NCBI GenBank assembly: GCA_016193465.1
Contig: JACPSE010000186.1
Coordinates: 6,593 to 70,592 of the forward strand
From: Deltaproteobacteria bacterium
GTDB taxonomy: Bacteria; Desulfobacterota; Binatia; UBA9968
Length of the DNA: 64,000 nucleotides
Direction of reading: 5' to 3'
Shown here: positions 1-64,000 of the stretch, piece after piece
Layout: the number at the start of each line of letters is the position of its first letter
How positions within the stretch are numbered: the stretch's first letter is position 1
The notes under the pieces: generated by a model
Database searches by the model: none
What the model was told of the DNA's origin: nothing
The model's input: only the letters and a program-made list of their open reading frames with translations
Program-made: the position numbers and the translations under genes

Positions 1-602
1 GGGATGGACAGCCGCCGCGTAATCTCCTGGGCAAGATCCATAGGAATCCCCTCCAAAACAACCGAGAAGGCTCCCGCCTCCTCCACCGCCAAGGCGTCCT
101 GCAGGATGATCCCCCGCTCTTCCTTCTCCTTGCCCTGGACCTTGTAGCCGCCGAAGCGGTGCACCGACTGCGGCGTCAGCCCCACATGTCCCATCACGGG
201 AATCCCCATCTGGACCAGCGCTTCGATCGTCTCAAGGAAATGGACTCCCCCCTCTATCTTAACCGCCTCCGCGCCGGCCTCCTGGAGGAACCTCCCCGCA
301 TTGCGCTTCGCCTCTTCCAGACTCACCTGGTAGGAAAGGAAAGGCATGTCCGCGACCACGAGCGCCCGCCGCCGGCCCCGGACCACCGCCTTGGTGTGAT
401 AGATCATCTCGTCCACAGTAACAGGCAGAGTGCTCTGCTGCCCCTGAATCACGGAACCAACGGAGTCCCCCACCAGCAAGATATCCACCCCCGCCTCATC
501 AAGGATACGGGCAAAGGAATAATCGTAGGCAGTCAGCACGGCGATCTTCTCGCCTCTCTGCTTCATCCTTTTGATTTCAGGCGCCGTAACTTTCTCCGCC
601 AT
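1..602 (-). CDS. panB: 3-methyl-2-oxobutanoate hydroxymethyltransferase (ketopantoate hydroxymethyltransferase); partial, C-terminus lies before window start
   Basis: Minus-strand translation [31 protein letters not shown]...ILLVGDSVG...[12 protein letters not shown] matches the PanB family. The ATG (complement of 600-602) is preceded by a GGGAGGTG SD. The six-frame ORF 159..755(+) is the antisense artefact. Confidence 0.9.
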
Positions 603-702
603 CTGGGTCACCTCCCGAAAGTCCGCAGGCTGCAGTCGGCTCCCGCCTACTGCCCGCTGCTAACCGCCGTCTTCTTCACCGTGGCGTCCGTCTCAGTCCA
701 GG

Positions 703-1344
703 CTACCTGGATCCAAGCGGTATATAGTGCTGCGTCCCCGAACCCATGTTGTTGATTTCCTTGATTAAGTCAGCCAGATCCTCGCTGCTCCCAACGAAAT
801 CGATCCCAGATGTATTAACCACCAACAGGGGGCCCTCCTCGTAGTGGAAGAAAAACTGGTTATAGGCCTGAGCCACCTCTTCCAGGTAATCGGGGGTTAT
901 GCTTTTCTCATAACTCTTATCTCTCTTTTTTATCCTCTTGTAAAGGACCTCAGGCCGGGCCTGGAGGTAGACTACCAAGTCGGGTTTTGGAACCCTGGTA
1001 TCCAAGAGCTGGTAGATCTGCTGGTAAAGATTGAGTTCCTCGCTGCTCAGCGTCAAGGTGGCAAAAATTTTGTCCTTGGCGAAGAGATAATCGGCCACGG
1101 TGTTCTGATTGAAGAGCTCCTGCTGGATTAACTCCTGTTGTTGCTGGTAGCGGCTGAGAAGAAAAAACAACTGGTTTTGGAAAGCGTAGGTCTCCCGATC
1201 CTCGTAGAATCTGGGTAGGAAGGGGTTATCATCCACTTTTTCAAAGACCGTACGCGCCTGAAACTCGGCGGCCAAAATCTTCGCCAGGCTCGTCTTCCCC
1301 ACCCCGATCGGCCCCTCCACCACGATGTACTTCTTCTTCGTCAT
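703..1344 (-). CDS. deoxynucleoside kinase (dAK/dGK/dCK family)
   Basis: 213 aa with P-loop GPIGVGKTS at the N-terminus and conserved dNK-family blocks (ERS-like region, arginine-rich lid). Confidence 0.8.
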   Translation of the reverse strand: MTKKKYIVVEGPIGVGKTSLAKILAAEFQARTVFEKVDDNPFLPRFYEDRETYAFQNQLFFLLSRYQQQQELIQQELFNQNTVADYLFAKDKIFATLTLSSEELNLYQQIYQLLDTRVPKPDLVVYLQARPEVLYKRIKKRDKSYEKSITPDYLEEVAQAYNQFFFHYEEGPLLVVNTSGIDFVGSSEDLADLIKEINNMGSGTQHYIPLGSR

Positions 1345-1374
1345 CCTGGCAGGCGAATTTACACAAACAACCGA
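1331..1374. repeat. direct repeat copy A (includes the dNK start codon and first ~4 codons)
   Basis: ttcttcttcgtcatcctggcaggcgaatttacacaaac; near-identical copy at 1555-1600. Confidence 0.6.
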
Positions 1375-1381
1375 AGCTTGT

Positions 1382-1585
1382 CTACCAATAAACGACCTTG
1401 AAGGATATCCACTTCCCGATCTCGGCGAAGTCCTCCCGATTGCACGTGATCAGCGTCGCCCCAACGTCTCCGGCAGATAGAGCAATCAGGACATCGAAAG
1501 CCAGGTCCCTTAATTTGTTGGCATCACAGCCTTTTTTCCCTCTGATACGAGAAAGAATTTCTTCTTGGTCACTCCGGCAGGTGAA
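1382..1585 (-). pseudogene. vapC (PIN-domain toxin) 3' fragment; the C-terminal ~65 codons only, no start codon
   Basis: Minus-strand frame reads ...SDQEEILSRIRGKKGCDANKLRDLAFDVLIALSAGDVGATLITCNREDFAEIGKWISFKVVYW*, a typical PIN/VapC C-terminal half. The frame is closed upstream by TAA with no ATG, GTG or TTG. Confidence 0.45.
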
Positions 1586-1600
1586 TTACACAAACCCCCA
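1555..1600. repeat. direct repeat copy B (degenerate copy of the dNK 5' end and upstream sequence)
   Basis: aatttcttcttggtcactccggcaggtgaattacacaaac; its reverse complement translates VTKKKFFLVSEGKK versus dNK MTKKKYIVVEGPIG. Confidence 0.55.
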
Positions 1601-1644
1601 AAAATTGTCCGGTTTATGGTATTATAGCTTGTCGGAACCTAGTT

Positions 1645-2469
1645 TTGGGAGTCGGCGTAAAGAAGATAAGAAAGCTACGAGGGGAAACCGGACTGTTGAA
1701 GCGGTCAAAACGAGACGCCAGCCTTCTTCGATGGGCGCGCGCAAAGTGGCTCTCCTGCGCTCTCCTTATCGTAAGCCTTGCAGGGAGCGGATGCACAACC
1801 GCCTGGGTCCAAGAGCGCCGATTAGCCCCTACCGGGCTGGCCCCTGCAGACACAATCGCCATCATCCTAACATTACCGCTCGACTATAAGCGTCTCGCAG
1901 AACTGGAGCAGACGGTGACAGGTTGTATACGGGACGCCCTAGGTGAGAGATATTCGGACCTTCGGATCATCCTGCCGGATGAGTTCCGTAAGTTGGCGTT
2001 TCCGGATCTAGACAAAGAGAAGTCGCCGCTCGGCGGTTTCTCGTGGGAGAGTTTCTTTCGAGATACGGCGTTTCGTGATCGGATCACTCCGCTCGGACTC
2101 CGCTATCTGGTTGCCGTAGATATCGAAGATAGAACCCGACTCACTGACGTCGAATGGGGCGCCGCCAATAAAATATTGGGAGGACCAGGACCCATAGTCC
2201 AGGGGTCGTGGGAACGCTCGGCTTTAATCCAGGCCGTCGTCGTGGACGCCAGACACCGTCGTGTCGCTGGGAGCGTTCAGGCATACGCCACCGGAAAGTC
2301 GAGCGCCGGGCTCACGTTTATAACCTTTCCGATGCCCCTTCCGGTCCCCTACGGCACAGCCTCTTTTCCCCTAAGCGTTGCGTGTCGAGGGCTGGGGGAA
2401 AGGCTGGCACAGTTCCTGGCAGGCGAGAATCCAGCGGAGGAGGAAGCGCCCAAGCAAACACAGGACTAG
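1645..2469 (+). CDS. hypothetical secreted protein or lipoprotein
   Basis: Long ORF with an N-terminal basic region followed by a hydrophobic stretch ending ...LIVSLAGSGC (lipobox-like). No family recognised and the start is uncertain. Confidence 0.45.
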   Translation: MGVGVKKIRKLRGETGLLKRSKRDASLLRWARAKWLSCALLIVSLAGSGCTTAWVQERRLAPTGLAPADTIAIILTLPLDYKRLAELEQTVTGCIRDALGERYSDLRIILPDEFRKLAFPDLDKEKSPLGGFSWESFFRDTAFRDRITPLGLRYLVAVDIEDRTRLTDVEWGAANKILGGPGPIVQGSWERSALIQAVVVDARHRRVAGSVQAYATGKSSAGLTFITFPMPLPVPYGTASFPLSVACRGLGERLAQFLAGENPAEEEAPKQTQD

Positions 2470-2475
2470 CGATCT

Positions 2476-2510
2476 TATTGACATCATTTGGCTTTGCAAG
2501 GATACTGCAA
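2476..2510 (+). promoter_or_regulatory. sigma70-like promoter candidate TTGACA-N17-GATACT
   Basis: ttgacatcatttggctttgcaaggatact sits upstream of the zinc-ribbon gene. The same TTGACATCAT...GGATACT architecture recurs at 7424 and 54920. Confidence 0.35.
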
Positions 2511-2686
2511 GCCATTTTCCGCCTATGGCCCGGAAAATAAGAAAAGTCGATGCCGCTGGCAGCAGGATTAGAGACTCCGCGTCAACCGTAAATCTGTTGC
2601 TTGTTATTGGGCATTTCCGACCGGTGGCTCTACGAAGAAACATGGATAGGGAGCAAAAATGACTCAATGCGTGAGGAGGTAAAACT

Positions 2687-3007
2687 ATGGCTAACAAATG
2701 GGATGTTAGAAGGCAGGCCGTCGAGGAAGAATACTTTGATGGGAAGGAGAGGAAGCTTATCGAAAAGCTCAAAACCCAATCAGAAAAGGAGAGGCAAGAA
2801 AAGTTCTTAGAGACGTGTCGCATGCGGTGTCCGAAATGCGGTGAGCCATTGAAGGAGCGAAGCTTCAAAAAAATCCAGATCGATCAGTGTGCTGGATGCG
2901 GCGGCATATGGCTTGATGCCGGGGAATTAGAGGAGGTTGCCGAGAGAGAGGAAGAGAGTTGGCTTGGCAAGCTATGGCAAAAACATAGGGCAAAGTCCAA
3001 CAACTGA
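2687..3007 (+). CDS. zinc-ribbon domain protein (zf-TFIIB-like CPxCG...C.GCGG.WLD.GEL motif)
   Basis: 106 aa with CPKCG...IDQCAGCGGIWLDAGELEEV. A strong SD (GAGGAGGT) lies 8 nt upstream of the ATG. Confidence 0.6.
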   Translation: MANKWDVRRQAVEEEYFDGKERKLIEKLKTQSEKERQEKFLETCRMRCPKCGEPLKERSFKKIQIDQCAGCGGIWLDAGELEEVAEREEESWLGKLWQKHRAKSNN

Positions 3008-3098
3008 GCCATTTGTGACAAAACAAAAGATCGGATTCCAATAGACGAGGCGAGCATAGAAGATTTCCCAATCTGGTTTAAGGCTGTAATCTATCTGA

Positions 3099-4211
3099 TT
3101 GTGGCGGGAGCAAGGGAAAAACACCTTGGCCACACTAAGGGAAAAGATCGGCCAGATGATGATGGTCGGCCTTCAGGGTGAAGAGCTCGCCCAGAAGGAG
3201 AAACGGCTCCTCGAGGATTACCCCTTTGGCGGGTTCATTCTTTTCACTCATAATCTCAAAGAGCCGAAGCAAATCCTTTCTCTCTGTCGCTCGCTTTGGG
3301 AAACAGCAAGAGAGACTCCTCCCTTTATCGCCATCGACCAGGAAGGGGGAAGGGTCCATCGTTTACCGGGACCATTTACCCACTTTCCCGCTGCGGCGCT
3401 TCTCGGAAGAACAGGCAATGCTGATCTCGCTTACCGGTTCGGCCTGGTTACGGCCCATGAACTATCAGCCGTCGGCATCAATCTCAACTTCGCGCCGGTC
3501 CTGGACGTTCGCTCGAATCCCAACAACCCAGTCATCGGCGACCGTGCCCTCAGTTCCGAGCCGAGACAAGTAGCCGCGCTCGGATGGGCCATTATTGAAG
3601 GGCTGAGAGACGGCGGCGTCATCGCCTGCGGCAAGCACTTTCCCGGACACGGAGATACCGCACAGGACTCCCATCTGGAGCTTCCTGTCGTAGAAAAGGA
3701 TCTGGCCGCGTTAAAAGAAGTCGAGCTTTCTCCCTTTATCCATTCCTGCCGCAACCAGATCGAATCTCTGATGACTGCCCACGTTCTTTATCCGTCGCTG
3801 GATTCCGTTTATCCGGCTACTCTCTCCGAAGCTATTATCGGCAATCTGCTGCGCGAAGAGTTGGGCTATGAGGGAGTAGTCTTTGGAGACGACCTGGAAA
3901 TGAAAGCGATCAGCAAAAATTACTCCGCTGAGGATGCCATCGCTCTCGCGGTTCGGGCTGGCGTGGACGTGCTCCTGTTCTGTCACGATAAGACGAGCGC
4001 CATCCGGTCCTTTGATTTTCTCTGCCAAAAGTCAGAGAAGGATGCGAAGCTCGAAGAAAGAATCGAGGAGAGCCATCAGAGAATCAAAAGGCTCAAGCAA
4101 CGGTATCTTAAATCCTTTAATGGGATAGGCCAAAATCTCCTAATGGAGCACATAGGAATAACTGGCCATCAGAAACTAGCAGAGGAGATTATCGAAGCGG
4201 GAGGACATTAA
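3099..4211 (+). CDS. nagZ: beta-N-acetylhexosaminidase NagZ (GH3)
   Basis: GGFILF, AIDQEGGRV and KHFPGHGDTAQDSH motifs. The start is ambiguous between TTG at 3099 and ATG at ~3159. Confidence 0.85.
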   Translation: MWREQGKNTLATLREKIGQMMMVGLQGEELAQKEKRLLEDYPFGGFILFTHNLKEPKQILSLCRSLWETARETPPFIAIDQEGGRVHRLPGPFTHFPAAALLGRTGNADLAYRFGLVTAHELSAVGINLNFAPVLDVRSNPNNPVIGDRALSSEPRQVAALGWAIIEGLRDGGVIACGKHFPGHGDTAQDSHLELPVVEKDLAALKEVELSPFIHSCRNQIESLMTAHVLYPSLDSVYPATLSEAIIGNLLREELGYEGVVFGDDLEMKAISKNYSAEDAIALAVRAGVDVLLFCHDKTSAIRSFDFLCQKSEKDAKLEERIEESHQRIKRLKQRYLKSFNGIGQNLLMEHIGITGHQKLAEEIIEAGGH

Positions 4212-4261
4212 CGGGAAGAGGGCCCGGCCTGCTTTCTTTAATAGCGGCTTCGACCTCTCGA

Positions 4262-4345
4262 ACGCACTGGCAAGGGGCTCGCTGGAGACAATTTTGAGTC
4301 CTCGGCAGTTGGCCTCAAAAGGAACTTTTTGCTATCATTTATTCC
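4262..4345. repeat. dispersed ~60-85 bp REP-like repeat, copy 1
   Basis: ctggcaaggggctcgctggagacaattttgagtcctcggcagttggcctcaaaagga is ~85% identical to 12530-12618. Confidence 0.6.
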
Positions 4346-4375
4346 GGCAGCTAACCAACCTCAAAGGAGTCGGAC

Positions 4376-5134
4376 ATGACGCATCATTCTTGCTCAAACG
4401 CGAGTCGTCTAGCTTTTCTCAGCATTGTTGGAATTGCTGCGCTGGCTCTTACGCTTGCGACTCTGCCCCGGGCCGTCTTCGGCCAGCCTTCAACCAACGC
4501 AGTTGGTATGAAGATCGGCATCATCGGCTCCGGCAATATAGGCGGCACGGTGGGAACGCTGTGGGTGAAAGCCGGCCATCAGGTGATGTTTTCCTCCCGG
4601 CATCCCGAGAACCTCAAATCGCTCGTCGACGGTCTCGGCCCTCTGGCTCGCGCCGGCACGGTACGGGAAGCCTTGACGTTTGGCGACGTCGTTCTCATTG
4701 CAGTTCCCTATGGTGCTTACCCGCAGATTGGCAAAGATTATGCGCGTGAGTTTACCGGCAAAGTTTTCCTCGATGCTGGAAACGCGGTTCTCAGGCGCGA
4801 TGGGGAGATCGCCAACGAAGCGCGTGAGAATGGCATCGGCATCACGTCGGCGAAGTATCTCGCGGGGGCGCGAATTGTCCGCGCGTTCAACACGATGAAC
4901 TTTCGCAGGCTCGCGAGCAACGCGAACCGGCCTGGAGCCCGCATGGCCATCCCCATTGCGGGCGATGACAAGGAGGCGCTCGCCGTGGCCCAGACGCTAG
5001 TCCGAAACGCCGGTTTCGATCCGGTCATCATCGGCGGGCTCGAAAGCGCCAAGTACTTTGCCCAAGGAGGGCCTTTGTACGGGCAAGATATCACGGCCCA
5101 GGAGATGCAGCTTCGTCTCCAGACGCTCCGGTGA
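4376..5134 (+). CDS. NADP oxidoreductase, coenzyme F420-dependent family (Rossmann MKIGIIGSGNIGG), with a possible N-terminal signal-like extension
   Basis: The MKIGIIGSGNIGGTVG dinucleotide-binding motif starts at 4508. The ORF opens at 4376 with an AAAGGAG SD and a hydrophobic leader, so the alternative start is 4508. Confidence 0.7.
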   Translation: MTHHSCSNASRLAFLSIVGIAALALTLATLPRAVFGQPSTNAVGMKIGIIGSGNIGGTVGTLWVKAGHQVMFSSRHPENLKSLVDGLGPLARAGTVREALTFGDVVLIAVPYGAYPQIGKDYAREFTGKVFLDAGNAVLRRDGEIANEARENGIGITSAKYLAGARIVRAFNTMNFRRLASNANRPGARMAIPIAGDDKEALAVAQTLVRNAGFDPVIIGGLESAKYFAQGGPLYGQDITAQEMQLRLQTLR

Positions 5135-5195
5135 CGCTGGAGAGGCAACGAGCCGCCGGTTAGAGTGGAAATGAATAGCCTATAAGACTAGAATC

Positions 5196-6521
5196 GTGGA
5201 GAAAGAAGGGAAACACGTGTTGAAAGAACTCAATCTTACGGAGGCCGCACTGTTGGTTGTGGATCTCCAAGAGGATTTCCTGGCGGCAAGAGGCGGACTT
5301 AAGGACTTAGGATTACAACCGATCCAGCAAGATGAACGCGCGACTTTGTTGATTAACTGCCAGCGGCTCCTGACTGAAGCGCGCAGGAACAAAAGACCGG
5401 TCATCTATGCGCAGACTGCTTTCAGAGCCGACCTTGGGGATTGTTTCTTACCGCCGAAGTGGCTGAGGCAGTTGAGGGTGTTATCTTCTGTCTTAATCGA
5501 GGGCACCTCTGGAACCGCAATTCCAAAGGAAATCGCGCCGCAGGCGGACGATTACGTCATTACGAAAAAAAGCCTTAGTGCCTTTCAGTTCACGCATCTC
5601 GACCGCCTGCTGTCAAATCTCGGCGTGGACACCTGCATTCTCGTCGGGTTCTGCGGTGTGCCAGGCAGCATCGATGATACGACCAGGATGGCCGGGCTTT
5701 TGGGTTACGACACGGTCATTGCAGCCGATGCGGTCTTTCCTATCCGCACGCCGCATCTGGCAACGTTTGTGAAGCGGGCTGCCGTTGGAGAAACTCACGA
5801 GATCGTTTCACGCCTGCAAGCGGCAGGTCCACGGCGGGAAAAGGTGGAAGCGCTTCGTCCCGCTATGATTATTGTGGCGATGAATAATGATGGCCATCAT
5901 CCACAGGGGTCGAAGCATCGTTACGGGATCGACTCATCGGGATCCGGACCTACCGACGAAGAACGTGAGCTATTCATTCGTAACAACAACCGTCTCATAG
6001 AAGTAATGACGGGAAAGGGATTCCCCGTAATCCATGCGCAAACCGCTGTTCGACTCGACCAGACGGATGACGCCCACTCCTTCCAGGCGTTTCGCGTTAC
6101 TGTGCCTGAATGGAAGAAAAAGTTTCCACCGGGAGTAGGATACATGATCGAGGATACCTGGGGCGCAGAAATTTTGGAGGGCGTCAGGCTTCCTGAAGGC
6201 TACTATCGCGTCTGCAAGAAGGGCAACAGCGCTTTTGGCCTCACACACATGCACCGGCTGCTGCGGAATCTCGGCGTTAACTTCTGCATCATCACCGGAG
6301 ACGCTACGACCGGATGCGTCTCCGACACCGTGCGCGAGGGTGTGGGGTTGGGCTATGAATCGATCGTGGTTTCAGACGCGACGAGCCGCGCCAACATACC
6401 CTACCACCAAGTCCTTGCCAATCGCGCCGAGGTGAAGAGTACTGATGAAGTGCTCGCTTGGTTGGAGAAGCTGCAGCCATCGAGTGGGACACTATTTACC
6501 TCACGGGGAACTACTACATAA
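5196..6521 (+). CDS. tandem (two-domain) isochorismatase-family cysteine hydrolase
   Basis: The N-terminal domain has LLVVDLQEDF...GFCGV. The C-terminal domain has MIIVAMNNDGH...ITGDATTGCVSDTVREGVGLGYESIVVSDA, a classic isochorismatase motif. Confidence 0.75.
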   Translation: MEKEGKHVLKELNLTEAALLVVDLQEDFLAARGGLKDLGLQPIQQDERATLLINCQRLLTEARRNKRPVIYAQTAFRADLGDCFLPPKWLRQLRVLSSVLIEGTSGTAIPKEIAPQADDYVITKKSLSAFQFTHLDRLLSNLGVDTCILVGFCGVPGSIDDTTRMAGLLGYDTVIAADAVFPIRTPHLATFVKRAAVGETHEIVSRLQAAGPRREKVEALRPAMIIVAMNNDGHHPQGSKHRYGIDSSGSGPTDEERELFIRNNNRLIEVMTGKGFPVIHAQTAVRLDQTDDAHSFQAFRVTVPEWKKKFPPGVGYMIEDTWGAEILEGVRLPEGYYRVCKKGNSAFGLTHMHRLLRNLGVNFCIITGDATTGCVSDTVREGVGLGYESIVVSDATSRANIPYHQVLANRAEVKSTDEVLAWLEKLQPSSGTLFTSRGTTT

Positions 6522-7262
6522 ACTACGTGCCGTTTGTAGCAAAATATGATGTTCTAGGCATGGCGGAAAAGGGAATCATTCAGATTCCCACTGCGATGGT
6601 AGATCCAGACAACCGCAACGTTATTGCCGCGGGCAGCGCGCTCGACGCGGTTGCTTATAATCCCAACCTGCTGCGCCCCGAGCTTGTGCCCAAAATCTGG
6701 GAAGACCTTCTCAAACCAGAACTGAAAGGGAAAAAAGTTTGTCATGGATGTTGCCCCCGCCGCTGTTTTTGCTTTGACCCCCGCATGGGGACTGGAGAAG
6801 GTTCTCAGCTTCGCCCGCAAGCTTAGGGAACAGAGTCCCGTGTGGGCACGGGGACATACAAGGATCCTAACCAGCATTGCAGCGGGCGAGTATGCCATGC
6901 ACGGCGCTACCAACTATCACTCGGCGATGCGCCTGAAGGAAAAGAATCCGGCTAATCTGGGGGTTGCACTTGTTGAACCTGTTCCGACGCGACTCCATGA
7001 AGCTCAGGCGGTTCTGGGGACGGCCACAAACCCCCACACAGTTTTGTTGTGGCTCGAGCACATGGCGAGCCCTGAAGTTCAAAGACATCTAGATGAGGTG
7101 GAGCCTTTAAAAAGCTCTATCTATGCTCATGTTTCAGCACTGAGGAAAGCCGTCGAAGGGAAGAAAGTTTCAGTCGCTGCATGGAAATGGTTTTACCAGC
7201 GCGAAGACATTGAAAAACAGATAGCAAGCGCCTACGGGTTCCCAACAGCAGACGTGAAATAG
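6480..7262 (+). pseudogene. decayed paralog of the downstream ABC substrate-binding protein (N-terminally truncated, frameshifted)
   Basis: Two overlapping frames (6458..6826 and 6744..7262) align to residues ~110-340 of the intact SBP at 8691..9746 (EDLLKPELKGKKV~EDLLDPKWKGRIAV; HTVLLWLEHMASPEVQRHLDE~ATKLLLAWLLSPEGAEAVDK). There is no signal peptide, and the first part overlaps the isochorismatase gene 3' end. Confidence 0.55.
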
Positions 7263-7423
7263 AATACACCACTGGTAAGAATAACCGGGGAAATGGCTAT
7301 TCATACGTTTGGCTTCCCAGACGGAATAATTTGACCCCTCTTACTCCCAGCTCGTTTGACCCTTTCATACTCTAGGCCGCTGGCAAATGTCCATCCCTAT
7401 CTGGAAACCTCCCGCTAGTTGAC

Positions 7424-7453
7424 ATCATGCTACCTCATTGGATACTCTGCGCC
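7424..7453 (+). promoter_or_regulatory. sigma70-like promoter candidate TTGACA-N16-GATACT upstream of the ComA-like operon
   Basis: ttgacatcatgctacctcattggatact, followed by a ~150-nt leader before the ATG at 7603. Confidence 0.35.
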
Positions 7454-7602
7454 CTAATACGGCGACCCGGGGCCGGTTCATAGCCCAGGGATGCTGCTTG
7501 GGTTTATAAAGGCTCTCTGCCGCTTGGTCGAGGAGGCCACTTTCGAGTTCTCAGGGGCCGGGCTTAAAAAGCAAATTCTTATAGAACAGAAAGGAGCTCA
7601 AT

Positions 7603-8556
7603 ATGGAGAGACGGTTTTTAGATTTCGTGGAGCTGGCTGCCCGCAGCCGAAAGCCCCGGACTCAAGGCATTACCATCTTTGCCGAATACGGCACGATCAG
7701 CTGGACTAAGGAGATGCTGGACACATGGGGAGAGTATGTCGATGTTGTCAAATATACTCCGGCTCATCTGCATGCGCCGTGGCGCATCATTGAAGAAAAA
7801 GTAAAATTGTACCGAGATTACCAGGTCGGCGTCGCAGCCGATGATCCTATGTTTTCGATTGCCTACTATCAGGGAAAGGCCGACCAATTCCTACGTACCA
7901 TTCGGGATGTGGGCTTTACGCACGCTCAAATCGATACTCAGCACATCAATCTGGGCGCGCGGGCCAATCTCAAAAAACTCCAGGAGGATTGGCAAAAGTA
8001 CATGACGTTGGCGCTTGAGTTAGGCCTTAAGATCGACGGCGAGGTGGGCCAAAAGACTCCCGACGGCGATCTCGCCCGCTCCGGCAAAGGTATGTTGAAC
8101 ATCGATGCGGTCGTCGGGGAAATGAAGCGGCTCCTTAAAGCCGGCTGCGAGCACGTTTATCTGGAAAGCCGCGTGATCCGCGAGGTCATCGGCAACTACG
8201 GGGAAATAGAATCCGGAGCGGCGCAGATTCGAAGGATCGTAGACGCGGTGGGACAAACCAATGTGATCATCGAGATCAGCGGCCAATTGCCGTTTGACAC
8301 CAGGATGTGCCACCGTTTTTGGGCGGTGCGAAATTTCGGGCCGGAAGTCAACATGTCAGGCGGCGGACCGATAGAAGACGCGCGTTACGTTGAGGCGATC
8401 CGTCGCGGGAACACTTTTGTCAATGGTCCGAGTCGGTCGACCAGCAAGCTATGGATAAAATCGTTAGCCAAAAACGGCGGCAAAGCTGCCTCGGAATGGT
8501 GGAAGGAGGAATATCCAATAGATCCCGCGGTAGTAGCGGGCAGAACTCTGAATTGA
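7603..8556 (+). CDS. (2R)-phospho-3-sulfolactate synthase (ComA) family protein, with a C-terminal extension
   Basis: TIFAEYGTISW...YVDVVKY...DQFLRTIRDVGFTHAQID...LALELGLKIDGEVGQK...KAGCEHVYLESRVI resembles the ComA/PF02679 aldolase-type TIM barrel. There is an AAAGGAG SD. Confidence 0.6.
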   Translation: MERRFLDFVELAARSRKPRTQGITIFAEYGTISWTKEMLDTWGEYVDVVKYTPAHLHAPWRIIEEKVKLYRDYQVGVAADDPMFSIAYYQGKADQFLRTIRDVGFTHAQIDTQHINLGARANLKKLQEDWQKYMTLALELGLKIDGEVGQKTPDGDLARSGKGMLNIDAVVGEMKRLLKAGCEHVYLESRVIREVIGNYGEIESGAAQIRRIVDAVGQTNVIIEISGQLPFDTRMCHRFWAVRNFGPEVNMSGGGPIEDARYVEAIRRGNTFVNGPSRSTSKLWIKSLAKNGGKAASEWWKEEYPIDPAVVAGRTLN

Positions 8557-8690
8557 GGCTGTGACGCCGGCTCGCGAAAACGTTTCGCTTTCTGCAAGCG
8601 CAGAGGCAGTAAACGCAAAATCAGAACAGAGAATGAGAACGCTCGCAGCAGAGGCTTGTTTTGAATTCGCCAACTAATAAGGAGTGAGCG

Positions 8691-9746
8691 ATGAAGGTTG
8701 GAAGGACACGGGTTATTTCTTGGCTCGGCCTCGGCGCCGCAATGCTTATGACGGCGCCAGCCTACGGCCAAAGGGTCGGCTGGGAACAAATTCTAGAAAG
8801 ACTTTACCCTGCCGCCAAAAAGGAGGGCGAGGTGGTCTTTAACGGGGGGTCGGGGGAGATGAATGTTGGCGGTAAAGAAGGGCTTGCAAAGTTCGCCAAG
8901 AGATTCCCCGGAGTCAAGCTCACGGTCAGCAACTTGGCCTCTTCCAAGGTCGGACCGCGGGTGATCACTGAAGCCAGGGCGGGAAAAATCACGTTAGACG
9001 CGTATCATGATGATCCTCCACCGGCCAAGGAAATGATTGACCGGGGATTAGTGGCGCAACTCGATCCTCAGGAGTTGACTGAGAAACCGGAAAGGCAGAC
9101 ATGGGTGTTCAGCAACAAGCTCCCTGCAGTGAGTCACACAACAACCCATCTGGCCTATAGTACGAATCTGGTGAAGAAAGCGGATGTGCCGAAGCGCTAC
9201 GAAGATCTCTTAGATCCCAAGTGGAAGGGGCGAATAGCCGTCGATGGGCGGGGGCCGTACGGTTTTACGCACTTACGTCTGGTCTGGGGCGAGGAACGTT
9301 TTTGGAAATTCATCAAGGTATTTCCGGATCAAAAGCCCATCTGGGACACTAGGTGCAGTGGTTCGACCGATCGGGTAGTTATCGGCGAGGTTTATATAGG
9401 TTGCGCTTCGTTCCCGAATGTCCAGGAATTAAAGGCAAAAGGTGCTCCAATCGAATTCCTGCCGCTGGATCCGGTTTATGCCCGCGTCAAACTCTTTATT
9501 GCTATAAAAGGTTCACCCCACCCCAACGCAACGAAACTCTTGCTCGCCTGGCTGCTCTCACCGGAAGGCGCCGAAGCAGTTGACAAAGCGGGCAGCGGGC
9601 CAGCGATTCCTGGAACCAGCTACTACGACGAGTTAATAAAGTCCGGCGCCAAGCTGTTTTACAACGACAAGCTAACCTATGAGCAAATGGTGCTGTTAGA
9701 TAGGACCCGAGACGAAATCGGCAAGTTATGGGGAGTCATGAAGTAA
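8691..9746 (+). CDS. ABC transporter periplasmic substrate-binding protein (Fe3+/thiamine/polyamine-type SBP family)
   Basis: Signal peptide MKVGRTRVISWLGLGAAMLMTAPAYG followed by the SBP fold. It is immediately followed by the fused permease. Confidence 0.8.
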   Translation: MKVGRTRVISWLGLGAAMLMTAPAYGQRVGWEQILERLYPAAKKEGEVVFNGGSGEMNVGGKEGLAKFAKRFPGVKLTVSNLASSKVGPRVITEARAGKITLDAYHDDPPPAKEMIDRGLVAQLDPQELTEKPERQTWVFSNKLPAVSHTTTHLAYSTNLVKKADVPKRYEDLLDPKWKGRIAVDGRGPYGFTHLRLVWGEERFWKFIKVFPDQKPIWDTRCSGSTDRVVIGEVYIGCASFPNVQELKAKGAPIEFLPLDPVYARVKLFIAIKGSPHPNATKLLLAWLLSPEGAEAVDKAGSGPAIPGTSYYDELIKSGAKLFYNDKLTYEQMVLLDRTRDEIGKLWGVMK

Positions 9747-9779
9747 TTGCCGACCATCGCCTGGAGACGGCGTGAGAAC

Positions 9780-11528
9780 ATGCGAATGGGGAGTTACTCC
9801 GTTCGTTCGTGGAGCCGGAAAACATTTACATCAGAGAAACTGCTTTTTGTCAGTGTCACGCTCGTCATCGTTTACCTGACGCTTCCGCCGCTAGCGATGC
9901 TCTTCCTTTCGAGCGTGAAGAGCACGGCCGATAAGCTGCCGATCGAACCCGCCCCGTGGACGCTGTCCAATTACCATCAGGTGCTCGCTGACAGCGAAAC
10001 TTACGTCCTCCTCCAGAACAGTCTGATCTACGCTTCTGGCGTAGTCGCGCTTTCTTTAGCCATAGCGATTGTACTGGTTTGGCTGATCGAAAGGACGGAT
10101 CTTCCGTATCGCAACTTGGTCTTCACATTAATTCTCATTCCGCTTGCCATCCCTGGATTGATCAAAGCCATCGGCTGGTCTTTGCTCGCGAACCCCCGCG
10201 TCGGCGTGCTGAACGTCGTGATGAGGACATGGCTTGGCATAACTGCGGACACGGGTCCGGTGAACATCTATTCGCTTGGCGGCATTATCTTCGTCAGCAC
10301 GCTTTCGATGGTGCCTTCAGTGGTTCTGATGATCTCCGGATGCTTCCGCAATTTCGATCCTGCCCTTGAGGAGGCCGGTGAAACGTGCGGCGTATCTCGG
10401 CTCAGAACTCAGGTGCTTGTGACCCTTCCATTGTTACGTCCGGCGCTATTGGGAGCGCTTATCTATTACTTTGCCAACGCACTCGATGATTTCCAGATTC
10501 CCGCCGTGCTAGGGTTGAGTGCCGGCATCCGTGTGTTCAGCACAAAGATCTTTCTTGCCACGACCCCTACTTACGGCTTACCCGACTACGGGCTTGCCAG
10601 CGCGTACGCCATGTTACTGTTCGTGCTCGCGGCTCTGTTAATCTTGTTTTATCGCAGGACCGTGAGGAAACCCGAGCAGTTTGCGGTTGTCACCGGGAGG
10701 GGATATCAGGCGCGGCCGATTGCGCTCGGCAAATGGAAGTACGCGGCGCTGGCGGGCATTGCGTTTTACTTGGTTCTGGCGGCGGTTTTCCCCCTGATGA
10801 TTCTATTATGGGTCAGTATGCAGCCGTTTCTTAGCGTTCCCTCATTGAGTGCGCTGGGCCGATCGACCGCCGCTGCGTACGTCGCGCTCTTAGAAATGGA
10901 AAAATTTAGAGCAGCGGCGCTCAACACCTTGATTGTTTCTGTTACGGTTGCAACCGGCGTCATGTTGCTCAGTACGGTGAGCGCCTGGATAAGCGTTCGC
11001 TCGCGGTTCTGGGGAAACTGGATACCGGATTTTCTCACTTTTGTTAACAGCGCCGTTCCAACCGTAGTATTCGGCCTGGCGCTTATGTTTGTCTACTTGA
11101 GTTTCCCGTTTCTTTCTCTTTACGGAACGATCTGGATCCTGGTGATTGCTCTCCTAACGCGCTACATCACCTACACGACGCGCTTGATGGGTGGTGCGGT
11201 GACGCAAATCCATCGAGAACTCGAAGAAGCTGCGCTCGCCAGTGGCGCGTCGAAAAGCAGTACCTTTCTGCGCGTCACCTTGCCGCTGTTATTGCCTTCT
11301 TTCGTCAATGGCTGGCTGTGGGTCATCATCCATGCTCTGCGCGAAGCCACGATTGCCATACTACTGATGACTCCGGGCAATGTTGTGCTCGCCGCTCTCA
11401 TCTGGGAGAAATACCAAGAAGCCGGCGACCATAGTTTGGTCGCCGCGATGAGTCTATTGTTGACGGCCGCTTCGCTGCTGCTCACATTTCTTGGCCGCCG
11501 GGCGTTGGCTCTATACGGTGTGCATTAA
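9780..11528 (+). CDS. ABC transporter permease, fused two-domain (FbpB/ThiP-like, two BPD_transp_1 repeats)
   Basis: 593-aa ORF with two repeats of six TM helices carrying EAA-like loops (ALDDFQIP...; EEAALASGAS). The ATG at 9780 is preferred over the upstream TTG. No ATPase gene is adjacent. Confidence 0.8.
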   Translation: MRMGSYSVRSWSRKTFTSEKLLFVSVTLVIVYLTLPPLAMLFLSSVKSTADKLPIEPAPWTLSNYHQVLADSETYVLLQNSLIYASGVVALSLAIAIVLVWLIERTDLPYRNLVFTLILIPLAIPGLIKAIGWSLLANPRVGVLNVVMRTWLGITADTGPVNIYSLGGIIFVSTLSMVPSVVLMISGCFRNFDPALEEAGETCGVSRLRTQVLVTLPLLRPALLGALIYYFANALDDFQIPAVLGLSAGIRVFSTKIFLATTPTYGLPDYGLASAYAMLLFVLAALLILFYRRTVRKPEQFAVVTGRGYQARPIALGKWKYAALAGIAFYLVLAAVFPLMILLWVSMQPFLSVPSLSALGRSTAAAYVALLEMEKFRAAALNTLIVSVTVATGVMLLSTVSAWISVRSRFWGNWIPDFLTFVNSAVPTVVFGLALMFVYLSFPFLSLYGTIWILVIALLTRYITYTTRLMGGAVTQIHRELEEAALASGASKSSTFLRVTLPLLLPSFVNGWLWVIIHALREATIAILLMTPGNVVLAALIWEKYQEAGDHSLVAAMSLLLTAASLLLTFLGRRALALYGVH

Positions 11529-11616
11529 GCTTCCGCGTCGAGCTCAATACATTGAGGGTATGACGCTGGCTGTCCGGCCGGCTCGGATCGCACCGAGAAC
11601 GACAACAGTGTCCTTG

Positions 11617-12517
11617 GGGTCAGGTCTTGCAATCCAATAGTGGATAAGATAGGCACAAGGCATGGCTCGGCCTCTGCGCTTGCAATATTCTGGGGCGCTC
11701 TATCATCTGACCTCCCGTGGCAATGCCCGCCAGAAGATCTTCTTAGATGACGATGACCGGGAGTTATTTATGAGCACCCTCTCTCATGTCATTTCCCGCC
11801 ACGGTTGGCTTTGTCATGCCTACTGCCTGATGGACAATCACTATCATTTGATAGTAGAGACCCCCCGGCCCAATCTATCTTTGGGGATGCGTCAGCTCAA
11901 CGGGATTTATACCCAGGCATTTAACCGTAGGCACCGTAGGGTGGGTCATCTGTTTCAGGGCAGGTATAAGGCCATCTTGGTGGAGAAGGAGGCCCATTTG
12001 TTAGAGCTTTGCCGCTACGTGGTGCTCAATCTGTCGCGGGTAGGGTCAAGGAGGGGGGTAGAGCAGTGGCGGTGGAGTAGTTATAGGGCCACGGCAGGTT
12101 TAGCCTCTGTGCCAGAGTTTTTAACTGTGGATTGGATCTTAGAGCAGTTTGGGCAGAAAAAGGGGCAGGCTCGGGCCCGCTACCGGGCCTTTGTCAGAGA
12201 GGGTTTGGAGAATCGGCTCTGGGAGAAGCTTAGGGGGCAGATCTATCTAGGGAGTGAGCAGTTTATAGAGAGGCATCAAAAGGCAGGGGAGGAGATAACG
12301 GAAGCACCGAAGGTGCAAAGGAGAGCGGTGAGGCCCGGCTTGAAGCATATCTTTAGCAGAGGCAGGGATAGAGGAATTGGGGTAGCGTACCTGGAGTATG
12401 GGTATCGGATGAGGGAGATTGCAGAATATCTTGGGGTTCACTATGCTACGGTGAGCCGCAGGCTGAGAGAGCTGGAGAAGAAGAGGAAAAGAAATGTATG
12501 ATTGCAAGACCTGACCC
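11617..12517 (+). mobile_element. compact element: IS200-like Y1 (HuH) transposase gene bounded by perfect 18-bp terminal inverted repeats
   Basis: GGGTCAGGTCTTGCAATC at 11617-11634 and its exact reverse complement at 12500-12517, the latter overlapping the transposase stop codon. Confidence 0.65.
11662..12501 (+). CDS. IS200-like Y1 tyrosine (HuH) transposase domain protein with a C-terminal HTH extension (RAYT-like)
   Basis: HuH motif NHYHLIVETP and catalytic Tyr in GHLFQGRYKAIL. The C-terminal REIAEYLGVHYATVSRRLRELE is an HTH. 279 aa. Confidence 0.75.
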   Translation: MARPLRLQYSGALYHLTSRGNARQKIFLDDDDRELFMSTLSHVISRHGWLCHAYCLMDNHYHLIVETPRPNLSLGMRQLNGIYTQAFNRRHRRVGHLFQGRYKAILVEKEAHLLELCRYVVLNLSRVGSRRGVEQWRWSSYRATAGLASVPEFLTVDWILEQFGQKKGQARARYRAFVREGLENRLWEKLRGQIYLGSEQFIERHQKAGEEITEAPKVQRRAVRPGLKHIFSRGRDRGIGVAYLEYGYRMREIAEYLGVHYATVSRRLRELEKKRKRNV

Positions 12518-12529
12518 TTTTATTGCCAC

Positions 12530-12618
12530 AAACTCGCTGGCAAAGGGCTCACTGAAGAAAATTTTGCGTCCTTGGCAGTTGGCCCCAAAAAGGAAATTCC
12601 TGTCACTGGTAAATTATC
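12530..12618. repeat. dispersed REP-like repeat, copy 2 (between the transposase element and the gshA 3' end)
   Basis: ctggcaaagggctcactgaagaaaattttgcgtccttggcagttggccccaaaaagga; see 4262-4345. Confidence 0.6.
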
Positions 12619-13962
12619 TCAGGGCAATTTGTAAGCGCTGTACTCGATGAGCTTCTCGATATCGCGCTCCATCTCCCCTTCCCACTTCTCCACGAGAATA
12701 TCGGCCGGACATTTTCCCTGAAACAGCAGATCCTTGAGCGGCTTCAGATAGATGGTCTCATCATCTCCGTTCTCGTCCAGCGCCCCTTGCCGCTTTAATC
12801 CTTCCCAGGCGATTTGAAAGAGTTCCTTGGCAAGATCGAGAAGCGAGAAACGGCGGATGCGCGCCCCCAGCGCCTGACGGTGCGAATCGTGATAAAGCCC
12901 CATTCTCTCGTCCCAAGACCATCCCTTGACTAAATCCCACGCGGCCTCAAGGCAGTCGGCATCGTAGAGGACTCCTTTAATGAGCGCGGGCAAGGCCGGC
13001 ATGAGTTCCGGGGACTGGCTGTCAGCAGAGCGGAACTCTATATAGCGCTTGATCCTCACTTCGGGAAACAGAGTTGTTAGGTGGAGTTCCCAATCCTCCA
13101 TCGTAGCGTAGTGACCTTTATATCCATGACTCAGAAAGTGGCGGAAAGGGATGCCGGAAAAATCGATGTAATTCCCATCCCGCATAATGAAATACATCGG
13201 GACATCCAGGGCGTACTCCACATAGTGGGCAAAAGAGACATCCGAAGAGAATGCGAAGGGCAGCAAACCGCAGCGATCCTTGTCCGTCCCGGTCCAGATA
13301 TGTCCCCGAAAGCTCCTGTAGCCGTTGAGACTGCCTTCGCAGATAGGAGAGTTGGCAAAAACGGCGGTAATCAGAGGAGAAAGCCCCATGGCCGCGCGGA
13401 ACTTTGCCATCGCATCTTTTTCATCGCTGTAGTCTACGTTGGCCTGAACGGTGGCGGTTTGCTTCATCATCCGGTGACCCATCGTACCCACTTTCTCCAT
13501 GTACGGGGCCATGATCCGGTAACGCCTTTTTGGCACCCACTCGATCTCTCCCAGGGAACTGACGGGCTGAATCCCCAAGCCCAGAAACACCACGTCCAAC
13601 CGCTCCGCCACCTCCAGCAACTCACGAATATGCTGAGTGAACTCTGCATGGCTACAGTGAATGCTCTCGCACTGTTCGCCGCTAAGCTCGATCTGGCCGC
13701 CAGGCTCCAAGTGGATTTGAGCCTTCCCTCGGATAAGGGCGATCACATGGCCATCGTCTTCTTGCGGTTCCCAGTTGTATTGCCCGACCAAGGCCCTAAG
13801 AATGGTCTCAACTCCTCGCGGTCCTGAGTAGGGAATCGCCTTGCCGCTTCGGCGCTCGATTGCTACTTTTTCGTACTCGGTCCCGACGCGCCATTGCCGA
13901 CGCGGCTTTCCCGAGCTATGAAAAAATTCCTCGAGCTCTTCCTTACTGCGGATGGGAGACAT
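12619..13962 (-). CDS. gshA: glutamate--cysteine ligase, plant/cyanobacterial type (GCS2 family)
   Basis: RVGTEYEK...IHLEPGGQIELSGEQCESIH matches plant-type GCL motifs. ~447 aa. Confidence 0.8.
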   Translation of the reverse strand: MSPIRSKEELEEFFHSSGKPRRQWRVGTEYEKVAIERRSGKAIPYSGPRGVETILRALVGQYNWEPQEDDGHVIALIRGKAQIHLEPGGQIELSGEQCESIHCSHAEFTQHIRELLEVAERLDVVFLGLGIQPVSSLGEIEWVPKRRYRIMAPYMEKVGTMGHRMMKQTATVQANVDYSDEKDAMAKFRAAMGLSPLITAVFANSPICEGSLNGYRSFRGHIWTGTDKDRCGLLPFAFSSDVSFAHYVEYALDVPMYFIMRDGNYIDFSGIPFRHFLSHGYKGHYATMEDWELHLTTLFPEVRIKRYIEFRSADSQSPELMPALPALIKGVLYDADCLEAAWDLVKGWSWDERMGLYHDSHRQALGARIRRFSLLDLAKELFQIAWEGLKRQGALDENGDDETIYLKPLKDLLFQGKCPADILVEKWEGEMERDIEKLIEYSAYKLP

Positions 13963-14980
13963 GGGCGCGGATGTTTTGCTGAAAGGGAGGTGTAATCACG
14001 CCTTTCTCCGTGATGATGGCCGACACCAGGTCGTGGGAGGTGATATCGAAAGCCGGGTTCACGATGCGCACACCCCTCGGCGTAACGGGACGGCCGAAGA
14101 TGTGGGATACCTCCCGAGGGTTCCTTTGCTCGATCGGGATCTCGCTCCCGGAGGAACATTTAGGATCGATGGACGAGGTGGGCCCAGCCACATAAAAAGG
14201 GATATTATGGCGCCGCGCCAGCACCGCGACACCGTAGGTTCCGATCTTATTGGCCACATCACCGTTCGCCGCTACCCGATCGCAACCCACAACGACCGCG
14301 TCCACCTTGCCACGCTGCATGAGGTAACCGGCCATGTTATCGGTGAGAAGCGTTACCGGAATCTTATCTTTTTTGAGCTCCCACGCCGTCAGCCGCGCGC
14401 CCTGGAGGAAAGGACGGGTCTCGTTGACCAGCACCTCCACATCCTTACCCGCTTCCTTCATCGCCCGAATCACCCCGAGGGCCGTTCCGTATCCGGCAGT
14501 GGCCAAGGCCCCCGCATTGCAGTACGTCATCACGCGGCGCGCATTTCCCAATAGCTTCGCGCCGAATTTTCCCAAAAGGCGGTTGGCCGCAATGTCTTCC
14601 GCGTAAATCTTCAGTGCTTCTTCCTTGAGAAGCCGCTTCACCGTCTCAACCCCCAGGCTTCTTTTCTCGATATAGATTCTGCGCATACGCTCGAGCGCCC
14701 AAAAAAGATTCACGGCAGTTGGCCGCGTCTTACCAAGTGTCCGAAAGATGCGCTCGATCTCGCGGTCAAAATTCTTGCCCTTAACCCACAGGGCTCCCAG
14801 AGCAACGCCCATCGCTGCCGCCACCCCAATGGCGGGCGCGCCACGGATCACCATATCCCGGATGGCCTGCGCCACCTCTGAGTAATCCCGATAGCTCCGG
14901 TAGACCTCCCTTTGCGGCAAAAACCGCTGATCCAGCATGACCACGTGATTGTTGTTCCATTGAATGGTCTTAACAGCCAT
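13943..14980 (-). CDS. mtnA: S-methyl-5-thioribose-1-phosphate isomerase (eIF-2B alpha/beta/delta-like)
   Basis: MAVKTIQWNNNHVVMLDQRFLP...GAPAIGVAAAMG...CDRVAANGDVANKIGTY. The start is taken at the internal Met (14980), not the 15079 ORF extension. It overlaps the gshA start by 20 bp. Confidence 0.85.
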   Translation of the reverse strand: MAVKTIQWNNNHVVMLDQRFLPQREVYRSYRDYSEVAQAIRDMVIRGAPAIGVAAAMGVALGALWVKGKNFDREIERIFRTLGKTRPTAVNLFWALERMRRIYIEKRSLGVETVKRLLKEEALKIYAEDIAANRLLGKFGAKLLGNARRVMTYCNAGALATAGYGTALGVIRAMKEAGKDVEVLVNETRPFLQGARLTAWELKKDKIPVTLLTDNMAGYLMQRGKVDAVVVGCDRVAANGDVANKIGTYGVAVLARRHNIPFYVAGPTSSIDPKCSSGSEIPIEQRNPREVSHIFGRPVTPRGVRIVNPAFDITSHDLVSAIITEKGVITPPFQQNIRAHVSHPQ

Positions 14981-15143
14981 CGACAGGTTTCCTATTTCTG
15001 CGGAGGTCGAGTATATTAGGGAGAAGAAGGGAGCGTCAAGGGCCGGAAGGCTCGTTATGAAAGACCTGTGCCGGGCCAAGAAACGAGCATAACAAGGGGC
15101 GATAAACGAAGTTAGGCAACGTTAATCGGACTGGCGCTCTGGT

Positions 15144-15533
15144 TCACTCGCCTTGGGCGATCACGTACGCCATGGCATAGCGCCCGGTGTGAGTGATCGA
15201 AAGGGACCAATGGTGGATTCCGCGCTGCCGGGCTAGCACGGCGGTCTTATTATGGAGATAGAGCTCGGGCTTTCCTCCCGGGGAGGGAAGCGCTTCAATA
15301 TCCAGCCAGCTTACCTTTGATCCCCAACCCCTTCCCAGAGCCTTCATGACCGCCTCTTTGGCGGCGAAGCGTCCGGCATAGCTCTCGTATTTGCCCCGTT
15401 CTTTTCCTTCGCAATACTCGATCTCTTTTTCCGTATAGACACGGTGCCGAAATCTCTGGCCGATCTTGGCGTCCTCCAAGGCACGCCTCACCCGCTCTAC
15501 CTCGATCAGATCCACGCCCACACTGACAATCAT
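15144..15533 (-). CDS. acpS: holo-[acyl-carrier-protein] synthase
   Basis: MIVSVGVDLIEVERV...FAAKEAVMKALG; 129 aa. Confidence 0.9.
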   Translation of the reverse strand: MIVSVGVDLIEVERVRRALEDAKIGQRFRHRVYTEKEIEYCEGKERGKYESYAGRFAAKEAVMKALGRGWGSKVSWLDIEALPSPGGKPELYLHNKTAVLARQRGIHHWSLSITHTGRYAMAYVIAQGE

Positions 15534-15641
15534 GCCAGGAAATTAGCCCTGCTCCCGCGTCAGTGTCAATGGCAGCCGATTTCAGGACTTAGGCCCCCTC
15601 CGCTTCTTTGGCGTTGACTGCGAGGATTTGTTAACGTAAGA

Positions 15642-16856
15642 ATGATGTCGACTGGGGGAATTCATACGGTGTTCAAGCGGCTCGCGTGGTTCCTGATTCT
15701 CTGCTTTTTCATGGGACCTTTTTTGATCTCTACCAAAGTCTGGGGTCAAAAAGGGGTGATCAAGATTGCCACCCAGACCCCTCTTTCGGGAGAGCAAGCA
15801 GCCGTAGGTGAACATATCAAGCTGGGCGCGCAGCTTGCGGCAGAAGAGGCGGCGAAAAGTTTTCGGGCCCTGGGCTTCGGGTTGATTTTTGTCCCCTACG
15901 ATGATCAGGCAAAGCCTGAGGTCGGCGTGGTGAACGCCAGAAATATCGTGGCGGACCCTGACGTCCTCCTCGTCGTCGGCCATTTCAACTCGGGTGTGGC
16001 CCTTCCCTCCTCGGAGATCTACAAGGACACCATGTTAGCGATGATCTCGCCTGCCAACACTGCGACTGAGATCACCGACCGCGGCTATCCGAATGTCAAT
16101 CGCGTCTGCGGCCGAGACGACGTTCAGGGACCCGCAGGGGCGAGATTCGCCGCCCAGGACCTCAAGCTCAAATCCGTCTATGTCGTTCACGACAAGACAC
16201 TGTACGGCCAGGGGGTGGCGGATACCTTCCGGGGCGAGGCGACCAGGCTCGGCCTGAAAATCCTCGGCTATGACGGCACCGAGGAACGCGCCAATTTCGC
16301 CCCGATGATCATCCCGATGAAGGCCAAGAACCCGGAGCTGGTTTACTTCGGCGGCATCTACCACCAGGGAGGCCTGCTCTTGAAACAGATGCGGGAGAAA
16401 GGAGTGAAGGCGATCTATATGGGGCCGGACGGTCTGGACTCCTCGGAAATGGTGAAAATCGCCGGAACCCAGGTCGCTGGCACGTACTATACCACTGTTG
16501 CCGGCCCTATGGACGCCTACCCGGAATCAGCCGCCTTTGCGAAAAGATTCAAGCAGCGCTTTGGCAAAGAGGTCGAGTCCTTCGGGATGTATGGCTATGA
16601 CGCGGCAATGGTGGGATTGAAAGCGATCGAGCAGGTCATCAAGGAGCTCGGAGGTAAAAAACCGACCCGGGCACAGGTTTCAGCCGCTGTCAGGAAGCTA
16701 AAAAACTACAAGGGAATTACCGGCTCCATCACCTTCGACGACAAAGGAGACCCGGTGAAGGCCAAGTACTTTGTCCTCAAGTTTGAAAAAATGCACTATC
16801 CCGGAAGGGTTGTTAAGGTGGTCGAGCAAGCGGCGCCGCAGAAAAAGAAGCTCTAG
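15642..16856 (+). CDS. branched-chain amino acid ABC transporter substrate-binding protein (LivJ/LivK, Peripla_BP_6)
   Basis: N-terminal signal peptide and the LIV-binding fold (IKIATQTPLSG...GYDAAMV). Confidence 0.85.
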   Translation: MMSTGGIHTVFKRLAWFLILCFFMGPFLISTKVWGQKGVIKIATQTPLSGEQAAVGEHIKLGAQLAAEEAAKSFRALGFGLIFVPYDDQAKPEVGVVNARNIVADPDVLLVVGHFNSGVALPSSEIYKDTMLAMISPANTATEITDRGYPNVNRVCGRDDVQGPAGARFAAQDLKLKSVYVVHDKTLYGQGVADTFRGEATRLGLKILGYDGTEERANFAPMIIPMKAKNPELVYFGGIYHQGGLLLKQMREKGVKAIYMGPDGLDSSEMVKIAGTQVAGTYYTTVAGPMDAYPESAAFAKRFKQRFGKEVESFGMYGYDAAMVGLKAIEQVIKELGGKKPTRAQVSAAVRKLKNYKGITGSITFDDKGDPVKAKYFVLKFEKMHYPGRVVKVVEQAAPQKKKL

Positions 16857-16913
16857 TGCTGGGCCCATCAACTTCGCCGCCATATTTCCTCAAACCTTAG
16901 GAACATTCAGAAC

Positions 16914-17996
16914 ATGAAGAGAAAACTCCGGGTAGCCATCCTTTGCGGCGGGAAATCGGCGGAGCATGAAATTTCGCTCCAGTCGGCCAAAAACATCGTC
17001 GAGGCCATAGATGAGAAAAAATATGAGGCGATCCTGGTCGGCATTAGCAAAAAAGGAGAGTGGACTGTAGTCGAGACGCCAACGAAGGGCTGGCCCAAGT
17101 CTATTCAAAAGGCAAGCAGAAGTCTCGCGTTGGCCCTTGGGAGAAAGACGGGGCCGTTGGTCGGGCCTTCAGGCCGCGAAGCCGTTGGACCGGTGGATGT
17201 GGTGTTCCCGGTTCTCCATGGGCCATTTGGCGAGGATGGCACAGTCCAGGGGCTGTTGAAGCTCGCCAATGTGCCGTTCGTGGGCGCCGGCGTCCTGGGT
17301 TCCGCTGTTGGCATGGATAAGGACGTCATGAAGCGCCTGCTCCGCGACGCCAGGATCCGAACCGCCAGCTTTGTCGTATTAGACCGCTCTTCGTCGGCTG
17401 AAGAAGATTTTGAAACCCTGCGCCAGCACTTAGGGCTTCCCTTCTTCGTCAAACCAGCCAACCTCGGCTCGTCCGTGGGAATCAGTAAAGTCAAGGCGAA
17501 AGGGCAATTCAAGGCCGCGCTCCAAGAGGCGTTTCGATACGACAGCAAGGTTTTGGTGGAAGAGCACATTCAAGGGAGAGAGATCGAATGTTCCGTCCTG
17601 GGAAACGACCACCCTATCGCGTCCGTGCCCGGAGAGATCATCACGCGGCATGAATTCTATTCCTACGAGGCCAAGTATCAGGACGAGAGGGGAGCGATCC
17701 TGGAGATCCCCGCAAGACTCCCTACCGAAATCACGAAGGAGATCCAGGAGATCTCGATCAAGACCTTCAAGGCGCTTTGCTGCGAAGGGATGGCGCGGGT
17801 GGACTTTTTTCTCAGAGATAACGGCGAGGCCATCGTAAACGAGCTCAACACCATACCGGGCTTTACCAAAATCAGCATGTACCCCAAACTCTGGGAGGCC
17901 AGCGGAATCTCCTACACGGAACTGATCGACAGACTGATCCAGCTTGCCCTGGAGAGATCGAAAAGGGAAAAAAAACTCAAAACTTCCTATCTGTAA
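16914..17996 (+). CDS. ddl: D-alanine--D-alanine ligase
   Basis: KLRVAILCGGKSAEHEISLQSA...FVKPANLGSSVGISKV...ELNTIPGFT. It lies outside the dcw cluster. Confidence 0.9.
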   Translation: MKRKLRVAILCGGKSAEHEISLQSAKNIVEAIDEKKYEAILVGISKKGEWTVVETPTKGWPKSIQKASRSLALALGRKTGPLVGPSGREAVGPVDVVFPVLHGPFGEDGTVQGLLKLANVPFVGAGVLGSAVGMDKDVMKRLLRDARIRTASFVVLDRSSSAEEDFETLRQHLGLPFFVKPANLGSSVGISKVKAKGQFKAALQEAFRYDSKVLVEEHIQGREIECSVLGNDHPIASVPGEIITRHEFYSYEAKYQDERGAILEIPARLPTEITKEIQEISIKTFKALCCEGMARVDFFLRDNGEAIVNELNTIPGFTKISMYPKLWEASGISYTELIDRLIQLALERSKREKKLKTSYL

Positions 17997-18045
17997 GCGC
18001 CCTGTAACGCTTCTTCGCTTAAGTTTCTCCCTTCAAGTTGAGATT

Positions 18046-18075
18046 TGACATAAGAGCTCTTTGAAATATAACCTT
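18046..18075 (+). promoter_or_regulatory. promoter candidate TTGACA-N16-TATAAC
   Basis: ttgacataagagctctttgaaatataac upstream of the 18143 ORF. Confidence 0.35.
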
Positions 18076-18142
18076 TAGGTCATCACGATCCTTGAGGGCG
18101 CTAGCGTCAAAACCCAAAAAGGTGTCAGGGTTTCAAGAGGGG

Positions 18143-18445
18143 ATGAGCGTCGTAGTTAATCTTCACAGCCCGCCCGAGAGGGTATGGGGACTCCTCACCC
18201 ATATTTCTCCAGCAGGGATTCAGATGCGCGGCATCAACGTCAAAACTTTCGATGACTGGGTATGCGCGATTCTTAAAAACGAACGCAACGTAGGGCCTAC
18301 CCATCTCTTCCTCCCTATGTGGCGAGTGGAACGGATGTCTATGGACGAGAGACTGGGGAATATTCTTTCGCTGGAGGAGCAGTTTCGCGCTCGAGTCGGC
18401 GTGACTCTACAGGAGTACCTGGGTTGGGGTGGACCGATCCGTTAG
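18143..18445 (+). CDS. hypothetical protein (~100 aa)
   Basis: ORF with a GAGGGG SD before the ATG at 18143. No family recognised. Convergent with ftsZ. Confidence 0.35.
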   Translation: MSVVVNLHSPPERVWGLLTHISPAGIQMRGINVKTFDDWVCAILKNERNVGPTHLFLPMWRVERMSMDERLGNILSLEEQFRARVGVTLQEYLGWGGPIR

Positions 18446-18488
18446 AAGCGGAATCCCTTGAATCGGATACTCTTGAGTCTGATCCAGC

Positions 18489-19685
18489 TCAATCCATCTG
18501 CTTCCTCAAAAACGTCGGGATGTCGAACTTATCCTCGTCGTCCTGACTGAACTGCATCCCTACCTTGTCGGTTGTCACGGTCTCCACTTCGCCAGTGTCT
18601 TGTCTTTTACGCTGCCAGGTAGGAGAGTCCAGGTCGTCCACGATGGTGCCAAGGTGGACCACCTTCTTCGCTTTAGTGTCCTTATTGCCGTTGTAAGTGA
18701 CGGCGCTAAGCACAGGCTTTCGCTCTTCCTTCTCGCCAAACCCGGTTGCAATAACGGTAATGCGGATCTCATCCTTCATCCGTTCATCGATCACTGCGCC
18801 GAAGATGATGTTGGCGTCCTCGTGGGCCTCCTCCTGGATCATCGTGGCCGCCTCGTTGACCTCATAGAGGCAAAGGTCCGGACCACCCGTAATGTTGATC
18901 AACACTCCCCTGGCGCCGTGGATCGAGATATCTTCCAGCAAGGGGCTTGATATCGCCTTCTGCGCCGCCTCCACGGCTCGATTCTCGCCAGAGGCACAGG
19001 CCGCGCCCATCAAGGCCAGTCCCATCTCGGCCATCACGGTGCGGACGTCGGCAAAATCGAGGTTGATCAGACCAGGAGTGATGATGAGATCAGAGATGCC
19101 GCGCACCGCCTGCAACAAGATATCATCTGCCTTCTGGAAGGCCTCGAGCATGGTGGTGGTTTTTGCCGCGATGCTGAGCAAGCGCTGATTGGGAATGACG
19201 ATCAGGGTATCCACGCTTTCTTTGAGCTCGCGAATCCCATCTTCGGCCTGCCGCATTCTCTTCTTGCCTTCAAAGACAAAAGGCTTCGTCACTACCCCGA
19301 CGGTGAGCGCTCCGATCTCGCGCGCAACCTTGGCGATAACCGGCGCCCCACCCGTGCCCGTTCCCCCGCCCATCCCAGCGGTGATGAAGATCATATCGGC
19401 GCTAGACAAAAACCCGCGGATCCTCTCCTGGTCCTCTAAGGCGGCACGCCTGCCGATCTCGGGGTTGGCCCCCGCGCCAAGTCCTTTCGTGATTTTCTCG
19501 CCGAGCTGGACCTTGACCGATGCCCGGTTTGCCTCGATGGCCTGGGCATCGGTATTAGCCGCGATGAAGTCCACGCCGGTGAGCTTGGCCGCAATCATGG
19601 TGTTGATGGCGTTGCATCCTCCCCCGCCGATTCCAATTACCTTGATCCGCGCTCCCAAATTAACGTGTTCTACGAGCTCAAACAT
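18489..19685 (-). CDS. ftsZ: cell division protein FtsZ
   Basis: GGGTGTG tubulin signature, [15 protein letters not shown]; an AAGGAGG SD. Confidence 0.97.
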
Positions 19686-19777
19686 ATGTTTTCCTCCTTT
19701 TTATTCGTGCTCGTGCTCGGATTTCGTGCTCGGTACGAACACGAGTCACGGACACGAGTAACGATAATTGTTCTCCG

Positions 19778-21010
19778 TTAGAAAAACTCATTGAACCAAT
19801 CGACCATGCGGGTTCTTACCTTGCCGAAGAGATTCTCCTCGCGTATGCGGAAAAAGTTTTTATCCTGCCGCTTCATGCCGTAAAGGACCAAGCCCACACC
19901 CGTAGCGTAAATCGGGCTGGAGACGACATCGATGAGCCCGCCTACCCGGGCCGGGACGCCGAGGCGAACCGGCATGCCAAAGACCCCTTCCGCCATCTCG
20001 ATCATACCGGGAAGCAGCGTCGAGCCACCGGTCATCACGATACCCGAGGCCAACGATCCTTCAAAACCTGACTTGGCAATTTCGCGACGAATGAGCTGAA
20101 AGATCTCTTCCAGACGAGGCTCGATAATTTCGCACAGGATCTGCCGCGAGATGGTCCGGGAATTTCTCCCGCCCACACTCGGCACTTCCACCCTCTCATC
20201 CTTTGTAACCATCGAGGTACGGGCATATCCATAGCGCTGCTTGATGCGCTCGGCCTCGCTGATCGGGGTGCGCAATCCCGCAGCGATGTCGGCGGTCAGG
20301 TGATTTCCCCCGATGGCCAGAACCGCGGTGTGCTTCACCGCCCCATCGTGGAACAGAGCAATATCGGTAGTGCCTCCACCCATGTCTATTAGGGCAACGC
20401 CCAGTTCTTGCTCCTCTGGAGTCAAAACCGCCTCAGCCGAGGCTAGCGGCTCCAACGCCATATCCGCGACATTGAGCCCCGTGCGATTGCAGCACTTGAT
20501 AATGTTCTGCGCTGAAGTAACTGCTCCAGTTACGATGTGCACCTTGGCCTCCAGCCGCACACCGGACATCCCCAAGGGCTCTTTAATGCCGTCCTGATCA
20601 TCGATGACGTACTCTTGGGGAAGGATGTGGAGCACCTCCCGATCCATGGGGATTGCAACCGCCTTGGCGGCGTCAATGACTCGCTCGATGTCTCGCTGCG
20701 TCACCTCCTTATTCTTCACCGCCACGATGCCGTGGCTGTTAAACCCCTTGATGTGCCCTCCGGCAATACCCGTAAAGACCGAGTTGATCTCACATCCGGC
20801 CATGAGCTCGGCCTCCTCCACGGCCTTCTTGATGGAATCCACCGTGCTCTCGATATTGATAACCACTCCCTTGCGCAATCCTTGTGAGGCATGGGAGCCC
20901 ACCCCGACGATCTCCATGCCGCGCTCGGTCATCTCCCCAACGACCGCACAGACCTTGGACGTCCCGATATCCAGTCCCACGATCAGACTATTTTTGTTCT
21001 TCTTGGCCAT
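19778..21010 (-). CDS. ftsA: cell division protein FtsA
   Basis: Actin-like ATPase: LIVGLDIGTSKVCAVVGE...; 410 aa. Confidence 0.95.
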   Translation of the reverse strand: MAKKNKNSLIVGLDIGTSKVCAVVGEMTERGMEIVGVGSHASQGLRKGVVINIESTVDSIKKAVEEAELMAGCEINSVFTGIAGGHIKGFNSHGIVAVKNKEVTQRDIERVIDAAKAVAIPMDREVLHILPQEYVIDDQDGIKEPLGMSGVRLEAKVHIVTGAVTSAQNIIKCCNRTGLNVADMALEPLASAEAVLTPEEQELGVALIDMGGGTTDIALFHDGAVKHTAVLAIGGNHLTADIAAGLRTPISEAERIKQRYGYARTSMVTKDERVEVPSVGGRNSRTISRQILCEIIEPRLEEIFQLIRREIAKSGFEGSLASGIVMTGGSTLLPGMIEMAEGVFGMPVRLGVPARVGGLIDVVSSPIYATGVGLVLYGMKRQDKNFFRIREENLFGKVRTRMVDWFNEFF

Positions 21011-21037
21011 AACTCCCGTTTTGAACCTTTGAACCCT

Positions 21038-21895
21038 TTAACCCTTCAACTTCCCGCTGTTTCGTATTTTTGCTACCACCTGATCACGGAAGCTTAAGTC
21101 CAGAGATGCGAGTTGGGCCTCCTTGCCCTTCCACATAGAAAGGACTCGCTCCGCCCGCTGCAGCTTCCCCTGCCAGTCTCCCCAACCCATCCGAAGGGCG
21201 ACGCGATAGCCTATCGGGTAAAGGATCACTCCACCCTGTGGAGGGAAATGAATTTCAGAAAGGGAAAGAGACCCTCTCGCCATCAGTTCGCCAAGCTTCA
21301 GCGCCTCGCGGATCTTCTGCCGCGTAGCGTGAGCGTGGGATGCCAGATCGGCTTGCTGCAATCCTGTGAGCAGCGGAAAGTCCGTCTTTTCCCCTTCCGC
21401 AACTTCTTTAAAGACGAATCCTTCTGGATCGACGTAATAGAGCTTTCCCAGCACGACAATTCCCTTAGCCTGCCGCTCCTCAACCTCGATCACTACCCGA
21501 CGGGGCAAGTCCCGTCTCACTAAGACTCGCTTGACCCAGGGATGTTTTCCTACCTTTCTCTCTATAGTTTCCGGATCGATCTTCCAGATGTTCATCCCGT
21601 AACTCATTCCCGCCATGCCTACGATCTCGCTTCCTCCTACCTTCTCTCCGCCTTTCACTTGGATCGCCTCCACAGAAAAATAGGCATTGTCGAGGAGCCG
21701 ATCGCGCAGATGACTTCCCTGGCGCATCAGATGAGGCCAGCCTAGATAGAAGGCCAAGGCCGCAGAGAAAAAAACCAAGACCGCGGCCCAGGGAAGAAAG
21801 TTCGGCGGACTACCGGCCCCTTCCTTTTTTTTGTTCCCCCTGAAGCGACGAAAAATACCCATACCCTCTAATGACCGGCGTCGCTCAACGGCCAC
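21038..21895 (-). CDS. ftsQ: cell division protein FtsQ (POTRA)
   Basis: TM segment followed by POTRA and FtsQ domains. Position is in the dcw cluster. The start may be the internal Met at ~21862. Confidence 0.75.
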   Translation of the reverse strand: MAVERRRSLEGMGIFRRFRGNKKKEGAGSPPNFLPWAAVLVFFSAALAFYLGWPHLMRQGSHLRDRLLDNAYFSVEAIQVKGGEKVGGSEIVGMAGMSYGMNIWKIDPETIERKVGKHPWVKRVLVRRDLPRRVVIEVEERQAKGIVVLGKLYYVDPEGFVFKEVAEGEKTDFPLLTGLQQADLASHAHATRQKIREALKLGELMARGSLSLSEIHFPPQGGVILYPIGYRVALRMGWGDWQGKLQRAERVLSMWKGKEAQLASLDLSFRDQVVAKIRNSGKLKG

Positions 21896-22830
21896 GCCCC
21901 TAACAATCGGACCTCGGGCTGCAGCTCGATGCTGAATCGTTTTTTAACTTCTGCCCGAGCCATCTCCATCAGGCGGCGGACATCCTCGGCCTTTGCCCCG
22001 CCGAGGTTCACAATAAAGTTCGCGTGGCGCTCAGAGATCTCGGCCCTGCCGATTCTTTTTCCCTTGAGCCCCGCTGCTTCGATCAACCGACCGGCAAAAT
22101 CGCCTGGCGGATTTCTAAACATCGACCCCGAGTTGGGATGTCCCGACGGCTGGCTTTTTTTTCTCCGGGTCACTAACTCACGCACCTTCAGTCCCACTTC
22201 TTCCGTCTTGTCCTTCAAAAGCCGCACGCACACCCGAGTCACCAGGGTCCCCGGCGGCAGGTGAGAGTCACGGTAGGAAAAAACCATTTTATCTCTGCTA
22301 AATTGCACTGGCTCTCCTCTTTGGGTAACACCTTCGACTCGAACCACTATCTTTTCTATCTCAGAGCCGTAGGCGCCCGCGTTCATCACCAGCGCCCCGC
22401 CGACGCTCCCCGGAATCCCCTCGGCGAATTCCAGCCCGCTGTACCCCTTGCGCATTGCCTCACGTACTAACTGCGTTACCGGGTAAGCGGCGCCCGCCGT
22501 CACCAGCGCCTCCCCGCCTTTTTCCAGCCACTCGATTTGCTTGAACTCGATTCCTAAACGGATCACAGCCCCCCGCGCTCCCAAATCGCTCACCAAGATA
22601 TTGCTCCCTTTGCCCAGGATGCAGAACGGAATCTCATAGCGGTCAAGAAGCTTTAATACCCGGGGCAAAGCGGCGCAACGTTCCACTTCGAGAAAATAGT
22701 CGGCTGGACCGCCAATCTTGATCGAGGTGTGGCGCGCGAGCGGCTCCCCAACTCGGACCTTCAAGCCCGGGATCTGCTTCAGCTCTTGGACAAACGGCGT
22801 GTCGCCCTCCTCTTTTCTCATCGGAACCAT
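21868..22830 (-). CDS. murB: UDP-N-acetylenolpyruvoylglucosamine reductase
   Basis: LKVRVGEPLARHTSIKIGGPADYF...ILGKGSNILV. The start is uncertain (22821/22830/22896). The leader carries CGAGCACGAA motifs. Confidence 0.85.
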   Translation of the reverse strand: MVPMRKEEGDTPFVQELKQIPGLKVRVGEPLARHTSIKIGGPADYFLEVERCAALPRVLKLLDRYEIPFCILGKGSNILVSDLGARGAVIRLGIEFKQIEWLEKGGEALVTAGAAYPVTQLVREAMRKGYSGLEFAEGIPGSVGGALVMNAGAYGSEIEKIVVRVEGVTQRGEPVQFSRDKMVFSYRDSHLPPGTLVTRVCVRLLKDKTEEVGLKVRELVTRRKKSQPSGHPNSGSMFRNPPGDFAGRLIEAAGLKGKRIGRAEISERHANFIVNLGGAKAEDVRRLMEMARAEVKKRFSIELQPEVRLLGAWPLSDAGH

Positions 22831-22921
22831 CAGTTTCGTGCTCGCGGCTCGTGTTCGTGCTCGCTGAAGCTCAGAGAAACAGGAATTTCCGAGCACGAGA
22901 GACGAACACGATCACGTCCTT

Positions 22922-24295
22922 TCATTTCCCCAGCGCCTCCACCAGCTCTTCTCCCACTTTGTATACGTCCCCCGCCCCGAGAGTGAGAACGATATCTCCG
23001 GGCCTGAGTTTGGAAAGGAGCTGTTTTACGACCTCGCTCCGCTCCGCGATAAACTCGGCCTCCAGATGGCCCCGGCGCTTGACCGCCTGATAGAGCGCCT
23101 CTCCGGTGATGCCCGGCATAGGCTCCTCTCCCGCCGGGTAGATCTCCGTGAGCACCAGCCGATCCGCGCCGTCAAAGGCGGCGAGAAAGTCGTCGAACAG
23201 ATCCCTGGTGCGGCTGTAACGGTGCGGTTGGAAAACAACGGTAAGGGACCGTCTCCAGCCATCACGGATCGCTTGGATGGTCGCCTGGATCTCCACAGGA
23301 TGATGCCCGTAATCGTCAATCACCATGATTCCTTTTGCCTCGCCCTTAAGCTCGAATCGGCGGTGAATACCGCTAAAGGACTCCAACGCCTCCGCCACAA
23401 GGGCGAAGGGGATCTCCAGCTCTTGGGCCACGGCCACTGCAGCCAGGGCGTTCGTGGCGCTGTGGCGACCGGGCAGGTGAAGCCTGAGTTTCCCCATGTG
23501 CGTCGAGCGATGCATCACGGAAAATTGAACCCCCATAGCCTCGGTTTGCAGATCCCGGGCGCAAAAATCGGCCTCCGGCGACAAACCGTAGGTAACGAAA
23601 CGCTTTTTGACTTTCGGGATGAGACCCCGCACGTTCGAATGATCCAGACACAAGACCGCCAGACCATAGAAGGGCACTTTGTTGATGAACGTGAGAAAAC
23701 TCTCGTTCAGGCGATCCATCGTCTGATAGAAATCCATATGCTCGCGGTCGATGTTGGTAACCACGGCGATCGTGGGCGAAAGCAGTAAAAAGGTGCCGTC
23801 GCTCTCATCGGCCTCAGCCACAAGAATCTGCCCCTGGCCCAATTTCGCGTTGCTTTCCAGCGACCTCACCCGACCGCCGATCACCATCGTGGGATCCCGT
23901 CCAGCAGCGCTCAGAACAGCGGCGACCATCGACGTGGTTGTAGTCTTGCCGTGACTGCCCGCGACGGCCACGCCGTACTTCATGCGCATCAGCTCCGCGA
24001 GCATCTCCGCCCGCGGGATCACAGGGATATTGCGCCTGCGGGCTTCCAATACTTCGGGGTTGGAAAACTTTACCGCCGTCGAGATCACTACCACCGAGGG
24101 GTCGCCGGAGAGATTCGCTTCTTTATGACCCATAAAAATCTGCGCCCCTAAGGATTGAAGCCTTTGGATGACCTCGCTCTCCCGCAGATCGGACCCGGTA
24201 ACCGAGTAGCCCAAGTTCAACAGCACCTCCGCGATTCCGCTCATGCCGATTCCACCGACCCCGACAAAGTGGACCCGGTGTTTTTTCTCAAGCAT
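22922..24295 (-). CDS. murC: UDP-N-acetylmuramate--L-alanine ligase
   Basis: [18 protein letters not shown]...[11 protein letters not shown]. Confidence 0.95.
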
Positions 24296-24341
24296 GGTTC
24301 AAAACAATAGGCAGCAGGCAATAGAAAATTCGTTTATCGCC

Positions 24342-25430
24342 TCACGCCTCTCGCCTTCCGCCTTCCGCCTTCAAAAGGGCATAACACTCATCAACGATTC
24401 TTTTTGCCGCCTCCGGTTTCCCCAGTTTTCGGGCCGCCATGCCTATGGCCTCAAGCCGCTTGCGATCCAGATAGAGGGCCCGAATCCGTTCAGCCAGTTT
24501 TTCCCCAGTTAATTCCCGGTCGAGAATCATCTCTGCCGCCCCTTGATCTTGGAGCACCTGGGCATGGAAGCGCTGGTGGTCATAGGCGGCGTAAGGATAG
24601 GGGACCAAAATCGCGGCTTTCCCAAAAACCGTCAGCTCCGAGACGGTGCCTGCGCCGGCGCGGCAAAGCACAAGGTCCGCCCGCGCATAGGCCTCATCCA
24701 TCCGCTCCACGAATGGCAGGACATCCGCCTCGAACGGAAGCGAGCCATAGGCTTCCTTGATCGCGGCAAAATCCGCCTGTCCAGTCTGGTGCATCACGCG
24801 CAGCCCTGTCGTCAAGTCTCTAAGGCTTTGCAGGGCCTCGATTACGCAGAGGTTGATTTTGTGCGCGCCCGCGCTGCCGCCGAAGACGAGCAGGGTGAAC
24901 TTTTCACTCTTCGCGATCTCGGGAAGGGCCTGCCAGCGCACTGGATTTCCCGCAGTTATGACCCTGGCGCGAGGAAAATAGGGAGCGCTTTCTTCATAAG
25001 AGGTGAAGACACGATCCGCCAGACAGCTCAAGATCCGATTGGTGAAACCGGGACGCAGATTCTGCTCCATAATGGCGCAGCGAATCCCCTTCGATTTGCC
25101 CGCAAGGAGAAAGGGGCCGGACGCATAACCTCCTAAACCGATGATGCAATCGGGCCGAAAGCGGGCGATGATCCCAAGGGAACGGAAAAAGCTAACGGGA
25201 ATACCGTAGAGGGCCTGCAGGGAACCACGCAGCCCTCTTCCCTTGAGGCCCCGGATCGGGATGGTCGCCAAGGGAAACCCTTCCCGGGGAAGGATCCGGC
25301 TTTCGATTCCCAGTTCGGTGCCGACGAACAGTATCTCCGTCATTCGATCTCTTCTCCGAAACTCACGCGCCACAGCCAGCCCGGGGAAGAGGTGGCCGCC
25401 TGTTCCCCCGCCGGCCATGATCAGCCGCAT
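24342..25430 (-). CDS. murG: UDP-GlcNAc--MurNAc-pentapeptide GlcNAc transferase
   Basis: MRLIMAGGGTGGHLFPGLAVA. The start is set at the internal Met (25430), 2 nt after the ftsW stop; the 25622 ORF extension is spurious. Confidence 0.9.
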   Translation of the reverse strand: MRLIMAGGGTGGHLFPGLAVAREFRRRDRMTEILFVGTELGIESRILPREGFPLATIPIRGLKGRGLRGSLQALYGIPVSFFRSLGIIARFRPDCIIGLGGYASGPFLLAGKSKGIRCAIMEQNLRPGFTNRILSCLADRVFTSYEESAPYFPRARVITAGNPVRWQALPEIAKSEKFTLLVFGGSAGAHKINLCVIEALQSLRDLTTGLRVMHQTGQADFAAIKEAYGSLPFEADVLPFVERMDEAYARADLVLCRAGAGTVSELTVFGKAAILVPYPYAAYDHQRFHAQVLQDQGAAEMILDRELTGEKLAERIRALYLDRKRLEAIGMAARKLGKPEAAKRIVDECYALLKAEGGRREA

Positions 25431-25432
25431 TT

Positions 25433-26527
25433 TTACATTCTCCCGCGCGACAGGCTGAGCAGTATCCCCGCGCATGTCAGGTTCATCACCATGGCTGAAC
25501 CTCCATAGCTGATAAACGGGAGCACCAGCCCCTTGGTGGGCATCAAGCCCATGACCACCCCCATATGGATCAGTGCTTGAAGTCCCAGCAGGATCGTCAA
25601 TCCAAAGGCCAGGTATTGACAAAAGGGTTCATCGATTCTCGATACCAGACGGAATCCCCGCACGACGACCACGCCGAAAAGCGCTAACACGGCAACGGCT
25701 CCCAACAGACCCAACTCTTCGCCGATAACAGAGAAGATAAAATCCGTGTGGGCCTCCGGCAGGTAAAAAAGCTTCTGGCGGCTCTCCCCCAGACCGCGAC
25801 CCCATAGTTGGCCGGAGCCGAACGCGATATAAGACTGGATAATCTGGAAGCCCGTACTCGAGGCATCCCGCCAGGGGTCCAGAAAAATAAGCAGGCGCCG
25901 CAGACGGTACTCGGCGCCGACCACCGCAAGCGCCACAGCCGGCAGGGCCATCAGACCGATCACAGCCAGGTGGGAGAACTTGGCGCCGCCGACGAAGAGC
26001 ATGAGAACGAGAAGCATGCCGAGAATGAGAGTTGTCCCCAGATCGGGCTCCAGCATGACGAGTCCCAAAAAGAGGCCGCCGATAATCAGGTGCGGCAGGA
26101 GTCCCATGGCGAAGGTTTGGACCTTTTCCCCTTTCTTCGCCAGAGAGTGGGCCAGGTAGAGCACAAGAGAGATCTTTGCGAGCTCCGCGGGCTGAAAGGC
26201 GAACCCTCCCAAGGGCAACCAACGTCTGGCGCCGCCGCGCGACAAACCAATCCCAGGAACTAGAACCAGTATCAACACAAAAAGAGTCAGGGCCAGAAGG
26301 GGATAGGCAAAGCGACGGTAAGAGGCAGGGGGGAGCAGCGCGGCAACGACGAGAGTGGCCAGTCCCGCCCCTGCTGCGGTGAGCTGTTTACGGAAAAAAT
26401 AGGTCCCATCGGAGAAGCGCTCCTGCGAATAAAGATAACTGGTGCTAAGCACCATCGTGATCCCCACCGCCAACAGCGCGGCCACGGCGAAGAAGAGCCA
26501 TCCATCTACCGCAATACCTTCTCTCAT
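25433..26527 (-). CDS. ftsW: peptidoglycan glycosyltransferase FtsW (SEDS family)
   Basis: Ten-TM SEDS protein with a PxxE...FGSGQ-type conserved block (AFGSGQLWGRGLGES). Confidence 0.9.
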   Translation of the reverse strand: MREGIAVDGWLFFAVAALLAVGITMVLSTSYLYSQERFSDGTYFFRKQLTAAGAGLATLVVAALLPPASYRRFAYPLLALTLFVLILVLVPGIGLSRGGARRWLPLGGFAFQPAELAKISLVLYLAHSLAKKGEKVQTFAMGLLPHLIIGGLFLGLVMLEPDLGTTLILGMLLVLMLFVGGAKFSHLAVIGLMALPAVALAVVGAEYRLRRLLIFLDPWRDASSTGFQIIQSYIAFGSGQLWGRGLGESRQKLFYLPEAHTDFIFSVIGEELGLLGAVAVLALFGVVVVRGFRLVSRIDEPFCQYLAFGLTILLGLQALIHMGVVMGLMPTKGLVLPFISYGGSAMVMNLTCAGILLSLSRGRM

Positions 26528-27858
26528 AAACCTTGAACCAGCGTCTTAAAGACCTTTCCCCTTTCCGCGTAGTTCTGAAACATGTCAAAGCTCGAACAGG
26601 CGGGAGACAGAAGGACAACTTCTCCCGGGCGAGCGGTGCGATAGGCCTCTTGGACCGCGGCCTCGAGACTCTCCACCACTGCGGTATCGCTCAGGTGGCC
26701 CAATGCCGTTCGAATCTTTTCCTTCGCCATGCCAAAGAGAACGAGCTTCTTGACTTTACGCTTCACTTCGTCTTCCAATATCCGGTAATCCCCTCCCTTA
26801 TCGATCCCCCCAGCAATCAGAACTACTGGCGCGGAAAAGCTGGCCAGAGATTTTACCACCGCTCCCACATTGGTTCCTTTGGAGTCGTTATAAAATCGGA
26901 TGCCATCCTTTTCGCGCACGAATTCAAGACGGTGCTCAAGCCCGGGAAACTCTTCCATGACTCTTTGAATAACCTCTGCCGATACGTGGGCTGACTTCGC
27001 CGCTGCTATCGCGGCCATTAGGTTCTCCACATTGTGGACCCCTTGGATCTTAACCCGGGCAAGAGAGAAGCTCTCTTCCCGATTCTTCCCGCGCCAGATA
27101 ATCTCGCTGGATGTCGCATAGACCCCCTCGGGCACCTCCGCCCATCCAAAGGAGACCGGTCGCGAGCGGATCCGCTTCCTGATGGGCCACACCAAGGGAT
27201 CATCTCGATTAAGAACCGCGACGTCCGCGCCGGTCTGGGCATGAAAAATCCTCTCCTTGGCCTCGCAGTACGAGGCAAAGTCCGGATATCGATCCAGGTG
27301 ATCCTCGGTTAAGTTCAGCAGCACCGCGATCCCGGGACGGAACTGCTCGACCCACTCGAGCTGAAAACTGCTCACCTCCACCACCCCCCAGTTCCACTGG
27401 TCGCCAACAAAGCCAATCAACGGCGCGCCGATGTTTCCGCCCACAAAGACCTTGAGACCACTCGCTTCGAGCATCTCGCCCACGAGCGTGCTGGTCGTGC
27501 TCTTGCCGTTGGTCCCGGTAATGGCCACCAGAGGAGCCGTGAGAAACCGACAGGCTAACTCGATTTCACTGATAACCCCAATCCCTCTCTGCCGTGCGCC
27601 CCGAAGCAGAGGATTTCCTGCCGGGACACCCGGGCTAGCAACCAGCAGTTCCACCCCCTCTAGCCAGGCAGCCTCTTCTCCGCCTAGCAAGAAACGTACA
27701 GGAAGACCGGAGAGGGCTTCTGTCTCTCGTTTCAGTTCCGCTTCACTTCTACAATCACTCACCAAGACTTCCGCTCCTTTACGGACGAGAAACCGGGCCG
27801 TTTCGCTTCCCGTGCGTGCCAGGCCCAAAACCATGACCTTTTTTCCCTGTAGCTCCAT
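26524..27858 (-). CDS. murD: UDP-N-acetylmuramoylalanine--D-glutamate ligase
   Basis: MELQGKKVMVLGLARTG...ITGTNGKSTT. The start is taken at the Met matching the E. coli MurD N-terminus (27858). Confidence 0.9.
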   Translation of the reverse strand: MELQGKKVMVLGLARTGSETARFLVRKGAEVLVSDCRSEAELKRETEALSGLPVRFLLGGEEAAWLEGVELLVASPGVPAGNPLLRGARQRGIGVISEIELACRFLTAPLVAITGTNGKSTTSTLVGEMLEASGLKVFVGGNIGAPLIGFVGDQWNWGVVEVSSFQLEWVEQFRPGIAVLLNLTEDHLDRYPDFASYCEAKERIFHAQTGADVAVLNRDDPLVWPIRKRIRSRPVSFGWAEVPEGVYATSSEIIWRGKNREESFSLARVKIQGVHNVENLMAAIAAAKSAHVSAEVIQRVMEEFPGLEHRLEFVREKDGIRFYNDSKGTNVGAVVKSLASFSAPVVLIAGGIDKGGDYRILEDEVKRKVKKLVLFGMAKEKIRTALGHLSDTAVVESLEAAVQEAYRTARPGEVVLLSPACSSFDMFQNYAERGKVFKTLVQGL

Positions 27859-27972
27859 CTTTCCGGTCGGCAACTCAGAAAAAAAGTTCAAGTCGTTAAC
27901 CCTTTGAACGGCTTGAACGTTTTGAACATCTCTTGCTGCCTCCTGCATACTGCTTTCTGCCTTCTCTCCGTT

Positions 27973-29049
27973 TCATCTCAGCTTCAGCGTGCTCAGTGCG
28001 AGCAGCGAGCAAATAATCGAAATGATCCAAAAACGAACGATGATCTGAGGCTCCGGCCATCCTTTGAGCTCGTAGTGGTGGTGGATCGGGGCCATGAGAA
28101 AGACCCTCTTGCGCCTGAGCTTGTAAGAGGCGACCTGAAAAATCACTGAGAGCGCTTCCAGGACAAAGACCCCGCCGACGATAACCAGGAGAATCTCATT
28201 CTTGGTCATGACCGCTACGACGCCCAAGGCCGCGCCTAGCGCTAAAGAGCCGACATCCCCCATGAACATCTGAGCCGGGTAGGTGTTGAACCAGAGAAAT
28301 CCCAGACCCGAGGCAACGATGGCCGCACAGAACACCGTCAGCTCGCCCACGCCCGCGACATAAGGGATCTGGAGATAATCGGCGAACTTGAGATGGCCGG
28401 TCACATAGGTCACAAAGGCGTAAGTCCCGGCGGCGGTCATTACCGGCCCGATCGCGAGACCGTCAAGGCCGTCAGTCAAGTTGACGGCATTCGACGCGCC
28501 CACGATCACCAGCATGGCGAACGGGATATACCAGAGGCCCAGGTCGGGACGGATGTTCTTGAAGAAGGGGAATCCGAGGACACCACTGAAACCGGGTTGT
28601 TTATAAAGGATAAGAAGCGCCACCAAAGAAACGGCCATCTGGGAAAGGAACTTGGCCCGGGCGGTAAGCCCGCGGCTAGTCTTGCGCCTGAGCTTTAAGG
28701 AATCGTCAATGAAGCCTATGACGGCGAAACCCGCGGTCACAAAAAGAGCGATCGTGATATAGAGGTTCATGATGTCAGCGAGGAGCACAGTCGAGAGAAC
28801 GAGGGCGAGAATAATGAGCGTGCCTCCCATCGTCGGAGTGCCAGCCTTGGCCGCATGGCTAGCCGGACCATCTTCGCGGATGGGCTGGCCCATCTGCGTG
28901 GCTGCCAGGGAGCGAATCAGGTAGGGGCCCAAAAGGAAAGAGATCAGCAGCGCCATCAGCGCGGCCAACGCCGCGCGAAAGGTAATGTAGCGGAAGACGT
29001 TAAAGGCCGAGTAGGTCGTGTGCAGGGGATAAAGTATATAGTAAAGCAA
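27973..29049 (-). CDS. mraY: phospho-N-acetylmuramoyl-pentapeptide-transferase
   Basis: 358-aa polytopic membrane protein with MraY signature blocks (DDxxD-like, [13 protein letters not shown]). Confidence 0.95.
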
Positions 29050-29052
29050 GGG

Positions 29053-30456
29053 TTACTCTCCCGTCTCCTTGAGCGCCTCTACGACCTTCTCCATTTTCAT
29101 GCCACGGGAGCCTTTGCAGAGAAGCCAGTCTCCCCGCCTTACCTGTCTTTGAACTATCCGGGCGATTTGTCGGTGATTTTTTCCGATAACCACTCGCCCT
29201 TTTTCCATCCCTGCGAGCAGGGCCGCTTGTTGAACCCGGCGCGCCTGCTCCCCGAGAAGATAGAGGCGATCAATGCCGTAGCGCGCCACCTGTTTTCCCA
29301 GCTCCCGGTGGCTTTCGCCGCTCTCTCTGCCCAACTCGAGCATATCCCCCAGAATCGCAATTTTTTCTCCTGTGGTTCCGATCTCGACCAGTGTTTTGAG
29401 CGCGGCTTCCATAGAAGCCGGATTGGCATTGTAGGCATCATTGATGATCCCGATCCCTCTCCACGTCTCCAACGACATCCGCATCAGAAAGGGCCGCACC
29501 GCTTCCAGTCCCCTGCCTATTGTCTCCAGGTCCACTCCAAGTCCGTAGGCCATCGCCGCGGCTCCCACCGCATTGGAAAAATTGTGCTCGCCGCAGAATT
29601 TGAGCCGGATGCGCTGCCGACCGCTACCCGCGCGCAGTGTAAACTCCGCCCCCTGTGTCCCCAAGGATACCCGCGATTCCCCTCTCACCTCGCCGCTTGT
29701 CCCGTAGGTAATCTTGTCACCTTTAAAGCTTCCTGCCAGACGGCGCACCCACGGATCGTCCATATTCACTACAGCGAGGCCGCCGGGATTCATCCCGCGA
29801 AAGAGTTCCCCCTTCTCCCGCGCGATGCCTGCAAGGTTGCGAAGTCCGGTCAAGTGGGCCGGCGCGACCGATGTGATAAGACCGATATCAGGGTCGGCGA
29901 TTTCGGTCAGGCGCCGGATCTCTCCCGGCCGACTTGTTCCCAATTCCAGCACGGCTACCCTCTCTCTGCCCTTCAGACGAAGCAGCGTTAAAGGTAACCC
30001 CACGAGGTTGTTAAAGTTCCCTTCGGTTTTTAGAACCCTGCCCCGAAGCGATTTTCCGTGAATCGCAGCCCGGTCTAGAATCGCCGCCACCATTTCCTTC
30101 GTCGTCGTCTTCCCGTTTGATCCTGTAATAGCCAAAACCTTAGGCGCCACCATGTTGCGGCGATGGCGGGCCAGATCTCCCAGGGCCTTGAGCGTGTCCC
30201 GAACCCGAATCACAGCCGCACCCTTCAAATGGAAAACCCCTGGCCGCTTGTGAACCACCAAGCAGGCCGCCCCGCGGCGAGCCGCCTCCCTCAGAAAGTC
30301 ATGGCCGTCAAACCTCTCTCCTTTCAGCGCGACAAACACGGACCCCTTCACGACCTTTCCAGAATCGGTAACGACCTCGCCGAAGACTACCTCCCTTCCC
30401 TCGCGCAGGATCTTCCCGCCGGTCGCCAAGAGGATCTCTTGCTTGCTCCATGACAT
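29053..30456 (-). CDS. murF: UDP-MurNAc-tripeptide--D-alanyl-D-alanine ligase
   Basis: Mur ligase with ITGSNGKTTTKEM and cluster position. Confidence 0.9.
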   Translation of the reverse strand: MSWSKQEILLATGGKILREGREVVFGEVVTDSGKVVKGSVFVALKGERFDGHDFLREAARRGAACLVVHKRPGVFHLKGAAVIRVRDTLKALGDLARHRRNMVAPKVLAITGSNGKTTTKEMVAAILDRAAIHGKSLRGRVLKTEGNFNNLVGLPLTLLRLKGRERVAVLELGTSRPGEIRRLTEIADPDIGLITSVAPAHLTGLRNLAGIAREKGELFRGMNPGGLAVVNMDDPWVRRLAGSFKGDKITYGTSGEVRGESRVSLGTQGAEFTLRAGSGRQRIRLKFCGEHNFSNAVGAAAMAYGLGVDLETIGRGLEAVRPFLMRMSLETWRGIGIINDAYNANPASMEAALKTLVEIGTTGEKIAILGDMLELGRESGESHRELGKQVARYGIDRLYLLGEQARRVQQAALLAGMEKGRVVIGKNHRQIARIVQRQVRRGDWLLCKGSRGMKMEKVVEALKETGE

Positions 30457-30541
30457 TACTTTAGCTCATAGACCGCCAAAAAGAACTGTCGGCTCATTGC
30501 AAAATGAAAGTGCAAAATACAAAAGTCAAATTTTTCATTTT

Positions 30542-32110
30542 TCACTTTGCATTTTGAATTGAGTCCAGCTCTTCTCTCGCCACTTCCCGGTCATCGAAGT
30601 GGATGCGCCTGGGTCCCAGGATTTGATAATCCTCATGTCCTTTTCCTGCTATCAGCACCAGGTCACCGGCGTGTGCCAGCCGCAGAGCTAAACGGATAGC
30701 GGCGCGACGATCCGGCTCGACATAATAACCTTTCTCAGTTTTTAGTTTTGAGTTTTTAGTTTTGAGTTCCGAGTATTGAGATCTGAGATCTGAAATCTGA
30801 AATTTTTTTATGCCGGTCTTTCGCACTCCCGCTTCGACCTCTTCCAGGATCCCGAGCGGCTCCTCGGTGCGCGGATTATCTGAGGTCAGGACTGCCAGGT
30901 CGCCGAGACGCCCCGCGATCTCGCCCATGAGGGCTCTTTTTCCTCGATCGCGATCTCCGCCGCAGCCAAAAAGCACAATCAGCTTCCTCCGGGTCAAGGG
31001 CCGTACGGCGCCAATCACCCTCTCCAAGGCATCGGGGGTATGGGCGTAATCGACCAAAACCGAGACGCCGAGGTCGTTCTTGATCCTTTCCAACCTGCCG
31101 GGAACCGATTGGAGCCGGGCGATCCCGGTCGAAATAGCGCTCCCCGGCAAGCCCAAGGCGAAACCAACGCCGACGGCGCCCAAGATATTTTCCAGATTAG
31201 CCACGCCTATCAGTCGAGAGGAGAAATCGATCTCTTCACCCTTCACCCGGATCTTTCCTGTAAGCCCGTCAATGCCCCCTTCAAACTCCGCCGGGTGAAC
31301 ATCCCACTCTCTCCCCCGGCCGTAGCTCCAAACCTCAAACCCCAGATTGCGGATTTTTTCCAAAAGTTCTTTGCCCCTGGAGTCCCCGCCATGAATGACC
31401 GCGAACTTTTTCTCCTTAGAGCTCGCTCCAAGGTAATCCGTAAAAAGCTTGGTCTTGGCGGAAAAATAACCCTCCATATCCCGGTGGAAATCGAGATGGT
31501 CGCGCGTGAGATTGGTAAACAGAGCCCCATCAAATTCGATTCCCCGCACCCGTTCCATCTCCAATGCGTGCGAGGAAACTTCCATGGCCACGGAGTTAAC
31601 TCCGGCATCAGCCATCTCGGCCAGAAGCCCCTGGAGATCCACCGACTCCGGAGTCGTGTACGGCGCGGGCAATGCCCGATCCTGATACCTGTAATTGATC
31701 GTGCCAACCACTCCCGGCGCCATCCCCGCCGCCGAAAAGATCGATTCCAAGAGATACGTGACCGTGGTCTTGCCGTTGGTGCCGGTGACTCCGATCAACG
31801 CTATTCGACTACTCGGGCGCGCGAAATATAAGGCTGACCACATTCCCATAGTCCGCCTTACGCTGCGCACTCGGACCGAGGTGGCGCCTTGAGGCAGTGG
31901 TATCCTCTGCTCCACAACTACAGCGGCAGCGCCTCGCTCGAGGGCCTCGGCAGTAAACTGATGCCCATCCGCCCGCGTCCCGGAAACCGCAAAGAAGAGA
32001 TCACCTTTTTTTACTCGCCGCGAATCGTAGGCAAGACCCGTGATAGTCTGATTCATATCTCCCTCGGCCTCTTCTACTTGCCCCGCCTCCACGAGTTCCT
32101 TGAGCCTCAT
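30542..32110 (-). CDS. murE: UDP-MurNAc-L-Ala-D-Glu--2,6-diaminopimelate ligase; carries an in-frame AT-rich repeat-derived insertion near the C-terminus
   Basis: GVTGTNGKTT...DNPRTEEP...AGKGHEDYQI. The start is taken at MRLKELVE (about 32110, +/-1-2 bp), 5 nt after the ftsI stop. Confidence 0.9.
   Translation of the reverse strand: MRLKELVEAGQVEEAEGDMNQTITGLAYDSRRVKKGDLFFAVSGTRADGHQFTAEALERGAAAVVVEQRIPLPQGATSVRVRSVRRTMGMWSALYFARPSSRIALIGVTGTNGKTTVTYLLESIFSAAGMAPGVVGTINYRYQDRALPAPYTTPESVDLQGLLAEMADAGVNSVAMEVSSHALEMERVRGIEFDGALFTNLTRDHLDFHRDMEGYFSAKTKLFTDYLGASSKEKKFAVIHGGDSRGKELLEKIRNLGFEVWSYGRGREWDVHPAEFEGGIDGLTGKIRVKGEEIDFSSRLIGVANLENILGAVGVGFALGLPGSAISTGIARLQSVPGRLERIKNDLGVSVLVDYAHTPDALERVIGAVRPLTRRKLIVLFGCGGDRDRGKRALMGEIAGRLGDLAVLTSDNPRTEEPLGILEEVEAGVRKTGIKKFQISDLRSQYSELKTKNSKLKTEKGYYVEPDRRAAIRLALRLAHAGDLVLIAGKGHEDYQILGPRRIHFDDREVAREELDSIQNAK
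30735..30808. repeat. AT-rich tandem repeats inside the murE coding sequence (2.x copies of a 14-mer, then a 7-mer array)
   Basis: tttttagttttgag x2, ttccgagtattgag, atctgag x2, atctgaa x2. On the coding strand this encodes ...KKFQISDLRSQYSELKTKNSKLKTEKGYY..., absent from E. coli MurE. Confidence 0.7.
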
Positions 32111-32115
32111 CCTGG

Positions 32116-34071
32116 TCAACCCTGCAGGTTCAGAGTCAGCGGTTCTCCCTTCCCCCAAACTGCGCCAGGAGCGGGCGACTGTTTTACAACGTACCCGTTG
32201 CCGCGCAACTCTACCTTGAGCTTCAGGGTCCTTGCCTTCTCGACCGCCTCGCGCAGGCTGAGACCAACAAAGTCCGGAACCTCCAGAACGCCGTCTCCCT
32301 TCTCCGCCTCATTCCCACTCTTTCGCTCCACGCGCACCGAAGTTCCCTCTTTAGCCGCCGGCAAGGGCAGCGGCTGAGGCTTGTCTGGCACGATGCCCAA
32401 ATAGCGCAAGGCGCCGCTTGCGATATTGCGAAAGGCCGGTGCGGCAACGACGCCGCCATAAACGCTACCTTCCGGTTCATCCACGATGACGAGCAAAACT
32501 AGCCGGGGATCATCCGCCGGCACAAATCCGATAAAGGAAGCAACTCTCTTCCTGCCCGAATATCCGCCATGGACCAGATCCGGCTTCTCGGCAGTCCCAG
32601 TTTTGCCGGCAACTTCGAACCCTTCCACACTGGCCATGAGACCGGTCCCACCATCGCTTACAACTCCCTTGAGAATTGCCGTAAGCAAGCGGGCGCTCTT
32701 TTCCGAAACTACGCGACGCACCACATGGGGCTGGTTGGCTACCAACACCTCGCCGTCAGGGGCAACCACGCGACGCACGACGAAAGGCCGCATGAGGATA
32801 CCCCCATTGGCAACCGCTCCATACGCCATAACGAGCTGAATCGGGGTCACTGCAATTCCCTGCCCGAACGCGTGAGTGGCCAAATCAATGGGAGACCAAC
32901 TATCCGGGCGTCGCGCCATGCCGGCCGCCTCTCCGGGCATGTCGATCCCTGTCAGATGACCAAAGCCAAATCTCTCGATGTATTTGAAATACCTCTCCTT
33001 CTTAAGTTTCTCCGCCACTTTGGTTACGCCAATGTTGCTGGAGTATTGGATGATCTTGTAGAAGGGCAGCCACCCGTACTCATGGGTGTCGTGAATAGTC
33101 CTGCCTGCATAAGAATATTTGCCAAATTCACAATAGAAGAGGTCTTCTTTGCCGACTACGCCTTCCTCCAAGACAGCGGCGGCTAAAATCGTTTTGAATG
33201 TGGAACCGGGCTCGAAACTGTCTGTCACTGCCCGATTGCGCCACTGCCGGGATGACTGCCGGGCAAAGTTGTTGGGATTAAAAAACGGATAGTTTGCAAG
33301 CGCCAGGACCTCGCCGGTAAACGGCTCCACTACGACGGCGATACCCGCTCTGGCGCGATATTTGGCAACCGTCGCTTCTAGCTGTTTTTCCGCGAGATGT
33401 TGGATAGAGGTATCTACGGTCAGGTGGATATCCGCTCCGGGCGGTATCTGAATCTCTTCCACGCCTCGGGCGAGGACCCTGCGCCCCAAGGCATCGCGCT
33501 CGATTACCGGCGAGCCGCTCTCGCCGCGGATATAACTGTCGTAATATAGTTCAATGCCTTCCAACCCTTGGGAATCCCTGCCCACAAAACCCACTACCTG
33601 TCCCGCAAGCTGGCCTTGCGGATAGTAGCGATTGGGTTCGGAGGACATTCCTACCCCTTCCAGGTTGAGTGCTCTTATTGTCTCCGCCTCTTTGGGGGTT
33701 ATCTGCCGTTTGAGCCAGACAAAAGGTTTCTCTGTCTTGAGCTTCTGCTGCAGCTCAGCCTGGTCCAGACCCAAAGCCTGGGCCAAACTCTGCGCCACCC
33801 TCTCCGGTTCTTTAATACGCCTGGGACGGGCATAAACCGACTGGACCTCGAGGCTTAGCGCCAATGGCTCGCCGGCACGGTCCAGAATGGTTCCCCGCTT
33901 CGGCAACACAATCCATTCCTTCAGGTGTTGCCGCTCTCCAAGTCGTTTGAGCTTTTCTCCTTGGAGGATCTGAAGCTGAAATGCGCGCACCAGCACCGCC
34001 AAAAACATCACCAGGAAAAAGAGCCCGGCGATGGCCAAGCGGAACCTGATCCCTTGGAAGGATCTTCTCAT
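32116..34071 (-). CDS. ftsI: peptidoglycan D,D-transpeptidase FtsI (class B PBP) with a C-terminal PASTA domain
   Basis: TM anchor, transpeptidase motifs (STFK, SSN-like, KTGT), and a C-terminal PASTA-like ~60 aa. Confidence 0.9.
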   Translation of the reverse strand: MRRSFQGIRFRLAIAGLFFLVMFLAVLVRAFQLQILQGEKLKRLGERQHLKEWIVLPKRGTILDRAGEPLALSLEVQSVYARPRRIKEPERVAQSLAQALGLDQAELQQKLKTEKPFVWLKRQITPKEAETIRALNLEGVGMSSEPNRYYPQGQLAGQVVGFVGRDSQGLEGIELYYDSYIRGESGSPVIERDALGRRVLARGVEEIQIPPGADIHLTVDTSIQHLAEKQLEATVAKYRARAGIAVVVEPFTGEVLALANYPFFNPNNFARQSSRQWRNRAVTDSFEPGSTFKTILAAAVLEEGVVGKEDLFYCEFGKYSYAGRTIHDTHEYGWLPFYKIIQYSSNIGVTKVAEKLKKERYFKYIERFGFGHLTGIDMPGEAAGMARRPDSWSPIDLATHAFGQGIAVTPIQLVMAYGAVANGGILMRPFVVRRVVAPDGEVLVANQPHVVRRVVSEKSARLLTAILKGVVSDGGTGLMASVEGFEVAGKTGTAEKPDLVHGGYSGRKRVASFIGFVPADDPRLVLLVIVDEPEGSVYGGVVAAPAFRNIASGALRYLGIVPDKPQPLPLPAAKEGTSVRVERKSGNEAEKGDGVLEVPDFVGLSLREAVEKARTLKLKVELRGNGYVVKQSPAPGAVWGKGEPLTLNLQG

Positions 34072-34415
34072 GGCAGGAGCACCACCTGACCTTTCTGCGG
34101 CTCCACCAGCCCTAGCCGCGTACGGGCCATTGCCTCCAGACGGTCCGGAGAGGTCAGGGTAGCCAGTTCTACTTTCAGTTCCCGGTTCTCCTGCTCCAGT
34201 TGATTGTGCAACTTACTGGTAGTAGAAAGCACATAACCCAAATCGACCACCTGCAACCGCAGCCACACGTGCAGCAGGGCAAGCCCGACCAGGCATAATC
34301 CCAACAGGAGAAAAGAGAAAAAGAAGTGACGTTGCCTGTGCGGATAAAATCGATCCATCCGCTGCCTCTTCAGGAAGCCTAGCCCCCATACCTGTCTGCT
34401 TAGGGCTGTGGCCAC
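34068..34415 (-). CDS. ftsL: cell division protein FtsL-like
   Basis: Small single-TM protein with a leucine-rich coiled-coil, between rsmH and ftsI. Confidence 0.6.
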   Translation of the reverse strand: MATALSRQVWGLGFLKRQRMDRFYPHRQRHFFFSFLLLGLCLVGLALLHVWLRLQVVDLGYVLSTTSKLHNQLEQENRELKVELATLTSPDRLEAMARTRLGLVEPQKGQVVLLP

Positions 34416-34426
34416 GATCGATCTCC

Positions 34427-35332
34427 CTAAACTCGTTCCGCCGCCCGCAGCTTGGCAGAGCGGGCACGCGGGTTGATCCGAGTCTCCATCTCGGAGGGAA
34501 GAAGAGGTCTGGAGGTGAGAAGCCTGGCCTTTTGACTCCAGCCACAGTAGCAGAAAAGAGTCTTAGGCGGGCAGATGCAGTCCCGGCTCCATTTACGAAA
34601 GGCCTTCTTAACCAGCCGATCTTCCAACGAATGGAAAGAGATCACCACCATGCGTCCTTTCAAGAGCAACAGTTCATAGGCGTTTTCAAGAAAGCCTGCG
34701 AGCTGGTCTAGCTCGCGATTCACCGCTATCCTTAACGCCTGAAATGTCCTGGTAGCGGGATGGATATGGCTCCGTCCGCCCCCAAGCGCCCGCGTCACCA
34801 GCTCCGCTAACTCTCCGGTGGTTCCGATCTTTTTTCTCTTGCGTTGCGCATCGATAGCCAAGGCGATACGACGCGCACGGCGTTCTTCACCATACTCCCG
34901 AAATATCCGCTCCAATTTCGAAACGGGATAGGTGTTGACAACCTGATAAGCATCTATAGATTGTCGCCGATCCATGCGCATGTCGAGCCTGCTGTCGAAT
35001 TGGAAACTGAAGCCCCGTCCCCGAGACTCCAGGTGATGGGAGGATAATCCGAGATCCAAAAGGATCCCATCCACTTTGTGCCAGCCGACTTCTCTCAATA
35101 TCTCACTTGCTTCCGTAAAATTGGCGCGCCGAATCAACAGACGCTCCGCGAATCTCTTGAGCCGTTCCCGAGTCGCAGCGATCGCCTCGTCATCCCAGTC
35201 CAGACCGAGGACCAAGCCATCCGGGCTGCTGAGCGTCAAAATCTGTTCGCTATGACCTCCGCCTCCCAAGGTTCCGTCAAGGTACCTTCTATGCGCCTGG
35301 GGTTGCAGGAGTTCCATCACCTCCCGCACCAT
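34427..35332 (-). CDS. rsmH: 16S rRNA (cytosine1402-N4)-methyltransferase RsmH (MraW)
   Basis: YLDGTLGGGGHSEQIL SAM motif; 301 aa. Confidence 0.9.
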   Translation of the reverse strand: MVREVMELLQPQAHRRYLDGTLGGGGHSEQILTLSSPDGLVLGLDWDDEAIAATRERLKRFAERLLIRRANFTEASEILREVGWHKVDGILLDLGLSSHHLESRGRGFSFQFDSRLDMRMDRRQSIDAYQVVNTYPVSKLERIFREYGEERRARRIALAIDAQRKRKKIGTTGELAELVTRALGGGRSHIHPATRTFQALRIAVNRELDQLAGFLENAYELLLLKGRMVVISFHSLEDRLVKKAFRKWSRDCICPPKTLFCYCGWSQKARLLTSRPLLPSEMETRINPRARSAKLRAAERV

Positions 35333-35355
35333 GACAGGCGCATGCGTGTAAGCCG

Positions 35356-35718
35356 TTAATGGTATGTTCCGTCTCCCTCCCAGTCTTCGTCAAAACTCTC
35401 GATGGCATCCTCCAATGAGGTATACTCCTCGAAGAACTGATCCATGCCGACGACTCTGAAGATATCCCGCAGATAGGAGCTCATACCCGCCAGTTTTAGA
35501 TCGCCATTCAGATTCCTCAGAATCCTCAGTCTCTCAACCAACACTCCGATGCTCAGGTAGTTGATGTGGTCCACGGCTTTGAGATTCAAGACGACCTTGA
35601 TTCGGTCCTTCTCGATTAAGGATCCGATGACATCCTTAATCCTTATCATCTCGCGAAAATCAATGTCGCCGGTGATATCAATCACCGAAATATCCTGGAT
35701 CACTTTACGCTGCAGCAT
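35356..35718 (-). CDS. STAS-domain anti-sigma-factor antagonist (SpoIIAA-like), inserted between mraZ and rsmH
   Basis: VIDITGDIDF...KVVLNLKAVDHINYLSIGVLVERLR...GDLKLAGM...RDIFRVVGMDQ; 120 aa. Confidence 0.7.
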   Translation of the reverse strand: MLQRKVIQDISVIDITGDIDFREMIRIKDVIGSLIEKDRIKVVLNLKAVDHINYLSIGVLVERLRILRNLNGDLKLAGMSSYLRDIFRVVGMDQFFEEYTSLEDAIESFDEDWEGDGTYH

Positions 35719-35744
35719 TCGTTATCCTCCTTTCACCTACCGGG

Positions 35745-36197
35745 CTAGAGTCCCAAATCGCCGAGAGAATCGGGGTCCTGCATCAATTTTTCCTCGGCCT
35801 CTGCGAAGACTTTCTTCCAGGCTTCCTTATCCCACACCCGAAACTTATCCAGCGCTGACACCAAAACCACTTCCCGTTTGAGGTTGGCATAGTGGCGGAG
35901 CAGCGGCGGAATCAGGATCCGTCCGTGCTTATCCACTACACACTCACAGGCGCCCCCTAGATAATAGTTCTGAAAAAGAACCATACGGCGATCGAACTTT
36001 GGCTTTTTTCTGATCTCTTCTTCGAAACGAAGCCACTCGTCGAGGGGATAAACATCCAGGCACCGTGCGGCGTCGACGACAAAGTTAGTGATGACGATGC
36101 GCTCGTCCCCTTTGCCCAAAAGGACCTCACGAAATCTCGAAGGGATACTCAGTCGCCCTTTGGCGTCCAGGGTATGCTCAAAGCTTCCACGAAACAT
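35745..36197 (-). CDS. mraZ: transcriptional regulator MraZ
   Basis: MFRGSFEHTLDAKGRLSIPSRFR... and the duplicated MraZ fold; 150 aa. Confidence 0.9.
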   Translation of the reverse strand: MFRGSFEHTLDAKGRLSIPSRFREVLLGKGDERIVITNFVVDAARCLDVYPLDEWLRFEEEIRKKPKFDRRMVLFQNYYLGGACECVVDKHGRILIPPLLRHYANLKREVVLVSALDKFRVWDKEAWKKVFAEAEEKLMQDPDSLGDLGL

Positions 36198-36290
36198 GTT
36201 CTTATTGGGATGCTATGGGAAGTTATCCCACTTTTTCCCACCTGGGCCTGATTTATAACCCCCTACAACCTATATGTCAATAAAAAAATT
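36198..36290 (-). promoter_or_regulatory. mraZ promoter (TTGACA-N17-TATAAA) with an MraZ operator (GTGGGA x2 direct plus TCCCA x2 inverted, ~10-11 bp phasing)
   Basis: The minus strand reads TTGACAtataggttgtagggggtTATAAAtcaggcccagGTGGGAaaaaGTGGGAtaactTCCCAtagcaTCCCAataagaacATG. Confidence 0.6.
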
Positions 36291-36485
36291 CGCTGTTTTA
36301 AGACGATTCTTGTGCCGGGACTGGAGATACCACAATATATTGGTGCTTTTTGTAAATCCCCTCGGGCTTAGCCACAAGATATTGACAGTCAATAGTGAAA
36401 TTTTATGAGGGAGGTAACAACTGCCGGCTGATCTGGGGCCGCTGGTATTATTTCAGACAAAGTTGGGGGGAAATGATTCCGATCT

Positions 36486-36875
36486 TAGAAGGGCTAAAGT
36501 GGATCGATAAGCCGGATTCTGTGGTGGCTCCTAGGAGAAGCCACAGCGATCATTCATCTTGCCCCATGATTGCTCACGGGGTCTAGCGACCTTACCCGAG
36601 GGCTAAGGGCGGACCACCCAACCCTCCTATTTGGTCTTGCTCCAGGTGGGGTTTGCCTAGCATCTACCATCACTGGCAGACCGGTGAGCTCTTACCTCGC
36701 CTTTTCACCCTTACCCACCATCAAAATTGGCGGGCGGTATTTTTTCTGTGGCACTTTCCCCCGATCGCTCGGGGCCGCCGTTAACGGCCACCCTGTCCTG
36801 TGGAGTCCGGACTTTCCTCTCCCGGCCATGCTTGTGGCAGAGCAGAGAGCGACCGCTTGATCCACTTTAGCCCGG
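36486..36875 (-). ncRNA. rnpB: RNase P RNA (bacterial type A)
   Basis: The minus strand contains GGAAAGTCCGGACTCCACAGGACAGGGTG, AGGGTGAAAAGGCGAGGTAAGAGCTCACC, ACCCCACCTGGAGCAAGACCAAATAGG and ACAGAATCCGGCTTATCG, which match E. coli M1 RNA conserved regions. P1 is formed by GGGCTAAAGTGGATC pairing with GATCCACTTTAGCCC as a perfect 15-bp stem. Confidence 0.9.
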
Positions 36876-36904
36876 AATTTAGTAATTCATTACTCGTATA
36901 TCGG

Positions 36905-37336
36905 TTAGTCGAATAACGGGCGCCGCGCGTCGTCAATGGCGCGATTGGCCAGTCGGTCAGCCAACCGGTTGTGCTCCCGGCCTACATGAATGATATGATA
37001 AGCCTCAAGCTGGCGCAATAACCCCAATGCCCGCTGATGAAGGCGCTTGAGCTTTTCGTCCTTGACCCGATAAAGACCGTTTAATTGACGCACCAAGAGC
37101 TGGGAATCGCTCTGGACCCGGAGTCTTTTTCCGCCCAGTCGAAGAACCCGTTCAAGCCCCATGAGAAGCCCTTCGTATTCGGCGACGTTGTTCGTTGCGT
37201 GACCGAGGTAGCGGCAGAGCTCATCCAGCAACTTGCCACTCTCGTCAAAGATGGCGGCGCCACACCCCGCATTCCCTGGATTTCCCCTGGCCGCCCCGTC
37301 CACCATGAGCAGCCACTCTCCACCGGGGGCTGACAT
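36905..37336 (-). CDS. rnhA: ribonuclease H (RNase HI-like)
   Basis: WLLMVDGAARGNPGNAGCGAAIFD...NNVAEYEGLLMGL...VQSDSQLLV...REHNRLADRLAN. The start is set at the internal Met, 5 nt after the upstream gene stop. Confidence 0.75.
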   Translation of the reverse strand: MSAPGGEWLLMVDGAARGNPGNAGCGAAIFDESGKLLDELCRYLGHATNNVAEYEGLLMGLERVLRLGGKRLRVQSDSQLLVRQLNGLYRVKDEKLKRLHQRALGLLRQLEAYHIIHVGREHNRLADRLANRAIDDARRPLFD

Positions 37337-37341
37337 GGACG

Positions 37342-38070
37342 CTAGAGTTGCCTGTCGCTTGGGACAGGCGGTTTGTAGTAGAGGATCCGGTGGCAACTAG
37401 GGCAGAGAATCAGCTTTTCACTTTTGATAATTTCATTCCAGAGCTGAGGCGGGATATTCATAAAACAACCCTGGCAAATTCCCTCTGAGACCGCGACCAC
37501 GGCCATGCCGCCGCGTCGGGAAAAAATCAGCTCATACCGCCCGATCAGCTCTCCATTGAGCTGGGTGGCGATCGACTGACGGACCGCCGACGCATCGGCG
37601 ACAGCCCGGTCGATCCCGGCAACCTGCGCTTCTATCTCGCCCCGTCTTTCCCTCCAAGCGTCCTCCAATTTCTTCAACTCCTCCTCTTTCGCCCCGAGGG
37701 ATGCGGCGCATGCCTCCAGCTCCTCCATGAGTTTAATCAGCTCCTCCTCCAACTGGGCATTGCCCAGTTTGGTCTGATCGATTTCTCGCTGCAGGGCCTG
37801 CAGTTCTTTAATGCTTTTGATGCGGTTCATACGCATCCGCTTGTCCGTCACCTTCCTACTTTCTTCCTGCAACAACTGCTCCTTTTCCTGCCGCAGCTTA
37901 TCTTTCTCGGCCCATTCGGCTCTAACCGTCGCCAACTCTGCATTCTTCGCCTGGACCTCTTCTTCCCTCTTTTCGATTTCAGCTAAGAGCTCTCCCTTGG
38001 CCCCGCTTTTTTCCTTGATCTCGCGGTCCGCGTTCTGGAGCGAAGCCAAAATCTCTATCTGCTCCCGCAA
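37342..38070 (-). CDS. COG1579-type zinc-ribbon and coiled-coil protein (zf-RING_7, C4 zinc ribbon at the C-terminus)
   Basis: Long coiled-coil followed by CQGC...CPSCHRILY; TTG start with GGAGGG upstream. Confidence 0.75.
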   Translation of the reverse strand: MREQIEILASLQNADREIKEKSGAKGELLAEIEKREEEVQAKNAELATVRAEWAEKDKLRQEKEQLLQEESRKVTDKRMRMNRIKSIKELQALQREIDQTKLGNAQLEEELIKLMEELEACAASLGAKEEELKKLEDAWRERRGEIEAQVAGIDRAVADASAVRQSIATQLNGELIGRYELIFSRRGGMAVVAVSEGICQGCFMNIPPQLWNEIIKSEKLILCPSCHRILYYKPPVPSDRQL

Positions 38071-38085
38071 GTTCTACCCTCCAAC

Positions 38086-38122
38086 CGTCCAAAAAAAGAA
38101 ATGCACCCTCGAGGGTGCATTT
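38086..38122 (-). terminator. intrinsic-terminator-like structure (perfect 10-bp stem, 4-nt loop, 9-nt U-tract) in the 5' leader of the COG1579 gene
   Basis: The minus strand reads GAAATGCACCCTCGAGGGTGCATTTCTTTTTTTGG, directly upstream of the GGAGGG SD. Confidence 0.55.
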
Positions 38123-38307
38123 CTCCGTCCGTAATCCCAATCCAGTGTTGGTATTTGACTCTTGTGCTTCTCACTCCTCTATCAAGGCTCCAAAAAAGAC
38201 ACTTATCTGGATTTTTGCTTGTTGTCAAAGGCGTCAGAGCTCTTGACAAACCCAGGGCCATGATGAAAAGGATAGCAAAATCACAAAAATAGTTTTGAGG
38301 AGGCATC

Positions 38308-39225
38308 ATGGATAAAATCAAATTTCCTTACCGCTCGGATGGCCACTTGGCCTTTCTGCACGTTGTCCATGAATCGGGAAGCTGGGAGAAACACGGCCTT
38401 CAGGTGGACTATGACTTTTTCATAAGCGCCGACGACGCCCATCAGGCAGTGACTAAGGGAGAAGTAGAATTTGTCAGCGGCAATCACCTTTCCCCTTATG
38501 CAGCAAGACTCAAAGGAGATCCCTGGGTCTATGTGGGCCAAACCGTCAATCTGAATTACCACCGGCTGGTAGCGCAGCCAAACTCAGGCATTAACAAGAT
38601 CGGGGACCTCAAGGGAAAAGTTGTAGCCCACAAAGGGCAGCACCCGGGGCTCAACAATTGGCTTTTTCTTAGAGATAACGGGCTTGATCTGGACCGGGGT
38701 GATGTGGCGATGAAAAAATGGCGCAGCGAAGATAAAGGATCATGGGAAGGAGTCAGGATAGGAGAATTTGACGCGGCCCTGGTAACCCCGCCGGAGGATA
38801 TCCTGGCAAAGAGGGCCGGTCTGAAAGTTATTGAGATTCCTTTTCAGCCGATGATCTGGTTTACCACGATCTCCACCAGTTGGACCTTCGTCCAAAAACA
38901 CAGCGATATTGTGGAAAGAGTCTTAAAAGGAATCGCCGAGGGGACTCACTTTTACAAGACGCAGAAGGCAAAGACCATTGCCATCTTAGAAGAAAAATAC
39001 CGCTCGGAAGGCTGGGATCGAGAAATCGTAGAGCACGTTTATACTCAGATAGCGGCGATCTTGGAGAAAAAGCCCTATCCCGCGCTGGCCGCGATCCATA
39101 ATGTTTTTGAGCTGGCAAAGAGGCAGGACCCGGAGTCCGCTAAAGTCAACCCTTTGTCCCTCTGGGATATGCACTATCTCAGGCAGATAGACGACAGCGG
39201 CTTTATTGACAAGCTGTACGCTTAG
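38308..39225 (+). CDS. NMT1/THI5-like (SsuA/TauA-fold) substrate-binding domain protein without a signal peptide
   Basis: Periplasmic-binding-protein type 2 fold signature. No N-terminal hydrophobic segment. GAGGAGG SD. Confidence 0.55.
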   Translation: MDKIKFPYRSDGHLAFLHVVHESGSWEKHGLQVDYDFFISADDAHQAVTKGEVEFVSGNHLSPYAARLKGDPWVYVGQTVNLNYHRLVAQPNSGINKIGDLKGKVVAHKGQHPGLNNWLFLRDNGLDLDRGDVAMKKWRSEDKGSWEGVRIGEFDAALVTPPEDILAKRAGLKVIEIPFQPMIWFTTISTSWTFVQKHSDIVERVLKGIAEGTHFYKTQKAKTIAILEEKYRSEGWDREIVEHVYTQIAAILEKKPYPALAAIHNVFELAKRQDPESAKVNPLSLWDMHYLRQIDDSGFIDKLYA

Positions 39226-39274
39226 ACCAAGGACGAAGGTGGAAGGCGAAAGGATAAAATTTCATCCTTCATCC

Positions 39275-40465
39275 TTATCGGAGTCGGCGGGGAGCAGCAG
39301 GCTGGCTGCGCAGTTGGCTTTGGATGGACGCGGCCGTGCGCCGGAGATCGCCCATCCAGGAGATCAAGTCTGTCAGGCGTGCCCCATGCATCTCGCTAAG
39401 CTCCGACCAAGAGAGCCCGTTCTGGTAATCGCTCACGACACGGCGTAAGGAGCTCCTTCCAAAGGAAGAGAGGGCCCGTAAGGCGCCATACTCTCCGTAG
39501 CTCAGGCGTAGTTGCTGCCTCTCCCGGTAGACAACGTTAGGATCCATTCGTAGACCGTAACCCAAGGCTTCCACAACGGCCCGCTCACCGCGAGGATCCC
39601 CTGCGTCTCTATTGATCGCCTGGATTCTTTTAAGCAGCTCTCTTTCCGTTCTCGCCTTTGGAGAGTCGAGGCTTTGCAGCGGAGGCAAAAACTCTGCGGC
39701 TTTATCCTGGGGCTGATAAAATTTCATCGCTTCAGGGATCCACGATTTAAGCTGCTGTGTCCGGGTCTCGTAACCAGGATGAGTCGAGAGGTATTCGGGC
39801 GGCCCCCCGTGCTCTTTACGTTCCATTCGTTCCCAGACTTCCAGCGATACCCGGGGATCATAACCTGCTTTCGCCATCAGGATCAGACCCACGTGGTCCG
39901 CTTCCGATTCTTGCGAGCGGCTGAAAGGCAGGATGTATCCAAGTCCCGCGGTTATTCCATAAGCCTGCATCACCGTGTTAGCAAGCTGGGGATTGCTGCC
40001 TAAGCCGGCCGAAAGGAGTACTCCAAGGCCCTGAACGAGCTGACCCTGGCTCAGCCTCTCGCCGGCATGGCGCAGCAAGGCGTGAGCCACCTCATGGCCG
40101 AGCACAACGGCTAAACCTGCTTCATCCCGAGCGACAGGAAAGAGCCCAGTATAAACTGCCACTTTGCCTCCGGGAATAGCAAAGGCGTTGACCATTTCAG
40201 GGTCATTGATGACACGGAATTCCCACCGGTAATCAGGTTTATCCGCTGCCCGGGCGATCCGCTCCCCTACCTTGCGCACTATCCGAAGCGCTTCGAGATT
40301 ATTGGAGAGAACGCTGCTCCGCAGCTCATGGCGGTAAGCCTCCTCGCCCATACTTATTTCCTGGCCCTCGGAGACAAGCATGAGCTGGCTCCTTCCCGTA
40401 AAAGGCGCTGTGACGCAGGCGACGAGCCAGATAAAGAGAAGAGCTGGGAGCAAAGACGGACGCAT
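39275..40465 (-). CDS. M48-family zinc metallopeptidase, lipoprotein (BepA/LoiP-like)
   Basis: HEXXH as GHEVAHALLRH with a downstream E. Lipobox LVAC. C-terminal TPR-like helical region. Confidence 0.8.
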   Translation of the reverse strand: MRPSLLPALLFIWLVACVTAPFTGRSQLMLVSEGQEISMGEEAYRHELRSSVLSNNLEALRIVRKVGERIARAADKPDYRWEFRVINDPEMVNAFAIPGGKVAVYTGLFPVARDEAGLAVVLGHEVAHALLRHAGERLSQGQLVQGLGVLLSAGLGSNPQLANTVMQAYGITAGLGYILPFSRSQESEADHVGLILMAKAGYDPRVSLEVWERMERKEHGGPPEYLSTHPGYETRTQQLKSWIPEAMKFYQPQDKAAEFLPPLQSLDSPKARTERELLKRIQAINRDAGDPRGERAVVEALGYGLRMDPNVVYRERQQLRLSYGEYGALRALSSFGRSSLRRVVSDYQNGLSWSELSEMHGARLTDLISWMGDLRRTAASIQSQLRSQPAAPRRLR

Positions 40466-40612
40466 AATGATACCGACCTAAAGCGTATCTATTTCCTTAG
40501 ACGTTGGCAACAATCGGGTGTTCAAACCGTTCGAGTCGTTCAAAAGGTTAATCCGGTGAAAGAGCGATTTGCCTGAACGATTTGAAGGTTTCAAACTTTT
40601 TGAACAACTGAT

Positions 40613-42013
40613 TTAAAGTCCGAGTTTCCCCGGATTCATGATATTGTTTGGATCGAGCACCTGCTTAATCCGGCGCATAACCTCAATCCCATAACCGTGC
40701 TCTTCGGCCATGAGCGACGCCAGCTTCACGCCTACGCCGTGCGTGTACTCCATTGATCCCCCCATCTTTTGGACCAGACGGAGCAACTCATCCACGGTCT
40801 CTTCCAGGGCCAGTTGAGCATTGTTCGCGCCCTCATCTTCGATCCCCAAGCGCATGGAAAAAAGCTCCGGCTGAATCCAGAGGCCGCTCTCCTGAAGTTG
40901 AACTCTACGCCTCTTAATGATCTCTATTGCTGACTTTCTAAAAGGCAAGACCTTGGATGCCGGCAACGCCACGTGGATCCAATCCCAGTAAACCCCATCC
41001 ATGCCACGCTCTCTCCTTTGCCGCCGGTTCTGGATAAACCGGCGCGCAATGATGTGGCGGTTACGCCAAAACCTTTCCGCCTTCTCCTGCGGCAACCTCC
41101 TACCGCCGGCCTGATCACAGATGGACGATGCGAGTTTCTCCTGCGCCTCAACCACCTGCCTGTTCCCCTCAAAAGCCAGATAGAGAACCGCTCCGCCCTG
41201 AAACTCGTCATCGCCATCGCCAAAATCCACCAAAGCGGGCCTCAGGCCACGAGCGAAAATTGCCTGAATCGCTTTGTAGCCCTTTTCAAAAGACTCAAAG
41301 AGAACCGCATGGAGGGCGCGCTGTTCAGGCTGCGGAAATGTTCTGATCGTAGCCTCTGTGATGATTCCAAAACAGCCCTCGCCGCCGATAAGAAGAAATT
41401 TGAGATCGATTCCCGCGGAAGACTTCGGTACGGCCCGAGTGCGCAGAAGCTCGCCATTAGGCAAAACGGCTTCTAGGCCCATGACCTGCTCCCCCATCGA
41501 GCCGTAGATCCCAGCGCGATAACCCATGCTGTTGGTTGAGATCGCACCGCCGACGGTCGCCACAGGCAGAGTCCAGGGATCATGGCCGAGAATAAACCCT
41601 TTCTTGTTTAACTCCTTCTCCAGCGCCTCGAGCACGACCCCGGCTTGAGCCGTGGCGGTGCGCGCCTCGCTATCTATCTCCAGAACCTTATCCATTCTTC
41701 TCAGGTCCACGACGATTCCCGGCTTGATGCTCAGCGCCCCACCCATGAGCCCCGAGCCGCCCCCATAGGGCACGATGGGGACCTTCTCTTCGTTCGCCAG
41801 CAGGACGATCTCGCGCACCTCACGCGTCGAAACCGGCAACACGACGCACAGAGGAACAGCTACATCCGGCTTCCGTAACGGGTGGAGCCTGCCCTTACTC
41901 AGGGCGTCCCATGAGAGCATGTCCAGCTGTTCGGGGTCCGTAACGATCTGATCAGGGCCAAGAAAGCGCGAGAACCTGCCGAGAATCTTTTGATCGAAGC
42001 TCAAAGTAAACAC
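40613..42013 (-). CDS. FAD-binding oxidoreductase (FAD-linked oxidase, GlcD/D-lactate dehydrogenase-like)
   Basis: FAD_binding_4 N-terminal domain (PIVPYGGGSGL) and a C-terminal FAD-oxidase domain. Confidence 0.8.
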   Translation of the reverse strand: MFTLSFDQKILGRFSRFLGPDQIVTDPEQLDMLSWDALSKGRLHPLRKPDVAVPLCVVLPVSTREVREIVLLANEEKVPIVPYGGGSGLMGGALSIKPGIVVDLRRMDKVLEIDSEARTATAQAGVVLEALEKELNKKGFILGHDPWTLPVATVGGAISTNSMGYRAGIYGSMGEQVMGLEAVLPNGELLRTRAVPKSSAGIDLKFLLIGGEGCFGIITEATIRTFPQPEQRALHAVLFESFEKGYKAIQAIFARGLRPALVDFGDGDDEFQGGAVLYLAFEGNRQVVEAQEKLASSICDQAGGRRLPQEKAERFWRNRHIIARRFIQNRRQRRERGMDGVYWDWIHVALPASKVLPFRKSAIEIIKRRRVQLQESGLWIQPELFSMRLGIEDEGANNAQLALEETVDELLRLVQKMGGSMEYTHGVGVKLASLMAEEHGYGIEVMRRIKQVLDPNNIMNPGKLGL

Positions 42014-42081
42014 CTTTCAAGAAAAGAAATTTCGCTGGAAAAAAGCCTAAGCTGGGCTAAAATATAGCCCAAAGGCCGAAA

Positions 42082-42654
42082 ATGAGAAAGCCAGCAAAGA
42101 GCGCCCGGCTCGCTTTTTCCCTTCTTTTCCTCTTTCTCCTCGGATCGCAAGGCGCTTTCGCACAGGAGGAGTCCAGGGAGAAGAGGGCCGAGCAGCTTTA
42201 CAATACGGGGTACCTCCTTACCCTTTTAGGCCGCTACGAAGAAGCGATCCGGCTGTATGATAAGTCCCTCGAGACCCTCCCTACGGCAGAGGCTTACACT
42301 TACAAGGGCTGGACTTACGGCCACATGGGAGAGATCAAGCACGCCATCGAAGAGGCGGAGAAGGCGATCCGCCTCGATCCCGAATTCGGCAATCCCTACA
42401 ACGATATTGGGGTTTATCTGATCGAGCTTGGACGAGAGGAGGAGGCGATCCCCTATCTTGAGAAGGCCAAAAAGGCCAAGCGCTACTGCTGCTACCAGTT
42501 TCCCTATTTCAACTTGGGAAGGATCTATGTGAAAAAGAAGATGTACGAAAAGGCGCGAGAAGAGTTCAAAAAATCCCTCGAGATCGATCCGACCTACGCC
42601 CCGGCCCTCGAGGGCTTAGAACTATTGAAACAAACCGGCATGGAGGAGACGTAG
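42082..42654 (+). CDS. secreted TPR-repeat protein
   Basis: Signal peptide followed by ~4 TPR motifs. Confidence 0.7.
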   Translation: MRKPAKSARLAFSLLFLFLLGSQGAFAQEESREKRAEQLYNTGYLLTLLGRYEEAIRLYDKSLETLPTAEAYTYKGWTYGHMGEIKHAIEEAEKAIRLDPEFGNPYNDIGVYLIELGREEEAIPYLEKAKKAKRYCCYQFPYFNLGRIYVKKKMYEKAREEFKKSLEIDPTYAPALEGLELLKQTGMEET

Positions 42655-42675
42655 CCCTTAGGGATAGAGCTCGTT

Positions 42676-43581
42676 ATGCGCGGAACAACACCGAGACGTG
42701 AGCAGGGAATGGCCGACCCCGCGCTGGCCTCGATGGTCCGTGCAATGGGGTTGGAGAACGCGCGCCACTACACGGCCGCGACGCCCAAAATAAAGGCATA
42801 CCGCGATCGTTGGGCGGAGCTGGCGAAATATCGCGACGGTCCGGTCAACCCACGGCGGGTCGAAGTAACGGCTCCGGCGGAGATGGCAACGCAGATCAAA
42901 GCCAAGGCCTTCGAACTTGGAGCCGATATGGTGGGCATCTGCCGGTTAAAACCTCATATGATCGACCTCGGAGAAGATCTACCCCACGAGTACGTCATCG
43001 CCGCCTGCGTGGCGGAGGATTACGAGAAGGTGCTTCTCGGCGCCAACGCGGTGGAGGAAGAAGCGATGCGGGTCTACGCCACCTGCTCGGACATCGCCAC
43101 CGAGCTAGCAGCCCACATTCGCGACCTCGGCTACCCGGCGCTGGCTCATCACAACGGTGGCAGCGCCGTCCAGGCCATTCCGATTTTTTACCAGGTGGGC
43201 TTCGGGGAACTCGGGCGCCACGGCAGCCTGATCCACGAAAGATACGGCGCCAGTTTTCGCCCCGGCTTCGTCACCACGGATCTGCCCCTCGCCGAGGACC
43301 AGCCCCGCGAGTTCGGTGTCCAGGACTTCTGCATGCACTGCAACGCTTGCATGCGCAACTGCCCCGGCGACGCCATCCCAAAAGACCCCGTCATCACGGA
43401 CGGCATCAAGCGCTGGCTCATCGACCTGGAGAAATGCTACCCCTATTCGCGCCTGCGCGATGAATACTGCCACCTATGCGTCGACGTCTGCCCGTACAAC
43501 GTGAGGTCCCACCCGAAGACTTACAAGAGCTTTATGAAGCAGCGAAAGCAGTCCGGCTACAAAACGCCGAAATCCTGGTAA
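42676..43581 (+). CDS. 4Fe-4S dicluster iron-sulfur protein (reductive-dehalogenase/QueG-like C-terminal ferredoxin motifs)
   Basis: CMHCNACMRNCP and C..C..VCPY motifs. The start is possibly at M12. Confidence 0.55.
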   Translation: MRGTTPRREQGMADPALASMVRAMGLENARHYTAATPKIKAYRDRWAELAKYRDGPVNPRRVEVTAPAEMATQIKAKAFELGADMVGICRLKPHMIDLGEDLPHEYVIAACVAEDYEKVLLGANAVEEEAMRVYATCSDIATELAAHIRDLGYPALAHHNGGSAVQAIPIFYQVGFGELGRHGSLIHERYGASFRPGFVTTDLPLAEDQPREFGVQDFCMHCNACMRNCPGDAIPKDPVITDGIKRWLIDLEKCYPYSRLRDEYCHLCVDVCPYNVRSHPKTYKSFMKQRKQSGYKTPKSW

Positions 43582-43588
43582 CGATACG

Positions 43589-43789
43589 GTGGAAAAAATT
43601 TACGTCAACGAAATTCGCCCGAATGGCGAAGTCAGCACCGTGGGCCTCTTTTACTCTCGCGGGGAAGCGGAAGCGGTCGTGAAAAAGCTCCAGGATCTCC
43701 CGGAAAAGAGAGGGTGCAAATACGAAATCACCGCGACCGCGCCTGCGGCCCCAACAGCTCCGAGAGGATATAAATTTCCCCGGCAGTGA
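43589..43789 (+). CDS. hypothetical small protein (66 aa)
   Basis: Short ORF with a GTG start. No family recognised. Lies at the island edge. Confidence 0.25.
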   Translation: MEKIYVNEIRPNGEVSTVGLFYSRGEAEAVVKKLQDLPEKRGCKYEITATAPAAPTAPRGYKFPRQ

Positions 43790-43796
43790 AAAACGA

Positions 43797-43991
43797 GTGG
43801 CCACCGAAGGAGACGTTGAGGGCACCGCCCGCACGGGACGCAATCTGGGTTATTACATGGTCGTGTTAAAGGACTGTGCTGGCTCCAAAAATCCCGATCT
43901 GCACGACCTCGCTTTAAAATTAATGGAAAAGAGCCATTTCGATGTGGCGACCTCCAAAGAGGTCGCAGATATCTGGCAGCAGAAGGGTTAG
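43797..43991 (+). CDS. hypothetical small protein (64 aa)
   Basis: Short ORF immediately before the IS. No family recognised. Confidence 0.25.
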   Translation: MATEGDVEGTARTGRNLGYYMVVLKDCAGSKNPDLHDLALKLMEKSHFDVATSKEVADIWQQKG

Positions 43992-43994
43992 CCC

Positions 43995-45460
43995 TAATCC
44001 GACAATAATTTACCCATTCAGGCAGCCATTTTGAGCTTTTGGTCGATCATTCGAATCAGCGCTTGGGCAGGTTTAGCCACCGAAAAACGTAGAACGGAAT
44101 AGCCTTGAGGTCGTAGGAGCCGAGCCGGTTGATGGATTAGCTTGAAGCGAAGGGTCTTCAGACTCTGCAGGAGAAAACGGAAGGTCCTTTTACGCGACCT
44201 GGGCTTTTGGGTAGCTGTGGTCTGAATCTGAAAGCTCCTCAGGAGGTTATGTCCCAACACGGAGATTTGCTGCCAAGCCGAGTTGGCGCCGTAGTGATGG
44301 GTGGGCACGACATCGAAAGCCCATTCCCCCTTGAGCTCGGCGAAGGTCTTCTCCTGCGCTCCCCGTCCAGCCATGAAGTCCCACAAAGCGGCGGCAGAAA
44401 GATCCCTGTTGGTGGTCGCAGCCGAGTACTCAAAGTAGCCGTCATCGGGGTCAAACAGATCAAGCTGGTAGTTCTTCCTGCTTTTATGATGCACGGGTTT
44501 TCGGTAGATGACCACTCGCAAGATCTTTTCCCAAGCGGGAACCGTCAGAGACAGCTCGAAGAAGCCCATCCCTTCTGGGAGAGGATGCCAGCGGCTGCGC
44601 TCTCGGATCAAAGGCACCAGACCCAACCACTTGAAGAAGGGGACCTTGATCGCATAAGAAGCTCCTCTTCTCTCCAACAGACCGATCACCTCCCTCTGGA
44701 AGAAAGCCCCGTCCATGCGAAATTCCAAAGGCAAATGTCTTCCCAGGCGGATTCTCAAATCTTCGATCAGATCACGCAGGAAGGCCACCGCGCCTTTGGA
44801 GTCATGGACATTGCCGGGCCGATTCTTGACTCTCAGGATGTGTCCGGTCTGAGCCAGATGGGCGAGGATGGGATAGTAGGAGGAATCTTTGCGATGATGG
44901 GGATTGAACCCCCGAAAGGCCCAAGAGACACTGGCGCCTGTGGTGATGACGCTGCCGTCGATATCCAGGGTCAAACGAGCAAGCCCCTCTTTTTCAATGG
45001 CCTCACAAACCATTTGACTGTTAATCTCGACCAGGGCCTGAAGCGACTTAAGCGTGAAGCGCTTGAGCCAGCGGGCAACACTGCGATCCCGGGGCAGACG
45101 CATCAGACCGCAGAACCGCTTCACCAGAGGATCTTCACAGACATAGCCCAGATGTTCCAGCCTTCGGCCACCTACAAGAACAAGGACCAAGATCACCAAA
45201 ATCATGTCGATCGCCCGGTAGTCTCCTCCCAGACCATGAGCGGCAAACACCGACTGGACACGGCGATGAAGCTCGATGATCCGAAAGTATCGCCGGATCA
45301 ACTCCAGCCCTCCATAAGCTGTGATATCCTGGGAAGCAAATTCGATCTTGAGAAAGCTCTTGCACGGAGAGTAAAAATCGGCTCTACTGAGTCTCACTTG
45401 GAGTGGCCTCCTTGTAGGGTGATTGGGTCGGTGTTGCAACTGCTTTATCTCCTATAATGG
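43995..45460 (-). mobile_element. IS1380-family insertion sequence (approximate ends)
   Basis: Contains the 473-aa IS1380-like DDE transposase. Exact IRs not resolved. A ~30-bp segment matching the transposase 3' end recurs immediately upstream at 45455-45485. Confidence 0.6.
44018..45439 (-). CDS. IS1380-family DDE transposase
   Basis: ITAYGGLELIRRYF...DIDGSVITTGAS...RGFNPHHRKDSSYYPILAHLAQTGHILRVKNRPGNVHDSKG; ~470 aa. Confidence 0.75.
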   Translation of the reverse strand: MQHRPNHPTRRPLQVRLSRADFYSPCKSFLKIEFASQDITAYGGLELIRRYFRIIELHRRVQSVFAAHGLGGDYRAIDMILVILVLVLVGGRRLEHLGYVCEDPLVKRFCGLMRLPRDRSVARWLKRFTLKSLQALVEINSQMVCEAIEKEGLARLTLDIDGSVITTGASVSWAFRGFNPHHRKDSSYYPILAHLAQTGHILRVKNRPGNVHDSKGAVAFLRDLIEDLRIRLGRHLPLEFRMDGAFFQREVIGLLERRGASYAIKVPFFKWLGLVPLIRERSRWHPLPEGMGFFELSLTVPAWEKILRVVIYRKPVHHKSRKNYQLDLFDPDDGYFEYSAATTNRDLSAAALWDFMAGRGAQEKTFAELKGEWAFDVVPTHHYGANSAWQQISVLGHNLLRSFQIQTTATQKPRSRKRTFRFLLQSLKTLRFKLIHQPARLLRPQGYSVLRFSVAKPAQALIRMIDQKLKMAA

Positions 45461-45606
45461 CAGGCCATTTCAAGTTTTAAGGTCATCTGTAAAGAAAGTG
45501 GTGACGTGCTAAATTTCCTGTAAAAGTGAAGAGGCGTTGAGTATCCTCTCGGGTGAAACAAACCAAAGAGGCTCCGTGATAGCGGAGCCGGGAGGAGGTC
45601 AACGCC

Positions 45607-45885
45607 ATGAAGAGAATACCACCGAGTGTACAGATGAAGGAAGAGGTCACAGCGCTGCTTCGAGGGGAGCCGCCAGCAGGCGATGGTGGCCAGGGACCGA
45701 TGGAGGGTTTTGTGCGGGGCACGGCGCGCTACATGCTGCAAGTGGCTATTGAGGCGGAAGCCACCGCGTTTTTGGGCCGGGGGCACTACCGCCGAGGGGA
45801 TCGCATGCGCCTGGGCTGGCGCAACGGCTATGAGCCCAAAGGCTTGCAGACGGATGGGAGCGGGGGGGCGCATCTTTACCTTTGA
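45607..45885 (+). pseudogene. IS256-family (mutator-type) transposase, N-terminal ~90-aa fragment
   Basis: EEVTALLRGEP...MLQVAIEAEATAFLGRGHYRRGDRMRLGWRNGYEPKGLQTDGSG matches the IS256 Tnp N-terminus (FLGR..YER...GYRNGY). Truncated. A GGAGGAGG SD and an upstream hairpin are present. Confidence 0.6.
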
Positions 45886-45956
45886 CATTCGCTAAGGTGC
45901 CAATGAGAGAAAGCGTCAATGTCACAGTGAAAGATTTGACCCTCAAACCCTAGTTT

Positions 45957-46883
45957 TCAAGGATACTTAGTCTTTGCCTCAAGCGGAGTCAAAATTTCTC
46001 TCACGGAATGATCATCAGCGATAACAGTCACTTGTTGCGTATGAGTACTGTCATGAGCCAAATTTTTAATTTGGATCGCAGGATGTACAGACCTCCAGAA
46101 ATAATGGACGAATTCTTTGATCTGCTCACTGCTCATTCCTTTTCCTTGTGCCCGCAATATCTCTTCGGCTTGATCCCTCCATTTAAGTGAAACCTGATAG
46201 TGCGGCACGAACAAAACGTTCATAAATTCAATCATATCCCACAAAGGCTCATAATCAGAAAGTTTTTCATTGATATCCTTGGCAAACTGGATATGCTCCG
46301 GTGTGTCCAAAGCCGGTAAGCCAACTTCAAATATAGACTTATCTAAAACTCTCCTTGCCCCAAGCATCCAACCGTCATAAAAAATAAAATCAGGCTTTTT
46401 TGTAATAACCTTCCAACCTACTCTGTCTCCATCTCCATGCTCTGCTCCCTTATCGTATATTGGCACCTCAACTTCCATGCCGTCTTTCATAGTTCTTAGA
46501 TCAGTCAAGTTTTTCATTGCCAGAGGTATGTCATGGGTTACCCCCCTTCTTATAAACCTTGGGCCTTTTTCTCTTAATTTATTAAGTTCTTCGTGTGTAA
46601 CGTAATGGTCATCAATTGAGAGAGAAACACAAGTGTAACCTGAAAATTTAAGTAAGATTTCTAAAACCTCTCCTTGAGTTGTTTTGCCTGCGCCTTGGAT
46701 CGCTGAAATTCCAACAATCAAACCATCCAAATTTTTCTTCTGCTTTTTTTTATCAATTAATTTTTGTATGTATGGAAGGTAGTAATTCCTCAGGTCTTGT
46801 TTTAAATTGTCTTTTGATATTTCAGGACGCTTTTCAAATATTGGATTAAATATTGTTATATTTTTCTCTATATCAAAATTCAT
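45957..46883 (-). CDS. P-loop kinase of the D-glycerate 3-kinase (plant GLYK / yeast Tda10) family
   Basis: LIVGISAIQGAGKTTQ...SLSIDDHYVTHEE...YDKGAEHGDGDR...FYDGWMLG...SSEQIKEFVHYFWRSVHP parallels the GLYK family. The gene lies in a markedly AT-rich segment. Confidence 0.65.
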   Translation of the reverse strand: MNFDIEKNITIFNPIFEKRPEISKDNLKQDLRNYYLPYIQKLIDKKKQKKNLDGLIVGISAIQGAGKTTQGEVLEILLKFSGYTCVSLSIDDHYVTHEELNKLREKGPRFIRRGVTHDIPLAMKNLTDLRTMKDGMEVEVPIYDKGAEHGDGDRVGWKVITKKPDFIFYDGWMLGARRVLDKSIFEVGLPALDTPEHIQFAKDINEKLSDYEPLWDMIEFMNVLFVPHYQVSLKWRDQAEEILRAQGKGMSSEQIKEFVHYFWRSVHPAIQIKNLAHDSTHTQQVTVIADDHSVREILTPLEAKTKYP

Positions 46884-47003
46884 GATACATTAGATTGTAA
46901 CGCAACGGATTACCTATTCAATAACCCTCTGTTTTCAACAAACCTAATAACAGGTTTCGTCCTTGCCCTCGTGCCTGAGCAAAGGCTACCTTCCGAGAAA
47001 ACT

Positions 47004-47060
47004 CTAAAGAGAAAGATTGGTTGGATTAGCCAGAGGCGGACAGAGGGGACATTGGGAAGC
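47004..47060. repeat. 55-bp direct repeat R1a
   Basis: tctaaagagaaagattggttggattagccagaggcggacagaggggacattgggaagc; partner at 47967-48022. Confidence 0.6.
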
Positions 47061-47064
47061 TCGA

Positions 47065-47310
47065 CTACGCGGCCGCGAAATCGGGTGTGTCATGGAGAAC
47101 CATCAATTGATCGGGCCGAAGGAGTAAGATGGCAAACGCGCGGCCGGAGCGGTCGGCGAACTCAACCTCGCACGCGCCATCCTGGTAGGTCATCACAACA
47201 GTGCCGATCTGGCCACGGCGCAGAAGCAAAGTCTGACCGCCCTCGAAGTGCTTCGTTCGCACATCTTGCAGCAAGGCAACCACGTCATGCATTTTGAGTT
47301 CGGCGACCAT
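47065..47310 (-). CDS. DUF4926-like small protein
   Basis: 81 aa, MHDVVALLQDV...VEFAD motif pattern. Confidence 0.45.
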   Translation of the reverse strand: MVAELKMHDVVALLQDVRTKHFEGGQTLLLRRGQIGTVVMTYQDGACEVEFADRSGRAFAILLLRPDQLMVLHDTPDFAAA

Positions 47311-47360
47311 GGTCTAGAGTAAATAGCAAGTTAAAGAGCCAGGAGTCGATTACTCTTACT

Positions 47361-47510
47361 CAGTCCAGCACCCAAATTCCGCGTTCTCGAATCGCATCAT
47401 ACATCGCATCCGGAGCGAGGTCGGCGCCATTCGGCCACTGAATCGCGCCCAGCACGACTCGGACTTGAGCGAGGTCACACGCCAGGGAACGGCATGCCGT
47501 ATCGCCGGCT
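47361..47510 (-). pseudogene. DUF2442-like C-terminal remnant (no start codon), the expected partner of DUF4160
   Basis: The frame reads ...VRVVLGAIQWPNGADLAPDAMYDAIRERGIW*, resembling the DUF2442 C-terminus. No ATG, and the upstream frame is closed by TGA. Confidence 0.35.
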
Positions 47511-47771
47511 CTACTTCAGCGGTTCGATCGGTTTCGGGCTTTGCATTCGGCTGCATAGGTTCCAATCCTCCATCAGTTCATCGCGACGTTCCGCGGCCCA
47601 CTCCAATACTAACACCATTGCCCGGCCGGGCAAAGAGCCGCGGATTACCTGGAAGTCTCGCAGGTCAATCAGTGCTTCGTGCTCGGCGTACAGAGCATGG
47701 AAGTGCGGAGGCGCATGATCCCGCCAAAACATTTGGATCACGATGCCGTAAAAGACGCTGATCGTCGGCAT
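47511..47771 (-). CDS. DUF4160-family protein
   Basis: MPTISVFYGIVIQMFWRDHAPPHFHALYAEHEALIDL matches DUF4160. Confidence 0.65.
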   Translation of the reverse strand: MPTISVFYGIVIQMFWRDHAPPHFHALYAEHEALIDLRDFQVIRGSLPGRAMVLVLEWAAERRDELMEDWNLCSRMQSPKPIEPLK

Positions 47772-47966
47772 AAGAGTTCAAAACAAAACACCTGCTTGAC
47801 AGGATCTTTTTCAGGATACTACGCAGGGACTAAATTCGCCAACCCCGTTTAGACCCAGAATCCGCGGACACATAACGTAGGCCCGTCTCGGTTCGCTTCA
47901 TCCCTCACCTTTCGCCTATATCCTTTAACTCTGACGCCTCACGGCTCACGCCTTTCGCCTAATTTT

Positions 47967-48022
47967 ATAGAGAAAGATTGGTTGGATTAGCCCGAAGCGA
48001 AGGAGGGGATGTTCTGGGCTGC
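47967..48022. repeat. 55-bp direct repeat R1b
   Basis: tatagagaaagattggttggattagcccgaagcgaaggaggggatgttctgggctgc. Confidence 0.6.
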
Positions 48023-48092
48023 CGCTGATTTACCGGCCTAACGGCCGGAGCATCCTGCACTTGAGAGCCGGCTAAGCCGGTGCGATCCACGA

Positions 48093-48665
48093 ATGCCAAA
48101 ATCCAAGACTTGCCCCCGGATCCCCAAGATGTGTAACCCTACTTACCTACTACCCCCACAGGTATTACGGACAGGGGAAGGCTGTCGTGCACGGACTCCT
48201 GCCGAATCAGATGTATGGTTGCAGCAGCTAGCAGTAAGAGAGTGCTTAGAGAAAGCCAGGCACGCCGTATCGGAGGTAGTTCCTCCGGCTGATGAATTCG
48301 AAGCATGGCTACAGCGAAAGAAGTATGCATTTCCAGTCTGGAATCTAGGCGGCCTTAGGGACGCCGTATCAGAAGCGGTTACGCCGGCTGCTGAGCAGTT
48401 TGCGAAAGCGCTCGGAATTTACGGCGCCTTAGTCCTCACCAAAGAAATCGTCCGTGAACAGATGGGTTCTGCTATGACTGCATTTCATGTGGACCGGAGA
48501 GATGACCCTGACGAGAGTGAGTTTTCTACTATCTGCTTCACAATCACCACTCATGAGTCAGTAGACTCAATGCTGCGAAGAGACAATGATTTGCAAGATG
48601 TGCTCATTAGTCAAGTTCCACCAAATGCCTGTCTACACTTCTCATTTGCTTATCAATTCGAATAA
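48093..48665 (+). CDS. hypothetical protein with an internal ~19-aa tandem repeat
   Basis: 190-aa ORF. Internal repeat ARHAVSEVVPPADEFEAW / LRDAVSEAVTPAAEQFAKA. No family recognised. The start is uncertain (M1 or M13). Confidence 0.4.
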   Translation: MPKSKTCPRIPKMCNPTYLLPPQVLRTGEGCRARTPAESDVWLQQLAVRECLEKARHAVSEVVPPADEFEAWLQRKKYAFPVWNLGGLRDAVSEAVTPAAEQFAKALGIYGALVLTKEIVREQMGSAMTAFHVDRRDDPDESEFSTICFTITTHESVDSMLRRDNDLQDVLISQVPPNACLHFSFAYQFE

Positions 48666-48668
48666 CTA

Positions 48669-49085
48669 GTGGACCCAACCGACTTTCTTGTTGTCGCACA
48701 GAATCTCCATCCATCTGCGTCAGAAGCGGAAAGGCGCACGTCTATCAGCCGTTTGTACTATGCCTTATACAATCTGATCCACGAAGCGCTATCAAGCGTG
48801 GGCGTGTCGCTTAGCAGGAACGCCGAAGACCATAGGTTGCTTGTTTACTACCTTACACATTGCCGTCCTCCTGCGCCGGCGGCTGGTGTTGGGCTAGCAC
48901 TCAATAGTCTTCGAACAGCTCGCAATATTGCGGATTATGATATGAGAGTAACTGTTGATCCTAAGCAATCAGAATTCGCGTACAAACGGGCACTCGATGA
49001 CTTCGGAAAATTCAAAGCCTTGGATCAAAGGGCATTAGACAATCTTGCCAGATGCATCCAACATCTACCGCCGCTGAAGATTTAG
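48669..49085 (+). CDS. hypothetical alpha-helical protein (possible HEPN-like)
   Basis: 138 aa, 4 nt after the previous gene, so likely an operon. ISRLYYALYNLIHEAL and LRTARNIADYD are reminiscent of HEPN-domain helices but the match is not diagnostic. Confidence 0.4.
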   Translation: MDPTDFLVVAQNLHPSASEAERRTSISRLYYALYNLIHEALSSVGVSLSRNAEDHRLLVYYLTHCRPPAPAAGVGLALNSLRTARNIADYDMRVTVDPKQSEFAYKRALDDFGKFKALDQRALDNLARCIQHLPPLKI

Positions 49086-49173
49086 GGTCATGCCTGAGTA
49101 TTGATTTATTCTTCTCGCCGATTCGATTTCACCTGCAACGTGGGTCCAAAGCCGTTTGCCAACCGAACCACCT

Positions 49174-49220
49174 CAGCTTTGGAACGACAAGCCGTACCGT
49201 CATTCCAAGAAATCATTCAA
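49174..49220. repeat. ~48-bp direct repeat R2a
   Basis: cagctttggaacgacaagccgtaccgtcattccaagaaatcattcaa; partner at 50050-50098, ~90% identity. Confidence 0.6.
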
Positions 49221-49234
49221 CGGTTTGTAGTATT

Positions 49235-49561
49235 CTACTTTGGTTCCTTTTTGGTTTTTGAACGGGCAGCGGTCTTCGGTTCGACCGCCAATCGGAAACC
49301 GATGGCGTCGAGAACAGTGGACAAACTAAAAAACTCCGGATTCCCCTTCGTTGAGAGCATCCTGTAGAGATTTTCTCTGTTAAGGGAAGTAGACGCCGCG
49401 AGCTTGCCCATTCCACCATACGAATCGACGACATCCCTCAAGGCCAGAAGAAAGACCTCAGGCTCCCCGTCTTCCAGAGCCGCGTTTAAATACCCTACAG
49501 CTTCGGTCGGATCTTTGAGCGCCTCCAAAAGATTTCTTTGATAACTCCTACTTTTAGCCAT
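49235..49561 (-). CDS. addiction-module antidote protein (HigA-like HTH antitoxin, TIGR02684-type)
   Basis: NLLEALKDPTEAVGYLNAALEDGEPEVFLLALRDVVDSYGGMGKLA...ENLYRMLSTKGNPEFFSLSTVLDAIGFRL. Confidence 0.7.
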   Translation of the reverse strand: MAKSRSYQRNLLEALKDPTEAVGYLNAALEDGEPEVFLLALRDVVDSYGGMGKLAASTSLNRENLYRMLSTKGNPEFFSLSTVLDAIGFRLAVEPKTAARSKTKKEPK

Positions 49562-49570
49562 TGTGAACTC

Positions 49571-49897
49571 CTACTTTTTATAGTCCTCCCAATAGTCGAT
49601 AGCTCTCCTTATATCCTCAGCTTGTGAACTTTTATCTCCGCCGCAAAGCAAAATAACCAACTTCATCCCCACCTCGCCGAAATAAACACGATAACCGGGT
49701 CCGTAATCGATTTTGAGTTCCAGGACGCCACCACCGACCGGCTCACAGTTGCCCAAGTTTCCCAATCGGATGCGAGCGATCCTCGCACGAACTATATCTC
49801 TGGCTCGTTGGTCCCGGAGCGAATCCATCCAATCGTCAAAAGGACAACTGCCATCAGAGCGAACGTAGTTCTCAACCTGTTTCGCTGAAACTTCCAT
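49571..49897 (-). CDS. addiction-module killer protein (RelE/ParE-superfamily toxin, TIGR02683-type)
   Basis: 108 aa, 9 nt upstream of the antidote gene on the same strand. VRARIARIRLGNLGNCEPVGGGVLELKIDYGPGYRVYF matches the killer-protein family. Confidence 0.7.
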   Translation of the reverse strand: MEVSAKQVENYVRSDGSCPFDDWMDSLRDQRARDIVRARIARIRLGNLGNCEPVGGGVLELKIDYGPGYRVYFGEVGMKLVILLCGGDKSSQAEDIRRAIDYWEDYKK

Positions 49898-50049
49898 TGG
49901 CCGTATTGTAGTTTAAAAGCTACAGGTTGTCAAGGGCAAAATCATGCGCAAAACGATGTAGCGAAACGGAGAGAAATCCTGGCGGGAGTCGTGGAGTCTT
50001 TGAATTTTGCGCTACGTCGATAGGGAAAATCAGCCTGCCCTTACCAGCT

Positions 50050-50098
50050 CAAGCTTTGGGACGACAAGCCCTACGGTCATTCCGGGAAATCATTCAAA
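50050..50098. repeat. ~48-bp direct repeat R2b
   Basis: caagctttgggacgacaagccctacggtcattccgggaaatcattcaaag. Confidence 0.6.
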
Positions 50099-50219
50099 GA
50101 GAACCAGGAGCACTCCGTATCACCGGGATTTACAAGAGGAGCGTTTTCGAGTTATCTTCGTCTGGCTTCGCGAAGTCGGTAGAATAGTGTTCACGTCGTC
50201 ACGCCTTTACGGGGGCGGA

Positions 50220-50474
50220 ATGCGCCTAACGAGAGAAACCTACGGCGGCTATGTGATCCAGGCAGCGTCCTTTGATGGAGCGCTGCGCCATCCTACGCGG
50301 AACAAAAAGTGGGGAGAATGGTATCCCGCCTACCGGATCTATAGAGAAGGGAGACCCGGTAAGCTGGTTCATCAAGAAACGCTGGACCATCCTTATCAGA
50401 GCCAAGATGAAGCAAATAGAAGCGCTTTCAGAGCCGCTAAATCGTGGATTGATAACCGAAACAAAGGAGCGTAA
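50220..50474 (+). CDS. hypothetical small protein (~85 aa)
   Basis: ATG preceded by a GGGGGCGGA SD-like sequence. It is the tail of the longer 50007 ORF, whose 5' part is repeat-derived. Confidence 0.3.
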   Translation: MRLTRETYGGYVIQAASFDGALRHPTRNKKWGEWYPAYRIYREGRPGKLVHQETLDHPYQSQDEANRSAFRAAKSWIDNRNKGA

Positions 50475-50495
50475 TCGGTAAGGCCGTCTATGTGC

Positions 50496-50531
50496 CACAT
50501 TTCCGGAATTCCGGAAACGCGGAAATGTCGG
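50496..50531. promoter_or_regulatory. compound palindrome containing a perfect 16-bp TTCCGGAATTCCGGAA
   Basis: cacatttccggaattccggaaacgcggaaatgtcg lies ~45 bp upstream of arfB; candidate operator. Confidence 0.3.
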
Positions 50532-50573
50532 TATTCCTCGTTCCGGAGGTGTAGTTATGCTAAACTTTAAGCC

Positions 50574-50999
50574 ATGGCTCTCAACATAGTTTCACCTAAA
50601 AAAGAGAAATTCCTTTTAGAGCGTATGCAGGCCTTGGGTGTTCGGGAGCAGGACATCGAGGAACAATTTGTCCGCTCTTCGGGAGCCGGCGGTCAGAAGG
50701 TCAACAAGGCGTCTACCTGTGTTGTGCTCCGCCATCGGCCCACGGGCATTCGAGTGAAGTGCCAAAGAGAACGCTCGCAGGCCCTCAATCGTTTTTTGGC
50801 GCGAAGAATCCTGCTGGACAAAATCGAGGCGAAGCTCAGAGGAGCCGAGTCCGCGGAACAGCAAGAGATTGCCAGGATTCGACGGCAGAAAAGAAAGCGC
50901 TCACGGCGCGCCAAGCTTAAGCTCCTCGCGGATAAGCGCCACCAGGGGAAAAAGAAATCCCTCCGAAACGCCGTGCGACCTGACCATTACGACGACTGA
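50574..50999 (+). CDS. arfB: alternative ribosome-rescue factor / peptidyl-tRNA hydrolase ArfB (GGQ protein)
   Basis: [14 protein letters not shown] motif and a basic C-terminal tail; 141 aa. Confidence 0.85.
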
Positions 51000-51046
51000 G
51001 CAGCGGTTGGGACCGGCAGACGCTTCGATCCACGATCACTGTAACT

Positions 51047-51748
51047 CTACCCTCCCAGATAAGCTTGCCGCACCAGATCGTTATGGATTAGATCAGCGGA
51101 CCGCCCCTCCAGGATGGTGCAGCCGGTTTCCAACACATAGCCCCGGTGCGAGACCGCCAGGGCGATCGCCGCATTTTGCTCCACCAGCAGGATCGTGACC
51201 CCCTCTCGATTGATGCTTTGGATCGTCTCGAAAATCTGCTCCACGACAATCGGCGCTAATCCCATAGAGGGCTCATCTAGCAGAAGCAGCTTGGGTCGGG
51301 CCATAAGGCCGCGGCCGATTGCCAGCATCTGCTGCTCGCCTCCGGAAAGGGTTCCGGCCATCTGGCGGCTTCGTTCTTTAAGCCGGGGAAAAAGAACAAA
51401 GACATGGTCCATGTCCTCGCCGATGGAGCCGGAGCGGCGCGAGTATGCCCCCGTTTTCAAATTTTCAAGAACGGTGAGCCGGGGAAAAATCTTCCGTCCC
51501 TCCGGCACATGCGCCACTCCCAGCCGCACGATCTCATGGGGTTCCAATCCCTCTAAGGCCTGGCCTGCCAGACCGACGCTTCCGCGGCGCGGCCGCAACA
51601 ATCCCGAAACGGTCTTCAGGGTCGTTGTCTTGCCGGCGCCGTTCGCGCCAAGGAGCGTGACGATCTCACCCCGGGCGACGGAGAACGATATGCCCTTCAG
51701 GGCATGGATGGCGTCGTAGTAAACATGCAGATCCTGAACCTCAAGCAT
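51047..51748 (-). CDS. livF: branched-chain amino acid ABC transporter ATP-binding protein LivF
   Basis: Walker A GANGAGKTT, signature LSGGEQQML, Walker B LLLLDEPS. Confidence 0.9.
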   Translation of the reverse strand: MLEVQDLHVYYDAIHALKGISFSVARGEIVTLLGANGAGKTTTLKTVSGLLRPRRGSVGLAGQALEGLEPHEIVRLGVAHVPEGRKIFPRLTVLENLKTGAYSRRSGSIGEDMDHVFVLFPRLKERSRQMAGTLSGGEQQMLAIGRGLMARPKLLLLDEPSMGLAPIVVEQIFETIQSINREGVTILLVEQNAAIALAVSHRGYVLETGCTILEGRSADLIHNDLVRQAYLGG

Positions 51749-52520
51749 GGGCGCCCCATTGCCCGCGGCCCAGATAGGCCTCGATCACGCGCGGATCCTG
51801 CCGCACCTCTGCCGGGCTTCCCTCCGCGATCTTCTCCCCGTAATCGAGCACCGTCACCCGATCCGAGATCCCCATAACCACACGCATATTGTGCTCGATC
51901 AGCAGAATGCTCTGAACATATTTTCCCAGGAGTCCCTTGAGTAGCATCATGAGCGACCGGGCCTCGGAGGTGTTCATTCCAGCAGTCGGTTCATCAAGGA
52001 GAAGAAGCTCCGGCGCCGAGGCCAGCGCGCGCGCGATCTCCAGTCGTCTCTGGTCCCCGTAGGAGAGCTGTTGGGCCCATTCCCACGCCTTGTTCTCAAG
52101 CCCAACAAGTTTTAGGAGCTCCATGGCCCGAGTCTCGGCCTCTTTCTCGCGCGCGCGCAAGCGTTTGGTACGAAACAGAATATCCGAGAAACTTGATTCG
52201 ACGCGCGAGTGCATCCCCACCAGCACGTTCTCGAGCGCCGGCATCTGGGCAAAGACTCGGATGTTCTGAAAGGTGCGGCACATTCCTATTTTTGTGATCC
52301 GGTCGGGGCTCAGTCCAACAAGCGAACGATCCTGGAAGCGTATCTCCCCATAATCCGGCTGATAGATCCCCGTCAGGATATGAAAGAGCGTGGTTTTTCC
52401 TGCGCCGTTGGGCCCTATGAGCGAGGCGATCATCCCCTCCTCCAGGCTGAGGTCCACCCGATCCAGGGCGAGCAGCCCTCCAAACCGCTTGGTAACGCCC
52501 CGAATCTCAAGCAGCGCCAT
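51741..52520 (-). CDS. livG: branched-chain amino acid ABC transporter ATP-binding protein LivG
   Basis: GPNGAGKTT, LSYGDQRRLEIARAL, LLLLDEPTAG. Confidence 0.9.
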   Translation of the reverse strand: MALLEIRGVTKRFGGLLALDRVDLSLEEGMIASLIGPNGAGKTTLFHILTGIYQPDYGEIRFQDRSLVGLSPDRITKIGMCRTFQNIRVFAQMPALENVLVGMHSRVESSFSDILFRTKRLRAREKEAETRAMELLKLVGLENKAWEWAQQLSYGDQRRLEIARALASAPELLLLDEPTAGMNTSEARSLMMLLKGLLGKYVQSILLIEHNMRVVMGISDRVTVLDYGEKIAEGSPAEVRQDPRVIEAYLGRGQWGAHA

Positions 52521-53787
52521 CGGATTTCACCTCGCTTCGGCGCGGCGGCAAAATGCCCTGCGGTCTAAAGATCATCATGAGAATCAAAATGAGGCCAAAG
52601 ACCATGCGCTCGTATTTGGCCGGCTCAAATTGTGCCGGGATCTGGCTCAGGTCAAAACTCCCAAGCAGGGGAAGCGCAAGGATGATCCCGGACTGGCGCA
52701 GCGTGTTGAGCCAGAGAGAGAGCCCTTTGAGGAGCTGGAGGTTCAAAATCGTCACCGCGGTCGCCCCCAAAATCGCGCCTGGAATGGAGCCCATTCCTCC
52801 CAGGATCACCATGGCGAGAACCCCGATCGACTCCATAAACGTAAAACTTTCCGGATTGATAAATACCTGCTTGGCAGCGAAGAGAACTCCGATCGCCGCG
52901 GCGAAAGAGGCGCCGACCGCAAAGGCGAGGAGCTTCATCCTCACGACCGGGATACCCATTACAGCCGCAGCAATCTCATCTTCGCGGATCGCTTTCCATG
53001 CCCTGCCGACAGGCGAGCCTTCCAGCCTGCGGGCAACCAAAATAACAAGCAGCACCATCAGGAGCACAAGAAAGTAAAAGTAGAGCGGATAAAGAACTGC
53101 CGCATCCAACTTGAGGCCGAGCAATTCCAATATCGGTTGGAAGAAAAGCGGCGGTCTTCGAATAGGGCTAATTCCCTTGGGGCCGTTGGTTAAGTTAATC
53201 GGCTTATCGAGATTGTTCACCAGCGCGCGGACCACCTCGGCAAAGCCCAGGGTCACAATGGCGAGATAGTCGCCGCGCAGACGGAGGACCGGCAGGCCGA
53301 GAAGAACGCCCGTGAGAGCCCCGACGAGAACACTCAGAAAGAGAAAGACAAAGAACCAAGAGGGCGCGAGCGGAAAATGCGCGCCCGGTAGAAACTCGTT
53401 GGCGTGGGCAGAGCCAAAGATCGCCCAGAGATAGGCCCCGATCGCGTAAAATGCGACAAACCCGAGGTTCAGCAGACCAACGAAGCCCACAACGATATTC
53501 AAGCCGAGGGCAAGGGCAACGAATATTCCAACCTGAATCGCCACTTCGAGATAGTAACCGTTGACAATGCCCAAAAGTGGCATGAGCAAAACCAGCGCCA
53601 CGGCGGCAAAAAAGAGCTTCGTTGTGCGTGGCAGAGCCGCATAGTAAATGAGCAGGAGAGAGGCCTCAAAAAGAAGAAAGGCCAAAACGGATTGGGGAAA
53701 GTAAAAGACCAGAGCGCACGTCAGGCCGATATAACCGATTAGACCAATATGAACAAACCATCTCTTCATCCTTTCGCCTTTCTTCAC
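52507..53787 (-). CDS. livM: branched-chain amino acid ABC transporter permease LivM
   Basis: Long N-terminal TM extension plus the LivM-type permease core. Confidence 0.85.
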   Translation of the reverse strand: MKKGERMKRWFVHIGLIGYIGLTCALVFYFPQSVLAFLLFEASLLLIYYAALPRTTKLFFAAVALVLLMPLLGIVNGYYLEVAIQVGIFVALALGLNIVVGFVGLLNLGFVAFYAIGAYLWAIFGSAHANEFLPGAHFPLAPSWFFVFLFLSVLVGALTGVLLGLPVLRLRGDYLAIVTLGFAEVVRALVNNLDKPINLTNGPKGISPIRRPPLFFQPILELLGLKLDAAVLYPLYFYFLVLLMVLLVILVARRLEGSPVGRAWKAIREDEIAAAVMGIPVVRMKLLAFAVGASFAAAIGVLFAAKQVFINPESFTFMESIGVLAMVILGGMGSIPGAILGATAVTILNLQLLKGLSLWLNTLRQSGIILALPLLGSFDLSQIPAQFEPAKYERMVFGLILILMMIFRPQGILPPRRSEVKSDGAA

Positions 53788-54752
53788 ACCCCTTCCTCCC
53801 GCACTTTTTCACCCAAAAGTCCCTTAGGCCGAAAAATCAGAATAAGAATCAGGATCGCGAAGGCGAAGACATCTTTATATTCCGCGCCAAAGGCCCCATT
53901 CGTGAGAATAGAGAGATAGGAAGCGGCAAACGCCTCCACCAGGCCCAAAACGATCCCTCCCAGGACAGCGCCGGGGATGTTGCCGATTCCCCCGAGGACG
54001 GCAGCGGTAAATGCCTTGAGCCCTGGAACAAAGCCGCTGTAGGGGTTGATCAGGCTGTAGTGGAGCCCGAACAGGACTCCAGCCACACCGCCCATCGCCC
54101 CACCGACAAAGAAGGTGAGAGCAATAATTCGGTCCACGGGAATGCCCATCAAAGAGGCAGTTTCAGGATCTTGGGCCACAGCGCGAATGGCGATGCCGAC
54201 CCTGGTGCGATTGACAAAGAGGTGCAGAGCCAGGAGCATCACCAGAGCGGTGGCGATGACCAGGACCGATTTGATCGGCACTTCCACGGCCGATCCGATC
54301 TTGAGACTTTTTTCGAGACTGGGCAGCGTCGGATAACTCAGATAAAACGAGTTGCGCCAAAGGCTCTCAACGAGACGGATAAAATCCTGCAAGAAAAAGG
54401 ACGCCCCGATAGCTGAAATCAGGGGAACGAGGCGGGGCGCCCCACGCAAAGGGCGATAAGCGACACGCTCCAGCGCCATCGCTGCCAGGCCGCTAATCAC
54501 CATCCCGGCGAAGAGCACCACCAGGAGAACAAACGCAGGATGGAGCATCGCGAGACTCCCGGAAGCCTCAAACCCCAACAAGATCTCCACCCCAACGAAA
54601 GCGCCAATCACAAAGATCTCGCTGTGGGCAAAATTGATGAACTCCAAAACGCCGTATACCATGGTATAGCCCAGGGCGATGAGCGCGTACATAAACCCCA
54701 GGACAATCCCATCTACGAGCACTTGGAAAAATATGCTGAGCGCTAGATCCAA
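53784..54752 (-). CDS. livH: branched-chain amino acid ABC transporter permease LivH
   Basis: LivH-type permease, 322 aa; it overlaps the livM start by 4 nt. Confidence 0.9.
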   Translation of the reverse strand: MDLALSIFFQVLVDGIVLGFMYALIALGYTMVYGVLEFINFAHSEIFVIGAFVGVEILLGFEASGSLAMLHPAFVLLVVLFAGMVISGLAAMALERVAYRPLRGAPRLVPLISAIGASFFLQDFIRLVESLWRNSFYLSYPTLPSLEKSLKIGSAVEVPIKSVLVIATALVMLLALHLFVNRTRVGIAIRAVAQDPETASLMGIPVDRIIALTFFVGGAMGGVAGVLFGLHYSLINPYSGFVPGLKAFTAAVLGGIGNIPGAVLGGIVLGLVEAFAASYLSILTNGAFGAEYKDVFAFAILILILIFRPKGLLGEKVREEGV

Positions 54753-54919
54753 AACAGCGATGCCCTTTGAAAGTCGCTATGCTAACAAATCCTTTTCACC
54801 GCCGCCACCCTACACGCAATGTCGTTCAAATCGTTCAAAATAGTTTGATTTGTTCAAGTCGTTGGAATACCGCTGCGAACGGTTTTTGACGCTTTGAACA
54901 GTTTGAACGGCTTGAACGG

Positions 54920-54947
54920 TTGACACACGCGGGGGCTAGCAGATACT
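54920..54947 (+). promoter_or_regulatory. promoter candidate TTGACA-N16-GATACT for the asmA-family gene
   Basis: ttgacacacgcgggggctagcagatact, embedded at the end of the GTTCAA repeat array. Confidence 0.35.
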
Positions 54948-54966
54948 CTCCTAAAAGCGGCCTCCA

Positions 54967-56448
54967 ATGAAAAAGCTATTGCTGATCGGTCTTGCGCTAG
55001 GTGCGCTCGTCATCGTAGCGGTCCTGGTCGTCCCGCCATTTATCGATTTGGGCGCTTATAAGGCGCGGTTCCTCCCTCTTGTAGAAGAAAGCCTTCAGCG
55101 CAAGGTGGATGTCGGAGAGGTCCGTTTCCGTATCCTTCCCGCGCCTGCCATTCGGATAACCGCCTTAAACGTTTCCGATAATCCCGCGTTCTCCAAAGAT
55201 CCCTTCTTTACCGCTCAGCAGATTAAGCTCCAGCTAAAGTTCTGGCCTCTTCTCAGGGGAGAATTCCGGGTGGACGAGTTCATTCTTGAGAAGCCCGCGA
55301 TCAGCCTGCGCAAGCAGCCAGACGGGACCTTCAATTTTGCTGACTTGGCTAAAAAAAAGGATGCGGTCAAAAAGAAGGAGGTTTCGCCCAAGAAGCAAGG
55401 GCCTGCCAAATTTTCCGAGCTGATCCCTGCTCGGCTTCGCATCCAGGGAGGAGAAGTCACTCTCCAAACCAAGGGGCAGAAGGCGCTCGCGATTGGCGGT
55501 GTCGATGTCTTGCTGGAAGATTTCTCCGCGGAGCGGCCTTTTCTGTATCGGATTTCATTGAACCCACCCGGCCTCAAGACCATCACCCTGGGAGGGCGCC
55601 TGAGTTACGAAGAATCCCAGACAACCCTGAAGCTGATGGAGAGCCACCTTAAAGCCCAAGATCTGGACTTTGCGGTGAATGGCGCCGTCACTGAGTTGAG
55701 CGGCGTCCCAAAGGTGAATTTGACCCTTGCCAACGAGGGATTTGAGACCAAGCCGATCTTTCAGCTTTTTTCCGCCGCGGGTTTTACGCCGAAGGAGCTG
55801 GAGGTGTCCGGCCAGATGGGATTACAGGTCGCCTTGATAGGCCCCTCCCATAGCCTGGCGGCCGCGGTGGCCGCTCATTTGAAGGAGCTCAAAGTCAACG
55901 ATAGGCGCGCCTTCGACGGGACGCTGGTTGGAGAAATCCTGTTGTCCTTGCCCTTGGGTGGTGAAGCGCCGATAACTCACACCCTCAGCGGAAACGGAAA
56001 GCTCGTTGCCAAGGATGGAAAACTGACCAGCGTGGACCTTATCTCCAAGATCCAACTGCTGACAGGCCTTATCGGGTTGCCTAAGGAACAGACGAGCGGC
56101 GCAACGACTTTTAAAACGCTAGAGGCCCAGTTCGGATTGGGAGGCGGCATAGCCGAGATCCAGCGGCTATTCCTGTCAAACCCGCTCATGGAGGCCTTGG
56201 GCGGCGGCAAGATAGGCCTGGCGTCGCTCTCGTCGGACGTGGGACTCGAAGTGGCCTTAGCGCCGGAGGTTTCCGGCCGGGCTGGCAGCGGCAGAGCCGC
56301 CACCTTCTTCAAGGACAGCCAGGGTCGGATCGTGGTGCCTCTCAAAATTACCGGGCCGGTGGGTAATCCGTCCGTCTCCCTCGATGCCAGTAAGGTGGTG
56401 AAAAAAGGCATCGGCCAGTTGTTCGAGCGCTTCTTCAAGGCCAGGTAA
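54967..56448 (+). CDS. AsmA-family outer-membrane assembly protein
   Basis: N-terminal TM anchor and an AsmA-like repeat architecture; 493 aa. Confidence 0.7.
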   Translation: MKKLLLIGLALGALVIVAVLVVPPFIDLGAYKARFLPLVEESLQRKVDVGEVRFRILPAPAIRITALNVSDNPAFSKDPFFTAQQIKLQLKFWPLLRGEFRVDEFILEKPAISLRKQPDGTFNFADLAKKKDAVKKKEVSPKKQGPAKFSELIPARLRIQGGEVTLQTKGQKALAIGGVDVLLEDFSAERPFLYRISLNPPGLKTITLGGRLSYEESQTTLKLMESHLKAQDLDFAVNGAVTELSGVPKVNLTLANEGFETKPIFQLFSAAGFTPKELEVSGQMGLQVALIGPSHSLAAAVAAHLKELKVNDRRAFDGTLVGEILLSLPLGGEAPITHTLSGNGKLVAKDGKLTSVDLISKIQLLTGLIGLPKEQTSGATTFKTLEAQFGLGGGIAEIQRLFLSNPLMEALGGGKIGLASLSSDVGLEVALAPEVSGRAGSGRAATFFKDSQGRIVVPLKITGPVGNPSVSLDASKVVKKGIGQLFERFFKAR

Positions 56449-56495
56449 GAAAGTCAAGCTGCGAAACCGCGGGAGACAAACCGGGAGAGAGTCTC

Positions 56496-57842
56496 TTATT
56501 CTAAGCCAGCCGGAGATTGGCTCTGGCCAAGGACGAGAGTCTTCAGGCTTTTCCCCTTGAGAGCGGCAAAAACCGCGTCGTCGATCTCTCGGATCACCCC
56601 GGCGGCTGTACCGTGTCGCTCTCTGGCCACGGCGAGGTCGCCGTAGCTTCTGATCGCGTCCAGAATCTGCTTGATGCCGATCTGATCGAGATCACGCGAC
56701 GGAACGTATCCCTGCCCGTCGGACGTCTGGATGAGCAATGCCTGCCGGTTCAGGATCAACAGCATCTCTTTGACCTGCCGATCGGAAACATTCAACTGTT
56801 CTCCTAGCTCCTTGACGCTCCACGGCCTCTTCCCCAAATGAAAGCTCATTCCTATCAGGGTCATAATCTCCAGGACTAGCCTTTCCCGTCCCGCGGGACT
56901 GATCACGCGCGGTTTGCTTTCCACCTGACGGACGGGCGCGCTCTGGTGGACAAATGCCACCTCCGCCCCAAACAACAAAATCAACCACCCCACGTAGAGC
57001 CAGAGGAGGAACAGCAGCAGAATAGCGAAGCTCGAGTAGACCGCATAGTACCTGGCGGAAGAGGCCACAAATGCGGCAAACCCCCAGCCCACAGTTTCCC
57101 AAAGCACGGCTGCCACCAGGCCGCCCACCAGGGCGGATCTCAGGCTGACCTTGGTGTTGGGTATGAAAATGTACAGAAAGGCAAATGCCCCCCAGATAGT
57201 CACATAGGGGACAACCCTGAGCAGGGCGATGACCATCGTGCCGAAGGGCTCGAGAGAGATGAGCTGCCGAACGAGATAGTGGCTCTGCATCGAGGCCGTA
57301 ATCCCCAGCGCCGAAAAAGCCAGGACCGGGCCGACCAAGAGAACACTGAGGTAATCGCTGAATCTGCGCGAGAGCCTGCGCGGCGTCTTGACTTGCCAAA
57401 TCTGATTGAAGGCGCGCTCGATGTCTCCCATCAGCGACAACACCGTGATAAACAGAGCGACCAGACCCAGGGCGCCCAGGGTTCTGATATTGATGTTGTT
57501 AACAAACTGGATCAGTCGGTTGGTGATCTCCTCGCCCAGCGGGCCAAGGGGATCAAAGACTTCTGCCAGGGTTGGCCTGAGCCGATTGTGTACGCCGAAC
57601 GCCTTCAGCACCGAAAAGGTCACGGCCAGAAACGGCGCAATGGAGAGAAGGGTCTTGAAGGCCAAGGCCATGGCGTGAAGTCTGGATGAATTTCCAATAA
57701 ACATCCTGCCGGCGACATAGCCAAGCCTAAGCTGCCGATGCAGGAATCCCCGAAACCGGCTGCCCTGGAAAGGCGCAACCTCCCAGATCTCCTCGACCGC
57801 CTCGTTCTTGAGTTGATCCTGGTACTGTCCGCTTGCTTGCAT
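56496..57842 (-). CDS. YihY/BrkB-family inner-membrane protein with a C-terminal cytoplasmic extension
   Basis: Six-TM YihY core (RLSRRFSDYLSVLLVGP...) plus a ~120-aa C-terminal domain. Confidence 0.8.
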   Translation of the reverse strand: MQASGQYQDQLKNEAVEEIWEVAPFQGSRFRGFLHRQLRLGYVAGRMFIGNSSRLHAMALAFKTLLSIAPFLAVTFSVLKAFGVHNRLRPTLAEVFDPLGPLGEEITNRLIQFVNNINIRTLGALGLVALFITVLSLMGDIERAFNQIWQVKTPRRLSRRFSDYLSVLLVGPVLAFSALGITASMQSHYLVRQLISLEPFGTMVIALLRVVPYVTIWGAFAFLYIFIPNTKVSLRSALVGGLVAAVLWETVGWGFAAFVASSARYYAVYSSFAILLLFLLWLYVGWLILLFGAEVAFVHQSAPVRQVESKPRVISPAGRERLVLEIMTLIGMSFHLGKRPWSVKELGEQLNVSDRQVKEMLLILNRQALLIQTSDGQGYVPSRDLDQIGIKQILDAIRSYGDLAVARERHGTAAGVIREIDDAVFAALKGKSLKTLVLGQSQSPAGLE

Positions 57843-57917
57843 ATATTTTGCAGTCTACCAGCTTGGGCTTGCTTGCACAAAAGGGGGGGAAAGTAATAGT
57901 CTCCTGAGTCTGCCAAG

Positions 57918-59210
57918 ATGCATCCCCGAAGGACACTGGGTATTCCCGGCCTTGTCGCCCTGGCTTTTTTTTGCGTGGCCGGAGGCGCTTACGGTCTGGA
58001 GGACGCCGTTGGGAGCGGGGGCCCGATGCTCGCCCTGCTGGCAATTCTTATTGTGCCCTGGCTCTGGAGTTTTCCCACGGCGCTGATGACGGCGGAGCTG
58101 TCAGCCGCCATGCCGGAAGACGGTGGTTACGTCGTCTGGGTAGAACGGGCCTTTGGCAGGCTCTGGGGGTTTCAGGAAGGCTGGCTCAGTTGGCTTTCCG
58201 CTTTTGCGGACAACGCCCTCTATCCCGTTATGTTTGTGGACTATCTCGCCTATCTCCGCGGAGATATGGCGCCGATGGAGCGCTGGCTTATCGGATTCGT
58301 CTTAATCAGCGTTACCACCTGGCTGAATATTCATGGCACACGGCTCGTCGGTATCAGCTCCGTGATCTTCACTTTCCTCGTCCTCGCGCCCTTCGCCGCC
58401 ATGGTCATCATAGGCGGCCCGCACATAGAACCGGCATCCTGGTTAACCACAACCGCCAACGTTGATTGGGCGCTGCTCTTGAGCACTATTCTCTGGAACA
58501 CCAACGGCTGGGACAATGCAGGATGCTGCGCAGGCGAGGTCGAGAATCCAAGCCGAACTTACCCGCGTGCGATGGCTGCGGCGGTGCTTTTGGTTATGGT
58601 TGCCTACCTATTGCCTGTTGCCGTCGGGGTCGGGGTGGACAGCAACTGGGGTGATTGGACGGAGGGCTACTTCCCCAAGGTAGCCGCCAAAATCGGCGGA
58701 GAATGGCTAGGGACATGGCTCACGGTTGCAGGATTAGTGAGTGCCGTGGGGTTATTCAACGCGCTGCTGTGCACTTCCTCGCGAGTTCCCTACGCAATGG
58801 CAGTGCGGCACACCCTGCCGGTACCTCTTGCAAGGCTTCATCCGCGCTACGGGACACCCTGGGTTGCTATTCTCGTGAACAGCGCCGGCGTCGCTGCGCT
58901 CATCCCTTTCTCTTTTCAAGAACTCGTGCAACTAGACATGTTTCTTTACGCGCTGTCTCTTGTCCTTGAGTTCGGCGCGCTGGTGTGGCTGCGCCTTAAG
59001 GAGCCGGAGATGACGCGCCCCTATCGCATTCCATTCGGCACAGCGGGCGTCATCGCCATGAGTCTCCCGCCGGTGACGCTCTGCGTCATCAGCATGGCAG
59101 CGGCTAATAATCCCACAAAGGCAGTCAGCATCGCTGGGATCTGCTTGGGCCTGATCGCCTATCGCCTCCGGCCAAGGCAAGAACGGAACGCCGTGCCTGT
59201 CTTAAAATAG
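57918..59210 (+). CDS. APC-superfamily amino acid permease
   Basis: 12-TM amino-acid/polyamine/organocation transporter signature (FCVAGGAYGLEDAV...). Confidence 0.8.
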   Translation: MHPRRTLGIPGLVALAFFCVAGGAYGLEDAVGSGGPMLALLAILIVPWLWSFPTALMTAELSAAMPEDGGYVVWVERAFGRLWGFQEGWLSWLSAFADNALYPVMFVDYLAYLRGDMAPMERWLIGFVLISVTTWLNIHGTRLVGISSVIFTFLVLAPFAAMVIIGGPHIEPASWLTTTANVDWALLLSTILWNTNGWDNAGCCAGEVENPSRTYPRAMAAAVLLVMVAYLLPVAVGVGVDSNWGDWTEGYFPKVAAKIGGEWLGTWLTVAGLVSAVGLFNALLCTSSRVPYAMAVRHTLPVPLARLHPRYGTPWVAILVNSAGVAALIPFSFQELVQLDMFLYALSLVLEFGALVWLRLKEPEMTRPYRIPFGTAGVIAMSLPPVTLCVISMAAANNPTKAVSIAGICLGLIAYRLRPRQERNAVPVLK

Positions 59211-59304
59211 TTACTTGACACTCAACTCCCTCATTCGATAGTCTCCGCGAAAAAGCAATCAGTCATCAGGTGAACGCTGAGCGCTGAAGGCTGAGTGCTC
59301 GTTT

Positions 59305-60864
59305 ATGGCGAAAAGAATGCAGCGAGAGAAATGGGCGTCCAAGATCGGGCTTATCTTGGCCCTGGCCGGAAACGCCATCGGCCTGGGGAATTTTCTCCGC
59401 TTCCCGGTCCAGGCCGCCGAAAACGGCGGCGGCGCCTTCATGATCCCCTATTTCGTGGCGCTGATCGTCATCGGGATTCCCCTCATGTGGGCCGAGTGCG
59501 CTATCGGTCGAATGGGCGGGCGCCACGGTCATGGCCACACCGCCGGGATGTTCGAGGTCATGTGGCGGCACCCGCTTTCCAAGTATCTCGGCATGCTTGG
59601 CGTTGTCATCCCTTTCGCGGTGGCGCTCTATTATATTTACATCACCGCGTGGACTCTAGCCTACAGTTATTTCTCACTCACGGGTAACTACTTCGGCATC
59701 ACGACCCGTGAGGCCATGGGGGCTTACCTGAGAGGTTTTCAGGGCGTCGAGCCGAACCAGTTCTTCTCCAGCATCGGCCCGGCATATCTTTCTTTTCTTA
59801 TCACTCTGGGACTGAGCTTCTACATTGTTTATCGCGGAATCCCCGGCGGTATCGAAAGACTGGGCAAGATTGCCATGCCCCTTCTTTTTCTGATCGGAGT
59901 TGCGCTTGCCGTCCGGGTCCTCACTCTGGGCACTCCCGATCCGAACTACCCGGAGAACAACGTGTTGAACGGCCTCGGGTTTGTGTGGAACCCCCAGCCA
60001 GAGCGGCTGACGGACGCCACCATCTGGCTGGCCGCAGCCGGACAGATTTTTTTCACCTTAAGCGTCGCCACAGGGGCCATCCCGACCTATGCCAGCTACA
60101 TGCGCGAAGAGGACGACGTGGCCCTCACCGGGCTCTCCACCGCCAGTCTCAACGAACTCGCAGAGGTGGTTTTAGGAGGAACCATCGCCATTACCGCCGC
60201 GGTCGCCTTTTTTGGTCTCGCCGAAACCGAGGAGATCGCCAGGAAAGGGGCCTTCAACCTCGGCTTCCAGGCTCTGCCGATGATCTTTCAGCGCATTCCT
60301 TTGGGCCAGCTGTTCGGCGGCCTGTGGTTCTTGCTGCTCTTTTTCGCCGGCATCAGCTCTGTGGTCGCCCTCACACAACCGGCGATGGCGCTCTTTCAGG
60401 ACGGATTTGGCTGGAGCAGGGGAAAGACAACCGCCGTGGTTCTTGCCGCCCTCTTCCTCCTATGCCAGCCTGTTATCTTTTTCCTTAAGCACGGTTTTCT
60501 CGATGAACTTGACTTCTGGGTGGGGACCTTTGGTCTGTCATTGTTCGCCCTGATCGAGACGATCCAATTCGCCTGGGTTTTTGGCATGGAGAGAGGTTGG
60601 GAGGAGATCACAAAGGGCGCGGCTATTACCGTGCCCCGCATATTTTATTACGTTATCAAATATATAACTCCTCTTTTCCTCCTCTTTATCCTTGCTGCCT
60701 GGGCTATTCAGGACGTTCCAGAAAAGCTTCTTATGGCAGGGGTCAGGCCGGAGGATGTGCCATATGTATGGGGCGCGCGGGTTCTTATGATCGCGATTCT
60801 TCTTGGATTCGGGGTACTGGTAAAAATCGCTTCAAGCAAAAAGGAGAAGGGAATCAGGCCGTGA
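59305..60864 (+). CDS. sodium-dependent transporter, NSS (SNF) family
   Basis: GNAIGLGNFLRFP...NGGGAFMIPY... the canonical NSS N-terminus; 519 aa. Confidence 0.85.
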   Translation: MAKRMQREKWASKIGLILALAGNAIGLGNFLRFPVQAAENGGGAFMIPYFVALIVIGIPLMWAECAIGRMGGRHGHGHTAGMFEVMWRHPLSKYLGMLGVVIPFAVALYYIYITAWTLAYSYFSLTGNYFGITTREAMGAYLRGFQGVEPNQFFSSIGPAYLSFLITLGLSFYIVYRGIPGGIERLGKIAMPLLFLIGVALAVRVLTLGTPDPNYPENNVLNGLGFVWNPQPERLTDATIWLAAAGQIFFTLSVATGAIPTYASYMREEDDVALTGLSTASLNELAEVVLGGTIAITAAVAFFGLAETEEIARKGAFNLGFQALPMIFQRIPLGQLFGGLWFLLLFFAGISSVVALTQPAMALFQDGFGWSRGKTTAVVLAALFLLCQPVIFFLKHGFLDELDFWVGTFGLSLFALIETIQFAWVFGMERGWEEITKGAAITVPRIFYYVIKYITPLFLLFILAAWAIQDVPEKLLMAGVRPEDVPYVWGARVLMIAILLGFGVLVKIASSKKEKGIRP

Positions 60865-60965
60865 CCACCGGAGGCTGGATCTTATTTGTCCTTTCCTGGA
60901 GCGGCATCATCGTCGCCGCCGCTTATTGCATGACCAAAGTGCTCAAGAGCAAGGGAAAACCGTGA
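60861..60965 (+). CDS. small hydrophobic protein (34 aa) overlapping the NSS stop codon; candidate NSS small subunit
   Basis: GTG at 60861 overlaps TGA at 60862-60864 (GTGA). It encodes VTTGGWILFVLSWSGIIVAAAYCMTKVLKSKGKP, a single TM segment. This resembles the MetS-type small partners of NSS transporters. Confidence 0.4.
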   Translation: MTTGGWILFVLSWSGIIVAAAYCMTKVLKSKGKP

Positions 60966-60986
60966 CGCCAAAGTCGGCACCGTGAC

Positions 60987-61062
60987 CTTACTCTCCTCTG
61001 CGGACAGCGATTCCGTCACCGGACAGACGATCAACGTCGACGGCGGACAGCACATGTACTAA
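60987..61062 (+). pseudogene. short-chain dehydrogenase (SDR) C-terminal remnant
   Basis: The frame reads ...AKVGTVTLLSSADSDSVTGQTINVDGGQHMY*, the stereotyped SDR C-terminus (..ITGQ.I.VDGG..). No upstream SDR body is present. Confidence 0.3.
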
Positions 61063-61063
61063 C

Positions 61064-62164
61064 CTACGGTCCCAGAAGCTCCTTGATGCGCTGGATAACC
61101 TCGGGTGGCTGCTCGATTACCTCCTTCGCCAATGACTCCAGCTCCTTTGCACTGATGTGCTCTAATTGCCAATTTCTCTTTTTTGCCTCTTCTAAAAGAT
61201 CAGGCTCTTTAAGTGCTTTGGCGTATGCCTCGCGCAGGATCTTGACTTGATCCGCTGGGATCCCCGGAGAAGCTGCCGTAGGAAAATTTCCGAGGCTGTC
61301 GTTGCGCAGTATCACCAACGCGACGCGTCGATTTTTTTCCGCTACGCGATACCGGTCCAACAATTCATAGATGGTAGGGACCTCCGGCAGTCTGGGATTA
61401 CGCTTTTGCGCCGTTTGAACGAGGACCCGGATGAACCCCTTCTTCTGCCAGGTGTGAAAAGGCTCGCGAGCGAGGAAGGCAGCCGTGCTGACGGCCCGGC
61501 ACTGGACTTCTCCCTTTTCGATGGCAAGGTCTTGCTCGTTTCCTCCTTTATAGCCGCTGACGATTCTAAACTTCAGTCCGAGCCCTTCTTCCAAGACCTT
61601 GAGGTTTATGTGACTTTCTGCCCCAGGAGCGGTGGTGGAACATTTCGGCGGCTCGCTAGCCGCGCGGATGTCCTCAATCGACTTATAAGGAGCGTCAGCG
61701 CGCATAATCAGTAAAGCGCTGCGCTGCCAGGTGGAGCCTATCCAGGTAAATTTCGCCCAATCAAACTGAGCCTCTTTACGCCCAATGAGCTGGTGAAAGG
61801 AGAGACCCGGAGACACGGAGCCAAGGGTCAACCCATCCGGTCTGGCCACGCTGTATAGGTAGTTTGCGGCAATCATAGTGCCCGCACCGGGCATGTTTTG
61901 TACGATGATGTTTGGGTTTCCTGGAATATGCTTTACCGTGTTGCGGGCAAGAGCGCGCGCCCAAAGATCGGTAGAATCTCCCGCGGGCAAACCCACTATG
62001 TACGTGATCGTTTTTCCCTGATAGAAATCGGTCTGGGCCGACGCAGGATCAAGAGTCAAGGAGACGAAGGGGCAAAGGAACAGGAAAAGAAACCCTTTAA
62101 TCCTTAGACCTGTAAAGCTCTTCGACCTTTTTCCCTCGATGTTTTCAGACATAACAATCTCCAT
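61064..62164 (-). CDS. tctC: tripartite tricarboxylate transporter substrate-binding protein (TctC/Bug family); orphan, no tctAB nearby
   Basis: Signal peptide plus a Bug/TctC fold (DFYQGKTITYIVGLPAGDSTD...). Confidence 0.8.
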   Translation of the reverse strand: MEIVMSENIEGKRSKSFTGLRIKGFLFLFLCPFVSLTLDPASAQTDFYQGKTITYIVGLPAGDSTDLWARALARNTVKHIPGNPNIIVQNMPGAGTMIAANYLYSVARPDGLTLGSVSPGLSFHQLIGRKEAQFDWAKFTWIGSTWQRSALLIMRADAPYKSIEDIRAASEPPKCSTTAPGAESHINLKVLEEGLGLKFRIVSGYKGGNEQDLAIEKGEVQCRAVSTAAFLAREPFHTWQKKGFIRVLVQTAQKRNPRLPEVPTIYELLDRYRVAEKNRRVALVILRNDSLGNFPTAASPGIPADQVKILREAYAKALKEPDLLEEAKKRNWQLEHISAKELESLAKEVIEQPPEVIQRIKELLGP

Positions 62165-62327
62165 TATAGCTATAGCCTAAAGCTTTTCGCGAGTAGGGCC
62201 GGACATTTGCTCCACCTTTTGCACGCCTGGCCTCCTATGTTAATGTGTGCCAGCGAGCACGGATAGGTGACTGACGATAGTCTAAAGAGACTCAACGGTC
62301 AATAAGATAATAAGGGAGGAACGCGCC

Positions 62328-63095
62328 ATGAAGATCATGAATCTGGGCAAGAAACCGAGGAAGGCGACCGACTACGACATCGCGGAAGTGGAAAAGCTCC
62401 TGAACCGTTACGCGTCGCCAGGCACGCGCGTGGAGGTCGTTTTTCCCGACGACTTCGAGGGGTCCCAGGTCGAGCAGGCCCTCGGCCGGCAGAAAATGCT
62501 GAATGGCCTCGATCACATCCTGGAGGCTCCCGCCATCATCAGGAAGATCGTGTGGGCCGCGGAGAACGGCTACGATGCGGTCATCCAGAGCAACACGTTC
62601 GATCCAGGCATCGACGGCGGGCGGCTGGCCGTTCCCATCCCCGTCATCGGCCCTTTCCGGACGACTATCCACATGGCCGCCAATCTAGCAGATCGGATCG
62701 GCGTCGTGGTTCCGCTCCCGTCCCACGTTCCCTACACGTGGCGCCTTCTACGCACCATGGGCATGGACGGGTTCGTCACGGGCATCCGGAGCCTCGGCAT
62801 CTACGGCTCAGACCTCAACGAACGGAAGCAGGAAATCACCCAGAAAACGGCCGACCTGATTCGCGGCCTCGTCGACGAAACCGGCGCGCAGTGCGTGATA
62901 CCGCTGGGCGGCGCGCTCATCCCCTACGTGGTTGATCCCGCGGATCTTCAGGCGATGACCGGCGTGCCAGTCTACAACACCAAGGCCATCTCGATCCGGG
63001 TTGCTGAGATGTGCGTGGCCTTGGGGATGACCCACAGCCCCCTCACCTACCCGCGCGCCAAGCTGACGTATCAGGATTTCGTCGGCACGGTGTGA
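62328..63095 (+). CDS. Asp/Glu/hydantoin racemase-family protein
   Basis: Two-lobed Asp/Glu racemase-like fold (COG4126-like); 255 aa. Confidence 0.65.
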   Translation: MKIMNLGKKPRKATDYDIAEVEKLLNRYASPGTRVEVVFPDDFEGSQVEQALGRQKMLNGLDHILEAPAIIRKIVWAAENGYDAVIQSNTFDPGIDGGRLAVPIPVIGPFRTTIHMAANLADRIGVVVPLPSHVPYTWRLLRTMGMDGFVTGIRSLGIYGSDLNERKQEITQKTADLIRGLVDETGAQCVIPLGGALIPYVVDPADLQAMTGVPVYNTKAISIRVAEMCVALGMTHSPLTYPRAKLTYQDFVGTV

Positions 63096-63345
63096 CGACC
63101 GGCGAGTTGTTGAGCCTCATCTCAACGCGTCCCCGAGGGCCTAACGGCGAAATGAAGAAGAATTTTAGCCTCCAACCGAATTCCTCTAGCTCAGGATCTG
63201 GTTCTACAACGACCTTGTCTATCAGCTCCCGCACCCTGGGATCTCGCAGCTTCTCCTCTGTGAACTGATCGGGTCCTACTGCCCGCTCCAGAATAGCAAC
63301 CGCCGTACAGTAATAAGAACTGTGGTCCGCCGTAATGGTAGAATC
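63043..63345 (-). pseudogene. MmgE/PrpD-family C-terminal remnant
   Basis: The minus frame reads ...TITADHSSYYCTAVAILERAVGPDQFTEEKLRDPRVRELIDKVVVEPDPELEE..., the conserved C-terminal block of 2-methylcitrate dehydratase-family proteins. The frame is closed upstream by a stop right after the ComA-like gene. Confidence 0.35.
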
Positions 63346-63420
63346 TAATGTTGGAAGCTACGAAATGATATTACTTCTACGTTTCCCGATGGAGTGCCCC
63401 CTGTGATGTCACCAACCACG

Positions 63421-64000
63421 TCAGTGCGGGGAGGACCGTTTTCCCAGTGCGCAGATCGCGCTAAAATTGTGGCGTAGTTTTTCTATCCCCATGACATGAC
63501 CTGGGCTTACATTGCCAAGATTCACGTTTGGACCAAAATGGTCAATAAACAGAACCAGATAACGCGAAAGCTCCTCCCATGTGCCCACCGCCGGCACCTC
63601 AAGCATGATATTATCCTTTCCAACTGTACCGACCACTTCCGACAGCCTTTCAAGTCCTCTATTTTCTTTTAGCAACGATACAGTCTCGGTGAACTCATAT
63701 ATAACCTTAAACGCCCCTGCATTTAGGAGGGTTTGCATCTCCCGGATCACGTCATCCGGAGACATGTGGTTTTTCGGCCCCCCTTCCCAACCAATATGCT
63801 TCTGCCCTACTTCGGCAAATACCGTAAGTCCCCGGTCTTTCCCCTTCTGTATGACCTCCAACATTTGTGGCATAGTCAGCACAACACTCGACGCTTCGAC
63901 CACGCTGATTCCCAACTGCACGAGTTCATCCAAGCACACGTCTATGCAATCTTGCTTAGCAGCTTTTCCGGCGACACCTCCCGGAGCATACGGCTCAATC
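63421..64000 (-). CDS. (2R)-phospho-3-sulfolactate synthase (ComA) family protein, second paralog; partial, N-terminus beyond window end
   Basis: ...CLDELVQLGISVVEASSVVLTMPQMLEVIQKGKDRGLTVFAEVGQK...AGAFKVIYEF... aligns with the ComA core. The ORF stays open to position 64000. Confidence 0.6.
   Translation of the reverse strand, partial: IEPYAPGGVAGKAAKQDCIDVCLDELVQLGISVVEASSVVLTMPQMLEVIQKGKDRGLTVFAEVGQKHIGWEGGPKNHMSPDDVIREMQTLLNAGAFKVIYEFTETVSLLKENRGLERLSEVVGTVGKDNIMLEVPAVGTWEELSRYLVLFIDHFGPNVNLGNVSPGHVMGIEKLRHNFSAICALGKRSSPH

Follow-up and report, generated by a model that had tools for sequence, protein, structure and literature searches.

A mosaic variable region upstream of arfB in a Binatia-like genome, probably a recombination hot spot carrying small, mostly decayed toxin-antitoxin-type modules

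The DNA analysed here (64,000 nt, hereafter the window) comes from Deltaproteobacteria bacterium (Binatia; UBA9968; GCA_016193465.1, contig JACPSE010000186.1), and its interval 43589-50500 is a variable region, real yet ordinary, of this Binatia-like genome, containing insertion-sequence debris, a low-GC kinase gene and four small, mostly decayed toxin-antitoxin (TA)-type modules. Beyond the core DNA at its left end, the interval is pieced together, mosaic-like, from five or more independent segments and is not one island. We consider it probable, at about 0.6, that it represents a hot spot of recombination, a synteny break, on the upstream side of arfB, being neither one mobile element nor one functional system.

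An earlier sequence-only reading had claimed that composition differs from the surroundings, and this was borne out: GC was 50.3% versus 55.7% in the remainder of the window, and the tetranucleotide distance over 44.6-50.6 kb gave z = 3 to 7. The GC of individual pieces spanned 37.6% to 63%, which implies several origins. The median ORF size was 143 aa within the interval and 318 aa outside, and accepted genes covered about 72% of it. On the left, the 4Fe-4S gene matched chiefly Binatia MAGs, and on the right the following features were found.

50495 to 50528, no strand assigned: REP-like palindrome (inverted repeats I13 and I20), where the conserved stretch upstream of arfB begins
50574 to 50999, plus strand: arfB, conserved right flank (PF00472, E = 1.3e-23)

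The arfB protein showed 71-91% amino acid identity across 80 metagenome loci, and on its upstream side the 168 ORFs of 48 loci fell into 121 clusters. At least 7 of these 48 loci (L086, L090, L091, L092, L095, L110 and L138) had TA-type genes in the 3 kb before arfB. Similarity to relatives upstream of arfB began at 50483-50556, and the palindrome was found again in L092, L070, L082, L083 and L086 at 93-96% identity. The same gene order in relatives with native composition was what the sequence-only reading had held against an island, and the order was matched in none of the relatives compared.

The left part of the interval contains the following.

43589 to 43789, plus strand: orf66 (66 aa), core small gene partnering the 4Fe-4S gene, outside the variable region
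43797 to 43991, plus strand: isochorismatase 3' remnant, last 64 codons (PF00857, positions 121-174 of 175 only)
44018 to 45439, minus strand: IS1380-family transposase gene, full-length ORF (NF033539, 225.6 bits, positions 1-416 of 419; PF13701)
45607 to 45885, plus strand: IS256/Mutator transposase N-terminal fragment (PF00872, Transposase_mut, positions 23-72 of 379)
45957 to 46883, minus strand: GLYK-type D-glycerate 3-kinase gene (PDB 7xpc GLYK, E = 5.5e-30)

Profile matches recovered nearly all of the genes named beforehand (IS1380, IS256 fragment, kinase, DUF4926, DUF4160, and the RelE/ParE toxin with its antidote). The two small ORFs at the left end were also present, but their accessory status was not upheld. 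Since orf66 immediately followed the 4Fe-4S gene at 58 of the 63 relatives' loci (53-82% amino acid identity), it is core; Pfam and NCBIfam searches gave no family match for it. The isochorismatase remnant, which has lost about 450 bp from the 5' portion of the gene, is held in common with the closest relative, L001, where a full 211-aa gene follows orf66 at 2015-2650: window 43795-43991 aligned with L001 2454-2650 (86%), and window 43589-43787 with L001 1801-2002. Of the proposed ~7-kb accessory island starting at 43589, the variable, accessory character was retained, but not the left boundary, the left 400 nt not being accessory, nor the single unit, the rest being a mosaic. A search for terminal inverted repeats of the IS1380 element detected none, and the IS256/Mutator fragment is a weak match, with 19.4 bits under the PF00872 cutoff of 21. 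Independent Logan contigs end next to this fragment, at 45913-45922, in agreement with the expectation for a repeat edge.

The GC of the kinase gene, 37.6%, lies about 7 sd under same-sized windows elsewhere. An NCBI MAG encodes an identical protein under the name glycerate kinase. The homologues ranking after it showed 67-77% identity, with all named Patescibacteria/Daviesbacteria entries among them, and the nearest context, L153, had a GC of 40%. From composition and homology, the gene is foreign, horizontally acquired from a low-GC, Patescibacteria-like donor.

Two repeat pairs, A (47000-47038 and 47961-47999) and B (49167-49220 and 50043-50097), each with 87% identity, were unique in the window, where shuffles gave zero expected matches, and jointly bound three blocks. 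They lie in these segments (A1, A2, B1 and B2), given here with the CT-rich motif in front of A2; U is an intergenic region of the host.

46971 to 47063, plus strand: A1, last ~60 nt of top6A (topoisomerase VI subunit A), frameshifted, with 34 nt of native downstream sequence
47896 to 47960, no strand assigned: CT-rich dispersed intergenic motif with CCTTTCGCCT repeats
47961 to 48013, plus strand: A2, second partial top6A 3' end, last ~22 nt with ~30 nt downstream
49088 to 49253, plus strand: B1, full copy of U (nhmmer E = 1e-40)
50027 to 50097, plus strand: B2, partial U, profile positions 62-135 (nhmmer E = 1.5e-14)

The three blocks are thus delimited as had been read from the sequence, but the repeats are not element boundaries: alignment to relatives identifies both pairs as duplicated native host sequence, namely the top6A 3' end and U. 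L072 8551-8642, where a 368-aa top6A gene terminates (in KLKEKDWLD), was 87% identical to A1, and A2 showed 89% to L072 8587-8632 and 87% to A1; neither top6A nor top6B was found elsewhere in the window. In relatives, U is intergenic and next to arfB, bordered on one side by a small minus-strand ORF and on the other by gene X, which encodes an F420-type NADP oxidoreductase. B1 had 81-91% identity to L072/L095 8942-9118 and meets the antidote gene 3' end at 3-4 nt of microhomology, and B2 was 87% identical to B1 across 55 nt. The CT-rich motif showed 85% identity to intergenic L082 14407-14473 and also resembles window 24338-24363.

Comparison of sequences across relatives revealed both empty and filled states of these sites. 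L072 has the layout top6B-top6A-S-U-X-arfB with one copy each of A and U. The cleanest filled site is that of L095, where the same layout carries a DUF6883/DUF4926 module 34 nt past top6A; this 688-bp insert has 7-bp AAGCTCG at both sides and the two genes alone as cargo. L095 also holds, in front of an NT5C gene, a second top6A-3' copy with two amino-acid changes versus the functional one, and L086 and L080 gave additional variants of this site. The RelE/antidote module lay within U, with U duplicated, in L091, L092, L081 and the window, and the U site was without it in L072 and L095. The second A copy begins at -75 in L095 versus -22 in the window, U was broken at four different positions among genomes, and the junction microhomology was CTTT in the window and AAGCTCG in L095. 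Two seemingly independent junctions fell at an identical position of U, between ATCATTCAA and C, and this could indicate a site-specific process.

The modules themselves contain these genes.

47065 to 47310, minus strand: DUF4926 gene (PF16277, E = 3e-21), orphan immunity/antitoxin gene whose partner, a DUF6883 (BECR-Tox3) toxin, has been lost
47311 to 47333, minus strand: residue of the lost DUF6883 gene, last ~20 nt, by similarity to L095
47356 to 47565, minus strand: DUF2442 (DhiA-type antitoxin) pseudogene
47511 to 47771, minus strand: DUF4160 (DhiT-like toxin) gene, intact ORF (PF13711, positions 1-65 of 65, E = 2e-21)
48093 to 48665, plus strand: orf190, middle gene of a three-gene operon, 5'-truncated
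48669 to 49085, plus strand: orf138, four-helix protein resembling HEPN/UPF0332, RNxxDY motif non-canonical
49235 to 49561, minus strand: HI1420-type addiction-module antidote gene (TIGR02684, 58.3 bits, cutoff 53.7; PF21716)
49571 to 49897, minus strand: HI1419-type RelE/ParE-family toxin gene (TIGR02683, 122.8 bits, cutoff 62.85, positions 6-95 of 95)
50220 to 50474, plus strand: DUF6566 gene, 84 aa (PF20204, 27.1 bits, cutoff 26.7), variably present upstream of arfB

Most of these modules are decayed, and only the RelE/ParE-HI1420 pair appears intact. The DUF4926 protein showed 93% amino acid identity to the L095 copy, there paired with a DUF6883 gene, and the left junction, between GGGAAGCTCG and ACTACGCGG, is common to both. 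Similarity to L095 6885-7246 ends at window 47333, six codons into the L095 DUF6883 gene (7227-7559). The reading of DUF6883/DUF4926 as toxin and immunity follows bioRxiv 10.64898/2026.08.28.747851. In the next part of this block, DUF4160 was confirmed, but DUF2442, announced as a gene, is only a remnant with a frameshift and an internal deletion; its N-terminal part and its C-terminal part ('VVLGAIQWPNGADLAPDAMYDAIRERGIWVLD') lie in different frames, and PF10387 was matched at profile positions 48-71 of 72 only. The DUF4160 product scored 74 bits on NF048015 DhiT, under the cutoff of 100; experiments have validated DhiTA as a TA pair in which the toxin gene comes first (PMC8198452). The RelE/ParE toxin showed 81-91% and its antidote 95-97% amino acid identity to those of L091 and L092, where the toxin is likewise upstream of arfB, and the 84-aa DUF6566 orthologue in L083 has partial U copies on its flanks. 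Family matches and the two-gene operon layout are those of type II TA modules (RelE/ParE-HI1419/HI1420; DhiTA, PMC8198452; DUF6883/DUF4926), and so is the toxin-first order of the RelE/antidote and DhiT/DhiA pairs. The difference is that only the RelE/antidote pair seems intact here, DhiA being a pseudogene and the DUF6883 toxin absent, and toxicity is predicted.

Just four homologues of orf190 were found; the others are 207-210 aa long, and their conserved N-terminus of ~45 aa is absent from the window copy; in L149 and L147 a third gene lies upstream. Its AF2 model was poor (pLDDT 54). For orf138, 7781 cluster representatives were retrieved at E <= 1e-3, and the family profile matched PDB 9xbd, a 'HEPN domain-containing protein' (E = 2.5e-5). 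Judging from these homologues, orf190-orf138 is a 5'-truncated remnant of a three-gene operon whose last gene is HEPN-like. The four-helix fold predicted for orf138 was modelled with confidence (AF2 pLDDT 92.8), and the top fold matches, HEPN proteins (2hsb, MntA-HepT toxins), would liken it to HEPN-MNT systems. Unlike those, however, its family has an invariant RNxxDY in place of the Rx4-6H motif, its partner is not a nucleotidyltransferase, and the operon of relatives has three genes, two of them without a family.

The hot spot has three layers. Core DNA (4Fe-4S gene, orf66, isochorismatase 3' stump) forms the left one, followed by a junction filled by the IS1380 transposase gene, the IS256 fragment and the imported kinase gene, and by an array of four TA-type modules, each with a partial native anchor on its left (A1, A2 or B1, B2). 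We infer the following mechanism and order of events. DNA from a related strain bearing a different module at this locus would have recombined homologously in the conserved anchor on one side, while the opposite side was joined by an illegitimate event using a few bases of microhomology, the new module being gained and the old one shifted along with a partial anchor copy. Subsequent deletions and IS-associated rearrangement may then have taken out both top6A and gene X, together with several partner genes (toxin or antitoxin). This would leave the RelE/ParE-antidote pair, which seems complete, the orphan DUF4926 immunity gene, the DUF4160 toxin gene next to its broken antitoxin, and the HEPN-like operon in truncated form. 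Sequential displacement has been proposed for the orphan immunity-gene arrays of Vibrio T6SS clusters and for rhs loci, and homology-facilitated illegitimate recombination as the origin of the Vibrio cholerae T6SS and rhs/CDI arrays (PMC5361080). Those arrays (T6SS orphan immunity, rhs/CDI C-terminal displacement) likewise have a conserved upstream anchor, heterogeneous small modules downstream with older ones kept beside a partial anchor copy, orphan immunity genes without toxin (DUF4926 here), and mixed content beyond simple duplication. In contrast, the anchor here is a housekeeping-gene 3' end (top6A) or an intergenic region and not a toxin constant region, and this locus no longer has the anchor gene. 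Its modules are cytoplasmic pairs of TA type that may lie on either strand, and the mechanism is read from junction anatomy only.

One genomic or defence island, gained by horizontal transfer and site-specifically integrated between the 4Fe-4S gene and arfB, would suit the deviant GC and tetranucleotide composition over 44.6-50.6 kb, the IS elements and TA genes, and relatives without the same order; variable presence, TA enrichment and repeats between blocks are also shared with known islands and chromosomal integron arrays. Unlike those, the interval had no integrase among its ORFs in family profile searches, no tRNA gene as target (none anywhere in the window), no attC-like structure and no recognised defence system, and its repeats are host sequence. 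The repeat search found no direct repeats at the outer ends, the two internal pairs differ from each other, the GC spread and the first 400 nt, core or common to L001, do not fit one unit, and the pieces were found separately, in different relatives. PADLOC returned zero defence systems, its sole match being a sub-threshold HEPN_IX (E = 0.005); from the 'defence/addiction' content first suggested, addiction-type modules and IS debris do dominate, but defence is not supported. The single island is largely refuted and the least probable of the readings. An integrase-less integron-like cassette array (CALIN), or another site-specific cassette system with U and A as recombination sites, is improbable too. 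It would explain small self-contained, often TA-type blocks separated by repeats, and a U copy adjoining a restriction-modification pair in L068; moreover, U breaks between ATCATTCAA and C in L091/L092 and in B2, and the ATTCAAC at this break fits RYYYAAC, the inverse-core consensus of integrons. Folding eight U copies to a consensus gave, however, a weak structure (-7.6 kcal/mol) and no imperfect hairpin of the attC kind, and a search for Rfam or other structured elements was negative. A is merely the coding 3' end of top6A and unrelated to U, the remaining U and A junctions lie at differing positions, the island lacks an integrase gene, and both strands carry genes, of which the minus-strand ones follow >100 nt of non-coding DNA and possibly have their own promoters.

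Direct repeats of 45-145 nt that stem from the 3' end of a gene are characteristic of integrase-mediated insertion into gene ends. The modules might be what remains of larger integrative elements that formerly occupied the top6A 3' end and U, the duplications being attL/attR-like and the TA modules surviving by resisting deletion. Their TA-type, decayed nature agrees with this, as do the amino-acid changes in the second top6A end of L095, expected of a displaced or element-borne copy. We nevertheless regard it as unlikely, although less so than the other alternatives, since about 150 relatives' loci showed no larger element or integrase at these sites, the L095 insert has a short repeat and no further cargo, and repeat boundaries differ from genome to genome. 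An assembly artefact, either a chimeric contig across repeated IS or a kinase gene mis-joined from a co-occurring Patescibacteria genome, would agree with the Patescibacteria-like GC and homologues of the kinase, the adjoining IS sequences, the Logan contig ends at 45913-45922, and exact look-ups of left-flank proteins, which returned nothing. The left junction from the isochorismatase stump to the kinase (43992-45912) was found in no independent assembly, and repeats are crossed there, so a mis-join is possible. Against an artefact, 45913-47182, spanning the kinase-A1-DUF4926 junction, was 100% identical in three independent assemblies from different runs, as was 47969-49579 in Logan contigs of other runs, and the best non-self kinase homologue is only 77% identical, so the gene is not contaminant read-through from a sampled genome; we judge this explanation very unlikely.

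Strain variants L144 and L146 were present in the same samples. The Logan contig L144 has the A2 segment too, but with native top6A (CTCAA) as its first 5 nt, and these 5 nt, which form the edge of a single short contig, are the support for a candidate 'donor' allele in which top6A would run straight into orf190.

The interval at 43589-50500, between the 4Fe-4S protein gene and arfB, had been interpreted from sequence alone as one defence/addiction island of about 7 kb. The main value of our analysis is a correction of that interpretation: the locus is best read as a layered recombination scar, an array of heterogeneous modules instead of one unified island. Family scans bore out the original inventory of genes, with refinements, and the features of the interval and its flanks are listed below.

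Features between the 4Fe-4S protein gene and the liv genes (window coordinates)
42676-43581, 4Fe-4S dicluster protein gene
43589-43789, orf66, 66 aa, matching no known family
43797-43991, isochorismatase remnant, a 64-aa ORF whose only match is to the final third of the Isochorismatase profile
44018-45439, minus strand, full-length IS1380 transposase gene (NF033539 positions 1-416 of 419)
45607-45885, N-terminal fragment of an IS256/Mutator transposase (weak match)
45957-46883, minus strand, kinase gene
47065-47310, minus strand, DUF4926 gene
~47356-47565, minus strand, DUF2442 remnant with a frameshift and an internal deletion
47511-47771, minus strand, DUF4160 gene, DhiT-like (PF13711 full length)
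48093-48665 and 48669-49085, plus strand, two ORFs (orf190 and orf138) without Pfam match
49235-49561, minus strand, HI1420-type antidote gene (TIGR02684)
49571-49897, minus strand, HI1419-type RelE/ParE toxin gene (TIGR02683)
50220-50474, DUF6566 gene, 84 aa
50574-50999, arfB, followed by livF, livG and livM

The deviant composition noted earlier was reproduced. The GC content was 50.3% in 43992-50480 vs 55.7% in the rest of the window, and the tetranucleotide distance of the interval lay at z = 3 to 7 over background, with compositionally heterogeneous pieces. The kinase gene, with a GC content of 37.6%, was about 7 sd under equal-sized windows, and the median ORF measured 143 aa inside the interval vs 318 aa outside. 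The Rfam search of 43.5-50.7 kb at a permissive threshold returned a chance miRNA match only. The IS1380 gene encodes the full-length DDE transposase expected of a complete element. Such an element would also have terminal inverted repeats and a target-site duplication; scanning the flanks for inverted repeats and aligning them locally revealed no terminal inverted repeats between 43960-44040 and 45430-45960.

To the left, the 4Fe-4S protein retrieved 63 loci, mostly metagenome-assembled genomes (MAGs) that carry the label Candidatus Binatia or 'Deltaproteobacteria'; the nearest locus (L001) showed 86% nucleotide identity. In 58 of the 63, the small gene orf66 comes directly after the 4Fe-4S gene, indicating that it is a core partner gene and not island content; this near-constant adjacency in Binatia-like genomes makes it a likely functional partner of the dicluster protein. 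The protein preceding orf66 in these genomes is 301 aa long. Downstream of orf66, L001 has a complete 211-aa isochorismatase gene and then a ParE/Phd pair. Of this isochorismatase gene the window has kept the final 64 codons, with ~450 bp deleted between 43789 and 43797. Since orf66 is core and the stump is related to the full gene of L001, the variable DNA begins at ~43992, and not at 43589, where the boundary had been drawn. Exact-sequence look-ups for the 4Fe-4S protein, arfB, RelE, the IS1380 transposase and orf66 gave no match.

To analyze the right flank, arfB was used as a query, and the window genes and DNA were mapped onto the 80 metagenome loci obtained (71-91% aa identity). Synteny breaks down upstream of arfB, and this region was hypervariable, with 168 ORFs falling into 121 clusters in the 48 loci that had enough upstream sequence. 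At least 7 of the 48 (L086, L090, L091, L092, L095, L110 and L138) had genes of toxin-antitoxin (TA) type no more than 3 kb from arfB, including RelE/antidote, DUF6883/DUF4926, PemK/RHH, MazE and PIN. No relative showed the gene order of the window, so the conserved order proposed as a refutation was not seen, and the claim of variability between relatives stands.

The two direct-repeat pairs reported for the interval are real. Repeat A (47000-47038 and 47961-47999; copies A1 and A2) and repeat B (49167-49220 and 50043-50097; copies B1 and B2) each showed ~87% identity between copies and were unique in the window, with 0 chance matches expected. Locus L072 provided the reference order: top6B and top6A are followed by a spacer (S), by a small ORF on the minus strand and by an intergenic segment (U), after which come the gene for an F420-type NADP oxidoreductase (X) and arfB. 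Repeat A corresponded to the 3'-terminal 22-60 nt of top6A ('...KLKEKDWLD*') with ~30 nt downstream, and repeat B to a portion of U, indicating that both pairs are duplicated host sequence rather than the ends of mobile elements. Neither top6A nor top6B was present anywhere in the window, and a homologue of X, 78% identical, was found at 4376-5134. A 37-aa gene call in L146 was considered as the small basic ORF of L072 and rejected, being situated within U and probably spurious. Topoisomerase VI is uncommon in bacteria, and both of its subunit genes were seen beside the arfB locus in some Binatia-like contigs (L072 5461-8608, L095 3804-6942 and L080 2518-5662).

The relatives also showed how modules sit at these two sites. 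L095 has the organisation of L072 with one addition, a 688-bp DUF6883/DUF4926 module that is inserted 34 nt downstream of top6A and bordered by the 7-bp AAGCTCG. In L095 the final ~75 nt of top6A also recur, with slight divergence, as a second copy preceding an NT5C gene. The first L095 junction (GGGAAGCTCG/ACTACGCGG, the slash marking the join) was identical in the window, where a DhiT/DhiA-remnant pair stands in place of the DUF6883 gene. At the second site, the RelE/antidote module was located within a partly duplicated U in L091, L092, L081 and the window, and the U site was unoccupied in L072 and L095. In L083, a DUF6566 gene was flanked by two partial U copies, and in L068 a U copy adjoined a restriction-modification gene pair. 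Among the fetched loci, the A and B repeats were confined to those linked to arfB or top6A, plus the U copy of L068. In the window, a partial copy of the anchor lay in direct orientation on the proximal side of each module (A1, A2, B1 and B2), and second anchor copies were also detected in L095, L086, L091 and L083.

The TA modules showed different degrees of decay. DUF4926 has been described as the immunity partner of DUF6883, classed as a BECR-Tox3 RNase toxin (preprint 10.64898/2026.08.28.747851), and DUF4160/DUF2442 as DhiTA, a toxin-first TA pair validated by experiment (PMC8198452). The window holds the DUF4926 immunity gene alone, the DUF6883 toxin gene persisting as the last ~20 nt of its 3' end; the pair was intact in L095, L086 and L148. 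In the DhiTA pair, the toxin ORF is intact along the whole PF13711 profile, with a score of 74 against NF048015 (under the cutoff of 100), and the antitoxin is frameshifted and partly deleted. The RelE/ParE toxin and its antidote, both on the minus strand and separated by a 9-nt gap, scored 122.8 against TIGR02683 (cutoff 62.85) and 58.3 against TIGR02684 (cutoff 53.7), respectively. Because the match of each gene to its family model is end to end, this pair looks intact; its predicted activity is growth inhibition by the toxin, neutralised by the antidote. In L091 (606-1274) and L092 (7-675), the antidote ORF of HI1420 type measures 222 aa, as against 108 aa in the window, the extra ~115 aa being a C-terminal extension absent from the window copy. 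PADLOC, run on ten island proteins, recognized no defence system and gave one sub-threshold HEPN_IX match (E = 0.005). The defence label was therefore dropped, and the description of an accessory region rich in addiction modules was retained.

The two plus-strand ORFs belong to a conserved and unannotated operon, found at 48093-49085 in the window, 1-1488 in L149 and 4613-6420 in L147. Its genes are A (~215-231 aa), B, with a conserved C-terminal part of ~100 aa, and C, which is HEPN-like. As a third gene lies upstream of the orf190 homologue in L149 and L147, the window copy is what remains of a three-gene operon that has lost its 5' part. For orf190, 4 homologues were found, 3 of them non-identical (207-210 aa), and their conserved N-terminal ~45 residues are missing from the window copy; no Pfam, NCBIfam or PADLOC match and no nucleotidyltransferase fold match was obtained, and its AF2 model (pLDDT 54) gave no meaningful fold match. 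The family of orf138 comprised 7781 cluster representatives at E <= 1e-3, and this gene C family is nearly invisible to Pfam. Its profile matched solved HEPN-domain proteins (E = 2.5e-5), and the AlphaFold model of orf138 (AF2, pLDDT 92.8) had HEPN proteins as top fold matches, with weak Foldseek E-values (>= 0.04). The modelled HEPN-like fold is shared with HEPN-MNT TA systems; the Rx4-6H motif and the minimal nucleotidyltransferase partner of those systems are absent from orf138/orf190, and the family has instead the invariant R82xxR85NxxD89Y90 (RNxxDY), with no His. The operon is a candidate TA or defence module.

The kinase was assigned to the GLYK-type D-glycerate 3-kinases (PDB 7xpc, E = 5.5e-30). 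An identical protein is recorded at NCBI in a 'Deltaproteobacteria bacterium' MAG, on a 72.4-kb contig. The remaining homologues were no more than 77% identical, the nearest at 67-77% aa identity, and those with names came from Patescibacteria or Candidatus Daviesbacteria. In the closest context (L153, GC 40%) the gene is compositionally native. The gene apparently came from a low-GC, Patescibacteria-like donor, suggesting an inter-phylum transfer into a Binatia-like genome. An assembly artefact was also considered. The junction from the kinase through A1 to DUF4926 was found at 100% identity in three independent assemblies from other runs, and the segment 47969-49579 was likewise reproduced, so these parts are not artefactual; this support covers the junction and 47969-49579, and not 43992-45912, which crosses IS sequences.

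The window array consists of heterogeneous modules, each with a partial native anchor on its left, plus an orphan immunity gene. The junction positions in U and A varied among genomes, two junctions coincided at ATCATTCAA/C, and where a parental sequence exists microhomology of 3-7 nt was found, CTTT and AAGCTCG at two junctions; the others have no parent. Together, these characteristics make sequential addition the best fit, and the pattern is similar to the displacement arrays of T6SS and rhs loci, a sequential-addition model having been proposed for Vibrio T6SS orphan immunity arrays and rhs loci (PMC5361080). From the anatomy of the junctions, we infer that modules would have been added one after another by homology-anchored illegitimate recombination among the variants of this locus in different strains. 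Subsequent deletions, together with rearrangement associated with IS elements, may then have removed top6A and X and linked the array to the isochorismatase stump.

Other origins explained the locus less well. A single integrated genomic island would agree with the variable presence and the deviant composition; against it, no integrase or recombinase was found among the island ORFs, the whole window contains no tRNA gene, and no direct repeats were found at the outer ends of the interval, the only repeats being the internal pairs, which are host sequence. A less likely origin is from larger integrative elements of which remnants persist; a defining feature of these was looked for in the analysis and was missing. 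In integrons, attC sites are imperfect palindromes with R''/R' cores between cassettes. The less likely reading as an integron-like cassette array (CALIN) was suggested here by the resemblance of a 7-mer, ATTCAAC, only; the defining attC feature was missing, repeat A is top6A coding sequence, and the interval has no intI. We also tried U as a structured RNA or an attC-like hairpin and rejected it, as its consensus fold was weak (-7.6 kcal/mol) with almost no covariation, and U had no Rfam match.

In a more novel reading, which we consider improbable, small TA, immunity and restriction-modification modules of Binatia might move as integrase-independent or trans-mobilised cassettes. Their targets might be defined sites, the top6A end and a U core ending in ATCATTCAAC, with 50-145 nt of target duplicated; if true, modules would accrete as cassettes by a system different from integrons. 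As a separate part of this reading, the three-gene RNxxDY operon could be an undescribed TA or defence system. The locus is of an ordinary kind in an uncommon lineage, and current understanding is not overturned. As a worked example from Binatia, a group little studied so far, it shows TA modules accumulating and decaying where synteny breaks, and the apparent kinase transfer from Patescibacteria to Binatia and the widespread HEPN-like family are potentially useful by-products. The observation made from sequence alone was confirmed, and its interpretation was right in part.

Several small intergenic elements were also observed. A REP-like palindrome, ACATTTCCGGAATTCCGGAAACGCGGAAATGT, lies at 50495-50528, just upstream of arfB, and is also intergenic in L092 (3 copies), L070, L082, L083 and L086. 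A CT-rich motif of CCTTTCGCCT repeats occurs between genes at 47896-47960 and 24338-24363 of the window and at 14407-14473 of L082. Two near-identical small GC hairpins, CCGGCCTAACGGCCGG and GCCGGCTAAGCCGGT, are found at 48043-48058 and 48069-48083, between A2 and orf190. Lastly, an intergenic repeat of 60-70 nt (85% identity) is present at 4250-4325, just upstream of the X homologue, and at 12520-12595, where a transposase-like gene (11662-12501) lies on one side and an oppositely oriented glutamate-cysteine-ligase-like gene on the other; its TGGCA...TCGC stretch resembles a sigma-54 promoter.

Follow-up and report, generated by a model that had tools for sequence, protein, structure and literature searches.

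Described class III D-glycerate 3-kinases of the GLYK/Tda10 type include plant GLYK (At1g80380-type; PDB entry 7xpc), GLYK of Cryptococcus (6ckg) and yeast Tda10/YGR205w (1odf), and glycerate kinase activity has been measured for family members from Arabidopsis and yeast and is reported for Tda10/YGR205w itself (PMC2063504). The family is marked by the motif set S(I/L)DDFY, THD, YDKS..G.GDR, EGWM.G and WR.Q.E...GM, and we found no residue-level description of the glycerate site in the accessible literature. The class III glycerate kinases of cyanobacteria (Nostoc, Anabaena) have been tied to the 2-phosphoglycolate metabolism of oxygenic phototrophs (PMC10970406). As to gene movement between phyla, a survey of groundwater MAGs reported cases with Patescibacteria as predicted donors, most of its events running within Patescibacteria or into them (PMC12455944). 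Enzymes of this family, and horizontal transfer as a process, are already well known.

Here, we analysed a stretch of 64,000 nt (hereafter the window) from the chromosome of a Candidatus Binatota/Binatia bacterium, which holds the dcw cluster, RNase P RNA, AsmA and a liv-type ABC transporter together with an AT-rich kinase gene, and whose MurC is 77-88% identical to Binatota/Binatia proteins. We consider it likely that this locus records a single-gene transfer of ~1.1 kb from a Daviesbacteria-like CPR bacterium into the Binatia chromosome, by which a predicted class III glycerate kinase arrived with its own promoter-like leader and took up an accessory role. The main outcome is a more precise annotation, namely a CPR-derived class III glycerate kinase rather than a defence gene. 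The window kinase is homologous to GLYK over the whole kinase domain, shares its Walker A loop and five motifs, finds its top structural matches there and has the same predicted reaction, from D-glycerate and ATP to 3-phosphoglycerate. In contrast to GLYK, it has neither a plastid transit peptide nor an N-terminal extension, carries DDHY, YDKG and YDGW in place of DDFY, YDKS and FEGW, has no photorespiration role and belongs to a separate CPR clade. The fold and motifs of Tda10 are likewise those of the window kinase, but Tda10 is a eukaryotic cytosolic protein of ~26% identity in a different physiological setting. The cyanobacterial enzymes are the nearest non-CPR bacterial relatives, with 34-43% identity over nearly the full length, yet they form a clade clearly apart from the CPR clade (100% bootstrap split). 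Like the cases in the groundwater survey, the locus represents the exchange of a single gene, in a community of subsurface or soil type, between CPR and a phylum unrelated to it; the transfer of a central-metabolism kinase with its donor promoter from Daviesbacteria to Binatia is not listed there (PMC12455944).

Family assignment of the kinase

The first-pass annotation had placed the gene in the GLYK/Tda10 family on the strength of five quoted motifs, and all five were located in the kinase, at residues 58, 89, 143, 168 and 253. A phmmer search against the PDB upheld this placement over a uridine or pantothenate kinase: GLYK 7xpc was matched at E = 5.5e-30 with query residues 41-263 aligned, followed by GLYK 6ckg (1.7e-18) and YGR205w 1odf (3.5e-15), while pantothenate kinase, the next family, reached 0.023. 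When aligned with the solved GLYKs, the kinase shared the motifs GxxGxGKT, S(I/L)DD(F/H)Y, THD, YDK(S/G), (E/D)GWM and WRxQ(A/Q)E, and its own variants (SIDDHY, THD, YDKGAEHGDGDR, YDGWMLG and WRDQAEE..GKGMS) are conservative; the GLYK motifs are invariant across the CPR clade. The Walker A P-loop (GxxGxGK[ST]) reads AIQGAGKTT at residues 61-69, opposite SAPQGCGKTT of 7xpc, and its residues G64, G66, K67, T68 and T69 do not vary among 24 relatives.

The fold search gave the same order. With the AF2 model of the kinase (pLDDT 86.2, pTM 0.85) as the query, Foldseek ranks 1-4 were taken by 7xpc_A, 1odf (E = 2.5e-16) and 6ckg_A/B, with TM values of 0.69-0.75 and E values of 5.6e-18 to 5e-16, at only 22-27% identity to the characterised GLYKs in the structural alignments. 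Type I pantothenate kinases ranked lower; CoaA and the PRK/uridine kinases (PF00485), which have the same P-loop fold without the GLYK-specific motifs, made up a second structural tier with E values of 1e-11 to 1e-6. The PF00485 model itself scored 21.6 bits on the kinase against a cut-off of 22, and no curated GLYK-specific model was found in the Pfam or NCBIfam libraries. Taken together, sequence and predicted fold identify the kinase as a class III (GLYK/Tda10-type) P-loop D-glycerate 3-kinase of the COG4240 type, and not as a uridine or pantothenate kinase. We found no characterised member of the CPR kinase clade in the literature searched.

Composition and donor lineage

The kinase ORF has a GC content of 37.6%, and no other 927-bp stretch in the window lies lower (z = -5.4), in keeping with the AT-richness noted at first reading, while the next-lowest 927-bp stretch outside the kinase region reaches 47.5%; the genome value of ~60% GC assumed in that reading was too high for the window, which stands at 55.1%. 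When 26 host genes of the window were used as the reference, the kinase deviated in GC (z = -7.7), in GC3 (0.350 against 0.666 +/- 0.054, z = -5.9) and in self-referenced CAI (0.593 against 0.746 +/- 0.035, z = -4.3), so that the codon adaptation check suggested in the first-pass annotation returned a foreign-like value. Neither the GC content nor the codon usage of the gene has ameliorated toward the host. At a fine scale, the low-GC block runs from ~45900 to ~46955 and slightly exceeds the ORF, because ~70 nt of the upstream leader is included.

The full-length best matches to the kinase, at 67-77% identity, were named Daviesbacteria, Patescibacteria or ACD. In a search with one genome per GTDB species, relatives of at least 52% identity were found only on low-GC contigs (0.33-0.49 GC), the close ones of 52-77% identity all lay on Daviesbacteria/Patescibacteria contigs, and cyanobacteria formed the next tier. 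In an NJ tree (Kimura distances, 100 bootstraps), the CPR clade was supported at 100% and the window kinase was nested inside it, as the sister at 91% of a copy on the CPR contig L004, whose enolase matches Daviesbacteria/Patescibacteria proteins. In GC content, the kinase gene (0.376) is level with the donor genes (0.38); DNA identity to the CPR relatives is 74%, with synonymous sites saturated. These results support horizontal acquisition of the gene from a Daviesbacteria-like CPR bacterium. The earlier suggestion of acquisition from a low-GC donor was thus supported by the CPR relatives and the tree, while the eukaryote/cyanobacterial affinity proposed with it gave way to Daviesbacteria as the nearest lineage. 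Given that the nearest sampled donor is just 77% identical, the actual donor lies outside the sampled genomes. The Daviesbacteria clade of GLYK-type kinases is itself large and uniform.

In some donor loci (L004, L005, L007, L022 and L025), the kinase is adjoined by 2-Hacid_dh, enolase, His_Phos_1 phosphoglycerate mutase, PPDK and MOFRL glycerate kinase genes; such glycolytic neighbours are missing within 6 kb from most other CPR loci. The position of the Daviesbacteria kinases beside enolase, phosphoglycerate mutase, PPDK and 2-hydroxyacid dehydrogenase suggests an entry of glycerate into a short fermentative pathway. In the donor, glycerate may enter the adjoining lower-glycolysis set (phosphoglycerate mutase, enolase and PPDK) through the predicted kinase step, and the adjacent 2-hydroxyacid dehydrogenase could supply it. 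The kinase would have reached the recipient without these metabolic partner genes: no remnants of donor neighbours (2-Hacid_dh, phosphoglycerate mutase, enolase or the Big_13 protein) were found near it, nor any homologues of the MOFRL kinase or 2-hydroxyacid dehydrogenase in the window.

The foreign unit and its landing site

The foreign unit extends over ~1.1 kb, from 45856 to ~46970, and consists of one gene with its own promoter-like block (Table 1). A promoter scan of the leader predicted a sigma-70-like promoter with the -35 element TTGAAT at 46921-46916, a 16-nt spacer and the -10 element TACAAT at 46899-46894. Only 10 nt separate the predicted -10 element from the ATG of the kinase, upstream of which no Shine-Dalgarno sequence was found; the mRNA start would be near-leaderless. 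The block TTGAAT...TAYAATCTAA recurs in the sister contig L004, equally far from the start codon.

Table 1. Features of the kinase locus (window positions)
Feature	Position	Strand	Basis or remark
IS1380-type DDE transposase gene, 473 aa	44018..45439	-	Pfam DDE_Tnp_1_4, 4.8e-35
IS256/Mutator-family transposase, N-terminal remnant, 83 aa	45607..45855	+	Pfam PF00872
100-nt tail past the kinase stop codon	45856..45956	-	common to L094; GC 0.495
Kinase CDS, 308 aa, intact	45957..46883	-	ORF from ATG to TGA; class III GLYK/Tda10-type, CPR Daviesbacteria-like origin
AT-rich upstream leader, moved with the kinase	46884..46970	-	promoter scan; block common to L004; GC 0.39
Degenerate partial top6A 3' end plus ~30 nt	46971..47040	+	right boundary of the foreign unit
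DUF4926 and DUF4160 small-gene cassette	47065-47310 and 47511-47771	-	Pfam, 3.1e-21 and 2e-21
Second partial copy of the top6A 3' end, closing the cassette	47961..48010	+	direct repeat

On the left, the unit terminates at the distal end of the tail, beyond which the window diverges from L094, a contig of an independent JGI metagenome. In L094, the same terminus is joined to other GC-rich DNA, and 30 additional nt directly follow the kinase stop codon. The IS256 remnant is cut exactly where the unit starts, its residue 83 ending at nt 45855 and the tail common to L094 beginning at the next nucleotide; the PF00872 model was aligned to residues 33-83 of the remnant with 19.4 bits, slightly below the cut-off of 21. 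The IS1380-type transposase gene is host-like in composition (GC 0.545, CAI z = -0.5).

On the right, BLAST homology to more than 15 Binatia-like loci begins at 46971-46976. The element found there has the consensus ...KDFQYLTKSYLPRKLKEKDWLD-stop, and the full gene in the related locus L059 was identified by Pfam as Top6A (topoisomerase VI subunit A). The copy in the window no longer has an intact reading frame, and the 22-mer core of the element gave 45 exact hits among metagenome contigs that resemble the host. The DUF4926/DUF4160 cassette lies upstream of the kinase in the same orientation, is host-like in composition (CAI z = +0.9 and -0.2) and follows top6A in L059 and L090 too, with 94% identity. 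The two partial top6A ends form a direct repeat with 87% identity over 39 nt and an identical core of 24 nt, matches of this kind arising twice in 0/100 shuffles, and top6A and top6B are absent elsewhere in the window. None of the 45 related Binatia-like loci matched any part of 43000-46970. The patch around the kinase is hypervariable and combines IS remnants with small toxin-antitoxin-like cassettes that have partial top6A 3' ends as their borders, which agrees with the position between IS remnants and repeat-bounded blocks described at first reading.

Several other origins of these boundaries were considered and rejected. The right-hand repeat is not the 3' end of IS256 with the kinase replacing the interior of that element, since the repeat is top6A; an integron cassette with an attC site, to which a GTTGGAT core bears a superficial likeness, was dismissed because the boundary is the 3' end of the top6A coding sequence. 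As ssDNA, the boundary element folds no better than shuffles (-9.7 kcal/mol, z = -0.47). A composite transposon was also rejected, given one truncated IS256-type fragment (45607-45855) on one side and the top6A 3' copy on the other, and no long repeats flanking the kinase gene were found. A third partial repeat at 44133-44153 falls on the other strand, within the part of the IS1380-type transposase gene that encodes the C terminus, and is a probable chance match.

In Binatia-like genomes, as the insertion site reveals, a cassette array recurs at the 3' end of top6A, where it is anchored. The putative landing site is the stretch that begins, in related genomes, directly after the topoisomerase VI genes, and in this genome the kinase and the two IS remnants fill its proximal part. 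A more far-reaching reading, which we regard as doubtful, is that the region after the topoisomerase VI genes in Binatia is an undescribed site-specific gene-capture array, and that the kinase was captured there from Daviesbacteria in physical contact with the host. Each small cassette would then be bounded by a partial top6A 3' end, with no integron-type attC hairpins, and the kinase would be the genomic footprint of a CPR-host pairing not identified by other means.

Role in the recipient and rival explanations

From homology and donor context, the kinase is predicted to phosphorylate D-glycerate to 3-phosphoglycerate, with ATP presumably held by the Walker A loop GAGKTT. Its role in the host is probably an accessory one, as a dispensable second route of glycerate to central metabolism. 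All serine-cycle enzymes have been reported in all Binatota genomes (PMC8262859), and the cycle reported for the host phylum already includes a glycerate kinase step. The gene could be transcribed from the sigma-70-like promoter that came with it, or else through read-through out of the DUF4160/DUF4926 pair upstream; no terminator-like site was predicted between that pair and the kinase.

Among the rival explanations, the strongest holds that the transferred kinase is a functionless passenger, unused by the host, which is intact only since the transfer is recent and which is drifting toward decay; we regard this as possible, though rather unlikely. Comparison of the window kinase with the 97%-identical copy in L094 gave nine nonsynonymous and three synonymous differences, that is, a dN/dS of 0.73 over 147 codons, a value resting on 12 substitutions, some of which belong to the pseudogene branch of L094. 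At least four nonsynonymous changes were derived on the window branch, among them E182K, at a site conserved to 96%. A dN/dS of ~0.7 provides no evidence of strong purifying selection on the kinase in the host. In L094, the sister copy is truncated at codon 161 already and has another gene fragment fused to it; this also speaks for a passenger, as do the unameliorated composition, the setting among IS remnants and selfish cassettes and the complete serine cycle of the host phylum. Against it, the window ORF has its full length and retains 119 of the 121 positions with at least 95% conservation in the family, the promoter-like block is still present, and the dN/dS value is limited as stated above. 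Neither of the two deviating positions falls inside a motif, and the median family member deviates at one, so that two is typical of functional members.

It is improbable that the kinase acts on another substrate, possibly in partnership with neighbouring toxin-antitoxin or defence genes. In favour of this, the PRK/uridine/pantothenate kinase superfamily is functionally diverse (PMC2063504), the only NCBIfam matches of the kinase were to far-sub-threshold kinase models (uridine and nucleoside/nucleotide kinase, E values of 1e-4 to 1e-1), and the gene points the same way as the DUF4160/DUF4926 pair, with no predicted terminator between them. However, GLYK/Tda10 came out best in both sequence and structure, by 7 to 25 orders of magnitude over the pantothenate and uridine kinases, and the partners in the donor genomes are glycolytic and glycerate enzymes. 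The idea of a defence-system accessory, raised in the first-pass annotation, fared no better: PADLOC-DB returned 0 families at E <= 1e-3 for the kinase and nine neighbouring ORFs, and relatives have the DUF4926 cassette without the kinase.

An assembly or binning chimera, in which a fragment of a co-occurring CPR genome was misjoined into the Binatia contig, is very improbable. IS sequences on one side and a short multi-copy repeat on the other are places prone to assembler error, and although three Logan run assemblies (SRR12113418, SRR12113422 and SRR12113425) match the window at 100% identity between 47182 and 45913, spanning the right junction, their contigs end inside the tail at 45913-45922, so that the window's own left junction at 45855/45856 is outside their reach. 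These independent per-run assemblies nevertheless join the AT-rich gene to 230 nt of GC-rich host sequence. Logan uses a k-mer size of 31, and the two repeat copies of the window have just 24 identical nt in common, below a 31-mer. In the JGI contig, the tail ends at the same terminus and GC-rich DNA follows, and no CPR neighbour genes came along with the kinase. Both ends of the unit are thus seen in independent assemblies, which makes a chimera unlikely. The transfer from CPR into Binatia is an unusually clean case of gene movement from CPR to a free-living phylum, with donor-type promoter and composition intact and both junctions corroborated, and CPR-outbound transfers of this kind can hint at the organisms with which CPR cells associate.

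The converse, that the kinase is native to Binatia by ancient vertical inheritance and that CPR acquired it, is hardly credible: the one point for it is that even the nearest CPR sequence reaches no more than 77% identity, with no donor directly identified, against which stand the more than 30 CPR species genomes that carry the kinase as a deep and diverse clade with the window sequence nested within, a CPR-like GC content and codon usage that are extreme outliers in the host, the absence of the kinase from the 45 related Binatia-like loci, and the lack of any other high-GC relative among 5.8 billion proteins beyond L094 and the gene's own cluster at 90% identity or more.

Within the CPR clade, some homologues carry an insertion of ~100 aa. 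A mobile element or intein was considered for this insertion and rejected, as one subclade has it as a conserved additional domain.

A class III glycerate kinase of foreign composition

The kinase gene lies in chromosomal DNA of the kind expected in a Gram-negative bacterium: the window holds a complete dcw/mur cluster, MraZ/RsmH, an AsmA-family protein and a branched-chain amino acid ABC transporter, besides the RNase P RNA locus listed in the table. The MurC protein was 77-88% identical to Candidatus Binatota/Binatia proteins and to older 'Deltaproteobacteria bacterium' bins, a name that persists in the deposit because RDP placed Binatota 16S sequences among unclassified Deltaproteobacteria (PMC8262859).

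Coordinates of the kinase and of neighbouring features in the window
Feature	Position	Strand or side	Remark
Class A RNase P RNA	36492-36868	minus	309 bits
RNase H / RVT_3-type ORF	36905-37396	minus	directly beside RNase P RNA
IS1380-type transposase gene	44018-45439	left of IS256 remnant	Pfam
IS256-type remnant	45607-45855	left of foreign unit	Pfam alignment to transposase
Kinase CDS	45957-46883	minus	intact, 308 aa
top6A 3'-end partial copies	46971-47040 and 47961-48010	right of foreign unit	39-55-nt repeat

The GC content of the kinase ORF was 37.6%, within the 35-40% estimated by the first-pass annotation, while the whole window measured 55.1% rather than the ~60% assumed there for the host. 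The ORF was the lowest-GC stretch of 927 bp in the window (z = -5.4; next lowest elsewhere, 47.5%), and it deviated still more from 26 host genes of the same window (z = -7.7). With these 26 genes as the reference set, codon usage also set the kinase apart, in GC3 (0.350 vs 0.666 +/- 0.054, z = -5.9) and in the codon adaptation index (CAI; 0.593 vs 0.746 +/- 0.035, z = -4.3). At 100-nt resolution the AT-rich block ran from ~45900 to ~46955, and thus comprises the kinase gene and ~70 nt upstream.

Family profiles placed the protein below their thresholds, narrowly for the Pfam PRK/uridine kinase profile (21.6 bits, cut-off 22) and by far for the NCBIfam kinase models. Among solved structures, the best match by sequence was the D-glycerate 3-kinase 7xpc (E = 5.5e-30), followed by the Cryptococcus D-glycerate 3-kinase 6ckg (E = 1.7e-18) and yeast YGR205w/Tda10 1odf (E = 3.5e-15), while pantothenate kinase reached only 0.023. 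The Walker A loop and every other family motif fell inside the alignments with the solved glycerate kinases, and all five motifs quoted earlier were located, at residues 58, 89, 143, 168 and 253; they differ from the class III motifs by conservative variants (DDHY for DDFY, YDKG for YDKS, YDGW for FEGW). An AlphaFold2 model computed from an alignment of 24 relatives (pLDDT 86, pTM 0.85) retrieved the same three structures first in a Foldseek search of the PDB (7xpc, 1odf, 6ckg; E 5.6e-18 to 5e-16, TM 0.69-0.75), ahead of type I pantothenate kinases and then of phosphoribulokinases and uridine kinases. As GLYK/Tda10 proteins ranked best in both comparisons, the family named in the first-pass annotation was correct. 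By its sequence, motifs and predicted fold, the protein is assigned to the class III glycerate kinases (PMC2063504), a family found in plants, fungi, cyanobacteria and a few proteobacteria, with glycerate kinase activity measured for Arabidopsis and yeast members (PMC2063504).

Origin and limits of the foreign unit

An identical protein is on deposit as 'glycerate kinase [Deltaproteobacteria bacterium]'; the other strong full-length matches were 67-77% identical, and those with names came from Candidatus Daviesbacteria, 'Patescibacteria group' and ACD groundwater bins. When 185,579 GTDB species, each represented by a single genome, were scanned (the window's own genome is not a representative), relatives at 52-75% identity occurred solely on low-GC contigs (0.33-0.49 GC), with a second tier of cyanobacterial proteins at 34-43%. 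The proposed eukaryote/cyanobacterial likeness therefore stands for the family, but not for the nearest relatives, which belong to the Candidate Phyla Radiation (CPR). Searched exhaustively with HMMER, a set of 1.84 billion cluster representatives yielded 1,894 relatives at E <= 1e-3, 58 of them at E <= 1e-30. A tree built by neighbour joining (299 columns, 100 bootstraps) united the window protein with the CPR sequences in one clade, split from the cyanobacteria at 100% bootstrap. Inside this clade the window protein was nested as sister to the kinase of contig L004 (91%); those of contigs L005 and L007, the latter encoding a protein named 'Patescibacteria group bacterium', grouped with it at weaker support (57% and 27%). 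The enolase of L004 best matched Daviesbacteria, Patescibacteria and Microgenomates (53-77% identity). The L004 and L005 contigs have 39-40% GC and their kinase genes 38%, like the window gene, with which they share 74% DNA identity. This nesting in a low-GC clade bears out the suspected horizontal acquisition, and we regard the kinase as a well-supported and tidy example of gene transfer from CPR to Binatia. It is of modest significance, being a member of a known family and of a large Daviesbacteria clade; we found no study of this clade, whose members are auto-annotated 'glycerate kinase'.

Many low-GC contigs with CPR-type kinases (L006, L008, L009, L011, L013, L016, L017, L020, L023 and others) are titled 'uncultured Gammaproteobacteria bacterium isolate binchicken_*'. 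Since their kinases interleave with named Daviesbacteria kinases in the tree and the L011 enolase groups with CPR enolases, these titles appear unreliable. One CPR subclade (L023-L035, L040) has kinase ORFs of 392-451 aa, with a conserved inserted domain of ~90-105 aa directly after the GDGDR motif (after window-protein residue 155); a mobile element was rejected because the insert is homologous across members, which makes it a domain insertion.

An assembly chimera, in which the AT-rich segment would have been joined to its flanks artificially, is unlikely. Three Logan assemblies, each made independently from one run (SRR12113418, SRR12113422, SRR12113425), contained the identical kinase gene; their contigs agreed with the window at 100% over a stretch running from 47182 or 47030 to 45913-45922, thus spanning the right AT-rich/GC-rich junction and ending short of the left one. 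Contig L094 comes from an independent JGI metagenome (sample 3300025319, Ga0209520_10155208) and carries the 3' half of the kinase at 97% DNA identity, followed behind the stop codon by the same 100-nt tail; its match to the window stops at position 45856, beyond which L094 continues into different GC-rich DNA. In the window, the Pfam alignment of the IS256/Mutator-type transposase fragment runs to residue 83, at 45855. These two limits together define the left terminus. The foreign unit therefore extends from 45856 to ~46970 (1,115 nt, 38.8% GC), between flanks of 62% and 57% GC.

In L094 (1-1451, protein P0363), truncation at codon 161 leaves the kinase joined in frame to an N-terminus of 53 aa that to us resembles UDP-GlcNAc 2-epimerase (no Pfam match); additional AT-rich DNA lies on the fusion side, GC-rich DNA on the opposite one. 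This layout suggests that a related genome has a CPR-derived insert that is larger or differently rearranged. The HMMER search also gave a second chimeric ORF, P0367 (176 aa), in which the kinase sequence follows an N-terminus resembling aminoacyl-tRNA synthetases and starts at ~residue 165, almost at the break point of P0363.

The kinase start codon is preceded, within 40-50 nt, by a promoter-like TTGAAT-16 nt-TACAAT that ends 10 nt 5' of the ATG, and no Shine-Dalgarno sequence precedes this codon. The same block (TTGAAT...TATAATCTAAAATACTGTG) lies at an equal distance from the start codon in L004, suggesting that the kinase came with its native promoter; the predicted mRNA would be nearly leaderless. 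No remnants of donor neighbour genes were found around the kinase.

Proposed role in donor and recipient

In five CPR loci (L004, L005, L007, L022, L025), the kinase neighbours include several of 2-hydroxyacid dehydrogenase, His_Phos_1 phosphoglycerate mutase, enolase and pyruvate phosphate dikinase; the dehydrogenase is convergent and overlapping with the kinase in L005, and a MOFRL-type (class II) glycerate kinase lies beside it in L004. These loci include the closest relatives of the window gene, and most other CPR loci carry no such neighbours within 6 kb. This gene context fits a donor role in the route from glycerate through 3-phosphoglycerate to pyruvate. An accessory role in defence, suggested earlier as possible, was rejected as unsupported: PADLOC profiles matched neither the kinase nor nine neighbouring ORFs, related genomes have the adjoining toxin-antitoxin-like cassettes without this gene, and the donor context is metabolic.

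Several features favour an active enzyme in the recipient: the gene is full-length, has the promoter-like block and retains 119 of 121 conserved family positions (95% or more in 117 relatives), deviating by D107G and E182K, a typical figure in a family with a median of one deviation. A co-oriented DUF4926 gene also lies 181 nt upstream, and no terminator is predicted in the interval. Other observations speak against use by the host. Composition showed no amelioration, and comparison with the L094 copy, a pseudogene that is truncated and joined to part of another gene, gave 9 nonsynonymous and 3 synonymous changes over 147 codons (dN/dS = 0.73, from small counts that fall partly on the pseudogene branch); the comparison gives no sign that strong purifying selection acted in the recipient lineage. 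Polarised on the family consensus, at least four changes (E182K, K206E, I231V, Y260H) arose on the window branch. Moreover, all serine-cycle enzymes have been reported in all Binatota genomes (PMC8262859), so the host probably already had a glycerate kinase step, and the 64-kb window contains no MOFRL kinase or 2-hydroxyacid dehydrogenase homologue. The window protein is best read as a catalytically competent, accessory second glycerate kinase, possibly neutral.

A GlcD-like FAD-linked oxidase (40613-42013) and a 4Fe-4S dicluster protein (42676-43581), 3-5 kb from the kinase, have glycolate-oxidase-like domain content; a connection with glycerate metabolism may be coincidence.

The top6A-anchored cassette array

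As the first-pass annotation had noted, the kinase sits between IS remnants (IS256 and IS1380 types, left) and repeats (at 46971 and again at 47961, right). The 22-nt repeat core had 45 exact matches in a metagenome-contig scan, all in contigs of 49-60% GC. Anchored alignment resolved the boundary element as the 3' end of a CDS (...ELDALANKDFQYLTKSYLPRKLKEKDWLD-stop) plus ~30 nt, and in contig L059 the full gene is that of topoisomerase VI subunit A (top6A), preceded by subunit B (top6B). An integron attC-like site was rejected because the element folds no better than shuffles (z = -0.47). In 16 of the 45 Binatia-like loci there were 2-3 copies in the same orientation, mostly 0.4-1.2 kb apart, enclosing small toxin-antitoxin-like cassettes (DUF4926 with DUF4160 or DUF6883; HigBA-like pairs). 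L059 and L090 share the order top6B, top6A, a window-type DUF4926 cassette (94% identity) and a second partial copy.

Homology of the window to more than 15 of the 45 loci begins sharply at 46971-46976, where its copy is a partial, frame-broken top6A 3' end; window 43000-46970 matches none of these loci, and top6A and top6B are absent from the 64-kb window. In the window, then, the kinase and both IS remnants stand where the relatives have the topoisomerase VI genes or a further cassette. Only 0.1% of 600-bp windows in these arrays fell under 42% GC, so the kinase is exceptional even within them. This array is the most unusual feature seen, although outside the kinase finding proper.

In host relatives the top6B-top6A operon lies directly upstream of the array (L059 7130-10268). 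Repeated partial copies occur in L059 (10200-11180), L090, L080, L067 and L092, among others, the first copy being the genuine top6A end. Within the window, two co-oriented ORFs at 48093-49085 (190 and 138 aa; GC 0.49-0.50; CAI z = -4.6 and -3.3), with no Pfam or PADLOC match, may represent a further foreign cassette within the array, and a second type of direct repeat (49175-49220 / 50052-50097; 46 nt, 89% identical) brackets a HigA-like/Gp49-toxin pair (49235-49897). Finally, an F420-oxidoreductase/NADP-binding-domain gene at 4376-5134 has an 81%-identical counterpart inside the cassette region of L090 (3939-4713) and L065 (4202-4977), where it directly adjoins the ArfB-like gene (window 50574-50999); this points either to paralogy or to a rearrangement.
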